The notes below the pieces were generated by a model, which saw nothing but the letters and a program-made list of their open reading frames with translations, searched no databases and had not been told where the DNA came from. A DNA stretch of 64,000 nucleotides, from NCBI GenBank assembly GCA_965287045.1, contig OZ336880.1, positions 74,152,001 through 74,216,000 on the forward strand, in the 5' to 3' direction. The position numbers and the translations under genes were made by a program. How positions within the stretch are numbered: the first letter of the stretch is position 1; each line of letters starts with the position of its first letter. This DNA comes from Carcharhinus amblyrhynchos. Lineage: Eukaryota. This document shows positions 1-64,000 of the stretch, in pieces.

Positions 1-284
1 AAATCTTTCAAGCAATAATGAATGGAATTGTGAATCATCTTTACTGAAGCGGTGAATTTAAAAAAAAATGTTGACATATCTTTGAGCGTAAATCTATATG
101 TGATTGTGAATTTTAAATTCTCAACACTTAGCATATAATCCACAGGTTTAAATTAGTAACATCAAATGTTGTGTCGATGTGTTACCCTCTTACCAGTGCC
201 AACTCTACATAGCAGCCCTCTACACCATACTCGTAAATACAAAGCTGATTCTCCATGTAGTTGTATAGCAAATATTACTGCGGT

Positions 285-400
285 GTAGTCCCCCGGACTA
301 GGAAGAGTAAATATTAGCCCAGGCTCTTGCTCCTGAATGCTGTGTCATAACTACTGCTGGTGATGTGTACAGGTGTGGATGTTGGTTAGGCAAAGGGATA
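285..400 (+). mobile_element. Fragment of an ancient, highly diverged SINE family (family X)
   Basis: ggactaggaagag...attagcccaggctcttgctcctgaatgct...tgctgg...gtgtggatgttggttagg resembles the copies at about 33.4k, 35.0k, 42.5k, 47.2k, 51.0k, 52.3k and 53.8k. Confidence 0.5.
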
Positions 401-505
401 AAGGACTTATGGAACCAAGGCGGGTGGATAGAATTAAGATATGGTCCAACTGAACAGTGCAGCAGACTCAGGGAGCTTAATATTCTATTCTTGTTTTTAC
501 ATTCT
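390..505 (+). mobile_element. CR1 LINE 3' tail remnant
   Basis: aagggataaaggacttatgga...gcagactcagggagcttaatattctattcttg resembles the CR1 3' UTR at 7690-7825. Confidence 0.5.
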
Positions 506-2579
506 TTGGATTTACAGGTTAAATGTTAGGCTGATCTTATCCTAAATACATTAATGCTTGCTATCTGAGCTTGGGGGCTCACCTGCCAAGAATGCCTTTC
601 CAGATATGCATTGTGCACCATTTCCCACCCTTCTGCTCGAAGATCAAAATAACAGAATGTTCGCTTTGGATGTTAATATTTCCTAGATATTAATACAGTT
701 AATAATATGTTATACATCCAAACACTATTGTCCAGTGATGCCTATGAAGAAAGGCATGAAACCTGGATGACAGAAGCCTTTCAGCAAATGACATCAGTTA
801 TTTCAAAAATGGACAAGATACCTGACTGTCCCTGAGTAAGGCTTGGGCCTGAAATTTTAGCTCATTGGGTGCGCGCAGAAGTAGACATGAAACACTCTTC
901 CAGCTGCGATCAGCCCCAGAAGGCAACTTGGCACAGGCTGGCCAATTAACAAGCAGCCAGTGTGAAATGCACTCTGGGAAAGCTCAATGCTGTCAGAGAG
1001 GCTGGGGAGAATGCGGGTGCAGAGAAAAGAGAGCCTGTGGGTTTGTGCTTCCATTGTGCTCCGTCAGCCACAGTGAAACTGTCTTCGTGGGCTGTAGACC
1101 TGCAAAAAAAAATTTCAAATAGAGCAACACTGCAAAGGGCATCTAGGCAGTACATTCAAGCACAAGCCAGAGTCCCCAGACACCTTTTTAAATTTGCTTG
1201 ACCCCAGACATTCCATCCCATTCTGGACTGAGGCTGTAGCAATATGTAAAGGCTGCCTGGCCAATCACCCACCTGAAGACCCTTCAACAGGCCATGTACA
1301 ATTGCATTCAGTTGATCCCTTAGTTGCTTGATCATCAGTGGGTGCACTTCTCACTTTTGCGTATGTCTGCCGACTGAAATGTTGTGCGAGTGTGCGAAAA
1401 TGTCAGGATTCTCACATAATTTCACATGCGTCTGGGTTCATGGTGCGCCCAGCCAGCAACATGAAATCCTGGTCTTGGAAAGGTAGATGTAATCTGCTTG
1501 TATTTCTGCTGGTAACTACACGAGGAGCAGTGCAATATGGTGGGCTGCCTTGATATGGGCCCATCCAGCCTGAGGTGCACTCCCCCATACCTCTTTCTTG
1601 AGGGTGCATCGGCAATCATCTACTGCCAGGCCCTGCTTTTTTCAAGAAGTTTTGAAACATTTCACAGGACACCTACTTCCTGTTTTAAGGTGGTCAGCGA
1701 TGCAACTGCCATTTGACAGTTTGTTTTACACTTAATGACTTGTTGCTTCAAGTGGATGTGGTCATATTCCCCTGGAGATCTCATCCATAAGCTGCAATTA
1801 CATGCACAAGCTCATGGACATTCTTCAAATAGTGATGCAAAATCAAAAGTTGCACAGTTTAGGGCCCTGGTTTAGAATTTTCAAAAATTTTGCAATCCTT
1901 ATTGCCTACTGTGGTGACAGAGCTAAGTCATTAGAATCATAATTCCTCTGGACACAAATTGAAAATTGCTCTCCTGAAAGTTGCCATTCCTGCTCACGTA
2001 CAGTTCTAAAAGATTGCCAGTCAGTCTTCATTCATGAACTTTTGTGTCACCAAGCTGTTTACCATGGGGGTCATCATTTGATGATTATTAGTGTACAGAG
2101 AAAAAAATCAGATCTTTGAGCAATTGACTGATGGAGCAGTACAGAAGCTCAGGCCTCATTAACGTTGATGCTTGAGGAAAGTGTGTTCAAAACATGGCCA
2201 GACAGATCAAGTCTCAACTTATAAATCCTACCCTTCTAAGCCAATTGGCCTCATTAACATTGTCTAAATTAACACTTCTAAATGGGTGTCCACTGCAACG
2301 TTCTAGGAGGCCAGTTAACAACTGACTCTAACACTGATCCATCAGCAGGAAAGGGTATTTGATGGGGGGCATGCACAAGCTGGCAGTGGCCATTCTTAAA
2401 CTCGCAGTTAGATGATAAAAGATATGGGGCCATACTTTGAAATCATTTCTGGGCAAAATGGGCACTGTGGATTTGAACCTCAAAATTTCAATTGGAGACC
2501 AACGTACATTTAAAGAGTCTACCAGTACAGATGGGCAAGTTCTCTAGCCACCTAACAGAAATCCCCACCAATATGGCAG

Positions 2580-2870
2580 CAGCCAGGGTGCATCTCCACA
2601 TCTCTTTGTGCACCATGCCCAAATAAGGCTTTGGCAACCACAGTCATGTTACGTGTGGCAAAGTACTCCAATGGTGCCTTCTGCAAATGACTGATCAGGA
2701 ATCTGTCCAGCTCTTGCCACCTGCCATTGCCGTAGGCGGGTAAGATTTATAAGTTGACACTGAACCTCTTTGGCCACATTGTGAACACACTTTCCTTGAC
2801 CATCAAGCATGGAGTGGGACTTGAACCCAGAGCTTCTGACTCAAAGACAAGAATGCAGCACTGAGCAACA
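2580..2870 (-). mobile_element. tRNA-headed SINE
   Basis: Minus strand reads gctcagtgctgcattc...gagtcagaagctctgggttcaagtcccactcc (A/B-box-like head) followed by a body. An inverted internal fragment of it lies at about 2165-2250. Confidence 0.6.
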
Positions 2871-3339
2871 AAATTGGGACCACGGTTTCCTAAAGAGGAG
2901 TATTGGAAGCTACAATACAGGCTGATCTTTTGCCTTCTTAGCTAGGATCATTACAGACAATTAAAATGCTCCAGCTGATTGAATCTGGAACTTTCCTGAT
3001 CATTTAGATGTTTTCTTTCAATTTCTATTACTGTGAAAGTTTTTGTGTTGACATTGAGAGGTTGTTCATTACAAAATAGGATCAAAATTACCTAAAGCCT
3101 CACAGTAGTAAATAGTGTTTGTATGTATTATATATGTGCATATGTATAATATATATAATGTAATATGTCAATGCTGACTTGATGGGCCAAAGGGTCTCTT
3201 CTACACTGCATGATTCTGTGATTATATATATAATTAAGTAATGGCAAATCAATAATGATCACAAACCGAAGTGACAGTGTTGGCACTACCTTGCATGGAA
3301 AAACACAAAAAAAATTCTGCGGATACAGGAAATCTGCAG

Positions 3340-3875
3340 TAAAAACAAGAAATGCTGGAAATAATCAGCAGATCGACAGCATCTGCGGAGAGAGAAAATG
3401 TTTCAGGTCAAAGACCGAACAGCGAAAAGTTAAAAAACGCAGTCGGTTTTAAGCAAGTGAGAAGGGGGAGGAGGGGAAAAGAACAAAAGGGGAGGTCTGC
3501 GATAGGGCAGAAGACAGGAGAGATTAAATGACAAAAGATTTGGTGGTGCACGGCCAAAGTGAATGACAATGAGGCAAGTGAAGGGACAAAAGATGTGTCT
3601 AGAGGAGGTGTGAATGTCAGAACGGTGAACAGCTGCCATCTGAAAGCAAATACTAGAGAAAAATGAGAGTAAAACTGAAACCTGCGAATGAAAAAAAGGA
3701 AACAAAATGGGGGCGAAATTACAGTCTGAAATTGTTGAACTCAGCTTTGAGTCCAGAAGGCAGGCAACTGCCTCACTGAAAGATTAGGTACTGTTCCTCA
3801 AACTTATTTTGAGATTCACTGGAACACTGCAGGAGGCCAAGGGCAAAAAGGTCAGTGTGAGAACCAGGTGGAGCA
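3340..3875 (-). mobile_element. Penelope-like element 3' end (GIY-YIG C-terminal relic plus tail)
   Basis: Minus strand of about 3724-3863 translates SHTDLFALGLLQCSSESQNKFEEQYLIFQ*GSCLPSGLKAEFNNFR, the typical PLE endonuclease C-terminus with a stop. Tail on the + strand reads aaacaagaaatgctggaaataatcagcagatc...gcatctg. Confidence 0.8.
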
Positions 3876-4511
3876 CTCTGTATTCACTCTGGTTTAGATC
3901 CCATGTGCTGTATCAGAAAGAGTAGACCAGCCAAACGTACTTGCTAGCTCCTACAAATTAATCAACCTCTGGGCAAGTAATCCAATCACGGAAATTGAAG
4001 CCACACAGCTATGACAATCATCACGATTTATGCACAGTATATTAAAAATTTTGAGTCTCCTTGTTTGTGTTACACCTATTTCTGGTGTCAGGATTTTCAA
4101 TGTCACGTCCCTTGTTATGTCTCGGTATAACAGTTTAAGCTGCACAGTTTGTATGGTCACCATTACAATTAACTATTAGCTTTCGCCCATCACCTGCCCC
4201 ACAGGCTGATTTGTTTTAACTTCTCTCTCCAATGCCCAGCCCAAAACTCTAGCCAGTTCTTGCAGTCAACCCAGTACTGTAAAGCAAAGCTCTCCTGCCA
4301 TCCACACTGGAGACCCCCCATACACCCCACCCACGCTTCCCCCCCAACCCCCACAACTTCCCACCCGTCACAGCTCTCAAGTCCAGCTTTTATTGGTCTA
4401 AAGTTCTTTGCCCAAATGGTGGCCTTCTGCCTCCCTTCATTCTGCTGCCGTGAAGTGGAAGAAGCGCAAAGAGAGAAAGAAAGTGAGCAGAACTAATGAG
4501 AGCAAGTGAGG

Positions 4512-4540
4512 TGGGGGGGGGGGGGGGGGGGGGCGGGGGG
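4512..4540. repeat. poly-G tract
   Basis: Direct reading. Confidence 0.9.
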
Positions 4541-4589
4541 CAGCAGAAGTAGAGAGAAAAAGAGTGAGAGAAACAACAACAGCAGGTCA

Positions 4590-4765
4590 CAGATGAGACA
4601 GTGGTGAGAGTGTGGAATTCACTGTCGCATGAAGTGATTGAAGCAGACAGCACTGACACATTAAAGAGGAGGCTCGATACATACATGAGGCTGAGGTTTA
4701 GGGTTAAGGCAGGAGGAGGCTCATATGGAATATAAACAACAGCACTGATCTACACGACCGAATGT
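4590..4765 (+). mobile_element. Degenerate CR1 LINE 3' end
   Basis: gtggtgagagtgtggaattcactgtc...gtgattgaagcagac...ttaaagaggaggctcgatacatacatg, a VV.VWNSL...FKRRLD.YM-like remnant. Confidence 0.6.
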
Positions 4766-4967
4766 AGACTCCACCTAATTCAATATCAGAAAAAAGCCTC
4801 TTCTGACGAACCATGATCTATTAGCTTTAACATTAAAAATATCAGTCCCATCAACAGTAATTGATTTTATTGTAGCTAAATTACATTTTTCAATGGAAAA
4901 TATGACTCCAGCCTGGTTGATGAGGCACGTGTCCAACTGGTATTTCATTCTACCCTCGACAGAATAC

Positions 4968-5500
4968 ATGGGGATAGATTTTATACGAAGAAGTTGGGGA
5001 CAAGCGGCCTAGCAGAAACATGGCTCTGCAGACTGGCCGTTGACTGATTAAAGACAGAATTTCTGTCCCACACAGACAGGAAGTCCAACCTCAGAGAGCA
5101 TCTGGCCAATCAGAGGCCAGCAGCTGTCCATTACTAGCAGCACCAAAAATGGTAGCCACTGCCAGTACTGCATAAGGAAGTATTCAGCTCTGCATCTTTG
5201 TAAGCGTTTAGGGTCTTGCTAAGCCGTGCTGAGGATGGTTGGGGTGGCCGGGGTTGGAGGCGTCATGGTGGGGACGTTGGGATAGGAACCTGTGGGACGT
5301 AACATTTCAGGGAGTCCTTCCATAGGCTATGGGGCTTTTGGAGGGAGCACTGCCTGGTAGCTAGCACCAGCCCCACTGTCGGCAAACCTGCAGTGATGGC
5401 AACTGGACATGCAGGTAGACAGTGACCAAGTCATCCACTGGATTTTACATGCCCCACAGCCATCAAACCCACTGGCAAATGAGCATAATAGCCTTCCCAT
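4968..5500 (+). mobile_element. Non-autonomous DNA-transposon-like repeat (family Y)
   Basis: Core ggaagtccaacctcagagagcatctggccaatcagaggccagcagct...cagcacc...ggtagccactgccagtactgca recurs at about 9780-9900 (+), 19630-19740 (-) and 32680-32775 (-). Confidence 0.5.
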
Positions 5501-5671
5501 TATATCCAATTATATTTTGGACTAAGGACTCCCCTGCAAAGCTTGTAAACAGGCTAAGCAACTTGGTATCCATATAGAATCATCATAAAATCCCAACAGT
5601 ACATAAAGAGGCCATTCAGTCCATCGATATGCAATCTTGGACAGTGTCTTCTACTTAAAGGTCTCAGATCA

Positions 5672-6077
5672 TATACAAAGAAAATTACAGCACAGGAATG
5701 GACTCTTCAGCCCTCCAAGCCTGCACCGACTATACTGCCTGGCTGAACTAAAACCCCCTACCCTTCCAGGGACCATATCGCTCCATTCCCATCCTGTTCA
5801 TGCAGTTGTCAAGACACCCCCTTAAAAGTCAGCGAGTTCCAAGCAGCCGCCACCCTCTGGGGAAAAAACTTGCCTCATACATCCCCTTTGAACCTTGCCC
5901 CTCGCCCTTAAACCTGTGCCACCTAGTAACTGACTCTTCCATCCTGGGAAAAAGCTTCTGACTATCCACTCTGTCCATGCCTTTCATCGTCTTGTGTTCT
6001 TCTATCAGGTCGCTCCTCAACCTCCGTCGTTCCAGTGAGAACAAACCAAGTTTCTCCAACTTCTCCTCATCGCTAAT
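5672..6077 (-). mobile_element. CR1 (HER1-like) LINE 3' fragment
   Basis: ORF 5829-6059 EKLGLFSLERRRLRSDLIE..K.MKG.DRVD...LFP....TR.H..K is the CR1 ORF2 C-terminus, followed by a CR1 3' UTR. Confidence 0.9.
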
Positions 6078-6144
6078 CTTTTAGAAAATTTAGTTTTGTT
6101 TTTAAAAAATGATTTGACCACTTAATGTTGACGATGGAGAAGAC

Positions 6145-6508
6145 ATTGCATTGTCATTGGATTACTCATTCAAAGACCAACGGTAATGCCCTGGGGACCC
6201 TGGTTCAAATTCCACCACAGCAGATGGTAATTAAAAGTCTAATGATGATCATGAAACCATTGTCAATCGTCATAAAAACCCACCTGATTCATTAATGTCC
6301 TTTAGGGCAGGAAATCTGCCACCCTTACCTAGTCTGGCCTACACGTGACTCCAGATCCACAGCAATGTGGTTGACACTTTAAAAGAAATGGCCTCCAAAA
6401 TGGCCAAACAAACCACTCTGGGGATGTCAGAATGGTAAACAGCTGGGGATGGGCAATAAATGCTGGTCTTACCAGTGACATCCACATACCATGAAATAAT
6501 TTTAAAAA
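6145..6508 (+). mobile_element. tRNA-derived SINE (MetaSINE/SlmI-like body) with LINE-derived tail
   Basis: B-box ggttcaaattcc. Core ggaaatctgccacccttacctagtctggcctacacgtgactccaga. Tail gggatgggcaataaatgctgg is shared with the LINE end at about 20545. Family name is from memory. Confidence 0.75.
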
Positions 6509-6833
6509 TCAGCTGGAGGCTCTGGAGGAATTGTGGAATCAGGGTGTTTAAAGAAACACTATTAACAGGTAATTGTTAACATTGGGTGCTTCAATATCCA
6601 TATCAGCTGTGTTCATTCTCACTGATTCTGTTCTTACACTATAGGCTCAGCAATTCCTCCAGGCTGACTCCCCTTGCTGACGTCTTCTGTAATCTCCATT
6701 CCAACAAACAAAATCAAAAATTAACTGAAATAAAGACAAAATGTCACTCAACTTCATGATTATTCTTTCCTTCTGTTTAACCTGTAAAAGGTAAGGCAGC
6801 TTCCTTGACTCTTAGGAGCCTGCTTTTGTTTTC

Positions 6834-7150
6834 ATAGAGTCATAGAATCCCTACAGTGCAGAAGGAGGCCATTTGGAACCTACACTGACAATAATCTCAC
6901 CTAGGCCCGATCTTCATGACCCCATGCACTTACCCTACTAATTCCCCTGGCACTAAGGGGCAATTTATCATGGCCAATCAACCTAACCCGCACATCTTTG
7001 GAGTGTGGGAGGAAACTGGAGCACCGAAGGAAAACCACACAGACACGGGGAGAATGTGCAAACTCCACATGGTCAGCCAAGGCCAGAATTGAACATGGGT
7101 CCCTGGTGCTGTGAGGCAGCAGTGTTAACCACTGTGCCATTGTGCCGCCC
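6834..7150 (-). mobile_element. HE1-type V-SINE, near full length
   Basis: Minus strand gggcggcacaatggcacagtggttaacactgctgcctcacagc..., V-domain ttctccccgtgtctgtgtgg...cctcccacactccaaagatgtgc, CR1-like tail ggcctccttctgcactgtagggattctatga. Confidence 0.9.
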
Positions 7151-7369
7151 TTTCTTGTACTGACATGCTTGTTTTCTACACTGTTTATGACAAAACTCAT
7201 GAAAGACTGTCATTAAAATACTTTGATGAGGCACTGCAGAATGGTATGATGCATTCTGCAAACAAATAAACCAACAAGTGAATTTGAATCAAGTGTTGGG
7301 AGAATGGTATTTTCACATATTTTATTTTGGTCTGTTCTTTGAGATAAAGTGAAATCAGAAAACATGAAG

Positions 7370-7825
7370 CAGGGGCTTAGCCTATGAAGAGAGACTAAAT
7401 GGACTGGGTCTGTACTCGTTGGAGTTTAGAAGGATGAGGGGGGATCTTATAGAGATGTATAAGATAATGAAGGGGATAGATAGGGTAGAGGTAGAGAGAT
7501 CCTTCCCGCTTAGAAAGGATAGCAGGACTAGAGGGCACGGCCTCAAGATAAGGGGGAGGCAGTTTAGATCAGAGTTGAGGAGGAACTTTCTTCACTCAAA
7601 GGGTGGTGAATCTCTGGAATTCTTTGCCCGTTGAAGTGGTGGAGGCTACCTTGCTAAATATATTTAAGTCACGGGTAGATAGGTTTCTGATAGACAGGGG
7701 AATTAAGGGTTATGGGGAGAAAGTGGAACTGATCCACTTCAGATCAGCCATGATCTTATTGAATGGCAGGGCAGGCTCGAAGGGCTAGATGGCCTACTCC
7801 TGCTCCTATTTCTTATGTTCTTATT
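7370..7825 (+). mobile_element. CR1 LINE 3' fragment
   Basis: ORFs 7419-7634 and 7603-7788: EFRRMRGDLIEMYKIMKGIDRV...TRGHGLKI...RRNF / VNLWNSLP.EVVEA....FK..VDRFL. 3' UTR gatggcctactcctgctcctatttcttatgttctt. Confidence 0.92.
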
Positions 7826-7841
7826 TAGATGCGCATCAACA

Positions 7842-8190
7842 ATTTTTTGACATTCATTCATGGGAAATGGGCATCGCTGGCTGGCCAGCATTTATTGCCT
7901 ATTCCTAGTTGCAGTTGAGAATCAACCACGTTGCTGTGGCTCTGGAGTTATGCGTAGGCCAGACCAGTTAAGGACGGCAGATTCCTTTCCAAAAACGACA
8001 TTAGTAAACAAGATTTTTTTTTCCCTGACAACTAACAATAGTTTCACAGTCATCAGTAGATTCTTAATTCCAGATATTCCTTATTGAATTCAAATTCCAC
8101 CATCTGCCATGGTGTGATTCGAACCCAGGTCCCCTGTACATTGGTTGAGTTTCTGGATTAACGATAATACGATTAGGCCATCACCACCCG
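7842..8190 (-). mobile_element. Same SINE family as 6145-6508, inverted
   Basis: cattcatggg...gctggccagcatttattgcc...tctggagttatgcgtaggccagacc...ggacggcagatt...gattcgaacccagg. Confidence 0.8.
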
Positions 8191-8839
8191 CTAAGTAACT
8201 CAAAAATAAAACTGTAGCCACTTACGGAATAAAAATAAATATTATTTTAACATTTGTTATTTAAGCATATTAATATCAAAATCACAGTAATTTGTTTGAA
8301 ATTTTCTTTAAGCATCCCATAATGGAGGTAGCCCAGACCTCCACTCGCTCTCTGCACATCTAGTTTGGAGGTCTTTGATTGACAGGAATTACTGGCATGG
8401 AGCTTTTAATGTCACCTCACAGAAGCCAGAATATAGTGTTAAACTACAGCCTTTAAACAAGATGGTAAAGTAATGTTCCTTTGCTTTAATTAAACAACAA
8501 TAACTGCATCTGCACTCCTCCCCAATGTTATTCTTTAATTAAACTCAACACATCAGGTAGGTACAAGATTCAGACAACTGACAGAAGAGCTCTTTTACGA
8601 GTTTGACCTCTGGATTACAGAACTACATCGGCTTTTGTAGGGTGCCACCAAAATACATACGTAACAATGGTTGAATCATGTAACATTTGGAACATAAAAC
8701 ATCTGCAACACATTCCTCTGCCTAACCAGCATTGTTGAGTCAAATGAATTAGAATGAAGAGTTTTGTGCGTGGACAACCTCACATATTCTAATATTTCCA
8801 GAGTCATGATCCAATAAGCAGTCCAGAAGCCAGACTTAC

Positions 8840-9097
8840 CAGTACCGTCTATTGAGACTGGTAGTGTCTCCCTGCTGTGCCAGGTGTGTTCCGTGCCGCA
8901 GTCCCTCTTCTCACCTTCCTCGTCGTCCCTTGGCAACAGTACTTGGTTTCCATGTGGGGAAGAATCGTGGTTGGGCATAGTCACTGGACTGGAATCTCTA
9001 TCCAGGGCATTGATAATACTGTCATCTTCCGCAATGTGAAGCTTGTCTTCGTCATCTGTTTCTGAACCCGTATCCACTACATTCTCGTAGTTCAAAA
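8840..9097 (-). CDS. ZEB2: ZEB2 (zinc finger E-box-binding homeobox 2) internal coding exon, orthologous to human exon 3
   Basis: Translates (V)[85 protein letters not shown], matching the human ZEB2 N-terminus [86 protein letters not shown]. Acceptor ttttctcttttgcag| (AG = 9099-9098), donor |gtaagt (8839-8834). 258 nt, phase 1-1. Sequence and length fit ZEB2, not ZEB1. Confidence 0.96.
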
Positions 9098-9659
9098 CTG
9101 CAAAAGAGAAAAGGCATTGGAAGATTTGAGAGTTGCAAAAATGTAGGTAAAGCACGAAGAGAGAGGCTGAAGGTGGAGTGAGTAAAAATCTTTACCATGC
9201 CTATGCTTTCTCAAACCTGGTCCAATCTCATATAAATTCCTCCACCTAGCGCCTGGTGTCTCACTTTCCAAATTCTTGAGAGCGCTGGCAAAACATGCCA
9301 AATAAGCTAAAAAACATGCTTCAAATGTCAGAACAGCTCAAGAACCAAAATAAACCAGTTTATTTTGCCACACAAACCTGATGCACTTGCACCAGCATTC
9401 CTTAAAATAGACAGTTTATAAATAAGGTCTTTGAACTGAATTGAAGGTGGCTGCTTCTGCATTAGCTTGCCTTCCCAGTCATTCAGTGTGCATGGTAGTA
9501 CATAAATTGTCCACTTTACCACTAGACAAGAAAGATTAGAGTAATAAACACAGGGACATTAGTTTAGCTGGAACAACATACCATCAGTTACACACATACA
9601 GACACAACTCTGACAAAAACTGTTTAACCCGGCTCACAAGAAACACAAACAGACACACA

Positions 9660-10370
9660 CAGGGTAAAATCTAATGTAGGTGACGGAGGTCTTGTCTCTT
9701 GGCTAGAGAGCTGGCAGGAGCTCCATGTCCCCTCTTTGCCTTGCCATATTAGGTGACAATTAACTGGAAGGACCCTGGGAGCTGACATCCTGCCCACCAA
9801 GAGCTGCCCCCCCCCCCCCCCCCCCCCCAAAACAGGATCCAGCTGCTTTTCAGTGTTCAGCAGTGCCGCCAGGGTGGCAGTGGCTGCTGCGGGTAATGCA
9901 CACACCCGATGTCCAGCATTGTCAAAGGGTTCAAGTCACAGGTCACAGGGGGATTACAAGTTGGGGATCTGGGTTGGGGAACAGGGGTGTGGCACTCAGT
10001 GAGTCACATTACCCTTGTTTCCCCTTTCCCCCGTCATCCCAAAGATGGGTTCCTTGAGGGGGCTTTGAGTGTCGCTGAATGAGGGATTCCTCCCCCCCAC
10101 TCCCCCCAACCACCCACCCAACCCCATGGGAAACCCACAAACAAGTCATTGGGTTTCCCGCAAGGTAGGTCTCCTCCCTGCCACTGGGCAAATACCATCG
10201 GCCATAGGATGAGGGTGTTAAATGGGCTTTAATTACCCATTTAGAGAATTCAAATGGCACTGGTGCAGGAAGGCCCTCCCTGGGATTTAATCGGGGGAAG
10301 AGCGATGGTGGGGTGCTCCTACCTGCAACACCCCTGCTCGACTGAATGCCCTCCTGCTACTAAAATAACC
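9660..10370 (+). mobile_element. Family Y non-autonomous repeat, diverged, with poly-C tract
   Basis: catcctgcccaccaagagctgcc...cagcagtgccgccagggtggcagtggctgctgcgggtaatgca resembles 5075-5172. Confidence 0.4.
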
Positions 10371-10378
10371 ACACAGGA

Positions 10379-10380
<2 letters not shown>

Positions 10381-10427
<47 letters not shown>
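10381..10427. repeat. (CA)n microsatellite
   Basis: Direct reading. Confidence 0.95.
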
Positions 10428-10428
<1 letters not shown>

Positions 10429-10429
10429 C

Positions 10430-11230
10430 TCAGTAATATGGCCTCATGACGAGAGGAAGGAAAACATCTCCAGCTAAATCGCAAAGTTTTCAGGTTCATT
10501 TTGATTTCTGCGCTCTTAATAAAGAAATCCTTTGGCTTTATCAACTGAACCATCTCAAGTGGCTCTTGCCAGCTATCAGATTATACAGGAGTGGCAGGAA
10601 CAGAATTGTGCTTGTATCAGGTTTAGAATCCTCCTCTCATGAATTTGTGAAACATTGAAATCATTTCTATTTACAACTCTTGCTTTCCAGGCCTTCCTAT
10701 CTGCTTCTTTTCCTGCTTCTGGAAGGTTTGCTGTTTATTATTTTGTGAAGAAGAATAACAAAAGTAGTTTTATATATTATGTATATATATTATATATATA
10801 TATATATCAGCTGGGACAAAAAAATTACACTGCGCATATCTACTCATAATATGATCTTTGTATAATCCGCGGGTCTGCACTTGCCTTCCCAACAACTGCA
10901 CAACAGGTGCAAATTAAAATGAAAACGGCAGCGAAGTTGGGCAAACAGAAATGCTGACCTGGTTTGAATACCAATTGACGGGCGAAACAAAACCTTTTCA
11001 AAGAGGTGTGACCACAAGGGTTTAGGCAAGTTCAGGCTGGGTAATGCCCTTTGAAAATAAATGATTTTTTTTTAAAAGGGAATATTCGTCTTCACTCTAG
11101 CTGTGTGGTCCAGATATACCTTGGCACAATTGACTGTGCCCTTCCTTTGCAACGGTAGTTTAACCATTTCTTAGCAACGTGCCGAAGATTCTTTATTGCA
11201 CAAGGGTTCAAGGCTTCACTGGATATATTT
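10430..11230. promoter_or_regulatory. Candidate conserved non-coding element(s)/enhancer just upstream of the ZEB2 exon
   Basis: TE-free, complex sequence that retains CpGs. Contains E-box CAGGTG (about 10904) and RUNX-like TGACCACA. Human ZEB2 introns are known to host ultraconserved elements. Not aligned. Confidence 0.5.
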
Positions 11231-12658
11231 GTCTCGGGCTACAACAAAAGGTCTGAGTCCTGGGAAGCTATCAACCCACTCCCTAAAAACTGGTCTCTGG
11301 GTGCAAGAGAAATAAAGAGAGGTCTTGAAGGAGTGAATAAAATTATCTAAGGCTGGACAAGCATTAAAAGGCTTTTTATTCCATAAAAAACATGCTTTTT
11401 AAGGTCTTTTGCTTGTCCACAGCATTCTCTCAGAATAACACGTGAACATTCCCGGTGCAGTGTGATTCAAATATTTTAGAGAAAAGGGGATAAATGATTA
11501 ATCACTCGCTACCGCACTCACAAATATCAGCACAGGCTAAACAAGCAATGAAGTCATGTCTCAGTGTAGGGGCAGCAGCAGAACATACATCACCCTCAAA
11601 GGGCAACAGTACTTTCCCAACCTGCAAGACCTGGACGACAGTAAATATTATTCTCTTCATAAATACCAATTTCAGTCCTGACAAGAATCTCTCCTCTGAG
11701 CAATAAGCTGAAACCCCAGCACCAGTGACTGGCTCAGAGACCTCACTAAGACTGTGGGAAAGATGTAACAATAGTGCTTCGGTGCACATTAGCATTTTAT
11801 TGCGCTGATAAGCTCAGCACCCCTACCCAGGCAAGTACAAATGATACTGAAATTATTCTCTTTTTTTCAACAAAGCAGATTGGCAGTGAATACACTCCTG
11901 GTATAAGTAACCTGAAGGCTATTTATTTAGTAACTTCTGCAAACCTCAAGGATTTTAATTAAAGCAGTTTTGCAAAAACTGGGAAGTTGTCTGCCTAGAA
12001 ACCTTGAAAAGCAAAACTAGTTTCCCTTAATTGACAGGAATATGCACACTTCAGCTAAAATAACTGCACATAAGTATTGGATCCTTTTTCCCATTTCCAA
12101 ATCAACTGAGATTTTAATCCTCCTTTTTATTTCGCTCTGGTAAAAGCAAAACCAAGCTAGCCTTCCGCAGTCGCTACTGTGACTTTGTTAAAAGTATTGT
12201 CTGTCTCTGATCTAAAGTGGGCCATTTCTTACATGTGGCTCCTCCAGATTTACCCAAGGGCCACCACAGAGGCTTTAGTCATCAGGCTGCAAGTTGGCAC
12301 CAGCACAGGGTATTACTTCAACCTACAAAGAAGTGGGTGCCTGAAGAATTCTTCAGAGTTATTTTGTAAACACTCAAAGAGAGAGAGGGAGAGGGGGAGA
12401 TGTCCAGTCGCTGGCTGAGAATAAACAATGGCCCCGTATTAGTCTCTGGACAATGAGAAATGCCTGCCAAGTGAATAGCTGCAATGGATGCCAATAAAAA
12501 TGCAGATTTCAAAAAGATCCATGGAAGGATTTCTTTAGTGGTCACCTTGTCTTCTGAACATTTTGATCAGGTGCAAAAGGAACTGGACTTACAGTAGATC
12601 GAACTGGCTTTCCTCTAAGCTCAACGGAAAAGCTTAGCAAAATGTTTTTGAAAACTAA

Positions 12659-12794
12659 GGCTGGAATTCTCCAACCTCGCCCGCGGCTAGGATTCTCCAC
12701 TCCCGCTGCAGTGAAAGGAGTTTTGGCTGGGTGCCAAATTCTCCATTCTCGCTGGCAACGGTGATAGGGCATACAACATTGGATAATTCCGGAC
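12659..12794. mobile_element. PIF/Harbinger-type MITE (136 bp)
   Basis: TIRs ggctggaattctcc (12659-12672) and ggataattccggac (12781-12794) match at 11/14 as reverse complements. Flanked by TAA on both sides (12656-58, 12795-97), the Harbinger TSD. Confidence 0.75.
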
Positions 12795-14089
12795 TAAATT
12801 CCCGCTGGCATAAAAGTATGCATTTGCTAATGTGCAAGACGATACGAATGCCCAACAAAAAACGGATTTCTGAACGGAACATTTGATTGAAGAGCAGGGT
12901 AGTGAGTTCAACAATACGAATACTTCTTTAAATTTTTACCTGTCACATTGTTTATGGTGACAAATATTAATGCTGATGTTCTGATGATGCTGATCACAGC
13001 ATTACAACAGAAGATGGCATTCCAAGAAAATTAAAATCAATGCGCAAACGGGACTACAGGCTCTAATGGGACAAAGTTACTAAATCCATATCAACCTTGC
13101 CTGAAAGGAAATAAATTTTAAAAACTCCAAGGTTAAAACAAAAGTGCTACGTGGATAGAATTGTGGGTTCTGGTAAAAGAATTTAAAAAAATTAAGTTTA
13201 CATCATGCTGAAATATAAATAAATAATGCCATAAGTCTGATTTTGGCCCAATGTGCACCAATGGCCCAACAAAAATATATTAACAGACCCATCATTTTAT
13301 TATCTAATTTTAAAACACAACAGTGATGCCCTCGTCCATGCAGAAATATGTTTGCCTAAACTGCTCCTTCCGCCCATCTCACTGACGTACGGTTTATATG
13401 AAATAAAACAAAGTAAATATATTTTTGAAGGTTACGTGTGCTTTTGTCCTGTATTTGTTTTTCTCTTTCCAAACCGTACAGTCTGATAAGATAAAGTGTT
13501 TCAATGGGAACAGACTTACTGTGCACTTTAAGGCTGTAGTGTTCCTGCAACATTTTTCTCAACTACAGAAATTTGAGCTCAGCCAGCCAGACACCTACAT
13601 GAACTAAACGACTTTAGCGAGATTGTCCAAATAAACAATTATCTGGCTGCTTTCTACAGAAGGCTAGCTTGATAATAAAAATCCAGTGCCACCTCAGAAT
13701 GACTTTATTCTATGCAGATTTTTAAAAAGTGCTTCGTAGCTACCTGTTTGAAGAGGAAATTTTTGGGGATAGATGATGGAAATTGAGAGCTATAAGGGTG
13801 ATCTGCTTTCATAATATTGTTGTTTAATAAACGGTCTCCCATTTGTTTGCAAATGTGCAAATCATGTTTAATGCGATGTTGCCTCACCAGCAATTGATAT
13901 CATCAATATTGCGGAAATGACACACAACTCTTCTCCCTTTACAAACAAAAAGAGATAGGGCAAAACAGTTTTTTCCTCTTTATTTCATAGAGTGCTCACA
14001 TAGCCTTGTATGGACATTGTTCACCCACTTGCTGCTTTGGTGAAAATGTCCAGAATATCAGGTCTCGAACCTTCCTTATCTCAGTACTA

Positions 14090-14222
14090 CATAGAATTAC
14101 ATGAAATGTACAGTATAGAAACAGGCTGTACAGCCTGACTCAGTGTATATGCTCCATGTGAGCCTCCTCCCACCCACCTTCATCCAACTAGATCTGCATA
14201 TCCTTCTATTACTGTCTCCCAA
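14090..14222 (-). mobile_element. CR1 3' tail fragment
   Basis: catagaattac...tacagtatagaaacaggc...tatatgctccatgtgagcctcctcccac. Same family as 56900-57150. Confidence 0.7.
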
Positions 14223-16986
14223 CTATTGGTAAATTTGGGAGAAAGCATAATGAACTCAAAAGGTCAACTGAAGAAACTCTTTTCCCACTTCTCCATCAAC
14301 ATGTAGGACAAAAACAGCTGAATAGCTACTTCACATTTGCATATTACTCCCCTCACCTTCTCACCCCTTCCTATGTGCAAGGCACAATTATCAATAAAAC
14401 ATCCCATATGAACAGCTTCCCTCCTGTTTTCTCTGACTTGTTTGATCAGATATAAACCTGACAGCCAACACTGAGGTATGATGACAGTGAAGTAGTCTAC
14501 TTTTGAGCCTGAAATTATGTTAAAATGCACAATAAATGCAAATTTTTGAGAATTGGACAGCAAATTACATTCCAGCATTTCAAAGGACTTGTTTGTGGGC
14601 AGAATACACTTAAGCTTGCATTCCTTTCTGCAAACTTATTCAAAGAGGGCTAAAATTCAGCCTAAACCACGTTGATTTGTTGTTCCCCTATCATTTTCTG
14701 AATGAGTTTCCTTTAGCCAGGAAATTGGACTGTTAGTCCTGGTTGGCACCAGTGTAGTCCGCCATCAGATAATGGAAAAACTGATCAAGCAAGATAAGTC
14801 ACTCCTTTTTACCCCCCCCCACCTCATTTCATAAGATGAAGCGCATCAAAATGACCTGTTGTTCCATCTAACAGCTCAGCACAGAGCTCCCAAAACTCAC
14901 CAACGAAGGTAAGATAGCGTGAACCCCCACAACACAGGGCAGGTCTAGTTGACACCATTGCCATCTTGATTAAATGCTTATGCATCTCTGCTATTGAGCT
15001 GCTGCAGCACCTATATAACAATAATGTACCTTGCCAAAATACTTTGCACAACTTAATAATCCTGTGCAACACTAGCTGCAATTCTGATGAAAAGGCAACC
15101 TTCAAAATGGCCCAGAGCTTTCGAATAATGATGGTGTCCAGATGACACCCCTGCCATGCCACAAGGTGAGTACAGTCAGCAACCAATACAATGACGCTCA
15201 CACTCAGCAAAGACGTCATTGTGCCAAACTGTTTCCTGACTTGTGATCAAGCAAATTAGATGGCATGGGGGCATCAAGTGTGAAGATAACACATTAATTG
15301 CAGGCTTGTAAATAGAGCTGGCAGCTGATTCAATTGTCTTCAACTGAATGGAGCTTAAATAAATTTAACAGGGGTCAAATGCTGAGGGAAAAAAAAGTAA
15401 AAACTGAATGTTGCAAAGGGCTGATCTTCTTCAAAGTGTTAAACCTCTTGGCTTTACAGATCCATCATCTTTGTATGTCAGCCCATGAAGCAAATCTTCC
15501 ACCCGAAAACCCAGCAACTTTAAATTGCGATTAAAGCATTTCCTAAATATATTCTCTCTAAATACTGAAAGAATAGATTGAAGTTTTTACATCAAAGGCT
15601 ATCATACTATTTTTTTCGAAGTATTCCTATTCTCCAGTGTGGCTCTCAGTTGCCTTCACTTGCACTCAGCACCATGCTTTATGCTCCCAAAGGGACAGTA
15701 CCTGAACCATTGGATCATCTACATTTCAAGACCTCAAGTCAATCCTGGGTTTAACGTTGATTAATGTGCATGCAAATTGCACTAGGCAGCATAGGAACGA
15801 AAGATCTTTTTTTATTGTGTCGGTGGTAAAATCGCTTAAAGCTGACCAGCAAAACTCTCCAAAAAGCCCTTTCAATAAATTATCAATCAAACCAGAATAC
15901 TAATAATGATTTATAGTCCAGTCAGCTCTTCAGAGCTCTTTTGTTTCCACTAAGGCATAAACATTACATCCAAGAGCAACAGTAATGAAAGTCACTCAGC
16001 CAGACTCGCCTTCAGCCTTTTCCTCAGTGAATCTCAACTTTCACTGAAACTTCCTTTACAAAATTGCTTATACAGGCGGCAACTAAAATCAAATCATACC
16101 TTTAGCTGAAGAAATGACAGCTGGGTCCGTAAGGAAATGGCTTACTGCAAATAAGCCCTCATGATCCCATGCAGCTAGAGGCCCCAAACAAACACCTTCC
16201 ATCAGCAGCAAAACAATTTTTTTTAATTCCAAAGTTCACTTCTGGTTGGGGCAGCCTATATGCTCAAATGCCTTGTAATCCTCTCAGCTAAGAATCATAT
16301 TTAGTTCTGGTGCTGGGAATTAACAAGAGCCTTCTCTGTCTGGCACTGTTAACAGGCAATGTGTTGCTTTCTAGCCCATCAGTTTCAGGGGATGGACATG
16401 GACATCCACCTGATTGGATGGAGGCAATTTGTCGTGCTTTTAAAAAAGAGAGAGAGATTTGGGAGTATGTTAATCACCTGAATGGCTCAAAGGGGAGGTG
16501 TGCGCATTTGCAAATTGGAAATGAGGTCATTGTCTGCTAGGTTTCCAAGGGGCGTTGGGTGCTGTTAAAGTGACAAAGATGCAGCTGACTGTATCGGGCT
16601 CACCTAACAACCCAGCAAACTGAGCAAGAAGTGACAGAAGTGAAAGGCACAGAAAGCAGACGCTCGATACATTACGGGGTCTGCTTTGTGGCAGGGAAAA
16701 CAAGCACAAAAGCAGGAAATTCAGTGATGTGTAAATGGAACAATGAGAAGGGAAAAAATTCAATAATTTCTGTCAGGAGGCATTGACTGAAGCTGGACTT
16801 TAATTGAATTAAAGTCCCATTATTTGTTCAATCCTGAGCAACAGGCTAGCAAAGCAAGGTTTGCTCCACTGTTCTGAGGTACCAACCTTCCTCACCCCGT
16901 AATACTCAGCCATCTGTGCACACATCCACACATGTTCTATCTCACGGCAATTGCACTGGGCCCCTATCAAGGAAGGACGCCAAAAA

Positions 16987-17000
16987 ACACACACACATAC

Positions 17001-17039
<39 letters not shown>

Positions 17040-17051
17040 GACACACACACA
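16987..17051. repeat. Imperfect (CA)n microsatellite
   Basis: Direct reading. Confidence 0.9.
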
Positions 17052-17147
17052 AAAGCTCTCCAGGCCTCCCTCAGGTCCAAAGAGCAGGGGAAAAAAAACT
17101 GGTTGCTTGTCACACAGGTGAGCCAGCAACCACATCCTATCAGCCTT

Positions 17148-17287
17148 NNNNNNNNNNNNNNNNNNNNNNNNNNNNNNNNNNNNNNNNNNNNNNNNNNNNN
17201 NNNNNNNNNNNNNNNNNNNNNNNNNNNNNNNNNNNNNNNNNNNNNNNNNNNNNNNNNNNNNNNNNNNNNNNNNNNNNNNNNNNNNNN
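17148..17287. other. Assembly gap (140 N)
   Basis: Run of N. Confidence 1.
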
Positions 17288-18741
17288 GCAGTCTGCCTTC
17301 CCCTACGTGATTTCGGCTGTCAGTTATTGGGCATAATTACTGTAACTAACCAAATACACACAAAACGTTGAGAATATAAAATTGTTACAGTTTCGCCTGT
17401 GTGCAAGCTGGTACTTTGCTGTCACAAAGGGGCCAATTTCTTTTTAGAAAATAAAGGTCTCTTTTTAGCTTCCTAGGGCTTTTAAAAAGGCAGTGACTAA
17501 ATTAAGTATCTTATCTGCTCCTATGCATAATTTAATCAGTATTTTTGTTGAACTCCTCCTCTTGATACTCTGGTGCAAACAGTGCGAAAGCTGGCAGATT
17601 TTGAACAGGTATAGGAAAAGAAGAGAATCTGAAAGAGGTGAGCACGTGGCGGGACCTATTCACAACTCCAACGCAACATTTTGCGATTAACAAATTAGTT
17701 GGGTAGTTTGTTCAAATTGCTGCTGAAGATTCTCACTATGGATTTACTTGCAAAGCAAATGAAGTCACATGAAAGTGTTTACTGTGCCACACAAATGTAT
17801 TTATTCCATAAATGCCAGCAACACCTCACTGGTCAGCTAGTTATAACTAACTCGTTATAATTAACCAGGCCAATATCACCACCTCCTGTTGCAGAAAACT
17901 CCCCTCCCCCAGAAGAACCAATGCTGTGATACTATGATTGAACGGATGGTGTGTTCCCATGTCTCATGTAAATGTGATTTCAATATTGGCCTCCTACATC
18001 CATTTACAAAACAACAGGACAAAGTTTTCCATCTTACTCTTTGATGGTGACAGTAGTCTTTTAACATATGCCGTTAATTCAGACTTTTTAAACTGGAACA
18101 TATCTATCCAGTGTTGAGATGTTTCCATTGTTTAGAAGTGAACATGTTGGTAAAAGCTGTTTTTAGCATACCTTTATTAATTTCATCCGTTTAAAATAAG
18201 TTGCATTTTTGGGAGACTCAAAGAAATTTGGTAGCAATCAGGTGCTTTTCAGAGTAGAATTGGGCTTCCTGTTGAATTAAACCCTAAGGAGGATGGAAAT
18301 CCCAGCCCCGAGTGCTGCTGGTCATTTAGAGACGACTTAAGAGCCTCAATAAACTTCCCGGCTCGTAGGCCGGTCTCCACCCTTCCTGCCCTGAGCTTGA
18401 TCAGAAGGAGTCAGGAAGGCAGTGTTTCACCACCTCGCACCATCCTGCCCAATAAAATGTGCCCCCCCCCCCCCACCCAGCCTCTAAACACCTCCCTGGC
18501 GGGGGTGGGGGGTACGTAAAAATTCTGGCCTGTCTTTTCATCCTCTAACAGAACACACAGAGGACCGTGCTACCAGGTCAAGATGGCTTTTTAAAATAGC
18601 CATGTTGTGGAAGTTCCATTTCCACAACTAGTTTTTGGTGCGATCATTTTCTCTCTCTTCTGCTGTCTCAGTGGGTGAAGATGCCACGTGATATGGTACT
18701 AGACCATACAAGGGGTGGGATGTGATGGGCTGGTGTGCGCT

Positions 18742-18818
18742 GAGTAATAAGTCTCACAACACCAGGTTAAAGTCCAACAGGTTTATTTGGTAGCACAAGC
18801 TTTCAGAGTGTCACTTCT
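18742..18818 (-). mobile_element. Truncated relative of the hammerhead-bearing insert (3' half of the ribozyme plus tail)
   Basis: Minus strand agaagtgacactctGAAAGCTTGTGctaccaaataaacctgttggactttaacctggtgttgtgagactt. The CTGANGA half is missing. Confidence 0.75.
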
Positions 18819-18919
18819 AAGCGCTGGGTTGACCAGTTCAGTCAAGGTGGACATGAGAGGGCCACAATAAATGGCAATGTTCCTCATATTATGCCAGTAT
18901 CTACAACCAATCGCAGCCG

Positions 18920-18995
18920 ACTGGAACATAGGGACCAAAAACAGAAAATGCTGGAAAACCTCAGCAGGTCTGATGGCATCTGTGGAGATAGAATG
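18920..18995 (-). mobile_element. Penelope-like tail fragment
   Basis: aaaacagaaaatgctggaaaacctcagcaggtctgatggcatctgtggagataga matches the tail at about 3340. Confidence 0.75.
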
Positions 18996-19067
18996 TGACA
19001 ACATCCTTTGATCCAAAATGATTACTTGAGTAAGGCATGAGAGGGTAGTTGAGGAACTTCAACATCA

Positions 19068-19468
19068 ACAAAACCTTATGCAAATATAGTGCCTTACAAA
19101 GTAATAAAATGTGAGGAGGAACTTCAATAAAGTATTATAAAACAAACTGCGACACTGAGCCACTTAATGAGATATCAGATGGCTTACAAACTTGGTAAAT
19201 GAGGTAGGTTTTAAGGACTGCCTAAAAAGAGAAATGCAAGGTAGAAAGGCAGACAAGTATATAGAACATATTTAAGAGCTTACAGCCAAGTTAACTGAAG
19301 GCACGTCCACCACTTGGGGAGTGGCCAATAATGAGAATGATCGAGAGGCCATAAATTGAAGAGGGCAGATACCTCAGAGGATTCTGGGGCTGGAGGAGAT
19401 TAAGATATGGGGAGGAGCGATGACATGGAATGGCATTTGAAGGTAGGGATGAGAATTTTAAAATTGAA
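19068..19468 (-). mobile_element. L2-type LINE 3' end, degenerate
   Basis: gacactgagccac...gagatatcag...aaacttggtaaatgaggtaggttttaagga...ctgaaggcacg...ggggctggaggagatt...gatgagaattttaaaattga, a recognisable L2 3' region. Confidence 0.65.
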
Positions 19469-19519
19469 AATGTAAAAATGGTGACAGATGTAGGAGAAAG
19501 TTAATGTCACTTAAGGAAT

Positions 19520-19885
19520 ACTAACCCCCACCCGCAGCACTCCCCCGACCCACGCTAGGGTCTGCCAGACAGATCCAACCAAAATCCCTGACTTACTTTA
19601 AGTCCAGGATACATGCCACTTCTTTGGGATTGGCATGTAGTCCAGCAGTGATCACTATTCGATTCTGGCATTGCTGGGACTACAGAGTTGCCAGCTAATC
19701 TCACTGGCCAGCAGCTCTCTAGGGCAGGATTACCTCCCAGGTGAGTGGAGAAGATCCACTCCAACTCAATTAAGGCTGCACCAGGCAAATATCGCCACAG
19801 GGCCGGTAGGATTCTGAGTAGCACCATGCTGACCACTATTTTAGCCAGGGGGAATAAGGTAATCCATCCCCCAGTAATATCCATC
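19520..19885 (-). mobile_element. Family Y non-autonomous repeat
   Basis: agagttgccagctaatctcactggccagcagctctctagggcaggattacc is the reverse complement of the 5075-5125 core. Confidence 0.5.
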
Positions 19886-20184
19886 TGATTGTTTTAATAA
19901 GTTGAACATATGAAAGTGATTCTATTTGTGTCACTATGAATTCACAGCACCATTCTGTATACTTGGAAGTTTACCCTTGAATATGTAGCTGTGCAGAGTA
20001 CTGGAGATGTGTCTGCTCTGGGGAGGAATATCTTGCATGACAGACTCGCAAATAAGAAAATTTGACTAAAACTATTTTAAGACGGAACGCTCCGCTATTG
20101 TGAACATTTTTTCACTTAAGCAGGGGGTGAAGTCTGCTGACGTGAGCAACTCTTTTTTGTAATGTGGAACTTTACTTGTAAGTG

Positions 20185-20600
20185 TTTGATTGGCACCCCA
20201 TCCACCACATCAAAAATTGACTTCCTCCACCACCAACACAGTGACAAAAGTGTATACCACCTACAAGATGTACTGCAGTAACTCACCAAGGCTCCTCATA
20301 TTATGCACCCTCCAAATCAATGACCTCTACCAGTTAGAGACATGCAGGCAGCAGACACGCGGGAACACCAAAACCTGGATGTTCCCCTCCAAACCACACT
20401 CCATCCTGACTTGGAATTATATTGCCATTAATTCACTGTCATTGGATCAAGATCCTGGAACTCCTTTCCCAATAGCACTGTGAGAGCACCAGATGGGCTG
20501 CGGCAGTTCAAGAAAGCAGCTCACCACCACCTTCTCAAGGGGAAATTAGGGATGGGCAACAAACACTGGCCTTGCCAATTATGCTCACGTCCAGTTTTAA
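20185..20600 (+). mobile_element. CR1-group LINE 3' end (RSg-1-like), partner of the 6145-type SINE
   Basis: ORF 20190-20483 remnant ...VYTTYKMYCSNSPRLL...FPSKPHSILTWNYIA, then (frameshifted) SWNSFPNSTV...LRQFKKAAHHHLL. Tail ttagggatgggcaacaaacactggcc. Confidence 0.8.
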
Positions 20601-23444
20601 AAGTTGCAGTCACACACTCTGCTAGCGTCGGGCTGCCCTTTCCTAATGCGGGGTAGCGATCTCTCCTGGTCTGGGGGCTGCTCTCTGTGCTAACTTAGGA
20701 TTTCTCTCATCTGCTGCGACGTCCCTCTGCCAATATGGAACTCTTTTCCTGCTGATTTGGGACCACACCCTCTGCAAATTTGAGGCTGCTCTCGAGGGAC
20801 CATGCTCCTTGGTGCTGCACGCCATACTGTCTGCGATTTGGGACTTCTCTCTCTCGGCCTACGTGGAATTAACTTTGGCAAACTGAAGAACCCAGGCCCA
20901 CCATCAAAAAGAAGCATCAACTGTGTTCGATGGGATATGATGAAATATATAGGGTGAGTTTTAGCCTCAGTTTCTACTGCCTATGATGCTGTCCACCAAT
21001 CCCTCTGGTGAGTATTGTGCCAGTTTACAATAACAAAGTAGGCAGTAGCTTGGGCCAAAAAGAAGGATTTAGAGACACCGCCTGTCAATTCACTGACCCC
21101 AAGCTGAAAGAGACAAATTTCCAACCCGTGCTCTCTTCAAGCACAACTCGTTGCTGAGGAGTGTGGGATCAGTGAGCTTATCCTATGCAATCTATCCCAC
21201 AATAGACACTCTGCCACCTATTTAATCTCCTGAGGGGAAAGGTTCTATATGAATACTCAATAACTAAAGGCAATCAAGTGAATCACCAGAATGCCTGTGC
21301 AAGTGAGGCAAAATGGCATCCATGCTAATATTGAACAATACAATGCGCAATTTCTGGGATCCGTTAATCTGCTCAACCTGCAACCAAATCAAATATTAAA
21401 GATCTAAACTCCATTATCTGTTGTAAGAATTGTTACAATACCTCTCCTTCTGATCCTTGATTTTATTTCCATTTCATTTCACTAATCCATGTGCTACGTC
21501 ACATGCCCAGTTAGTTGGTTGAATTTAATTCAAGCAAAGTACTTAATACCAATGAGTAGATTCACTGGAATGAGACCTTGTGCTGTTCGGAGAAGTCACT
21601 GCATAGTTTGGCTTTATATGCTGCTCGTCTGTTCTCTGCTTTTTTTTGCGTTTAAGCTAAAAGTATTTTCCCCCACTCGCGCATTTGGATAATACAAAAG
21701 GAAAGCTTATTTTCAAGTCTGTATCCGAGTTAATAGCTTTCACCTAAATTCCATTTGCTTTCTCACACCTGCCGAAGGCCTTTCTCCCGACTGGTCGCAA
21801 TGAACTTTTCTTTCCCCCACCTTTACCAGATGGTTACACACCATTCCCATAACGTTTGACTAAAATACTAGAGGGAACATTTACTCTCTGAATCTTGTGC
21901 GGACACCTGTGGTAATCTGGCTGTTAAGAGATTTAACTGCTCAAAAATTGAAATGATTTTTTTTTCTGTGGGCTGCCTGTGAAGCCTGGCCTCTTACACC
22001 ACTTGGATTCAAATCCCTTTCTTCTTCATTTCAGCAGTCCTGAGAGGGCCTACATGGCCCAATGCCACCAACAGCCTGCTAAATCCTATCTCTCAGGTAC
22101 TGGAATCTGCTGATGCAGACAGTAAGTTGGCACTCATCAGCTAAACACAGGGTGTGGCAAAAGTCAGACAGATAGTCACACTGCACTGCTATCAGCTTCC
22201 TTTTCTCTTGTAAAGGAGGCCTGACTTTTTTTCACAAGTGCAAAGCAGTCAACACGATTACTAGGTGTACCCCTTCCCCCTACATCTTCGAAGGTATGAA
22301 CGTTTGACACATCACTAGTGCTTCCAACTTACCATCTTATTTCTGGCATGGGCGATTAAGTAAATATAGTGATCCTATCATTGTGTGTCTATCTTTCAAA
22401 TGGATGATTGGACGATCCGCTGGAGATAAAGATTGAGGAAAGGAAGTCCAGCTCATTCTTAAACCAGCCTTCTTATAACAGTACACTGATGAGAGGGAGA
22501 GAGAGAAAATGAGAGCCAAGAAGTGTGCTTAATATAGCAAGTAACTTGCTTGTGACAAGGCAGTAAAAATTCCATTAGAATAACACGAACAGACCTTTTT
22601 CGCTTGGTATCCCATATACCAAGCACAGCACAAATAAGATATCTTAAATTTTTCAATTATTCATTTATAGCACCCCATAAATGCACTATCCTGCATAACT
22701 TTAGCCCCATGCTTCAAATTCAATCCACTTGCTAAATATATATTTAGTAAAGACTAATTTATATGCTAACACATCAAGCATATGTTGAACACTGTTTCAA
22801 CACAACACAGTTCCACACAGCTTGAGTTATAAGTAAAGAATGTTTCAAAGAGTAATTTAATAGCAGTTGCTTCCTTTTCCATGCAAACTAAATGAGAACT
22901 GGAGGACTGGAAGTTTTGCTTTTGCTCGTCTTTAGTTTGCTAAATAAAATTTTGTAACACAATACCTAATTAAAATTGTGAACGCTCCTAGCATTTTGTT
23001 CCCACAGATTGCCTTTACCTTCCTGGTAATGTCAGAATATCAGACACAGAGCTGGAAAGCAATCTGAATTATTCAAGGTTGTTTTGCATTCCTGTTGGGA
23101 ACTATTTAATGAAGCTTCTTGATTTGACCATTTTGTGTTAATGTATCTACATTACTGATACTGAAAGGCTATGGCCACCATAACAATAACGTTGTCCAAC
23201 ATTTACTTTAAACTACTACGTAACGCACTTCCGGAGATAATCACTCCCTTCAGAAGTAATAACAAGGTCAATTTCGATTTCAAATTGCTACTTCTCAATT
23301 GTTGACAGCCAGCGAGGCAGGTAGGATGGGCTGCTTATCTCCATGACAGCGCTCCTACATGGTCCGACAGGATTGCTGCATGATATAAACGTGAAGGGCC
23401 AAAACGGTGGATTTTTAATAAAATAGTAAAATCCCAACATTTGG

Positions 23445-23552
23445 GGAAGCAAAAATAGAAAAGGCTGGAAAATCTCAGCAAGTATGACAGCGTCCGTGCA
23501 GAGAGAACAGAGCCAACGTTTCGAGTCAGGGACACCTTTCGTCAGAGTTGGA
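23445..23552 (-). mobile_element. Penelope-like tail with a partly decayed hammerhead core
   Basis: Minus strand CTGACGA-aaggtgtccctgactc-GAAACGTT, then ggctctgttctctctgcacggacgctg...ctgagattttccagc. Confidence 0.75.
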
Positions 23553-25104
23553 AACGTATTGCCCCTCCCCTTCAAGAGTTGGCACGCTCACCCACTTGAG
23601 GCCTTCCTTCCATTGTCTCCATGAATCAGACACCTTTCAGGGACTCTGCCCAGCAATCACTAGGTCACAAAGTCAGTCTCTAACCACTTTGTGGTACTCA
23701 ACCAAGGGAACGATGTCTTCAAATTAGACTGACATATGCATCCATAAAGAGCTTAAAAGTCTTCCGGTCACAAAGTTCTCTATTTCTGGTAGGCTCCACA
23801 GATTTGCTGTGTGCAATATCTGCATTCATCTAATTAAAGGGACTAGATTACAACTTTGCGAAAATAGTATTTTACTGTTGCCACTCATTCAATTTCTACA
23901 GCGCATTACATTCCAGGGCTGCTTTGGGGACTTGGCCATTATTTTCAATACTTGCACATTTGTACAAATGATACACTGGGGAGATGGTTTCCGGGTGATA
24001 TAAATTTACCAGATTAAAAGAAAACGGATGCCAGGTCAGAGCTTGCAACCCAATACTTTTAAAAGTAAACTTTCAATTGTTTTGGAGAAGAAAACAAGAA
24101 CAATCCCCTTCTAAAAAAATTAAAACTATGAATTAAAATCCAATAAATTTCAAGCTATTTAATTGCAAAGAAAAATGTTATACCTTTTTATATATACATA
24201 TCAATATAGGATCAAATATCTTCTTTTGTCTGATTGTGCTTATGTGACTACAGTTGATAAGGTGCAGTACAATTGGTATTACAGAACCCTTAAAATCAGG
24301 TCTTTGGAAACATTCCAAAGCAAATTATTCCATATCAGTCTTTTTTGTTCCCTTCCCTGGAAATATTGCTTACTGGATGTAAGGATAATATGGAAAATCA
24401 TTCTGAACAGCTTCTGTGCTTTGAGCTGTGTGGGAGTTCATGAAGTGTATTAATCGTTAGATGGGAAAGAGTATTGTAAGGTGGTCAAGCCAGCCTTCTC
24501 TCTCAGAAGCTGAAAGATCAGAGAAAATACTATCCAGGTGAGGCCCAGACCCCTTTTCAGGCTCATCTGAGTTTTGATTCAAATGGAAATGAGAGTATAA
24601 AACACATCTGTTCCCCTCCCGTGCCAGCATATTTGCCACCTGAATAGCATCCCCACCAGGTATCAACAAGACGCAGGAAATGGCTTTCCTTTTCATCCCA
24701 CCTCTCTGCAATGAGTAAATGAGTGCCCAACAAGACGGCCCAGCTTCCCCGTGTCTCCTCAATCTACTACTTTTTGATCAGGAGCACGAAAGACTGAATA
24801 TGTGTGAATGCTTAGGTACCTGGGGTATGGAAAGTGGTAATTAGCCCAGCAGGATAATTGATGTGTAGATTACGCAGGAACAAATGCTTTGACTTGCTTG
24901 TTCTTCTTAACACTCCTAAACAGATTCTTCTTTTTTTATTAATGAACACTTACCTCCCTGGTTAAACTGATAAGAAACCATGCTGTACATTAAATGGAAG
25001 GCTGCTCATCATTCTGCTCCACTGTGCTGTGTTGGTGTGATCTTTTTCTCTTCTACAACCAAATGCATATTACCTTCTAACCAACTCCCACTCTCTCCCA
25101 TCCA

Positions 25105-25508
25105 AATATATACACACATATGCACACACTCAGCCACTCACACACACTCTCTCTCTCACACATATTCTCTTGCATACAAACTCACAAATCTCTCACCCGT
25201 TTACACACATATACACACTCACACTCTCCTGCACACAGACTCTCTCATTCATACTCTCAAATACACACTCTTTCTTACACACACACATACACACACCCTC
25301 TCTCTCTTGCACACATCCTCTCTCACACAACAAACTCACTCACTCTCAAGTACACACCATTTGTTATAAACACACACACACATGCACGCTCACACTCTTG
25401 CACACATACTCTCACACATACAAACTCACTTTCAAATACACATCCTCTCTTACTCACACGCCCTCTCTCTCTCCAACACACACATCCTTACACACATAAA
25501 CACACTCT

Positions 25509-25538
<30 letters not shown>
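25105..25538. repeat. Long degenerate (CA/CT)-rich simple repeat ending in pure (CA)n
   Basis: Direct reading. Explains the His/Thr-rich ORFs here. Confidence 0.92.
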
Positions 25539-25539
<1 letters not shown>

Positions 25540-25879
25540 TTCATCTAACTGAATTAAACTCTTGGATTAGTCAGGATAAGTAGCAATTCTCAAAGCTGAT
25601 TCTATTATGTGTCTCCACTTGTAGGCTCTTGTGCTACAGTTACTCAGCTGTGTATTTGGGAAATTCTAAAAGCTGAAGCTTTACTTTTTGCAAGGTATTC
25701 CAGCCTGGGCGGGGGTGCAAGAAATCTAACTCCTCCAATGATCCCCGTGGAGCTTTCAATCTGTTCCTAAACCAAGGAAATGGGAAGCAGCGAGGATGCA
25801 AAGTGTTAACGCTGCATACAACTTATTTCAGAATGGACTCAAAAGCCAAGTTGAATTCTCATCCCTACCTTGAGAAAAA

Positions 25880-26330
25880 TAATTGAACTGTTGCTGAGTT
25901 CATTCCATCAAAACATACCCAATAAAAAACAGTGCCACTTTTAATAATCCTTTGCCCCCACTTGGGACAGAACATTCCACTGCAATGATTGTTCTGTTTT
26001 CGATCGAGCAAGTTAGGAACATCTCCAACAGGTCAGTTAACAGCAAGAAAATAAAGAAGGCTTTAAATACACTTTTAAAAAGACTCTGTTCAATATTGAC
26101 CTGAATAAGTATTAGATCTAAACCAGTACAGTAAGTTACTTGGAGCAGTTCAGCTTCTGATAAAGCAGACTGAGCAAAATCTGCTATGTTCAAATGCACA
26201 AAAAAAGCTGCTTGCTTCATCATTAACTAACTTGTTATTGAACCTGTCTGAGGTGGTTCCAAACAAGCTAGGTTAAATTCAATTGGTCTGCTTTCTCACA
26301 TGTGTTCACAGGAGACTTGGTTCAGATAAG
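25880..26330. promoter_or_regulatory. Candidate conserved non-coding element
   Basis: TE-free, complex AT-rich block with SOX (ATTGTT), TCF-like (ATCAAA) and homeobox motifs. Not aligned. Confidence 0.35.
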
Positions 26331-26722
26331 CTTATCAACTCTCACACCCTTGTGTTTCTCACTAGAAATGATCTTTTTTCTTCCAAGTAGCAGAGTTGAC
26401 ATAAACAATGCACGTTACCATTCTTACTCAACGTTAGAGTACATTTTGCATGGGGTTCAATTACTCATGCTTCCGAAAGCTTGAGGTCTGCTGGAAGTAG
26501 AACTGTTGAATGTAGGGGTAAGGTTGGTGTTAAATTTGAGCTGAACAGGAACTCCTCGTGGATCTGTTTTCTCTGTAAAAAGTCTCTCAGGCAAAATTAC
26601 TTTCAAAGACTAAAGGGGGAAAAAAACTGAGAGTGCTGTTTCATTTTTGCATTTTAATTGCAAGCAGTGTATCAAACAGTGAGACTAAAAAATGTTTTGA
26701 GGCCTGTGCTCCGAATTCTGTA

Positions 26723-26877
26723 AAAAGTCTGACAACACCAGGTGATTCACCTGACGAAGGGGCTAACCCCGAAAGCTTGTGAGTATATTATCAAATAAAT
26801 AGGTTGGACTAAAACCTGGTGTTGTCAGACTTTTTACTGTGTTACACCAGTCCAACGCCGGCATATCCACATCATGA
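26723..26877 (+). mobile_element. Short TSD-flanked Penelope-derived retro-insert carrying a hammerhead ribozyme (copy 1, with 5' inverted segment)
   Basis: 14-bp TSD ctccgaattctgta (26709-26722 and 26878-26891). 24-bp inverted repeat, 26720-26743 vs 26814-26837. About 5 differences from the copy at 37981-38111. Confidence 0.88.
26745..26784 (+). ncRNA. Minimal type I hammerhead ribozyme
   Basis: ATTCAC-CTGACGA-A-GGGG(CTAA)CCCC-GAAA-GCTT-GTGAGT. Stem I attcac/gtgagt, conserved core, 4-bp stem II, palindromic AGCT stem III, CUU cleavage triplet (after 26778). Confidence 0.8.
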
Positions 26878-27464
26878 CTCCGAATTCTGTACAGGATTTC
26901 GGTCACATTTGGGAACAAGGATAAATTGATATAACATTTGGTCCAAGAGACCAAACAAGAACTTATGCTTAGTTAGTTTGTTAAGTACCAGTTACATGAC
27001 CAACTGCTTCAAAACAAAACACAATAACAAGCATTACAAACAAGAATTATTTCTAAAATAATCAAATAAAGCCAATATAAGAGTGCCTCATGGAGACTAA
27101 TACTCAAATCCAATAGTTATCAAGTGTGGTCATGTCCCACCATCAACTACCACTCCTCTGGCAAAGGTTTAACAGGACCAAAATGGACTAATGCCTAATT
27201 AGTTCAGTATAGACCTTCAGGTACGCCATGAACACAGATGGTTCAGCTGTTCATTCATGCTCTAGGAAGCATCAGTTGTAAAGCATTTAATGAATGATAT
27301 TAGGACAGAGGCTCACTTTTACAGAGGATGGTACTAAAGGAATCAACCACAGCAAGTTTGGAGGAACTTAGTAGAATGAACTTGATCATAAAGGTTCAAA
27401 TCTGTACAAATGCAAGCACAGTGAGAATGCCCTGGATATATCACAATGGTAAGCATCTTTAATC

Positions 27465-27620
27465 TTTTATTTATCAATTCATGGGACATGGGCTTCGCTG
27501 GCTGGCCAGCATTTATTGCCCATCCCTAGTTGCCTTTGGAGGGCAGTTGAGAGTCAACAACATTGCTGTGGCTCTGGAGTCACATGTAGGCCCGACCAGG
27601 TAAGGACGGCAGATTTCCTA
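27465..27620 (-). mobile_element. 3' part of a 6145-type SINE
   Basis: ttcatgggacatgggcttcgctggctggccagcatttattgcccatccctag...tctggagtcacatgtaggcccgaccaggtaaggacggcagatttcc. Confidence 0.85.
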
Positions 27621-27889
27621 CAATATTTTCATGGCCAACTGAGCATAGCAAACAGAAGTTTCAATCTTCCCCAACTGGTAATGCAAGGGTTAATTCCTTC
27701 GCTGATTAGCATTGTTTTGTTGACCTAAAGTGTATTAAGTATTTGGATAAAACTGATCGTAACCTCAGAATATTTCAGATTTTCCCAACATGCCATTACT
27801 GTAAGACTAATGTCACATTTTATATACCACATCCCTTCTGTGCACACTCTCCCCATACCACTATCCCCTCCCCCCTCCCCCCAATCACT

Positions 27890-29600
27890 TAAGAGAAAGA
27901 CAGCATTTTATTAAGGTGGCTAAATATGTCTTGGACTAGGTACATCAGCAGCAAGACGTTATTCACCTACTCATCACATAAGAAGCAAGCAAACAATTGC
28001 TGAAGCTAATTTCTTAATTAGCTGTGCTCTGGCAGTAATGATTGTAGATTGTGTCAACTAAAATCTGTTTGGTTTCTGTAAATTGGAGTCCGACAAGCAT
28101 CCCGTTCCGTCTAAAACCTGATAACTCTCACCCCCCCTGTCTTTTGTTTTTCCTTCCAGCCTTCTTCCTGTCGCCATCTCAGTATTTAATCTGACACCGT
28201 CAGGCAGCTAGAATGTTTTATTCTTCCTCTCCCCCTCAAAGAGGGAAAAAGGAAAAACAAAACATTTACGTGGGTACAGGAGAGCTGGCTGCTTCTTTCA
28301 ACACAGGAAACCAAGAGAAACCTAGTGGCGACTTACAAATGAGGAGAGCTCTTTCTCAACAGCTAATCAAGGCTGTGCTTTTAAATACACGAAATGATAG
28401 CTCTTAAAGTTCACCATAGTTTCTTTATCAATGTCGTCATCCATTCAGCGCTGCATCTCTGTAGGCCTTAATCTGAGCAGACATAACTGCTGCATACCCC
28501 TATCACCTATCCATGAAATCAGATGGCATCACTTTTTTTTTCCAAAAGTATTTTGCTACTTTCTTCAATTACTCTTGATTACTTTTGACGTTTAGAACAA
28601 AACTGCAAGCTTGGTTTATTTTCTGAAAGGAAAAGAAGTATGATACATGTTGAATTTTAACATGTTATGTGTATAAAAAAAATTCGGCTTGTGTAGGCAA
28701 CGGGCGGGTTGCTTGTCTTGGTATCTCCATAATCCTTTTATGCAAACAAATCCGTGGCTTTTATAACCTGCCCTTGATCGTAAAATAAAACCCAACATCA
28801 CACAGAAAGTAACAGGAAAGAAGCCAATTATGTCCTTCATCTATTGAGGAAAAGGGGATCCGAGCAAGATGTGCTGACGCTCTTTGGTGTGTCTCAAAAT
28901 TCAAAATACGAATCAATGAAAAAAAAATAAAAGCTTCAAAGAAAAGAAACGCCACATTGAAAGTGAATGTTGGGATTTCAGTAGCACACATCAAGAGTAC
29001 CTACATTTACAGTTAAAAGGGAAAAAATGGAGTCAAATGTAGATACCCAGATTTGTTTCTGGCTAGGTTTCAGAATTTTGCAGACTGGTTTCAAATGCAA
29101 GAGCCTGAAGACTGAAATATCTTGTCAGATGCTATCCCACTCCCTCAACTCCCTTTTGCCACCCATCCAGCCATAGCAGGAGTTAATGCCCAGGCCAAAG
29201 CCTTGAAAAGAAGGGCCTCATCTCCAACTAAACAAAAGAGTCTACGTAAAACCTATGACTAATTAGCAAAAAACAAGGGGGGGAATCTAATTCAGAAAGA
29301 GATTTTTTTTTGTCCTCATGCGACCAGCAAGCTGTTTTCATTTCCTGTCAGAAACCCTTGAACACTAAGAAGTTACCTGACTCAGCTTCTTGTCGAAATC
29401 AAATTCAGTTGGAGATAACAGCTAATCATTTGTCACCGTGAAGCAATTCCCTGAAATCTGAGGGAAAACCCACAGCTGCAATCTGCAGTCCTGTCAGATC
29501 AGAAGAAATTACATTCTGTGGTGACTAACCTCTGCTCTCCGAGCACTAACAACAGCAGTTGACTCTATCAAAACAGAATATTATGAACCTGTAGCACTTT
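27890..29600. promoter_or_regulatory. Cluster of candidate conserved non-coding elements
   Basis: TE-free. SOX AACAAT (27992) lies next to the palindrome AGCTAATT-TCTT-AATTAGCT (28004-28023). ETS (CAGGAA) and AP-1 (TGACTCA, about 29378) motifs present. Confidence 0.45.
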
Positions 29601-32269
29601 GAACCACGGTGAGGCAGCTCATTCCAAATTCTCTCTCTCTCTCTCTCTCCTCCACACCACCTCCACCACCCCCCCACCCACTCTCACACACACAACTGAA
29701 GACCTATAGTCACATACCGTGGCCTAGCCTCAGCCTCAATTTTCGCCACCAAGTGCAGTTTGTTGCATTTTGTATCTACATAGTTATGCGCACATAATTT
29801 ACGTACCAACTGAAAAGCATTTGTCAGCTGAAGTCATGCATTTGCCATCTAGAACATTTAGTGTGAAAAGAGGAGGTAGCACTCCGAGTCGGGAACAGTT
29901 TTGTTTTATACATGCAACACTGAATCTGGGAATACAGCCATATCACATTTTCCATACTTAATTTCTTTATTCTCGGCCTCGAAGACAGCGTGATTCTGTT
30001 TGCAGCATCGGCTGGGAAAGTACAATATTGCTAGTGTTTAAAACTGGGTTAGCAATGAATTTTGTTGTGTCAGTAATTCATTAAGTCAGTGTCATCTACT
30101 TCAATAGTAATCACATGTAAGTAATATAAAATATTTAACCTACTATCATAAGAAGGGACTTTTGTCATGTCACCACAATTATAAAATGTTTTAAACAATG
30201 TCCAGGATGGAGTAATTAGCTTTCTGTGGAACGTTAGCAAGTATAATACATGCCTGCAGCTTCTAAGTAAAACACACATCTAACATGCATATTTCGGGTG
30301 GGGAACAGATGAATGCTACTTATAGCTAACAGGACATACATTTATGTCACAGGATATGCAGGATGATAAGGATTGATTGGCCTGCTTTGTTTTTATGCTG
30401 TTTCATATACTTATTAATACCAGTTTAATTCTTTGACTTAATGTTGTGGAAATACAAATACTTATCAAAGGTGAAATGGCAGTAAAGCAGAGAAGGAATC
30501 AGAGGGACTATTTCTAATTCTGCGCCTTCACGTGGTTCAGCACACTGGCAAAACTCAACTAAATGTTATGATCAACTATTCTCTCAATGGAAGCAGTTAC
30601 GACTATGCTATTATTCAGCTCCCCCTCACCAAAACTTCTTTTAATGGCATATTTTCCCTGACATAGAACATGAAAATTCAGCCCATTTTCAGGAACGAAA
30701 GGCAAATTCCTCTCAAACACAAACTGCTGCTCCTCCTGCCGTCAGGTCATTTCGGGGAACCCGGTTATTAATCCCTCGAATTGGCCATCACACTTCTTGT
30801 TTGCACCTGATCTGGATTACTTGGGAGACTCCACAAACATTTTCAGAGCATTTTTCCAGAGCAAAAGAAAATCGCTCACTCTTCTGAAATTTAAGCAGCC
30901 GATGCTGAGGAAGATTTCCCAGGAGTAGTCAGATTTTCTCAGGTTTAACTAAATAATTTATGCATTCTTTCAGTTTGGCAACGTGAAGCGATTCTAGCCT
31001 TTACAAACCACAACTCCTCGAGAGGCAGAAAAGAGACTTGTTCCTGCTCAGCTGAATAACTTAAAACAGCTAAGGTGGAAGAGCTCTGTACATTTTTTCC
31101 TTTTTTGACCAACCAGGAGGGAAAATATCAGTGCCAAAAATGCTGAGTGGAGCATAAATCTACTCCCCCTTGAAGATTTCTTTGTCACTTGGAAGCACAT
31201 AGGGTGTGAAGAATGGATAAAGATGGTGCACTGTGTCGATGCCTCTCCCGTCCCTATGTCAGGATTCAGTCATTGCCAAAGGGATAATTTGCTTTCCCTT
31301 TTGAACATTCACGGTGAAAGATACCTCTGAGATAAGATGGTGGAACTGAGGTAGGAGCCCCTGCAGTGGACAAGCAGGGCATCTTCCACCTTGAACACCT
31401 ACAAGACCAAGAAAATAGGCATACAACTGTTTCGCCTGTTAGCCTCAGGCCAGGTAGAAATCAGAAAAACCGTATTTATTACCACAGGACTGTAAAACAA
31501 AATGCAGGCCATAAGGCAAGAAAAAGGTACCCGAGTAGGAAACTGAGTAATAAATACCACTTCACCACCAAAAAACACTCTTTCATGTAGTGACTGTACA
31601 AATCGAAGTGGTTTGACATCTCAACCAAATGGGTTCTCTCCAAGTGAGTGTGATGCTACTGATCTTCTAAAAGACTTACAGCCTCATGGTGTTCTTACTC
31701 CTGTGATATAGCAAAGCTCAAATGAGCTGGACCATTCTCAGGCTGGCTCAACACTGATGAAGCATCCCACCTTCAATTCATCTTTCTTGTAAGATGACAA
31801 ATTTCCCCTGTTCCAAAAGAAATCTGAACCCAAATTTGGAGCTGAGCCCAGCCTTCTTGTCGTTGACACAGCAGTTGCAAAATGTCACATCTGGCTCCAC
31901 GTTTCTTTGGTTGGGTACAGTTCAAATTCAAGTGAAGCAAATTAGACATTTGAGTAATAGCTGGCTGGTCCTTGTCAAACTTAAAGTCAATGCATGTCAC
32001 CGTGGACATACCTCTGATATTCAGCAGCAGGTACCAGTGGAGACTGCAAGCTGCAATCAACGCTGTGTAGACATCAGAGTTCACAATCTTGACACATAGC
32101 AAACCAGAATGATCATTCCAAAGTGATATGACATCACATCGCAATCAGGATCAAAGAATCAAAGAGCTTAATCAAAGGGATTCAATGGGAACCATTGCAA
32201 CATGAAATATGGCAGCCATGTCCATTTAATTGTGAGTCAGTCTCCCAATGGAGGGAGAACCTTCCCTGA

Positions 32270-32900
32270 TTAAATCAGAGAGTGGAAGAGGCTCACGCAA
32301 GAATCCTGGCCATTGGTAGGATGTCAATTAGGCCCATCAATGAGCCAATTGCATCCATTATCTCTCAGACCACCGCTTGTTAGTGGTACCTCAGGGACTA
32401 CTGGGAGCTGCACAACTTCCGTGTGCCCTGGAAGGCCACCCAGCAAACCCTACTGGGTATGCCAGTGGCCTCCTAGGGGAGACAAAAGGGTTACCGAGCA
32501 CTTTGTACATGATCCTGAGATCTGGTGTCAGGAAGGGGAGGATCCGCTAAATGCCACACTCCTGACTTTGCCTCTGATGCCTCTGACCCCTCTCCCAACT
32601 CCTCCCCCGCTGCTGTGACTGCCACACTCTGCAACCTCCATCTTGCTTTCTCTCACTGTTGGTCTGGGCCAGTATGGGCCTCTGGTGACTGCTGTGCCCT
32701 CAGTAGTTACCACTCTCTATGATGCGGATGGCAATGACAAGCTACTTATTTCTGATTGGTGGGACTTCTGCCACCAAGTACCTCAATTGTGGGGGACGCT
32801 TGATGGTGGCTATTTGAGAGCCTGAGGGACACTTGATTCCACGGGCCTCTCCCATGTAAACAACGAGGGGCTTGCTGCCAATTCTGATCAGAGGAGAAGG
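32270..32900 (-). mobile_element. Family Y non-autonomous repeat
   Basis: cagtagttaccactctc...tctgattggtgggacttc is the reverse complement of the family Y core. Confidence 0.4.
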
Positions 32901-32920
32901 TCCATTATCAAAATCCAGAC

Positions 32921-33153
32921 TATAAAAAATTACAACACAGAAGAAGGCCATTCAGCCCCTCTTTTTCTTGTCTACAATGGTTAATGGTAATCTGCTTAAT
33001 CTACCATATCTTTGGAGTGAGAGAGGAAACCTGAGCACCTTGCATACATGGAGAGAACGTGCAAACTCCACATAGTCACCCAAGTTCGGAATTGAGCGCA
33101 GGTCACTGGCACTGCAAGGCAGCATTGCTAACCACTATGCCACCATGCCGTCC
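32921..33153 (-). mobile_element. HE1-type V-SINE, internally deleted
   Basis: tacaacacagaagaaggccattcagccc...tctttggagtgagagaggaaacc...gagaacgtgcaaactccaca...gcagcattgctaaccactatgccaccatgccg. Confidence 0.8.
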
Positions 33154-33749
33154 CTAATCCAACAAGATTACTTTCGTAGGGAGACACCAGCAGGAGCTTG
33201 TGTGATTGGCACTGGCTGCACACAATGTATCAACAGAAGGATCATCTTTGCAATCACCTCAGATAAAACCATACTATGTTAAATGGGATAACATCAGTTG
33301 TCAGATAAGATCATTATGCACACTTTTGTAACTAAACTTATTTTTATTCTGTATTACTTCTCCAGTGGCATGTCATGCCATTCAATCTCTGGATATCTAC
33401 ATTGGTAAATGAACAGCCTAGCTCAGAGGCCAACAAAATTCTCAAGCTCTACATATCAGTATTGACTAAGTTATCTTGAATCAGCTGACACATTAGTGGA
33501 GCACAGCAACTGGCCACTGCATTTGTTTTCTGAAAAGAGCCAAAACTAGTTGCAGTTTCTGCTCCTTACTGCTATCCAGTGACTTATATCTGCAAGGGTG
33601 TATGCGCGAATGCCATGTGAGACAAATTTGGGTGTGATTCTCTCATCTTCGAATAGCCGCTTACCCTATTGGAGCCACTGTTGACCTGCCTGATGCCGAT
33701 CTTCCAGATGATCTAAAGATATTCCAGGAATGCCTGAACTACTTGACTT

Positions 33750-33906
33750 TAAAGACATGCTGGTTAGGTGCAGTGGCCATGCTAAATTCCAGCTCAGTGT
33801 ACCCGAACGGGCACCAGAATATAGCGGCTCTGGGATTTTCACAGTGGCTTCACTGCAGTGGTAATGTAAGCCTACTTGTGACATTAATAAATGAATTTCA
33901 ACTTTA
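33750..33906 (+). mobile_element. 5'-truncated V-SINE with alternative tail (subfamily B)
   Basis: aaagacatgctggttaggtgcagtggccatgctaaatt...cagtgtacccgaac...gtaagcctacttgtgacattaataaa. Confidence 0.8.
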
Positions 33907-35004
33907 TATGTTGGCAATACAGCAGCCAATTAAGAGGGAAAAACAGGACAATATGACAAGGAGAAGAACTGGACCTAGTTTTTACCATGAATTTGCATTG
34001 TAAATTCAAACCTATATTGAGATCAGGGTAGCATGGTGGGAGGATTACCTTCTATTAAAAGATTATTTCAGTGTAGTTCCTCAGATAAATTAATGGTAAA
34101 ATTTACTGTATGGCATCATACTGAACTGCATGCACTGAAAGCTCCAACTTTTATCCCTGACCTATACTGAGTTATATGGCTTCAGACTGGTTGCACTGTG
34201 GGTGCCCAACTGGCCTCATTTTAGGTAATTGAGAAAAATTAGTCAAGAGTTCTGTTGCCCAATAAAACCACAGTTCAGGAAAATGAATCACTAATCAAAA
34301 AAGGGATGGTAAACAGAACAATATTTCTCTTTGGCCCCAGGTTGAAGTAACCTGATGCACATACTGCTCGAACTGTGCAGCAGAAGACAGATATGCTTAA
34401 ACAGCAAAGTAATAAAAATCAATATCCTGGAATATTCCCCCTCCTCGTCTGTGATAACAGCACTGGTATTAAGTTTTTCACATGTTGCAACAGTGCCTAT
34501 CAGTTTCCACTGTTCTTCCTACGCCAGCTATTACAGGGCCTATAACCACCTGGGGACTGCACTGGCAGCAATGCTCATCCCACAGAGTTGACCAGATGCC
34601 AGCTTCATTGCATCAGCGTCAATTTGTTTCAACCCAAACTGGACAAGGCCAAGGCACACAGCTCACCCCCACCCACTCTCCTTTGCAAGGACTTACAAAA
34701 CACACTGCATTGTTTCAACAAAAAAAAAGCAAAAGGGTAGGTAGGCAATTCAACTTATTTTTATACTTTCTTTTGTACTGTTGTGATTATGGTTGCAGAA
34801 TATTTAACCCTTGAGCTCCCACGTATAATTAAGCATTCCATTTCCAAAAGGCGAAATTTTTAGCATTGCTGCATGCCCTCGTCATTCATCAGATTGGAAT
34901 GACCGCCTCAGTTTAAACTGAAAAGAGAACTGGTTGTTGCCTGTAATAATAACAAGTGCCCATCTGAATTCTTACATTTTTGCTTTTTAAAATATTTTCT
35001 CATC

Positions 35005-35615
35005 AGATTTCTTCTCTCCGGAAGATGCTTTTTCCTTGCTGGAATCCGATTAGATGGTTGTCAGTTTCCTTCCCCAAATGACCACTGTTTGGTTGTGAGC
35101 CTTGATGGTGCATGCCAGTGGGCTATGCGAGGGCACCACAATCAAGGCTGATCCTATCCTCACTGTATTTCCAGGCACAGGCTCTTCCAGAGGGGGATCC
35201 TTGATGGTGGCCAAGTTTGGGAACTGTGGTTAACTTTACCAACCTGTCCCTGGAACACTGATGTCCACTGGAGAGCCCCTATCTATTGCCTAGACTGGGA
35301 TTAAATAGCTGCACAAACTGGGTCTAGAGCAAAAACAGAAAATACAAGTACTAAGCAGATTTGACATCTGCAGAGAGAGAAAGGGAGTTATGGGCGACAA
35401 TATTTCATCAGGACTGTTCTGAATTTTTGGCAGAATTGACCGACATATTAATTCTGTTTCTTTCTCTACTGATGCTGCTGGATCCGCTGATTATTTGCAA
35501 CATTTTCTAAATTTAATTTCCTATTTCCAGTGGAATTTCGCTTTCAAAAATCTAGGATCTTCCTGGCTCATACAACACAACTAGTCACTTAAACCTGCTG
35601 AGCTATCAGGGGAGT
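35005..35615 (-). mobile_element. Family X ancient SINE interrupted by a palindromic Penelope-tail element
   Basis: Body 35005-35328 and head about 35548-35615 (ctaggatcttcctgg...ctgagctatcagggga), separated by 35330-35545. Confidence 0.5.
35330..35545. mobile_element. Head-to-head (palindromic) Penelope-tail element
   Basis: Left arm caaaaacagaaaat...agcagatttgacatctgcagagagagaaagggagtta. Right arm ttaattctgtttctttctctactgatgctgctggatccgctgattatttgcaacattttct. These are the two orientations of the same tail. Confidence 0.65.
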
Positions 35616-35834
35616 CATAATGCTTTTCCTTGTGTTAATCTTATTTAGAGACTGCTTTCATTCCATTTTGGTAATAAATGTGCTAAAAGTCGACATTACT
35701 GCACCGAAATTGCTGCTCAATTTAACTGAATGTGACAAATAAACCTGAAATCCTTCTTGCTGTTGTACAGAGTTTATGTTAACAAGGGTGGGGAGGAAGA
35801 ATGGATTTTAATTCTTCTTGCTCCCAGTGGGGCC

Positions 35835-36040
35835 CAGTTAACTTATTGAACTCAAGTGTGATGCAGAATGATGCCAACAGTGTGGGTTCAATCCCTGTAC
35901 TGGCTATGATAGTTCATGAAGGCCCTGCCTCCTTGCCTTGCCACATGCTTGCTGCGTGCTGCCCCTCAAGCTATATATAATCAATTGTCTCTCTCTAATG
36001 GAGAGAAACTCCTATAGTCCTCTGTGGACAATGGCTAATT
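35835..36040 (+). mobile_element. Short tRNA-derived SINE
   Basis: B-box gtgggttcaatccc. Tail tgtctctctctaatggagag...cctatagtcctctgtggacaatggc. Confidence 0.5.
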
Positions 36041-36277
36041 ACTGCTCCCAATGATTGAATCTAGCATTCCCAGATTGAACTGTGTTAAATCCTCCTTCAA
36101 CCCATGGAACTGCTTCGACATAAAGTGGCTCCACAATGTACTGAGGCATCTGCTACTTTGAAATCCAATCACTTACATTACTGGACAGATTTCAGAGTAG
36201 AACCTGTCATGAGATACCAAAGACTGCACTTGCACAAGATTGTATATGGCCACTATTCCAATATCCAACAGAAATTT

Positions 36278-36588
36278 GGGGCAGCATGGTGGCACTACTG
36301 CCTTGCAGCGCCAGGGACCCAGGTTCAACTCCAGTCTCTGGTACCTATTTCTGTGGAGTTTGCACATTCTTGCCATATGTGCGTGTGTTTCCTCCAGGTG
36401 CTTTAGTTTCCTCCCACAGTCCATAGATGTGCGGGTATGGTTGATTGGCCGTGCTAAATTGACCCTAGTGTCAGGGGGATTAGCAGTGTTGTTGTGTGGG
36501 TTATGAGAATAGGGTGGCATTGTGGTCAATACAGACTTGATGGGCTGACTGGCCTCCTTCTGTACTGTAGGGTTCTGCGAGTCTATGA
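36278..36588 (+). mobile_element. HE1-type V-SINE
   Basis: gggcagcatggtggcac...cagcgccagggacccaggttcaactcc...gtttcctcccacagtcc...gctaaattgaccctagtgtc...ggcctccttctgtactgtag. Confidence 0.9.
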
Positions 36589-37057
36589 AAATCACCAGGG
36601 TCATTGCTTAGTTCCTTTAAGTGTAGCAAATATACCAGGCAGTTAAGGGAAAACTTGTGAAGAACTGACATTAGTCTCAAGTGACATGCAAATGTAAGTT
36701 CAAATCTATTCTGAAACTACGACAGAGATAGATTTGTAAACCTTCATGAAATGATAACTTCTGAATGGATTGGATAAATACATTGCATGGTATGGTGTGA
36801 CCAAAATCACCATGGAAGTCAAGGATTTGAATCTGGGTTTGTACTGTGTCTGAATAGAACTGAGGAGTCAGGATTAGACCACTATTTCATTGTTAAATCA
36901 GTAATCCCTGCACATTGATGTGTGGGCATTGAGTGAGTATTGACTTTGAATGCAATGGTGATTTCAGTAAATTTTCTACTGAGATTCACTTACATATTAT
37001 ACAGGAGAGACTGCTTGTACCTGTGGAACTCTAGCTCAGTAGGCATCAGTATATTCT

Positions 37058-37363
37058 AAAGTTTATTTACTAGGCTTACAAATAGGCTGACATTAGCACC
37101 ACAATTAAGTTATTGTGAAAGTCCCCTAGTCGCCATACTCCAGCGCCTGTTCGGATACACTGAGGGAACATTTAGCATGGTCAATGCACCTAATCAGCAT
37201 ATCTTTTGGACTGCGGGAGAAACAGGAGCACCCGAAGGAAACCCAGGCAGACACAGGGGAGAACGTGCAGACTCTGCACAAACAGTGACCCAAGCTAGGA
37301 ATCGAACCTGCGTCCCTGGCACTCTGATGCAGCAGTGCTAACCACAATGCCACCGTGCTGCCC
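37058..37363 (-). mobile_element. V-SINE subfamily B, full length
   Basis: HE1-like head and V-domain, but with tail ...cctcagtgtatccgaacaggcgctggagtatggcgactagggg...taaataaacttt. Confidence 0.88.
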
Positions 37364-37980
37364 TAAAGGATAACAGGAATAAAATGGGAAGGAAAATCTG
37401 TAAGATAAAGCTCAAGGGAGCAAAATTGCTACTTTATCAAAGATTTGAAAGTCTTCAGTTGTAGATTGTTGAAATATTCCTTTCCTCAGAGTGCAATATT
37501 ATTTAAAAGCAACAGAATAAAGTATAACCATGCACAACACACCTACTGAAAATTCATTCCTGCAGCTGTGGAGTGTGCAATGATTGTAGGGAATGTCTCA
37601 ATGATCAACGGTAAAATCCTATTTCATTGGTTTGGTTCTGGAAGCTCTGATGGACTGTGCAATGGAGCACTGACGTGATGTCTTATTTTCTCACTGGATG
37701 GAGGAAGACTACTAATATCCAGGGTTAGAGGAGACTACATTTTTTATATTATTCAAGTATTCTACAATTAGCACATCTTCCCTGACGATACTGACACAGA
37801 ATGGTCTTGACCCTTTGCATTGTGGAGTATGCAGCAACAATACTGGCTGAAAAATCTTTTTTATTCATAATATACTGTGCCCTCCACTGATAAGGGCAGT
37901 GAGGATTCAATTGCCCTCATGCAGATCTAGAAAAACAGTAGACACCAGGTTATCGAATCAGTTCTGAGCAAAGGTACAAA

Positions 37981-38111
37981 TGATGTGGGTATGCCGGCGT
38001 TGGACTGGCGTAAACACAGTAAAAAGTCTGACAACACCAGGTTTTAGTCCAACCTATTTATTTGATAATATACTCACTAGCTTTCGGGGTTACCCCCTTC
38101 GTCAGGTGAAT
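37981..38111 (-). mobile_element. Short TSD-flanked Penelope-derived retro-insert carrying a hammerhead ribozyme (copy 2)
   Basis: 12-bp TSD caaaggtacaaa (37969-37980 and 38112-38123). 131-nt insert near-identical to 26745-26874. Confidence 0.9.
38072..38111 (-). ncRNA. Minimal type I hammerhead ribozyme, sense to the ZEB2 pre-mRNA
   Basis: Minus strand ATTCAC-CTGACGA-A-GGGG(GTAA)CCCC-GAAA-GCTA-GTGAGT. GNRA loop on stem II, CUA cleavage triplet. Confidence 0.8.
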
Positions 38112-40862
38112 CAAAGGTACAAACTCAGGAGACTTAGAAGAATCAATATCAGGCACTAAACAATACCGATGAATAGAGTAGATGATGAGAGATATACTGA
38201 TCTTGAGTGAAGGTCTGGCATACTGATTGCTCTTACTCAGTTATATAAGGTGGGGAGCTTAAATGGACTACTTTGAATGTAGATTGATGTTGTGCCAAGA
38301 ACCTATTAATCCCTTTCCTAATCTCTTTAAATGGAGGAGAATATGAATGATGTGGAGTGTGGAGAAGTTCAACACCTGGATACAAGAGGGATAATGTTCT
38401 GACTTCATGGTTCCAAGTAGGAAGCTTTGCTTGCTGGAGGCATCTGTTGTGTGGGCTCCATATACATTGACTCTCCAGGCTATGCAATTATTCCTGTGAT
38501 AGCATCTTCTATAAGAGTAGTGTGATGAACAAATGGTTGTCTATATTATCATCTGCCATTCAATGCTAAAGGCCAGTCAGTTAGTCAGGTCAGAGACACA
38601 ATAGGAGTATCTCTAAAACCCTTTACAAAGGTTGTCTGAGGCACTGGTGGCACAATTTCCAGGTGTTTGGTCAAACATTTAGAGAAGACATGTATAGGCA
38701 GCTAGAGGCTGGGATGGGTTGGGGTGGTGCGCTGTGGAATTCCACAAGCTGTCTAATTTCAAATAGATCAGTGGTAGCATGCGATGCCCTTTATAGTGAC
38801 GCATGTAGACTATCACAGCTGTAGATAGTTTCAACCCACATCAGCAGCATTTCTGAATTTCACCTTACCATTGCCCTACACATCGCATAAAGCATTTAGC
38901 CAACAGGATCCAGGTAAAAAAAAACACAAATACCCTTGGCATTGACGCAGGTGCATTAGAGTTGGGCACGGATACAGACAGCAGGTCTATGTGTAAATAT
39001 AGCCGCTTGGCAGTGCAGCCAATCACCTGTGCAAATCCTTTAATTAGGAGAGCACATAACAGCAAGTCATGTGCACAACAAGCAAGACCACAACAGACAA
39101 GTGCAACCACAATACACATGAAGCAGATGCCTTACCATTCCTACACGATTGAATAAAATTCATTCACTTTCATTCTGTCTTGCAGTCTGTCATTCTTTTA
39201 GCGTACAGAGCAGAAAGCGTCAGTTGTTTAAAAGCAAATAGAACAGAGGCACTTCTCTGCTAAGAAAATAAAAATATCAGTTCACTGATTGTTACGTGTC
39301 CAGTGGAAAGCAATCAGATTTGTTTTTCAGTTGAGAGGCAACAGCTCAAGCCTGGCTGGTGATAAAAGCAATACCTCAATCTTCCAAAGTGTCAAACATC
39401 AACATCCAGGAGGCTGTAAGTCCAAGAAAATAAATCTTTCATCTTTAGCACGAGCATCCCCATTCAAAAGCATCTGAACTCATTATCTTGTTTTTAAAGT
39501 AAATGAGAATTGTTATCAAACTGCTAGCTGCCTTAATCAACATTTATTTTTTTTTATCTTGTTTCTCTCCTCTTCCTCCATAGAATGTCCCTTTTCTCTG
39601 GCCAGAAGACCCTAAGCCTCAGCCTGTGGTGACACTTCAAAACCTTCCTGTTCCTTAAATTGAGTAATGGCTGTTGTGAAAAGAATATTTATTTGCGAGT
39701 TGATTGTGTAGCTGCCAAACATGATACAAGTTCATCAGTAAATGACATTACGAGACGTAACAAGTAAACATCTTTTTTAATTAACATTTTTAGAAAGATA
39801 GGAGAGGTCAAAGCTGCACTACATGTGGAAAAATAGTCCATGGTTTCTTTTACCCCTAAGTCACCCACCGCGCTCCATTCCTTCCTTCCACCACTTTTTA
39901 GTCGTATCTGTTCTTTTGCATCAAATTACAGAGGGAGATATCTTAATGCAGAAGTAAGTGACTTTCTCTCGTAAGTGTTTTTTGGATGAGGTACAAATTA
40001 TATTTCCACAGTTTTATGACAAATGTTAAGAACTAAGACTTACATCTAAAAAAAATTGCCTCTGAGTGTTTCAGGAAGCCAAAGAAATTCCATTTGCTGC
40101 AGTTTTAATGGGCCAGAGTGACAGAAAAGGCCCTCCATCATGGTGCCTAGTAACAAAAGGTCAAGGAGCTTGATCTTCCTGTATCTGACTCTTATAGGGG
40201 TTGGTGGCTCGGTTCATGTGCAGAAGAAGCATTATCTGCCACTTGAGTAAGTGAGATGTGGATACGCACAAAGTTCAGGCTTAGCAATGCACCACTTGTA
40301 GTCATAATGAGGTAAACACTGTTACAATATTCCAGAGATGCACCAATCTCCTGGACCTCACAGTAATCCACACCACTACAAGCAACAAGCTGGTTTGGAA
40401 ATCCTGAGCACGTGCATACTAAAGTTACATCGCACATTTCATTTACAGGAATCTATTGTTAATAATTAGTTCTGGTTAACATTATAGATGTGTATCTATC
40501 AACCTAGAGAACTTGTGGTTGGCTACTGTGGCACCAGTGCGAAACTGTGGGGTTGGCAAAGGCTGGTTGGGGAGTAGTCAGGACATTTAAAGTCAAATAT
40601 TTCTACGACAAATACAGTGACACTGACATCTGGTTGACAATGATTCTGATCTTTTAATACTAAAAAAAACCAAGAAAACTATGTTAGATAGTACTGAAGA
40701 ATTGACGTAATTGCCTGAAGTTGAAGATGGGGGTTGCAATGAACCTTTGGAAAAGGGAAATGTACCCAGGAGCTAAAATGGTTGAAAGTACTTATTTTGT
40801 AAAAAGATGCTGCTTGATAGTGCATCTTGAACAGAGTTAAGCAGGAAGTTAATTCTCAAGCT

Positions 40863-40927
40863 CCAAAGAGCAAAGAAAATTACAGCACAGGAACAGGCCT
40901 TTCGGCCCTCCAAGCCTGCACCGACCG
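40863..40927 (-). mobile_element. CR1 tail-only insertion
   Basis: caaagagcaaagaaaattacagcacaggaacaggcctttcggccctccaagcctgcaccgacc. Same tail as 5672-5730. Confidence 0.8.
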
Positions 40928-42544
40928 AAGATAGACAAATGTAGCAGGCCCTCATTGTAACACTGTTTGATATATAACGACTTCTGCTGTAATACATATT
41001 GTTCTTGACTTCTCCAGTAATACAGAAACCATATAAAAAGCCATTGAATAATATAGCCCAGTGGTAATGTGCTTTTACGTGGCTCCCAAAAACTGCCTTA
41101 TGAGGAGGGCCTCATACAAAGCCATATAATCTATAAAACCTTTATTTCATATAACCTATAAAAATCTATAACGCCTGTTTTTTTCTCTCTTGAAAAGAAG
41201 GGTTGGTTCGACTCCTGGAGTTTGGCGGAAGAGAACTTGTACTGAGCACATTTCTAAGATTTATCCTTAGTATGTCTCCACAGTAGCCTCGGTTTTTCTT
41301 TGTAAATGTTATGTTATTGCTTTATGTTGGAAGGAAAGGAGGCAACTCAGTATAAGTGCAATCAATGTGAGACTTCCTGATCTGTATGGCTCAAGATTAC
41401 ACAAGTTTACCTCACTGGGTTACTTGGGGCCAAGCAGGCTTCTCTTAATTAACAGTCATCGAATGACTAAAGTTTGAATCTAATGTTGAAATACTTATGG
41501 CCTCAAAGGTGGACCAATTTAGATTGTACCTATGTCCATCAATCAAATTGTATTTCTGTTCTTGTTGAATAATAAAACCAATAAAAGAAACAAAAAATAC
41601 ATTAAACTGAGTGAATACACAGCCAAGCACACAACATGCAGATTATTATGTGTTCTTTTTGGAGTGTTTAATGTTGCATGTATTGTATTAAAATTACATT
41701 AATGGTTATGTTGAACTCTCAGGGGAACAAACAATTCCATTACAGAATTTATATATTTTAGACACAAGGGTTGGAAAATCCCTGCCACCACAGCATATTC
41801 TTTTTTGTGCAACACGAAGGGATGGGAGTTCCCCTACGTTCTTCCAGGATCCCACCTGTAACGCCCCAACCTTCCCCATTCCTCTCCCTCTTCATACCTA
41901 CCCTGTCATAGAAAAAACCTAGCTGGTATAATCAAGGGTGAATATAAGTTGATGATTGCACTTTGGTCACCAGAGGCTGTGTTAAAATGTGCAGGTAGCC
42001 TCCAGACAGGACTGGAGGCAAAACTCAAGGCCTCAGCCTTATTGTATTAATAGCCTATGTATAGGATCAACATAAATTATTGATGGCAGAATTTACAATA
42101 TTGTTGTGCAGTGTGTTGTAGACTTGAAGACGATGACTCTTGTGTTGAGTTGTATGCTGAGAGAGGAATGTACAGCACTCCAAGAACTAGGTATTGCCAT
42201 GATCATAATTAATGAGCTGTAGGAAAAATAATTATTTCGAACAAGCTGGAAGGTCAGACTTTTAAAAGGGTAAATGAAGCAAAATGTACTTAAGAAGCTC
42301 AGACTGTAGGGAGTTACTCATAGTAAATTTGGGTTGATGTTTTTTGATTTGTACAGGACATATCTCTTCACTAAAAAGAAAAGGTACTTACAGTAAATTC
42401 AAACTGTAAATCATGATTTAGCGCCATGTTATAGTTACTGCAATGGCTCGGTTTGGTAAATTGTGGTACAAAGCAATGCAGACCAGGAGGATCCCACCAC
42501 CTCCCCTGAGCCATCTCAGCTCATGACAACTAATAAAAGGATAC

Positions 42545-42657
42545 TAGGGGTAGGCAGGAATGTAAAGCACAATTAGATCAGCCCTGATATTATCACGTGG
42601 TGGAGCAGGCCTGAGGAGCTGAATGGCCAACTCCTGCTCCTAAGTTGTATGTTCATA
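42545..42657 (+). mobile_element. CR1 3' tail nested in a family X SINE (about 42440-42830)
   Basis: ttagatcagccctgat...ggtggagcaggcctgaggagctgaatggccaactcctgctcctaagttgtatgttc. Confidence 0.7.
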
Positions 42658-43013
42658 GCTGAGGCAGTAGCCCTAAGCTAGAAAGAGGGAAATCATTCAT
42701 CAGTCTGATTTCTGATTGTTGACCAATTGGCCTCTGCGAGAAAACGAGTGCTTGTGTGTCCATATGAATGTATGCAGGAGCAATACTAGGATCAACTGTA
42801 GTGTTCCACAGTAAAATAGCCTATTGTGCTATTTTACATTCTCACGCATTTCAGGATGGCTACATCAACTGGATAGCAGGGGATAGCTAGTGCACATGGA
42901 GACATATCGTAGCATGACTGGTTGCATTTAGAAAATAAAGAGAAGGAACTGGACATGAAGAGTGTTTCGAAAATTTGTTTCGTTTTCAGAGAAAATAAAG
43001 TTGTTAAACATGT

Positions 43014-43692
43014 AGGTGGAATTTTCCCAAAATTACACGGGATGCTGGATCGGGTGAGAAAAGCGGCGCGAAACTCGCTGGTTTCACAGCAGCCTTTTTT
43101 AGCCATTGTCAAACAGCACTCCGTGCAATTTCAAAGTGCTGGTGAGGATCACACAGCCAGCTGGGGGGGACGAGGCCTAAACTCAGTGGCAAAGCCAAGA
43201 TTCGGAGCTGATCTCAAAGTAAAGTTAAGGCCCCCCTTCCCCATGAACATCGGGACGCCACCGCACCGCGCCCCATCCTCCACCTGCATCAGGACACCCC
43301 TCCCAACCCATAGTCTCTGCATCTCCCCACCGCCCACCTCCCCCCCCCCAACCCACCCCCCGCCAAGTGCCAAGTCCCTCACCACACAGAAACTGTGCTC
43401 ACCTCCGCGCTGCTGGCATGGTCAGCATGACTGATTTATATTTTTGATTCCCGTCGGTGTGACATCATACCATACGGGTGTGGGTGGAGAACATCTAATG
43501 ATTCCAGAAGCAACAATGTTCAGCCGTATAATGACATTCAAAGGAATTCTAATTCAAGGAAATCAGGTCCACGCCAACAGTGGATGAGGAAGGTCTCAAA
43601 TTGAGATCTTGCTACCTCGTACTCCATTATGGTTCTCTCACAAGAGTTAACAGGATTTGTGCCCGCAGCGAACAGTCCCAGAGATTCGCGCC
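43014..43692. mobile_element. CpG-rich non-autonomous DNA transposon (Harbinger-like), degenerate TIRs
   Basis: Sharp GC/CpG island in an AT-rich background. Ends aggtggaattttccc and gagattcgcgcc resemble the MITE TIR at 12659. Confidence 0.5.
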
Positions 43693-44214
43693 TGTGAAAT
43701 TATAGAAACTTATGATCATTGGTGACTGGTCATTAGCATCCCAGTTTTTGAGGATGTAAGTCAAGCTGAGTTACTGTAAATTACATTGATGCGCAAGGCC
43801 TTTCTTAATTAAATATTTGAATCACTGGTAAATTTTAGCTGTTAGCATTAAACTCATCCTTCAGGTAAATCATTGCCACTTTAACATATACACCAGTGGT
43901 GAAGCTTTCCGGTGATCAGCTCCATGTTATTTGTTTCATTTTTGGAAGTTCTTTTTACATGACCATGAGTCATTTTTAACAGACTTCGGGCAATGTTGAT
44001 GCCATAGTCATTAATTGGAGCACTAAAGCAGACTCTGAAAGAGACTTGCTGTTGGCTTTAAAATGTATCAAAAACTGAATGAGGCATCTCATCTAGTTCA
44101 AATGACACAGATTATTTAAATTGGGCAATAACTGATATTGGGAGGAAAAGCACGACAATAATCTCAACTCTACGCTCAGCCATTTTGTAAGCCACCCAAA
44201 TTTCACTCACATGT

Positions 44215-44509
44215 GGATGGCACAGTGGAGAGCACTGTTGTCTCACAGCGCCAGGGATCTGGGTTCAATTCTGGCCTCAAGTGACTGTCAGTGTGGAGTT
44301 TGCATGGGTTTCCTCTGGGTGCTCTAGTTTCCTCCCACACTCCAAAGATGTGTAGGTTAGGCTGTTTGGCCCTTAGTATAAGGGTGGGGGTTAGCAGGGT
44401 AAATACATGGGACTTGTGGGTAAGGCCTGGGTGGGATTGTTGTCAGCGCATGCTCGATGGGCTGAACGGCCTCCTTCTGCACTGACGAGATTGTGTGATT
44501 CTATCTATG
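44215..44509 (+). mobile_element. HE1-type V-SINE
   Basis: ggcacagtgg...ctcacagcgccagggatctgggttcaattc...cctcccacactccaaagatgtg...gatgggctgaacggcctccttctgcactg. Confidence 0.88.
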
Positions 44510-44574
44510 CAGATGATATTAAGATGAACTAATCAATTAGGTTGCTGTTTTCTAATCACTTTTAGGTTGCCCTA

Positions 44575-44876
44575 ACATAAATGCCTTGCATTTATATGAC
44601 CTTCATGATTTCAGGTCTTTCCAAAGTGATCTACAGCTAACAAAATACTTCTGAAGTGGAGCTACTGCTTAGGAAACAAGACAGCCAATTTGCACAGCAA
44701 ACTCCCAACAACAACAATGTGATAACAACCAGATCGTCTGTTTCTGTGGTTTTGATTGAGGGACAGATATTCATCAGGGACGCATGGGTTAACTCACCTG
44801 CTCTTCTTCGACATGTGATCTTTCAAGTTCACCTGAGAGGGGAGGCAGAGCCTCAGTTTAAATCTGCATCCAAAAC
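44575..44876 (-). mobile_element. DeuSINE (SacSINE1/AmnSINE-like)
   Basis: cttgcatttatat...cagccaatttgcacagcaa...accagat...gattgagggacagatatt...cacctgctcttcttcga...cacctgagag...gcctcagtttaa, Deu-domain-like. Confidence 0.7.
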
Positions 44877-45089
44877 TTGTTTTTGTCTTCAGAATCATTT
44901 GTTTGCAATAAATGTCCTTTCATCGGCACATCTCAGGGCACAGCACAGGCTTCGAACAAAATGAATGGGGCGAAGTTTAAGGCTTTTAAAACCCTCTTCT
45001 GCACTTCAGTGCAGAAGACTGCACTAATGCAGGATAAGAGGATGTTTTTCAATTCAGATTACCGTAAGTATTTCAAAATGAATTTCAGT

Positions 45090-46110
45090 CCTGTTATTAG
45101 AAACGCAGAATTATCACGTGGCAAGCACTGAATTACTCGCTTGTTGCATCTGATGAGTTGTCCATGCACACTATAAGTTTAATTGTTAATTTGGCCTTTC
45201 TCCATCAAAGTCCTTGCTGTATTAATCGGCTCCCAAGCATCAGCAAATACCCCAGTGATGGTGGCAACCACAAGGACAGAAGCACCATTGGGGCTTCTTC
45301 AAATATGTATAACATATTAAATTACTTTGCTACTGCATTATTGACAGGTCAAAAACCCTGAAAGTTTGCTGTACCTGCAATGGCTGTGCAAAAGTTTCAA
45401 TTTGGCATCCTTTACTAACTGTTTCCGCAAACAATGCCTTCAAGTAGCCATTGAACAACCTTAATGGGCCAGTAAATTATTTACCTTCCGATAAGGTAAG
45501 TCACCACTGAGATAAAACGCTGATAAACCAAAGTAAATATGTGCACAACTCACTGTTTTCCAGACTTTCTTTCTCACATGCGCACACCTATAGTAAGACA
45601 GATGTATGCTTAACACATATGACCTGAGACAGGCCTAAAGCCATAACTAGATAATTTTTCACTCACACACCGATTGCGGCAGCTTTCTGAGGTGAAAGAA
45701 ACTGACAGCGCAAACTCTCCAGGGCAGAACTTTCCAGTCAAGTGGATCAACGTACTGAAAATCACTTATGAATAGTCATTAGTCCTTCATTACAACCCCC
45801 TCACAACCCAGTTCTTTTTTGCAACCAAAATGCCTTTTGTCATCTTCACAAGGTGCATCAGTTAATTGCCGATTGACTTTCTTTTAAACATATGACAACA
45901 TGTCACAAAGCAAAAAATGCAAAATGTTGCTCCAGGCATTTGACTTAACTCCTTGATTTCCACATTCCTGAACATTCTCTGCAATATTTCAGGGGCAAAG
46001 CAGCCTTCTCACAGATTGACAGAAGTTACGCTAAAAAGAAACCTCCACATTTAATCATATTTACACATCCTTATTTTCTTCACCTGACTCATTTATAGTC
46101 ATAGAAAATG
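45090..46110. promoter_or_regulatory. Candidate conserved non-coding block
   Basis: TE-free. GATA cluster (GATAAG, AGATAA, TGATAA within 45490-45527) and repeated TGACAG. Not aligned. Confidence 0.4.
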
Positions 46111-47127
46111 AATATCCTCCATGGATCTATTAAATAGCTTTCTATGCTGACAGATTCCAAGTGGTGAGAAGTACAGCAGAGTGTCTCCTTTTCTACATTA
46201 TAGTGTACCTAATTTAGTCTAGTTATTTTATTCTTCTATTTATCTAATTTTTCATTGTCAAGACACAATAAGACGTTAAAGTTTGAGATGCTAAACTGAC
46301 CTACTAGAGAGTTTACACGTAGCTTTTGGATAGGTGAGAACGTGCTTAAGTAATCTGCCTGTATTGCATATGTGGATTGCAAAATAACCCAGTTGGTTAA
46401 CTGTGAGGGGTTCCATGCAAATAGGGAAGTATATGGCTTTTTAAAAAATAGGTTGTACAAATGTCATAGGTACAACAAATTCATTGTCACACCAGCATTA
46501 GACTAACAATCTTAAAATGATATGCCTTTGAGTTAGTTGTGTTGTGAAGTGGGAGGGGTGCAGTTTCTGAATGGATTGGGTTTTCTTGTGGATTGAATAT
46601 ATTGTAAAGTGTGCTGAGACAGGATGTGGCGTCATAATATCTTTATGAAAAGTTGTGTACTAGCCTGAGTTCTGTGCTAGTGGAGAAACGTAATGCCGTA
46701 ATGTGCAGTTTTCATTTACTGAACCATATTTGCAGTCTATTCATATCTGAATGGGGAAATGCTGCTTAGAGGAGGCAGTTACATAGCTAACAAATAGTGC
46801 AAGAAAATCTGAAAGTTTACTTTCTGTACGAAGGAGCTATCTCCATTCTAAGGCCACAAACTCTCACTCGTGGTACAGATATTACTGTCCCACATATTTG
46901 TCTAAAGCATCAATGATGTGCCAGCAGGTACCAGTGTGTACTGTGGGTGGGGAAACAATCAGTCTGTAGCAGATTTGCTAATCTCTAACAATAACAGATT
47001 TGATACAAACAATAATGAGCCACTGTTCTTCTCAATCCTGCTCCTCAAACAGCTCAATCTTGCTCCTCAAACTTTCCTATCTCACTCTCTCACACCACAG
47101 ACACACACATACACACCACTGTTTTAG

Positions 47128-47164
47128 TTATCCAGACATTCATTTATCCAGACATTCATTTATC
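47128..47164. repeat. 16-bp tandem duplication (ttatccagacattcat x2.3)
   Basis: Direct reading. Confidence 0.9.
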
Positions 47165-47254
47165 TAAAGCATTTGAGATCCAATCAGAAACGCAGTCAAG
47201 CAAAGACCTTTTAAGGAGTTTGATGTTCCTCCCCTGCCATTCTCCACTAATTTT

Positions 47255-47520
47255 CTCCCCTGAAACCCACAAGCCTTAACCACCCTGCTCTCATCCCCAT
47301 TCCTCATATGTGAGCCTGTTCAGTAAATGGCCAGTTGGCCGTGAGTGGCATCACATCTGAACCAATACTGTCCTCAGCCGATATTCACACTGTTAATGTG
47401 GGAACCTTGGCTTGTTTTCCCTTCTCTAACATTGGGCCAGTGCCAATGCTCTTGCTGATGCCCTGGCCCAGCATTTTACTCTGCCATGTCTGAGGGATCA
47501 AGACCAGTGAGATTTCCACA
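47255..47520 (-). mobile_element. Family X ancient SINE
   Basis: ttctcccctgaa...cattcctcatatgtgagcct...ggcatcaca...tgtcctcagccgatattcacac...gggaaccttggcttgttttccc. Confidence 0.5.
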
Positions 47521-47537
47521 AAAAGGTAAAAGAGTGC

Positions 47538-47655
47538 ATGTGCTGGAAACCTGAAACAAAAGCTAAAACTGCTGGAAATCCTCAGCGGATCTGGCAGCAT
47601 CTGTTGAGACAGAAACAGAGTTAACATTTCAGGTCGATGACCTTTTGTCAGAAAT
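47538..47655 (-). mobile_element. Penelope-like tail with decayed hammerhead
   Basis: Minus strand CTGACAA-a-AGGTC(ATC)GACCT-GAAATGTT-aactctg. Core G-to-A change, consistent with CpG decay. Confidence 0.75.
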
Positions 47656-47959
47656 TTGCTAGCTGTGCAGGTCTTTGACTCTGCAAGATTTCCATTTAGA
47701 AGCCCTGGCAACCACTACATTCATATTGAATTTACTCGCAGATTGTGGCTGAGTTGTTTTTAAAACAATTTGGGATTTCTCTTTAAACCTTTTGACCTTT
47801 GAAATTCATAATTTCAAACATGCTTTCCTTTCACAGGAAAAATACCTTTCTTGGAATATTGCAGTATGATTAAATGAAAATTGAATAAGCATAAAAGACT
47901 CCAGAAGTTATAGCACTCTGCAGAGAGATGGAGCGAATACAAATTTCTTTTCCTTTCTT

Positions 47960-48600
47960 GATTTCTTTTGCTGATGAAATGTTACACTTGCATTAAAGTC
48001 TGGCTTGGGTGAGCCGACAGTAAAAGGCATTCCTCCTTAACACCGAAAGCATCTCAAAAAATAATTACTGAGGAGTAATTCACTGGATTATTTCATTGAA
48101 AAAAATCTTTTTTTTCAACTTAGCTCTTGACTGCTCACATCAGCAACCATTATCCTAGAAGTCGGGAATCTCAGCAATGCGCAGAACAATTATTCTACAA
48201 CAGAGCTGTGACAAGGACTGGGGTGCTGAAGGTGGGCGGCATGGTATAATGGAACCACTGTTGCAGTATACACACTTATTGTGGAGCCTGAGCTTGCCAA
48301 AGTGTAAATGCCTTCTTTTCTTCCAAGCACAGAAGCTAGATTATACAATCGCGAAATTCAGTAAGAAGGTCTGACGGGGTGATTGGTAGCGACAGAAGCT
48401 GGCAACGCCACAGTGCTGAACACTGAGGTTACTTGTGGCATGTACTGCAGGTGTACCATCATCGACTCAATACCAATCGTCAGTGAGCCCAGCAAAAGAA
48501 TGAACTGTTTCCTGTCCCTTATACAGTTATCGACGTCAGCCTGCAGGTTTTTCTTTCTGTTAAAGTTGTTTATTTTGATCTGATGAAGTTTACAACAGAA
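47960..48600. promoter_or_regulatory. Candidate conserved non-coding block
   Basis: TE-free and CpG-retaining, with SOX AACAAT (about 48185), CCAAT and E-box CAGGTG. Not aligned. Confidence 0.35.
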
Positions 48601-48634
48601 TTTTAACTTCAGGGAGCACAAAATCTATACCGAC

Positions 48635-49013
48635 CTTCCAGTATAGCACTGAGGGAATGCTGCATTGTCAGTGACACAACTGTAAGGATTAAATATCAAA
48701 CCGACACCCACTCATCCCACCAATCTACCCTCTTAGGTGGACATAAAAGACCTCAATTTCAAAGTAATTCAGAGGTGTTTTCCCAGATGTCCTGAGCAAT
48801 ATTTTTATCCCTCAATCCAAATTGCTAAAATTTAAACCCAGATGATCTGGTCATTATCAGAATGTTATTTGATAGATCTTGCTATGTGCAATTTGGCTGC
48901 CACACTTCCCTACATTACAACATAATTCAAAATTTTTTAATGAGCTGTAAATTGTTTGGGCATATGTTGAGTTCGGGAAAGATGCTCTGTAAATGCAGGT
49001 TCTTCCTTCTTTC
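48635..49013 (+). mobile_element. DeuSINE (SacSINE1/AmnSINE-like)
   Basis: cactgagggaatgctgcattgtcag...ctcttaggtggacataaaaga...tgtcctgagcaatatttttatccctcaa...gatgatctggtcattatc...gatcttgctatgtgcaatttggctgcc...aaatgcaggttctt. Confidence 0.75.
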
Positions 49014-49748
49014 TATCCTGCTTCCCCGGCACACCCCTCCCCCGCACCACCCCCACCGCACCCCATCCCCCACCATCCTTTTTAATTTTTGCTCCTTGGT
49101 CCATCGCCATTGCAAGTGTTTCCTGCCAGCCAGGAGGCCACAGTGCTCTGGGCTGGCACTGAGTTTTCTAAAGGGGCTGCCAACAGTTCTAATGAAGGAC
49201 CAAACTTAAATGTTTTTCACTTTCTCAGACGCCAATGGGCCCGCTTTGCATTTGTCAGCGTTTGCTAGTTTTTTTTCCCCCTTTTTGTCGCTTTGTGACT
49301 GTCAGGTGAGTTATTCCCTTGTATAAGATACCAGGTTACCTACTGAAGTGATGATGTAACAGTGTGCTGTTCCACTTCTGCCAGCCACAAAGACACCAAA
49401 AAAATGCCCTGGTTGGTTCTTTTTATGTATCTTTTAGACATTGAACATTTCCGGTGGTAACTGAAAATCTTAACTGTTACAGTGAACTTGATAAGAAGTG
49501 TCACCTTCTCTGAACATAACCTATGACACACCAGCTTCAATTAAAATTCACCCTCTGCTCTCCCTTGAGCATCCTGTGTTTGGTCTCACAATTAGAATTT
49601 TCCTACTCATGGGTTATTAACCCTTTGTACTTCCCCTCCTTTGGTCACAAGATGGTTGTTAGAACAAGGGAGCCTTTGTGAAATTTTTGGAACTGACTAT
49701 TGCTATTTGCACCTTTTCTGGTGCTACAACTTTTGGTACATTCTGATT

Positions 49749-50020
49749 TAAAGTTAAAGTTTATTTATTAATGTCACAAGTAGGCTTACATTAACACTGC
49801 AATGAAGTTACAGTGAAAATCCCCTAGTCGCCACACTCCGGCACCTGTTCGGGTACAACTGAGGGAGAATTTAGCTTGGCCTAATCAGCATGTTTTTCAA
49901 ATTGTGGGAAGAAACCCACACAGACACAGGGAAAACATGCAGATTTCATATATACAGTGACCCAAGCCAGGAATCGAACCCAGGTTCCTGGCGCTGTGAG
50001 GCAGCTGTGCCACTGTGCCC
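49749..50020 (-). mobile_element. V-SINE subfamily B
   Basis: aaagtttatttattaatgtcacaagtaggcttacattaacactgcaatgaagttacagtgaaaatcccctagtcgccacactccggcacctgttcggg...gaatcgaacccagg. Confidence 0.88.
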
Positions 50021-50339
50021 CTCATTGCCGTTTACTGTGCTGAATTAGCATCTGGTCAGAAAGGGATTGAAAATGTTTGTGGCATTGATGTAGGTTTCTA
50101 GCAAGATGCCTGATGAGTATAAGTTATAATCATTAGTCTCTGAAAACATATCCTGTTCCATGCAATTTGTTCTCAAAGCGCAGCATTCCATGATTACGGC
50201 TGTTGCTGGTAAAATTGACATGACTGATTCCATCATCATAGAATTTACAAATTAACTGCATTTGCTTCTCCTGTTTTCTCCAATTATTAAAAGTTGCACC
50301 AAAGTTTACCCAGGCCATAAAGCAAAAGTAAATCAAGCA

Positions 50340-50910
50340 CAAGATGTTATTGCTATTGGAATAAAATTGAAAAGTGGGATTGTTATACTAAATCTGTATC
50401 AAATCTTGGTTAAACTACACTTAGGGTGTTGCACATAGTTCTGGACACCATATTATAAAAAGGTTACAGCAGTACTGGAGAGGATGTACAAGGATGAAAC
50501 TAGACATGTGTGGATAAACATATCAGGAAAGGACTGGTGGGCTGAGTCACTTTTTACTTGAAAAATGAAGGTTGAAGGTTGACCTAATTGAAGTCTTCTA
50601 AATTATGGAAGATTTTGATTGAATGGATGCAGAGAGAACATTTTCTCATGTGAGAAACAGCATAATTAGAGACCACCAATATAAGGTAGTTACCGAGAAA
50701 TCCAATAGGAAGTTCAGAAGAAATTCAAAGAATGGAAAGGAGGTAGAATTCACTATCACAGGGAGTGGTGAAGTAAATATTATTGATGCAAATAAGGGAG
50801 AACTATATAAGAAAAGGGAATGGATGGTTCCGATAGTAGATTTGGATAAGAAAGTTGGGAGTAGGTTCAAATTGTATCAGACAATTTGGACTATTTGGTC
50901 TGAATAACCT
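50340..50910 (+). mobile_element. Old degenerate CR1 LINE 3' region
   Basis: Remnants of LY..LV...L..C...W.P.Y.K...LE, ...RL..DLIEVF.IM..FD..D....F and TR.H..K CR1 motifs, with many disruptions. Confidence 0.7.
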
Positions 50911-50994
50911 GTGCCACATATCATATGAAATGCAATTTTCTCACTTGATGGCACTAACCTATACTGTTCTGTGGACACTGGTTAGCTCCTTATT

Positions 50995-51315
50995 CATTCA
51001 CTCATGTGGCAATCTTTATTGGCAAGCCCAGGTAGAAAGAGTCACACAGATATTCAACCATGGGAAGCATCGCTGGGTAGCCTGATCTGGCCCTGGACCA
51101 GTATAAGCAAGTGTGCATATGGCAAAAGTTGCCAGTAGATGTTCAGGAACAGGAAATCGGTCTGCTATTGCTGTTCCCTAGCCTGGGGATCACTAAAACC
51201 AACTGCAAAAGCCCAACTTTTGTCAATCAGCACAGAGCTGGGATCAAATCTGGGGCATTGCTGTCCTGTACAGTTCAGTAGCACACCAGGCAGTACACTG
51301 CACCACTGGGGTGTC
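50995..51315 (-). mobile_element. Family X ancient SINE
   Basis: ttcaaccatgggaagcatc...gcctgatctggccct...tcaggaacaggaaatc...ccctagcctgggg...tcagcacagagctgggatcaaatctgggg. Confidence 0.5.
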
Positions 51316-51479
51316 AGGACAACTAGACTTTGTTTCTGCGCTGACTGGCACACTCCCCTGTTTGTCAGCAACAGCACATTGAGTTGGCGATCGGGCCTGC
51401 TTTCACTCTGTCTCCATTCTCCCTGCATATGTACACAATACAGTAACAAATATAATGGTTCCCATGGTACTTTGCCTTC

Positions 51480-52050
51480 AAATCCCTCCTGTAAACTAAT
51501 CTTTGGGCGGTCAAATTGGGTTCGAGGTGTGTCAGGTTAATTGAAAAAATTGTCCAGAAGGAGAATGCTGCTTCACATAATCTCCCCACACAGAGGGAGA
51601 AGGAAGCGAGCTGCTCCTTAAAGGATGATCCGAGAAATTTCTCTGCACTGGTTTGTGCAGGCGCTAGGTAGCCTTAAATAAGGAAATGAACTCAACTTGC
51701 CAGTCAGCAGCTCCAGGGAGTTGGGAAATACTGTTCTCTTTCCAGCTCTGCACATTTGTTGGACGACCTCTCGTCCAACCCAGGTGCATCTTATTTAAAG
51801 ACAACTGCACAAATCCATGACTGAAGTGGAGAAAACAAGAGCTGGCTTCAACTCAAACCATGAAATCTTTTTCTTTTTCTTTGAATGTAGCCAAATTGAG
51901 AGAAAAAAGAGAAAACACCACTTTGCCTTGCAATTTGAATATTTCTTTATAAGGGAGAGACATCGAAGTTAGCTCAATGCTAACATTCCCTGAAGAAAAG
52001 GTTATATAATGAGGCTTGTGCTGCCATTCACAGTTTTGCACTAAAATCAT
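51480..52050. promoter_or_regulatory. Candidate conserved non-coding element with an internal hairpin
   Basis: TE-free. Perfect stem gttggacga/tcgtccaac (51758-51779), E-box CAGGTG at 51781, ETS-like AGGAAAT. Confidence 0.4.
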
Positions 52051-53784
52051 ATGGGCAGAGTGTACGAATTGTGTTTGCTAGATTTTGATGTTCTGGCAAA
52101 TCAAACAAAAATGGTCGGAAATTTAGAATCGAAACAAACTTGGATAGAAACCAGAATCAGTTGCTGAGGCTGTAATGCTCACTTGGGTACAATACTGCTC
52201 TGTGCCATTTGATCCGAGGCGGTTCAGTTGATGAAACCAATGCCCCAGAATACAACTGAGCAATGCAAAAAAATACTAGTATGTGTTGTAACACTGGATC
52301 TTGAGTAGGGCAGTGGTAGAGGTGATAAATTGGCCTTAGTGCTCCTAACCTCTTGCTAAAGAAAAGGTGCTATAGAGATGTGGTTATTGTGTTGTTGGGA
52401 GTGTGGGGGGGGGGATGGAATGGGTCAGCATTCCAGCTTATGGTAGCCATCCAGTAATGTCTGTTCCTCTTGTGTGGCCTGGCATTCACATATCTCACTT
52501 GGACAAAATATTGAAGTCTGGCCCAGTGCTTAAGGAGACTGTACCCCAGTAAGAGGCAGCACATTCAGGAAGGAAAACAAACTCTATTACCAAAATGCAC
52601 AGCACAATATGACTGCAGCCTTGCTGACCTGGTGCAACATTGCAGCTGTGGTTTGTGTCACATGGTACATCAACAAATGTCATTTACTTCTGTGAGTAGG
52701 TCATTGTGCCACTCTTTGCACTGCCTTGCTACCTGGGAACTTCTCACACCAGGCAAATTTAAGGAAAAAGGTTGCAAAAATAGCAGCATATGTATTTTGG
52801 CAAGTGTTTCAATAACAAGTATCAGGAGTTCAGAGGGTATTGACTAACCAGTCCTTGTGGTTTGTCAAGAGATTCTGAACCCCTTGACTCTGTGTATTAG
52901 TTACTGCTTTGTAACATGCTGCTAGCTATGAATTATCCTGAACGTACTTCCTATGTTTGATTTCCTATTATTCTGGAGTTTGTACCACTGGGAATGTGAA
53001 CAGACTTCAATAGAAAGCTAAGGCAAACAAGCACGATCAGTAAAGTAAGTTATTCAAATACAAATGATATAGTGCATAACATACCAGCATATCAAAACTG
53101 GGGTGTACATAATTAAAGGGGGAAGTAATGAAATGATATATATATAGTATTCCAGTTAATCAAAACTGTCTGGAATAACTTGATGTCAGGAGCTGGTGGT
53201 GAGTGTGTGATGCTACAAGCAGTTATCCTTTGATCGCCTACACATGATAATGGACACATGCTGAATTATACTGACTAGCTTGTCACTACCACTTAGGCTG
53301 CATGGCAGAGTGCTGCCTATTTGTTAGAAAACACTTTTAAAAGGAAATAATTCCACAAATAGATAGTTAAAGGGGAATTACATTTGACTGAAATATCCTT
53401 TAAAGGCAGATACCTGTACACTTATTGGTGCCACTCGGTCTCTTAGTTGCCTCTTTGCTGTCCTATTTTTCATTTTTACAAAGCACTGGTTTGAGGCAGT
53501 CAGGCAGCAGACATTTTGTCTACAGCTCATCCTCAGGTGACATCATGGATGGAGACAGTGGTTTGTGGGCAGCAGTCCACATTCATGATGTCAAATGAAG
53601 CAAAGATTTATGATTATAGTCATGTAATTCATGGATAGCAAGAAGCGATTTAAAAGCTATAGAGAAGCGCACTTTTATCATATTTATATATATTGGATTA
53701 TATAGCAATATGTGAGAACGTTTCTTCTTTAACACTATCGTTAGCTAAATATTTATGTAGTAAAAACAATGATTCCAACCAAAC

Positions 53785-54125
53785 GTAGGCCAGAATGGTC
53801 CCAGGTTCAAACCCTATTTAATTGCAATGCAACAAGCAGCCCTCTCCTGTTCAATGCCCAGTCGGACTAATGTCCGAGTGGGAAGTGTGAATGGGTGGCC
53901 ATCAGGTTCAGGGCCTGGCTTGAAGCAAGTACCCTGCACCCCACACCTCCCACTGCAATGTCTACTCTGACACTCCCCCTCCCCCAAAATGGTTGATTAG
54001 CTTCATGACTTTCACCATTTAGACACATGCTTGAAGAATAGCCACTTGGTTGGGCAAGGCCCTGGAGGATACCCAGCAGCTGTAGATCCTAGCACCAGCA
54101 TGAGTTAGCACTTTCAGGAGAGGTG
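53785..54125 (+). mobile_element. Family X ancient SINE
   Basis: Head cagaatggtcccaggttcaaaccct. Tail gaagaatagccacttgg...ctggagg...ccagcatgagttagcactttcaggagagg. Confidence 0.55.
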
Positions 54126-54419
54126 ATAATTGGATGGGTGGGGGTGGCAAGGGACTTTTTAAAGTAAATCTTTCATGTAATTATGTAATTCTTGAGCACT
54201 TACTGGCTGTCCCAAATCTTTAAATATTATTATCCAAACAATGATTCGCAAACTCTTGCTCAGAAGTGGTAACGAGAGGGTTCATTTTAAAACAATATTT
54301 ACAACAAAAGCAAACGTAGTTCAGTCACATTCTTATAGCTCTTTCTCTCTTACGTACACCACATATATATATACCTGATAAGGTAGTCACACTCCGTTCA
54401 CCTCCCCTGTCCATAGAAG

Positions 54420-54718
54420 GTAAAATTTATTTATAGGTGTCAGAAGTAGGCTTACATTAACACTGTGATGAATTTATTGTGAAGATCCCCTAGACACGAA
54501 ACTCCAGCACCTGTTTGGATGCACTGAGGGAGAATTTAGCATGGCCAATGCGCCTAACCAGCACATCTTTCGGACAATGGGTGGAAACTGGAGCACCTGG
54601 AGGAAACCCAGGCAGACACGGGGAGAACGTGCAGACTTTGCACAGACAGTGATCCAAGCTGGGAACTGAACTCGGACTCCTAGCGCTGTGAGGCAGCAGC
54701 ACTAACCACTGTGCCACC
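54420..54718 (-). mobile_element. V-SINE subfamily B, full length
   Basis: aagtaggcttacattaacactg...cactgaggggagaatttagcatggccaatgcgcctaacc...gcagcagcactaaccactgtgccacc. Confidence 0.88.
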
Positions 54719-55039
54719 AAAACTTACACTCTGCACTCCTGCACATTTACACACATTCACCTACAGACTAGTGGCAAAAGACTTAAGAACTCACCCTCCC
54801 CAAAACATACACAATCTGGTACAAACACACCAACATTTGCAAACTGCTCTGTGATGCATATGCCATGTTCAGTCAGGTTCTCTTCAATCCTGAAGTTGTT
54901 AGCAATATTTAATTCTGAGTAAAGGCTGAGCTAAGTTGTTTTCTTTGCAGGAGGTATTATTTAAGGGATGGTGGGGGGTCGGGGGTGGCGGGAGGGGGGT
55001 AGTAGAGGGGGAAGTGGATGGTGAAGAGAACTGGTTTTA

Positions 55040-55530
55040 ATAGCAGAAGTGAATGCGCATCAAACACCTCATTACAACAAAGGTTGTGTCAGGACCCTCA
55101 ATCACAACTCCCGTCACCAGATATTCCAACCTTCCCAGTCAGTTACCTAGGCAGCAGCAAAAAAGTCCTATCGTGAAAAGAATACTCACATAGACACACA
55201 CACAAGAAAAGGCGTTGAGGTGGCGATTGTCATTCAGACACCCTTTAACTCCCTCGCCAATGAAAATGTGCACGCAAGTTTTTTTTAAAGTGCAACTACA
55301 TAAATCCTTCCTTTTCCCTAATTCCCTGTTAGCTCCTAGGTTCACAGATATGTAACCACAATTAACATGCGCTGGCTAGGGATTTGCACAGCCGCCATCC
55401 TTCAGGCTGTATCCTGATGAAGTAGTATATTATTTCAGCTGGTAGTTCAACAAAGCTTTGGGATGAGACTGATTGATTAAGACCAGATGGATGGCCACAC
55501 ATAGGTGCGACAAAAATAGAACACATTGCA
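55040..55530. promoter_or_regulatory. Candidate conserved non-coding element
   Basis: TE-free, CpG-retaining complex block with TGATTGATTAA (PBX/HOX-like, about 55471) and CAGATG/CAGCTG E-boxes. Not aligned. Confidence 0.35.
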
Positions 55531-55977
55531 GACATTCCTGGCATCGTCCTTCTATGGTTAGGGGAGGTGAACAGAGTGTGACTACCTTATCAGTCTCCCG
55601 GTGGAACTGGGGAGGCAGGAATGTGTGACTGTGGCAGGGTCGGAGAGTGGTGGGACAGTACAAGAGAATGGCTGAAGAACTTAGGCTTCCGGATCAGCCA
55701 TGTCCCAGCCTCTCTCTCTCTCTTCCCCCCTCAGCATGAAGTTTCACTTAATGTTCTGCCGGAGCCAAAGCCGTTATCTAGTTGTTATAAATCGTCTTGG
55801 ATTTCACTGTCGAGTCTGTGGAAACTACTGATCTCCGCCTGGCATCTCCGGTAGCTGTGCACTGCCTGCAGGGTATGATAGATTGTGGACCCCTGTCCTG
55901 ATGTTGTACACTCCAAGAGGAAAAAATAACTTTTCTCCTGCCTGCTTCAGTTACCCCCCCCATCCCACCTCCCCATA

Positions 55978-55979
<2 letters not shown>

Positions 55980-56050
<71 letters not shown>
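55980..56050. repeat. Long pure (CA)n microsatellite
   Basis: Direct reading. Confidence 0.97.
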
Positions 56051-56052
<2 letters not shown>

Positions 56053-56897
56053 CAATGTACTTTGAAGAATGGAGGCTTATCTATACATTTAGGTTAAAAT
56101 ACAACTCATCTGTGCATTTAAAAGAAAAAAAATCGATGATTATCCAACAACTATTGTTCATTTGTACCAGAAAGTAACCCAAAGCCTCAGTCTGAAATAA
56201 AAAGGCACCTAATTTCCTTTCTATCTCACAAATCTGCGCACATCTCAATGGACAGAATTAGCTTTGCAACTTATGTGCAGAACAAACCTCTGCATTAATT
56301 CAAAGCTCACATCTCTATTATATTAACCCTAGTTAGGAAAGCATTACAAAGCTAGGAGCTTGATAAGAGTATAATGTCTCAAATAGTTAAGTTTTAGTTT
56401 CATGCTTTTCTCATGAAACTATTTTACTTTATATAACTGCTCCCCCTCCACTATAAATGTACAGATCTAAATGCTAGGTTTGTCATGAAATCTCCAAGAA
56501 TTAAAGAGTAATCTCTGAGACTGCTTTGTGCAACCCCGAAGAATACACTTTTTTTCATTTTCTTTCAACACTTCCATTTAGGAGTTTACAAAAGCTACTG
56601 GAGATGGCAAGAAGGGGTTGTTTAACTGGGTAGGGCATTTGGAGGTGGGGGGGGTGGTCATGTGAGGAAAGTGCCACAAATACATCCGAACAGAGTTGGC
56701 AACTGGACATACCTGCAAGCTTGTGCTGCACTAAAAATAAAATGGAAAGCACTTAATTTTATTATTGTAAGTCAGATCTGATTTCTATCAGCATAAAAAG
56801 ATACGTTTTAAACTAGGCCCAAGGTCCTTGGTTTATTTTGTGTTGTATTTGCAACAGATTTTTGTGTCAAACAATAAACACAATCCACCATATTAGG

Positions 56898-57155
56898 TAG
56901 AGTTTACAGAACAGAAGCAGGCCATTTAGCCCAACAGGTCGGTGCTGGGGTCTATGCTCCAAACGAGCCTCCTCCCAGCTTCTTTCCTCTAATCCTCTCA
57001 GAATTCCTTGTATTCTTTTTCGCTCATGTATTTTTCTAGGTACGTCTCTGTGCTGTTTACCTTAACCAATGAGTTTCAAAATCTCACCACCTTGTGAGTA
57101 AAGATGCTTCTTCTGAATTCCACTCTGGATTGATTAGCGATTACCTTATATTCAT
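56898..57155 (-). mobile_element. CR1 LINE 3' fragment
   Basis: tacagaacagaagcaggccatttagcccaacaggtc...tatgctccaaacgagcctcctccc...tctcaccaccttgtgagtaaaga...ttctgaattc. Confidence 0.75.
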
Positions 57156-57517
57156 GCAGTGAGTGTGCAAAACTTCAAAGATCATTTCTTTTGGTAAAGT
57201 TTCTATTCAAAGTCCCATAATTAGTCATCAGCCATTGTAGAATTTTCAGAAGTGTCATTTCAAAGCTTGGGACATGTGAGTCAACATTTATTCCATAATG
57301 GTTGAAACTGAAGCTCAGTAACCATTGACATGCTCAGCTGCTCCGGAATTGGCATTATCTCTCATTCAGAATTTTTAACAATTGCTGTACTGAAATGCAA
57401 GTTTTTGAATTCGCAATGGCTGCCATTTAATAGCTCGGGCAGCAAAATAAGATTGGATTTATTCTTTAAAATGGAATGGAAATTCTGAACTTAGTGGCTT
57501 CAACGTTACTTCACAAA

Positions 57518-57834
57518 GCACGGTGGCACAGTGGTTAGCACTGCTGCCTCACAGTGCCATGGATCTGGGTTCAATTCCTGGCTCGGGTCACTGTCTGTGT
57601 GGAGTTCGCACATTTTCCCCATGTCTCCGTGGGTTTCTTCCGGGTGCTCCAGTTTCCTCCCACATTCCAAAGATGTGCAGGTTAGGTGGACTGGCCGTGC
57701 TAAATTGCCCCTGAGTGTCGGGGGACTGGCTAGGGTAAATATATAGGGTAGTGGGGTCAGGGCCTGGGTGGAATTGTGGTCAGTGCAGACTTGATGGGCC
57801 AAATGGCCTCCTTCTGCACTGTAGGATTCTATGA
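57518..57834 (+). mobile_element. HE1-type V-SINE, full length and well preserved
   Basis: gcacggtggcacagtggttagcactgctgcctcacag...gggttcaattcc...V-domain...gatgggccaaatggcctccttctgcactgtaggattctatga. Confidence 0.93.
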
Positions 57835-58607
57835 GAGCTGCTAGGTGTTTGCTGATCTCTCACATTTCTTCTCCGTGTCGACACAATATAAGGATATCCA
57901 ATTCAATCCAGTAATTTACCATCATTGAGTGAAGGACCAAGGTTCAATACTATAGATTGCAATGTTAGCTTGATATACCAGAGCATTTACATGATAACCT
58001 TTGGGGATCATGCAGACACTTCACTAGTCTTTTCTCCTTGGGAGTTTTCCCTGTTCTTCCCAACCTTCAGCAGGAGATGGAGAACTTGTGGAGTGTTTTA
58101 ATTGAATGTGAAGGAAGGAATACGTTTGATGCACAAGTGGCTTTTTACATTCCAAACCTTCTTTTCTTATTGAAAGACTGAATAATTTGGAGTTTGGATT
58201 CTACCTAAACAGTGCAAGGGTCCCTATATTGCAAACTTTATACCAAGATATTGACTGGAATATTTGCTACATCAGAAATCTGTACTAATTTAGGGTGGCC
58301 TAGTAATTCACTTTATTTTGCGTTTCTGGCAGATACATAGGGAATGATTTTTAACCCCACACACCAGCAAGATTGGACAGGCGAGTAGTTAAAATTAGAG
58401 GTTGGAAGCTAGACTTTACACTGTTTTAGTTGACTTAACCGAGTAGGTGACACAGAGATCTACATAAAGTCGGCAGGCTGCCCTAGAATATATGTTTGCT
58501 ATTTCGATCTGACTGCCACTTTCATGATGTAGCTTGAGCAGGAAGTGCCAATGTGTTACCCTGAGAGGTCAGAAGAGTCCCAAAAAGGTAAGTTTACAAA
58601 CATTTCT

Positions 58608-58640
58608 CTTTGATGCTGCCTGATCTGCTGAGTATTTCCA
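58608..58640 (+). mobile_element. Penelope-like tail fragment
   Basis: gatgctgcctgatctgctgagtatttccagcattttctgttt. Confidence 0.65.
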
Positions 58641-59628
58641 GCATTTTCTGTTTCTATTTCTTTTTACTTTCCTTATGATGCCAGGTTTCACAAGGAAAGC
58701 CTAGCTATGCCACCCCCTACACCCCATAACTACCATGATCTCAAATGCAGCACCCACCCCCAACCCACAACATTCTCCACTTCCTCCCCCTCCACCAATT
58801 GCAGATGGCCTAGTTATCTCTTCAAGTGTGCATTTAAATGATGAAGGAAAGTAGGAAGTTCCCTCAATCACCTGTTAACATTCTTCCCTCAGCTTCCCTC
58901 AAGTACCATGAGGCTGATTATCTGTTCATTCATCTTTTTGCTGCTTGTGATGGTGTAGTGTGTGTAAAATGGCTGCCACAGTTGTCAACATGACAACCAA
59001 GTAAACTGTTGCACGTGAACTCTTTTGCAATATTGCTGAAAGACAATGTAAACTGCCATTTTATGGTGTGCTGCTACGTCCTACAAAGCTCAACTTCACT
59101 GGATTATATCTTTCTCAAAACAACTAATGACATAAATAAGATGTAGATTAAAAAGGTTGACAACTTTAACTTGACCATATTAAAACAAACACAGTGGTAA
59201 CAAACAAGACAGATGCCCCTTGACAAGGCAGATGTTAATGTCCAGCTTAGACACTGGCTGGAAGAATTATACTACTGGGTAAAGCAACTGAGGGCAACAT
59301 AAAAAGGGGTTAAATTGGACAGTCTCTGAAAATGCCTACAGGGCTCGTGATGTATGATTAACCTGCATCCGTTAATTGCAATGCAAACAGCCCGCCAACC
59401 TCATGCTGCCTGCTCATTTGAATGATCGCAGCGTCCAGCCGGTGCTAACCACGTTGTTCATTGATTGGATGTATCAGCAGGGGGCCAATATCATGAGTGG
59501 CTAGTCCCAATTAAAGCTAGCCCACACTGCTCAATGCTAGCCTTCCCCTCTTGTAGTGGAGGTGCATTGTGTCTGAAGCAGGTACTGCAGTCATGGCTGA
59601 AGAGAATTTGATCGGGCAAAGAATGTGA

Positions 59629-59880
59629 AATAGTAGAACAGAGAGAGAGAGAGAGAGGACACCAAGGTTTACAGAAGCTGCCCTGGAGGTCTTGGCTGAA
59701 GAGTTGGAAAGGAGGAGCAATGTCCTGTATCTACAGGGAGGAAGGGGGAGGAGGCCCTCCAGACACACAGTCAATAGGCAGTGGGAGCAGATAACCATGA
59801 AGGTCAGTGCAAGGAATCAAGCCCCAAGGATCTGGCTGCAGTGTCGCAAGAAGTTTAATGACCTAACGCGAGTGGTCAAG
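59629..59880 (+). pseudogene. Myb/SANT-like (trihelix, NAIF1/MSANTD-type) DNA-binding exon of a PIF/Harbinger transposon, relic
   Basis: Open frame ...RERTPRFTEAALEVLAEELERRSNVLYLQGGRGRRPSRHTVNRQWEQITMKVSARNQAPRIWLQCRKKFNDLTRVVK ending at donor AAG|GTCAGT (59880/59881). Shows the R.PRF...L..L, W..I...V.A and R...QCRKKFNDL signature. In-frame TGA at 59626-59628 and no ATG before the domain. Confidence 0.8.
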
Positions 59881-60381
59881 GTCAGTGAATGCATCTTCGA
59901 TTCCTCTATCCTGCGAGTTGCAACTGTATTCACAGCCTTTAACATCACTGTTCACTCAGAACTTATCCACCATTAATATCTCTCAGTCAGGTCTCCTACT
60001 GAACATTCATGTGTTTTACTTCATCTTTACACAAAAGCCTTAGACCTAGGTTTACCAGCTGCGATTAAATGTATTCCTGGAGGTTTCATGACATGATGTT
60101 CTCCCACGTTCCAGCCATTCATTGGAGCCAAAAAGATTCATCACCCAAATGGATGATGCTTGACTGTCAACCACATTGCCTTCTTTTCCCCTGGAGGAGG
60201 CTGAGCTGGCCATACTGGACGGGCCATTGCAGAGGCTGTAAACAGCAGTGGGAATGATGCTATCAAAGAAGATCAGATCCTCCGACCTAACTCTCCTTCT
60301 CACATCCTAATGCCCCCATTTCACACACATTCTCTTCTGATTTACAATCTGCAAAAGATGGAGGTATACTGCTCTTACTTT

Positions 60382-60648
60382 TCATAGAATAGAGTCACAG
60401 ATTCCTGTCAGTGCAGAAGGAGGCCATTTGGCCCATTGACCCTGCACTGACAAAAATCCCACCCAGGTCCTACCCCTGTAACCATCCTGCTAACCCCCTT
60501 GACACTTAGGGGCAATTTAACATGGCCAATCAATCTAACTGGCACATCTTGGCCTGTGGGAGAAAACCGGAGCACCCGCGCAGACATGCAAACTCAACAC
60601 AGTCACCTGAGGCTGGAATTGAACCCGAGCCCCTGGAGCTGTGTGGCA
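60382..60648 (-). mobile_element. HE1-type V-SINE inserted in the Harbinger relic
   Basis: cagtgcagaaggaggccatttggccc...gacacttaggggcaatttaacatggccaatc...gaattgaacccgagcccctgg. Confidence 0.85.
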
Positions 60649-61432
60649 CAACATTACCTTTCAGATACTAAAAGGTCCAGCCTGATCAGGCAATGGAGAA
60701 ACACCAAACAAATGACGATAAGCACACCGCACCATCACTTGTTTTCACACTCACAGCTACCAACTCAGGTAGTAACATTGCACACATTTTAGGGGGTAGA
60801 GGTAGAATCTGTTCTTCCTGAGACACTGGGCACAAGGTCAGGGCAGGGGAAAGAACAACACCGTTCACAGATCCTCCAAATACAGAGGATGGGTCACCTA
60901 CAGAAGAGGGATGATGGATATACACAACCACACAACAAAATGCCTGGTACATATGGAAACCTGCAGAAAGGTCAATGTCAGAGATCCTGGAGGAGTTCAA
61001 CATACTGGCACAGATCGGGCTTTGTGCAGAGTTTCAAACTCATACTTTCCATCACAGAAGAGGTGACCAATTCCAGTTATTATACTTGTGGGCCCAATCG
61101 TATTGCAGTGCCTGATTACCATGGTTGCAACTTCCACCCAGTGCATGAAAAGAAAGCTTCAACTGCTGTCATGCAACTTCAGATTGTTCCCATTCAAGTT
61201 TAAAAGCTGCCATGATGCTTATGTACCACAATGTGTGAAGTGGAGCTTGTAGAGTGTCACAGCACTTCAACATTCTGTCCTCAAGCAGATGACCAGCTTG
61301 CTGAGACACTTCCATGGATGAGTGGTAAGGGTCAATGGAGCATGAATGTGTTCCCCCAGGAAGGCAACATTCATCCTCCTACTCCTGCCACTTCATCAAT
61401 GCCCTTGCTGTTGCTTATCAATGTTTGCTAAT

Positions 61433-61517
61433 AAATAAATCTGTTGGAATTTAATCTGGTGTTGTGAGACTTCTTACTGTGTCTACCCCAGTCCAACACT
61501 GACATCTCCACATCATG
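61433..61517 (+). mobile_element. Tail-only relative of the hammerhead-bearing insert
   Basis: aaataaatctgttggaatttaatctggtgttgtgagacttcttactgtgtctaccccagtccaacactgacatctccacatcatg. Same 3' end as 26793-26876, ribozyme absent. Confidence 0.8.
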
Positions 61518-62221
61518 CCTGTCAGCTACCCATGCAAAGATGGTATACTTTGCAACCAGGCCTCCAAGGCCAAGAGCTGCTCAACAGCCTCATATAAGGC
61601 TATCTGCTGACTCTTGCACTGTAATTGGCACAAACTAGTTATGGCCTCCTGGTGGGAGCCCTTCCTCCCCCTCTTCCAGCTGTCTATTCTGCTTTGTGTG
61701 ACCTCTGCCCGTTCTCCAGGTCAATCTGTAGTTGAAGGGCAATGTCTCGGAGTACAACCATATCTGGCAGCAACGGGTTAATACAAAAAAAACATCGGAG
61801 TCAGCAAAACACTACTTCAGCACCTGCCATCCCACTCCCTGTGGTCTTCTGCAGTTTCAAACAACTCTATAAAGCACCAGCACAGCAACAATCACAAGAA
61901 ATCAACCAGCAAGTAATTTGTAAGTAGTTGACCATCCCTTCAAGAAGAAGAGTGGTCTTCCTACTGCTTAATGTATGTTCAGTTCTGCAATTGTTTAAAA
62001 GAGAGAGCACTGGCATGAGTTCTGAGCTCTGAAATTTCACCCTGGCATCAAATCAGTATTGCATGCAAATTGCTATTGTGACCTTTCTTGCTCTGCATAC
62101 TTCCAGTGGATATTCACAGTATGCACACTAATGCCTGAACCAATATGTTGTCTAGATCAATTGACTCCACAAGTCCGCAATGCAATCTAGATGACATTTT
62201 GGAGCCCTAGCGATGCTTGAA

Positions 62222-62275
62222 GCACCCAACACAATGGGTGCTTCTCGCACCCAACACAATGGGTGCTTCTCGCAC
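62222..62275. repeat. 25-bp perfect tandem duplication of a hairpin
   Basis: gcacccaacacaatgggtgcttctc x2 plus gcac. Confidence 0.92.
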
Positions 62276-62779
62276 AAAGATTTTAACATGCTAATGAACA
62301 ACTTCAGTCCTTTCCTGTTTACCTCCTGTTCTTAATTTCCGAATCTCAATATTTCTGATCTTTTCAGAGCAGGCAGCCTTCTTAACAAGCACCAAGACAA
62401 CTCTCAGGTGGAAGCTAAAAATATTGTGCATTAGCAAGTCTTAGTTATTTAGAGCTTCTATGATGAAAGAAACAGATATAACTTTCCAGTTACCATCTTA
62501 CCATGGGCCAACTGTACAGCTATTAGATTGCCATATCACAAAGTGTTCCAGCATCCCCTTCCCCTCAGTCACTTGTACGCCACAGACCAAGTCTACAATA
62601 ATTGGACTGATATGAGATGGTTTTGAGAAACTCTGGGTTTAAATGCAATTCAAAATGGAACTAGGTGCTGTTAAATAATGTTTTAAATGGAAATATCAAT
62701 TCCTTTGGATTTTACCATCCAATCTTCAACTATCAGGTGATGTTGATGAAGGTTACAATGCCATGGGGGTTGCTTGATG

Positions 62780-63230
62780 CTTCATGATATTTGCAAGGCT
62801 ATAAAATTGCTCGAGATCTTCGTTGTTTGGTTTCTTCACTGCTTTGGCTAATGAATAAACACGATCTGGTTTTTCCGCTTCCTCAAATTGTACTTTCTAA
62901 TTTACTTGACAGAAAATGTGCACATGCAATGGCATCCTGTAATCAGCACTTTCATTCTTCCAGTCAAAGAAGAGGGGGAAAAAAAAGTGAGAACAAGATT
63001 GAAAATGACCGTAAGTGGGTTCAGTCCCGGTGAGCTGTTTATCACAGACTGGAGTCATTCTGCAGCCGATACAAAGTCAAAAGCAACGGATGATTTGACA
63101 TCCAGGTTCGACTGCCACTTTCATGCCAATGGACACCCAATATCACCTCACGTCAACGCAAAAGTAACAGTATATAACTACATTTGCGGAGGGTTTGTTC
63201 TGTCACTTTATGGAAATCTTTTTGCTTAGA
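62780..63230. promoter_or_regulatory. Candidate conserved non-coding element
   Basis: TE-free, CpG-retaining complex block with ETS (CTTCCT), TGACAG and FOX (AATAAACA) motifs. Not aligned. Confidence 0.35.
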
Positions 63231-64000
63231 GAGAGCTGTGAACACTTGGATCTGACTGTGTGGTAAGAAAATAATAATTAAACTGTATACAGCTATTAAC
63301 AGTTTGTGTAAAATAAATTTTAAAAGTGACAGTAGGAGGGAAAAGATAATAAAACCATGACATCAGTTTGAAAAAAATAAATGGGAGAATCTATAGAAGA
63401 AAATTAGAACTGTACAAAGTGTACAGCACAGTACACTGTGTGTATAATTAGAAGGACAGGTATTAAAATGTTATTTCTATGTTGTGACTGTAACATGATT
63501 CTAACCTCTTACCATGCTATAAAGAGTTTTTAACGTGCAACTAAATAATTTCAATCTGTTCCATTTAACTCATTTCCTGTCAAGTTGTTTATTTGTTTTT
63601 CAAACCTTTTATTAGATTGAGGTATGGATAAGGTAATTATCGAAAAATATACGGTTTGGAAGCAGCAGCGAGAAACTACATGAGCAGGGCCCAAAGTGAG
63701 GCATCCATTTTATACAACGATAATGGACACTACTGGCCTCAGTAACAGAAAAGGTGAATGAATGTCCTCAGTGGAAAATAAGAAAGGTTTATATGCTGCA
63801 ACTATACAAGCCAGCCACACAACATTATTAATACGATGAAATATTAATCACACTACTGTGTAGTTACAATGATTAACTGCAAATGTTGACTATTTTTCTT
63901 AAGTTTCTTTGCAGCAAGGGAGTGGCCATGTGCAGGAAGACACTTAACCTCCATCACATTTCTCCTGGATGCACACAGCCAGCCTCTGACCACCTGAGAC

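Follow-up and report, generated by a model that had tools for sequence, protein, structure and literature searches.

A Short Hammerhead-Bearing Insert in Carcharhinus amblyrhynchos Is a Truncated End of an Abundant Penelope-Like Element Often Found at a Symmetric Target Motif

The integration of Penelope-like elements (PLEs) is poorly understood, and one full-length PLE protein alone has been studied in vitro (PMC11167929); this and the other papers below are cited for the accessible parts of their texts. For Poseidon of Anolis carolinensis (PAc; Frangieh et al. 2024, PMC11167929), reverse transcription is described to start at two internal sites, with both target strands cut and extended on an uncleaved RNA template, and the ribozyme requires the protein. 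An inverted truncated copy accompanied by a tail is known in PLEs (Craig et al. 2021, PMC8557442), as are insertions with a median of 128 bp resulting from truncation (PMC9977147). The targets described are AT-rich or ATT sequences (PMC11167929, PMC3846280) and microsatellites (PMC8557442, PMC9977147). Minimal PLE hammerheads cut weakly and not as monomers, and these motifs, mostly solo, have been attributed to truncated PLEs (Cervera and de la Pena 2014, PMC4209133).

The window analyzed here is a 64-kb stretch of Carcharhinus amblyrhynchos DNA carrying two short insertions with a hammerhead motif, copy 1 and copy 2. Copy 1 very probably derives from an autonomous PLE with an endonuclease, as a two-armed insertion with heavy 5' truncation, likely made by the RT/GIY-YIG protein of the element itself. 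Its forward unit is numbered q1 to q133 (26745–26877). The features of the two copies are the following:

26745–26877, forward strand: forward arm of copy 1, the last 133 nt of a PLE pseudo-LTR (pLTR), tail included
26709–26720, strand not applicable: left target site duplication (TSD) of copy 1, most likely 12 bp
26878–26889, strand not applicable: right TSD of copy 1, likewise 12 bp
26704–26706, forward strand: left half of the copy 1 target motif, CTG, its core TG separated from the 12-bp TSD by 2 nt
26892–26894, forward strand: right half of the copy 1 target motif, CAG
26720–26743, reverse strand: short inverted arm of copy 1, exact reverse complement of q70–93, ending at the short-arm start site of the family
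26745–26784, forward strand: minimal type I hammerhead motif, by sequence, fold and variants, fitting descriptor features in the accessible text of PMC4209133
26794–26799, forward strand: AATAAA, putative function
26803–26856, forward strand: stem-loop across the short-arm end region (q93–100)
26838–26877, forward strand: PLE "tail", about 35–40 nt between two 3' end classes, containing the ATG of the parent ORF (26874–26876)
37981–38111, reverse strand: copy 2, a single arm q1–131, with a 12-bp TSD (37969–37980 and 38112–38123), CTG at 37964–37966 and CAG at 38126–38128

Perfect 14-nt repeats (26709–26722 and 26878–26891) enclose an insert of 155 nt in copy 1. They, the hammerhead string, the AATAAA and the 3' stem (gttggac/gtccaac, 26803–26809/26850–26856) are all present as the first-pass annotation had described. 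Its reading of the repeats as perfect 14-bp TSDs stands for the match itself and not for the TSD, which most likely consists of 12 bp (26709–26720), the 2 further nt being common to an inverted arm. Indeed, the first 22 nt or so of the insert are part of a second, inverted arm of 24 nt (26720–26743), which the annotation had missed, and the apparent left match reaches 26722 because TA is common to the TSD and this arm. We read 12 bp because 12 nt is the modal TSD length of the family and since, among 13 TSDs that seem to measure 14 nt, 11 contain a 12-nt register flanked by CA on either side. The second insertion reported at 37981–38111 is also present with its own 12-nt repeats. The copies differ at five places (four substitutions and one indel), two of which fall, as had been claimed, in loop II and at the cleavage nucleotide N17; these differences are variants also found in long copies. 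The unit had been described as devoid of any ORF, a statement to be corrected, as its last bases hold the ATG of a parent ORF.

No ORF remnant of the parent element was found within the 64-kb window. Older PLE-end fragments, 78–84% identical, lie at 18733–18804 (reverse strand, with a decayed hammerhead core) and at 61433–61520 (forward strand, core absent). A 14-nt stretch over the TSD/inverted-arm junction of copy 1 (26717–26730) recurs exactly 145 nt upstream (26572–26585) and nowhere else in the window, maybe by chance or as a tiny older remnant. Positions 17148–17287 are 140 N, and SINE-like repeats and CA microsatellites abound in the remaining window.

The 133-nt unit is the terminal part of the pLTR of a PLE and not a stand-alone retroposon. 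The 2.92-Gb assembly searched contains 24,074 occurrences of an exact 34-mer from the unit, against 0 for the reversed control, which places the unit far beyond chance and corresponds to about 24,000 arms of the element. Most of the top unit matches extend 5' of q1 into common sequence, with the end of an ORF 215 nt upstream, and 38 to 133 nt of the unit lie directly downstream of the 3' half of this ORF in all 12 loci fetched. The complete pLTR-ORF-pLTR structure is seen in two natural copies (L063 and L064), in which the unit precedes the ATG (q130–132) and follows the stop codon. Their hammerhead-to-hammerhead period is 3,026 nt and their intact ORF encodes 893 aa; a third locus (L066) carries the identical ORF. 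The protein matches RVT_1 of Pfam with 38.4 bits (cut-off 29.6), and its C-terminal 150 aa match GIY-YIG with 24.5 bits (cut-off 22.6), a match that passes only on the isolated domain. YIDD is found at residue 534 and, in the linker between these two domains, C-x4-C-x2-C at residues 755–763. The element thus has the single ORF with a reverse transcriptase (RT) followed by GIY-YIG that characterizes endonuclease-bearing (EN+) PLEs, and a pLTR formed by a partial tandem with a hammerhead. The linker points to the Neptune/Nematis type, an assignment made by this motif alone. EN+ PLEs of that type, as presented in the accessible text of Craig et al. (2021, PMC8557442), also combine a single RT and C-terminal GIY-YIG ORF with a CX2-5CxxC linker (here C755–C763), a hammerhead in the pLTR, heavy 5' truncation, an inverted truncated partner and a tail of 30–40 nt. 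The same source ties the linker to microsatellite targeting, whereas the target here is a bipartite palindrome with a TSD mode of 12 nt.

The parent is an active-looking PLE, and copy 1 is its ordinary truncated end, in a family that is itself very abundant. The earlier view of copy 1 as a young insertion mobilized by a PLE was right. A search of the PDB returned no relative. Close relatives of the element are present in the sequencing runs of seven organisms (word share 0.15–0.71), indicating that other genomes also contain the family; the stretch is covered by four runs, which come from three of these organisms.

We mapped the ends of the first 100 consecutive arms with the exact 34-mer on contig C1, a sample that includes segmental duplicates and cannot contain arms starting 3' of q60. 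Their 5' ends span −2025 to +58, 67 being upstream of q1, 33 inside the unit and none at q1. The 3' ends form two classes about 35 nt apart, with 46 arms ending at about q93–100 and 52 at about q127–142, and two arms run into the ORF. Genome wide, junctions were counted as 18- to 22-mers with two non-consensus bases in front. We found 500 of them among 23,073 arms at q1 (2.2%), 652 at −10 and 112 at −16 (both counts without denominators of their own), and 100 among about 15,700 at the control position −42, where the denominator is taken from a neighboring pattern. Apparent 5' junctions at q1 therefore exceed those at the control position by a factor of about 3.4, within a broader pile-up from −14 to +12 where arms end at 1.2% per nt compared with 0.2% per nt upstream.

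The first-pass annotation had proposed a mini-retroposon of about 130 nt built around the hammerhead, self-contained and non-autonomous, whose 5' end would be fixed and which a PLE protein would copy whole. Both window copies do begin at ATTCAC, the q1 junctions exceed the control as just described, and, like copy 2, 5 of the 27 insertions that start at q1 consist of a solo arm directly flanked by its TSD. However, only 2.2% of the arms have a junction at q1 and none of the 100 consecutive arms starts there, and the unit follows the ORF directly in all 12 loci fetched for the ORF end. The scattered 5' truncation points of the 100 C1 arms are what the annotation had itself named beforehand as speaking against its proposal. 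By inspection, the first 30 q1-start arms represent 27 insertions, of which 19 are two-armed with differing junctions and three are of other kinds. These 30 arms display 18 different 16-mers over stem II and its loop, and their junctions are mostly unique, which means that they arose repeatedly from autonomous subfamilies. They are repeated by-products of these subfamilies and have no lineage of their own; the combination of a fixed 5' end with its own variant lineage, as in a SINE-like family, was not found. Moreover, the exact q1–47 variants of the window copies also occur in arms that continue upstream (4/13 and 10/12, respectively), and a TATA-like box lies outside the unit. The mini-retroposon reading, to which we give very little credence, is largely refuted already.

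Equally short, non-coding and pLTR-related, with a type I hammerhead, are the non-LTR retrozymes (Li, Clavereau, Pollet 2026, bioRxiv 10.64898/2026.07.22.740005), which the accessible text of that preprint proposes to derive from pLTRs. A retrozyme monomer, reinserted from a ribozyme-cleaved circular RNA intermediate, would share the type I hammerhead with copy 1. Yet such retrozymes are by definition arranged in tandem, each repeat having its own hammerhead, whereas the insert is solo and its autonomous parent is continuous with it. Neither window copy contains a tandem unit, each having one sense-strand hammerhead, and the unit neither starts nor stops at the predicted cut, where junctions are at background (87 of 13,951, or 0.62%, at q34/q35, vs. 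0.64% in the control). We consider this origin exceedingly improbable. Cut-site junctions at this level likewise led us to reject ribozyme-cut RNA as a template for insertion.

In the hammerhead motif itself, stem I (26745–26750/26779–26784, ATTCAC/GTGAGT) is followed by CUGACGA (26751–26757), an extra A (26758), a 4-bp stem II (26759–26762/26767–26770), GAAA (26771–26774), the palindrome AGCU (26774–26777) and N17 (26778), after which the cut is predicted. The full core is present in 141 of 182 anchored arms, overlapping loci being counted separately. Of the 163 arms in which N17 was parsed, 124 have T, 38 have A and one has G, so that 162 carry either T or A. In stem II, the second pair alternates between G-C and A-U from one variant to another, a compensatory change; the common stem I variants lose one pair, uncompensated. 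Judged by its core, stems, palindromic 15.2–16.2 and an N17 that is not G, the motif is a real minimal type I hammerhead with a predicted cut after 26778, as the first reading had it. Like the metazoan PLE hammerheads of Cervera and de la Pena (2014), it has an extra nucleotide between 9 and 10.1, a G10.1-C11.1 pair and the 15.2–16.2 palindrome, and helix III is without a loop; its sequence was not found among the minimal hammerheads in the accessible part of PMC4209133. The Rfam models proposed for its identification did not recognize it: nothing in the window reached the gathering score, and over 26600–27000 no hammerhead model was matched even at E ≤ 10. According to ViennaRNA, a double hammerhead has −22.3 kcal/mol compared with 2 × −11.6 for two monomers and −28.6 for the minimum free energy dimer, so that the double hammerhead is not favored unaided. 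The hammerhead of solo copies is predicted to be a passenger that would not cut as a monomer, and that of copy 1 is most likely an inert passenger. No pile-up of copies occurs at the predicted cut, an empty site that appears in line, by analogy, with the uncleaved RNA template described in Anolis (PMC11167929).

Both window copies sit in CTG-N16-CAG. An exact TSD of at least 7 nt was found in 115 of 188 insertions and none in the other 73, with lengths that peak at 12 (51 insertions), followed by 13 (29) and 14 (13). After merging of similar sites, a centered TG-N16-CA is present at 75 of 108 sites, as against 303 of 16,133 control positions (1.9%), and 33 sites are without the full motif; in the consecutive sample, it is present at 21 of 34. 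Written with the duplication, the target is TG-N2-(12-bp TSD)-N2-CA. In the half-sites of 12-nt TSDs, CA occupies +3/+4 in 86 of 94, for a window background of 8.5%. Under target-primed insertion, this symmetric motif and the 12-nt TSD would place a nick 5' of NNCA(G) on each strand, with 12 bp between the two. From its symmetry, the target likely reflects a paired (dimeric) endonuclease. We scored no full target motif in the 5' pile-up region of the pLTR itself. PAc prefers AT-rich 5'-ATT-3' sites (PMC11167929), whereas the shark element targets TG-N16-CA. Among the papers listed in the accessible literature, none indicates this motif or the element family in its title or the opening of its abstract, and the novelty of the motif is uncertain.

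A search for head-to-head arms yielded 37 pairs, of which three repeats were dropped, leaving 34 unique pairs. Nearly all consist of one long and one short arm. The two arms stop within 15 nt of each other in 20 of the 34 pairs (permutation mean 4.3, maximum 12 in 20,000), including at distant positions (−514/−520 and −273/−274). Arm divergence is 1.7% within pairs versus 5.9% between pairs (23 pairs). A few pairs have arms of different variants (e.g., L069 and L085), showing that an origin from one RNA is not universal. By analogy with PAc, these statistics fit two primings on one RNA, at two internal sites as in the accessible account of PMC11167929. A protein dimer would make the two nicks, and one or both 3'-OH ends would prime reverse transcription at two internal sites, near q131 and q95, on one uncleaved RNA. 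The cDNAs would halt at the RNA 5' end or before it and would join head to head, as in copy 1, or to the flank, as in copy 2. Such a scheme parallels PAc, with its two internal RT start sites bounding the tail, its cutting and extension of both strands, its uncleaved RNA template and its predicted dimer; the PAc ORF starts inside the hammerhead, whereas the ATG lies here about 95 nt downstream of the cut (PMC11167929).

At head-to-head junctions, the sequence at the arm ends is often duplicated in short templated stretches that resemble end-joining filler (L183, L187, L199, L206, L212, and L216, near locus position 400). Identical insertions with identical flanks recur at 5.28–5.49 Mb of C1 (L120–L123) and in other C1 pairs, reflecting segmental duplication of host DNA.

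The excess of 5' ends at −14 to +12 likely marks the start of a transcript read from the 5' pLTR: a TATA-like TTTATATG is located at −32, and bases resembling an initiator occur both at −10 and at q1. A TATA box and an initiator have been described in pLTRs of rotifer PLEs (PMC3846280). The pile-up would then be run-off at the transcript start when priming falls in the 5' pLTR. With the same PLE identity, the short class might instead be due to RT stalling at the hammerhead stems, or to fold-back or microhomology joining at local palindromes. GGCC and GAGA/TCTC near-palindromes are indeed present at −14 to −1, and the accessible text of Arkhipova 2013 (PMC3846280) takes such palindromes as self-priming; many of the 40 inspected −10 junctions carry 2–3 nt of microhomology, and within the unit, too, stops are more frequent (0.5% per nt at +12 to +60). 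Stalling or joining accounts less well for the sharp edge between −16 and −10 (112 vs. 652 junctions), for solo arms that also begin at −12 (L117 and L133) and q1, for paired arms that co-stop at distant positions, as from a common RNA end, and for the TATA-like box and initiator-like bases at fitting distances. We regard it as a serious contender without thinking it the probable explanation, and retain run-off at a transcript start as the likely one. A cap-derived extra G before q1 or −10 was also considered and found no support: in the 30 + 40 loci inspected, G is common but mostly accounted for by the inverted arm, microhomology or the TSD.

A splice-donor consensus (GTGAGT, 26779) starts right after the predicted cut, and a pyrimidine tract and CAG follow 72 nt on (26850). 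If 26779–26850 were spliced out, stem I would be lost, and the short-arm site with it. The Penelope element of D. virilis has a 75-nt intron (PMC2377424). We observed no spliced-like junction of this 72-nt candidate in the fetched loci, and its joint is absent from the contigs of four runs presumed to be RNA, contigs that show presence only. Among the runs listed, there was no RNA data set with element sequence. The AATAAA precedes the two regions of RT start; were it used in the 3' pLTR, the mRNA would keep only the sites of the 5' pLTR, and short copies would be favored.

The insert itself is a known kind of thing, a truncated PLE end, and its interest rests on the symmetric target motif and the paired-arm statistics of the family. 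Taken together, they lead us to a tentative proposal, whose chances we put a little short of even: this PLE would encode an undescribed, sequence-specific, two-fold symmetric integration machine, a GIY-YIG/RT dimer acting on (C)TG-N16-CA(G), with nicks 12 bp apart and two cDNAs primed from two sites on one RNA. Its commonest short product would be run-off of the mRNA 5' leader, which would spread hammerhead motifs in their thousands with no separate mini-element involved. The family, with thousands of young insertions and with intact ORFs, yields sharp predictions of the nick position, a 12-bp stagger and a palindromic recognition motif, and further predicts that a single RNA is primed twice and that ribozyme-cut RNA is not used. 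If true, a PLE endonuclease with a bipartite motif would depart from the AT-rich or microsatellite preferences described and would bear on the origin of the structure formed by an inverted arm and a tail.
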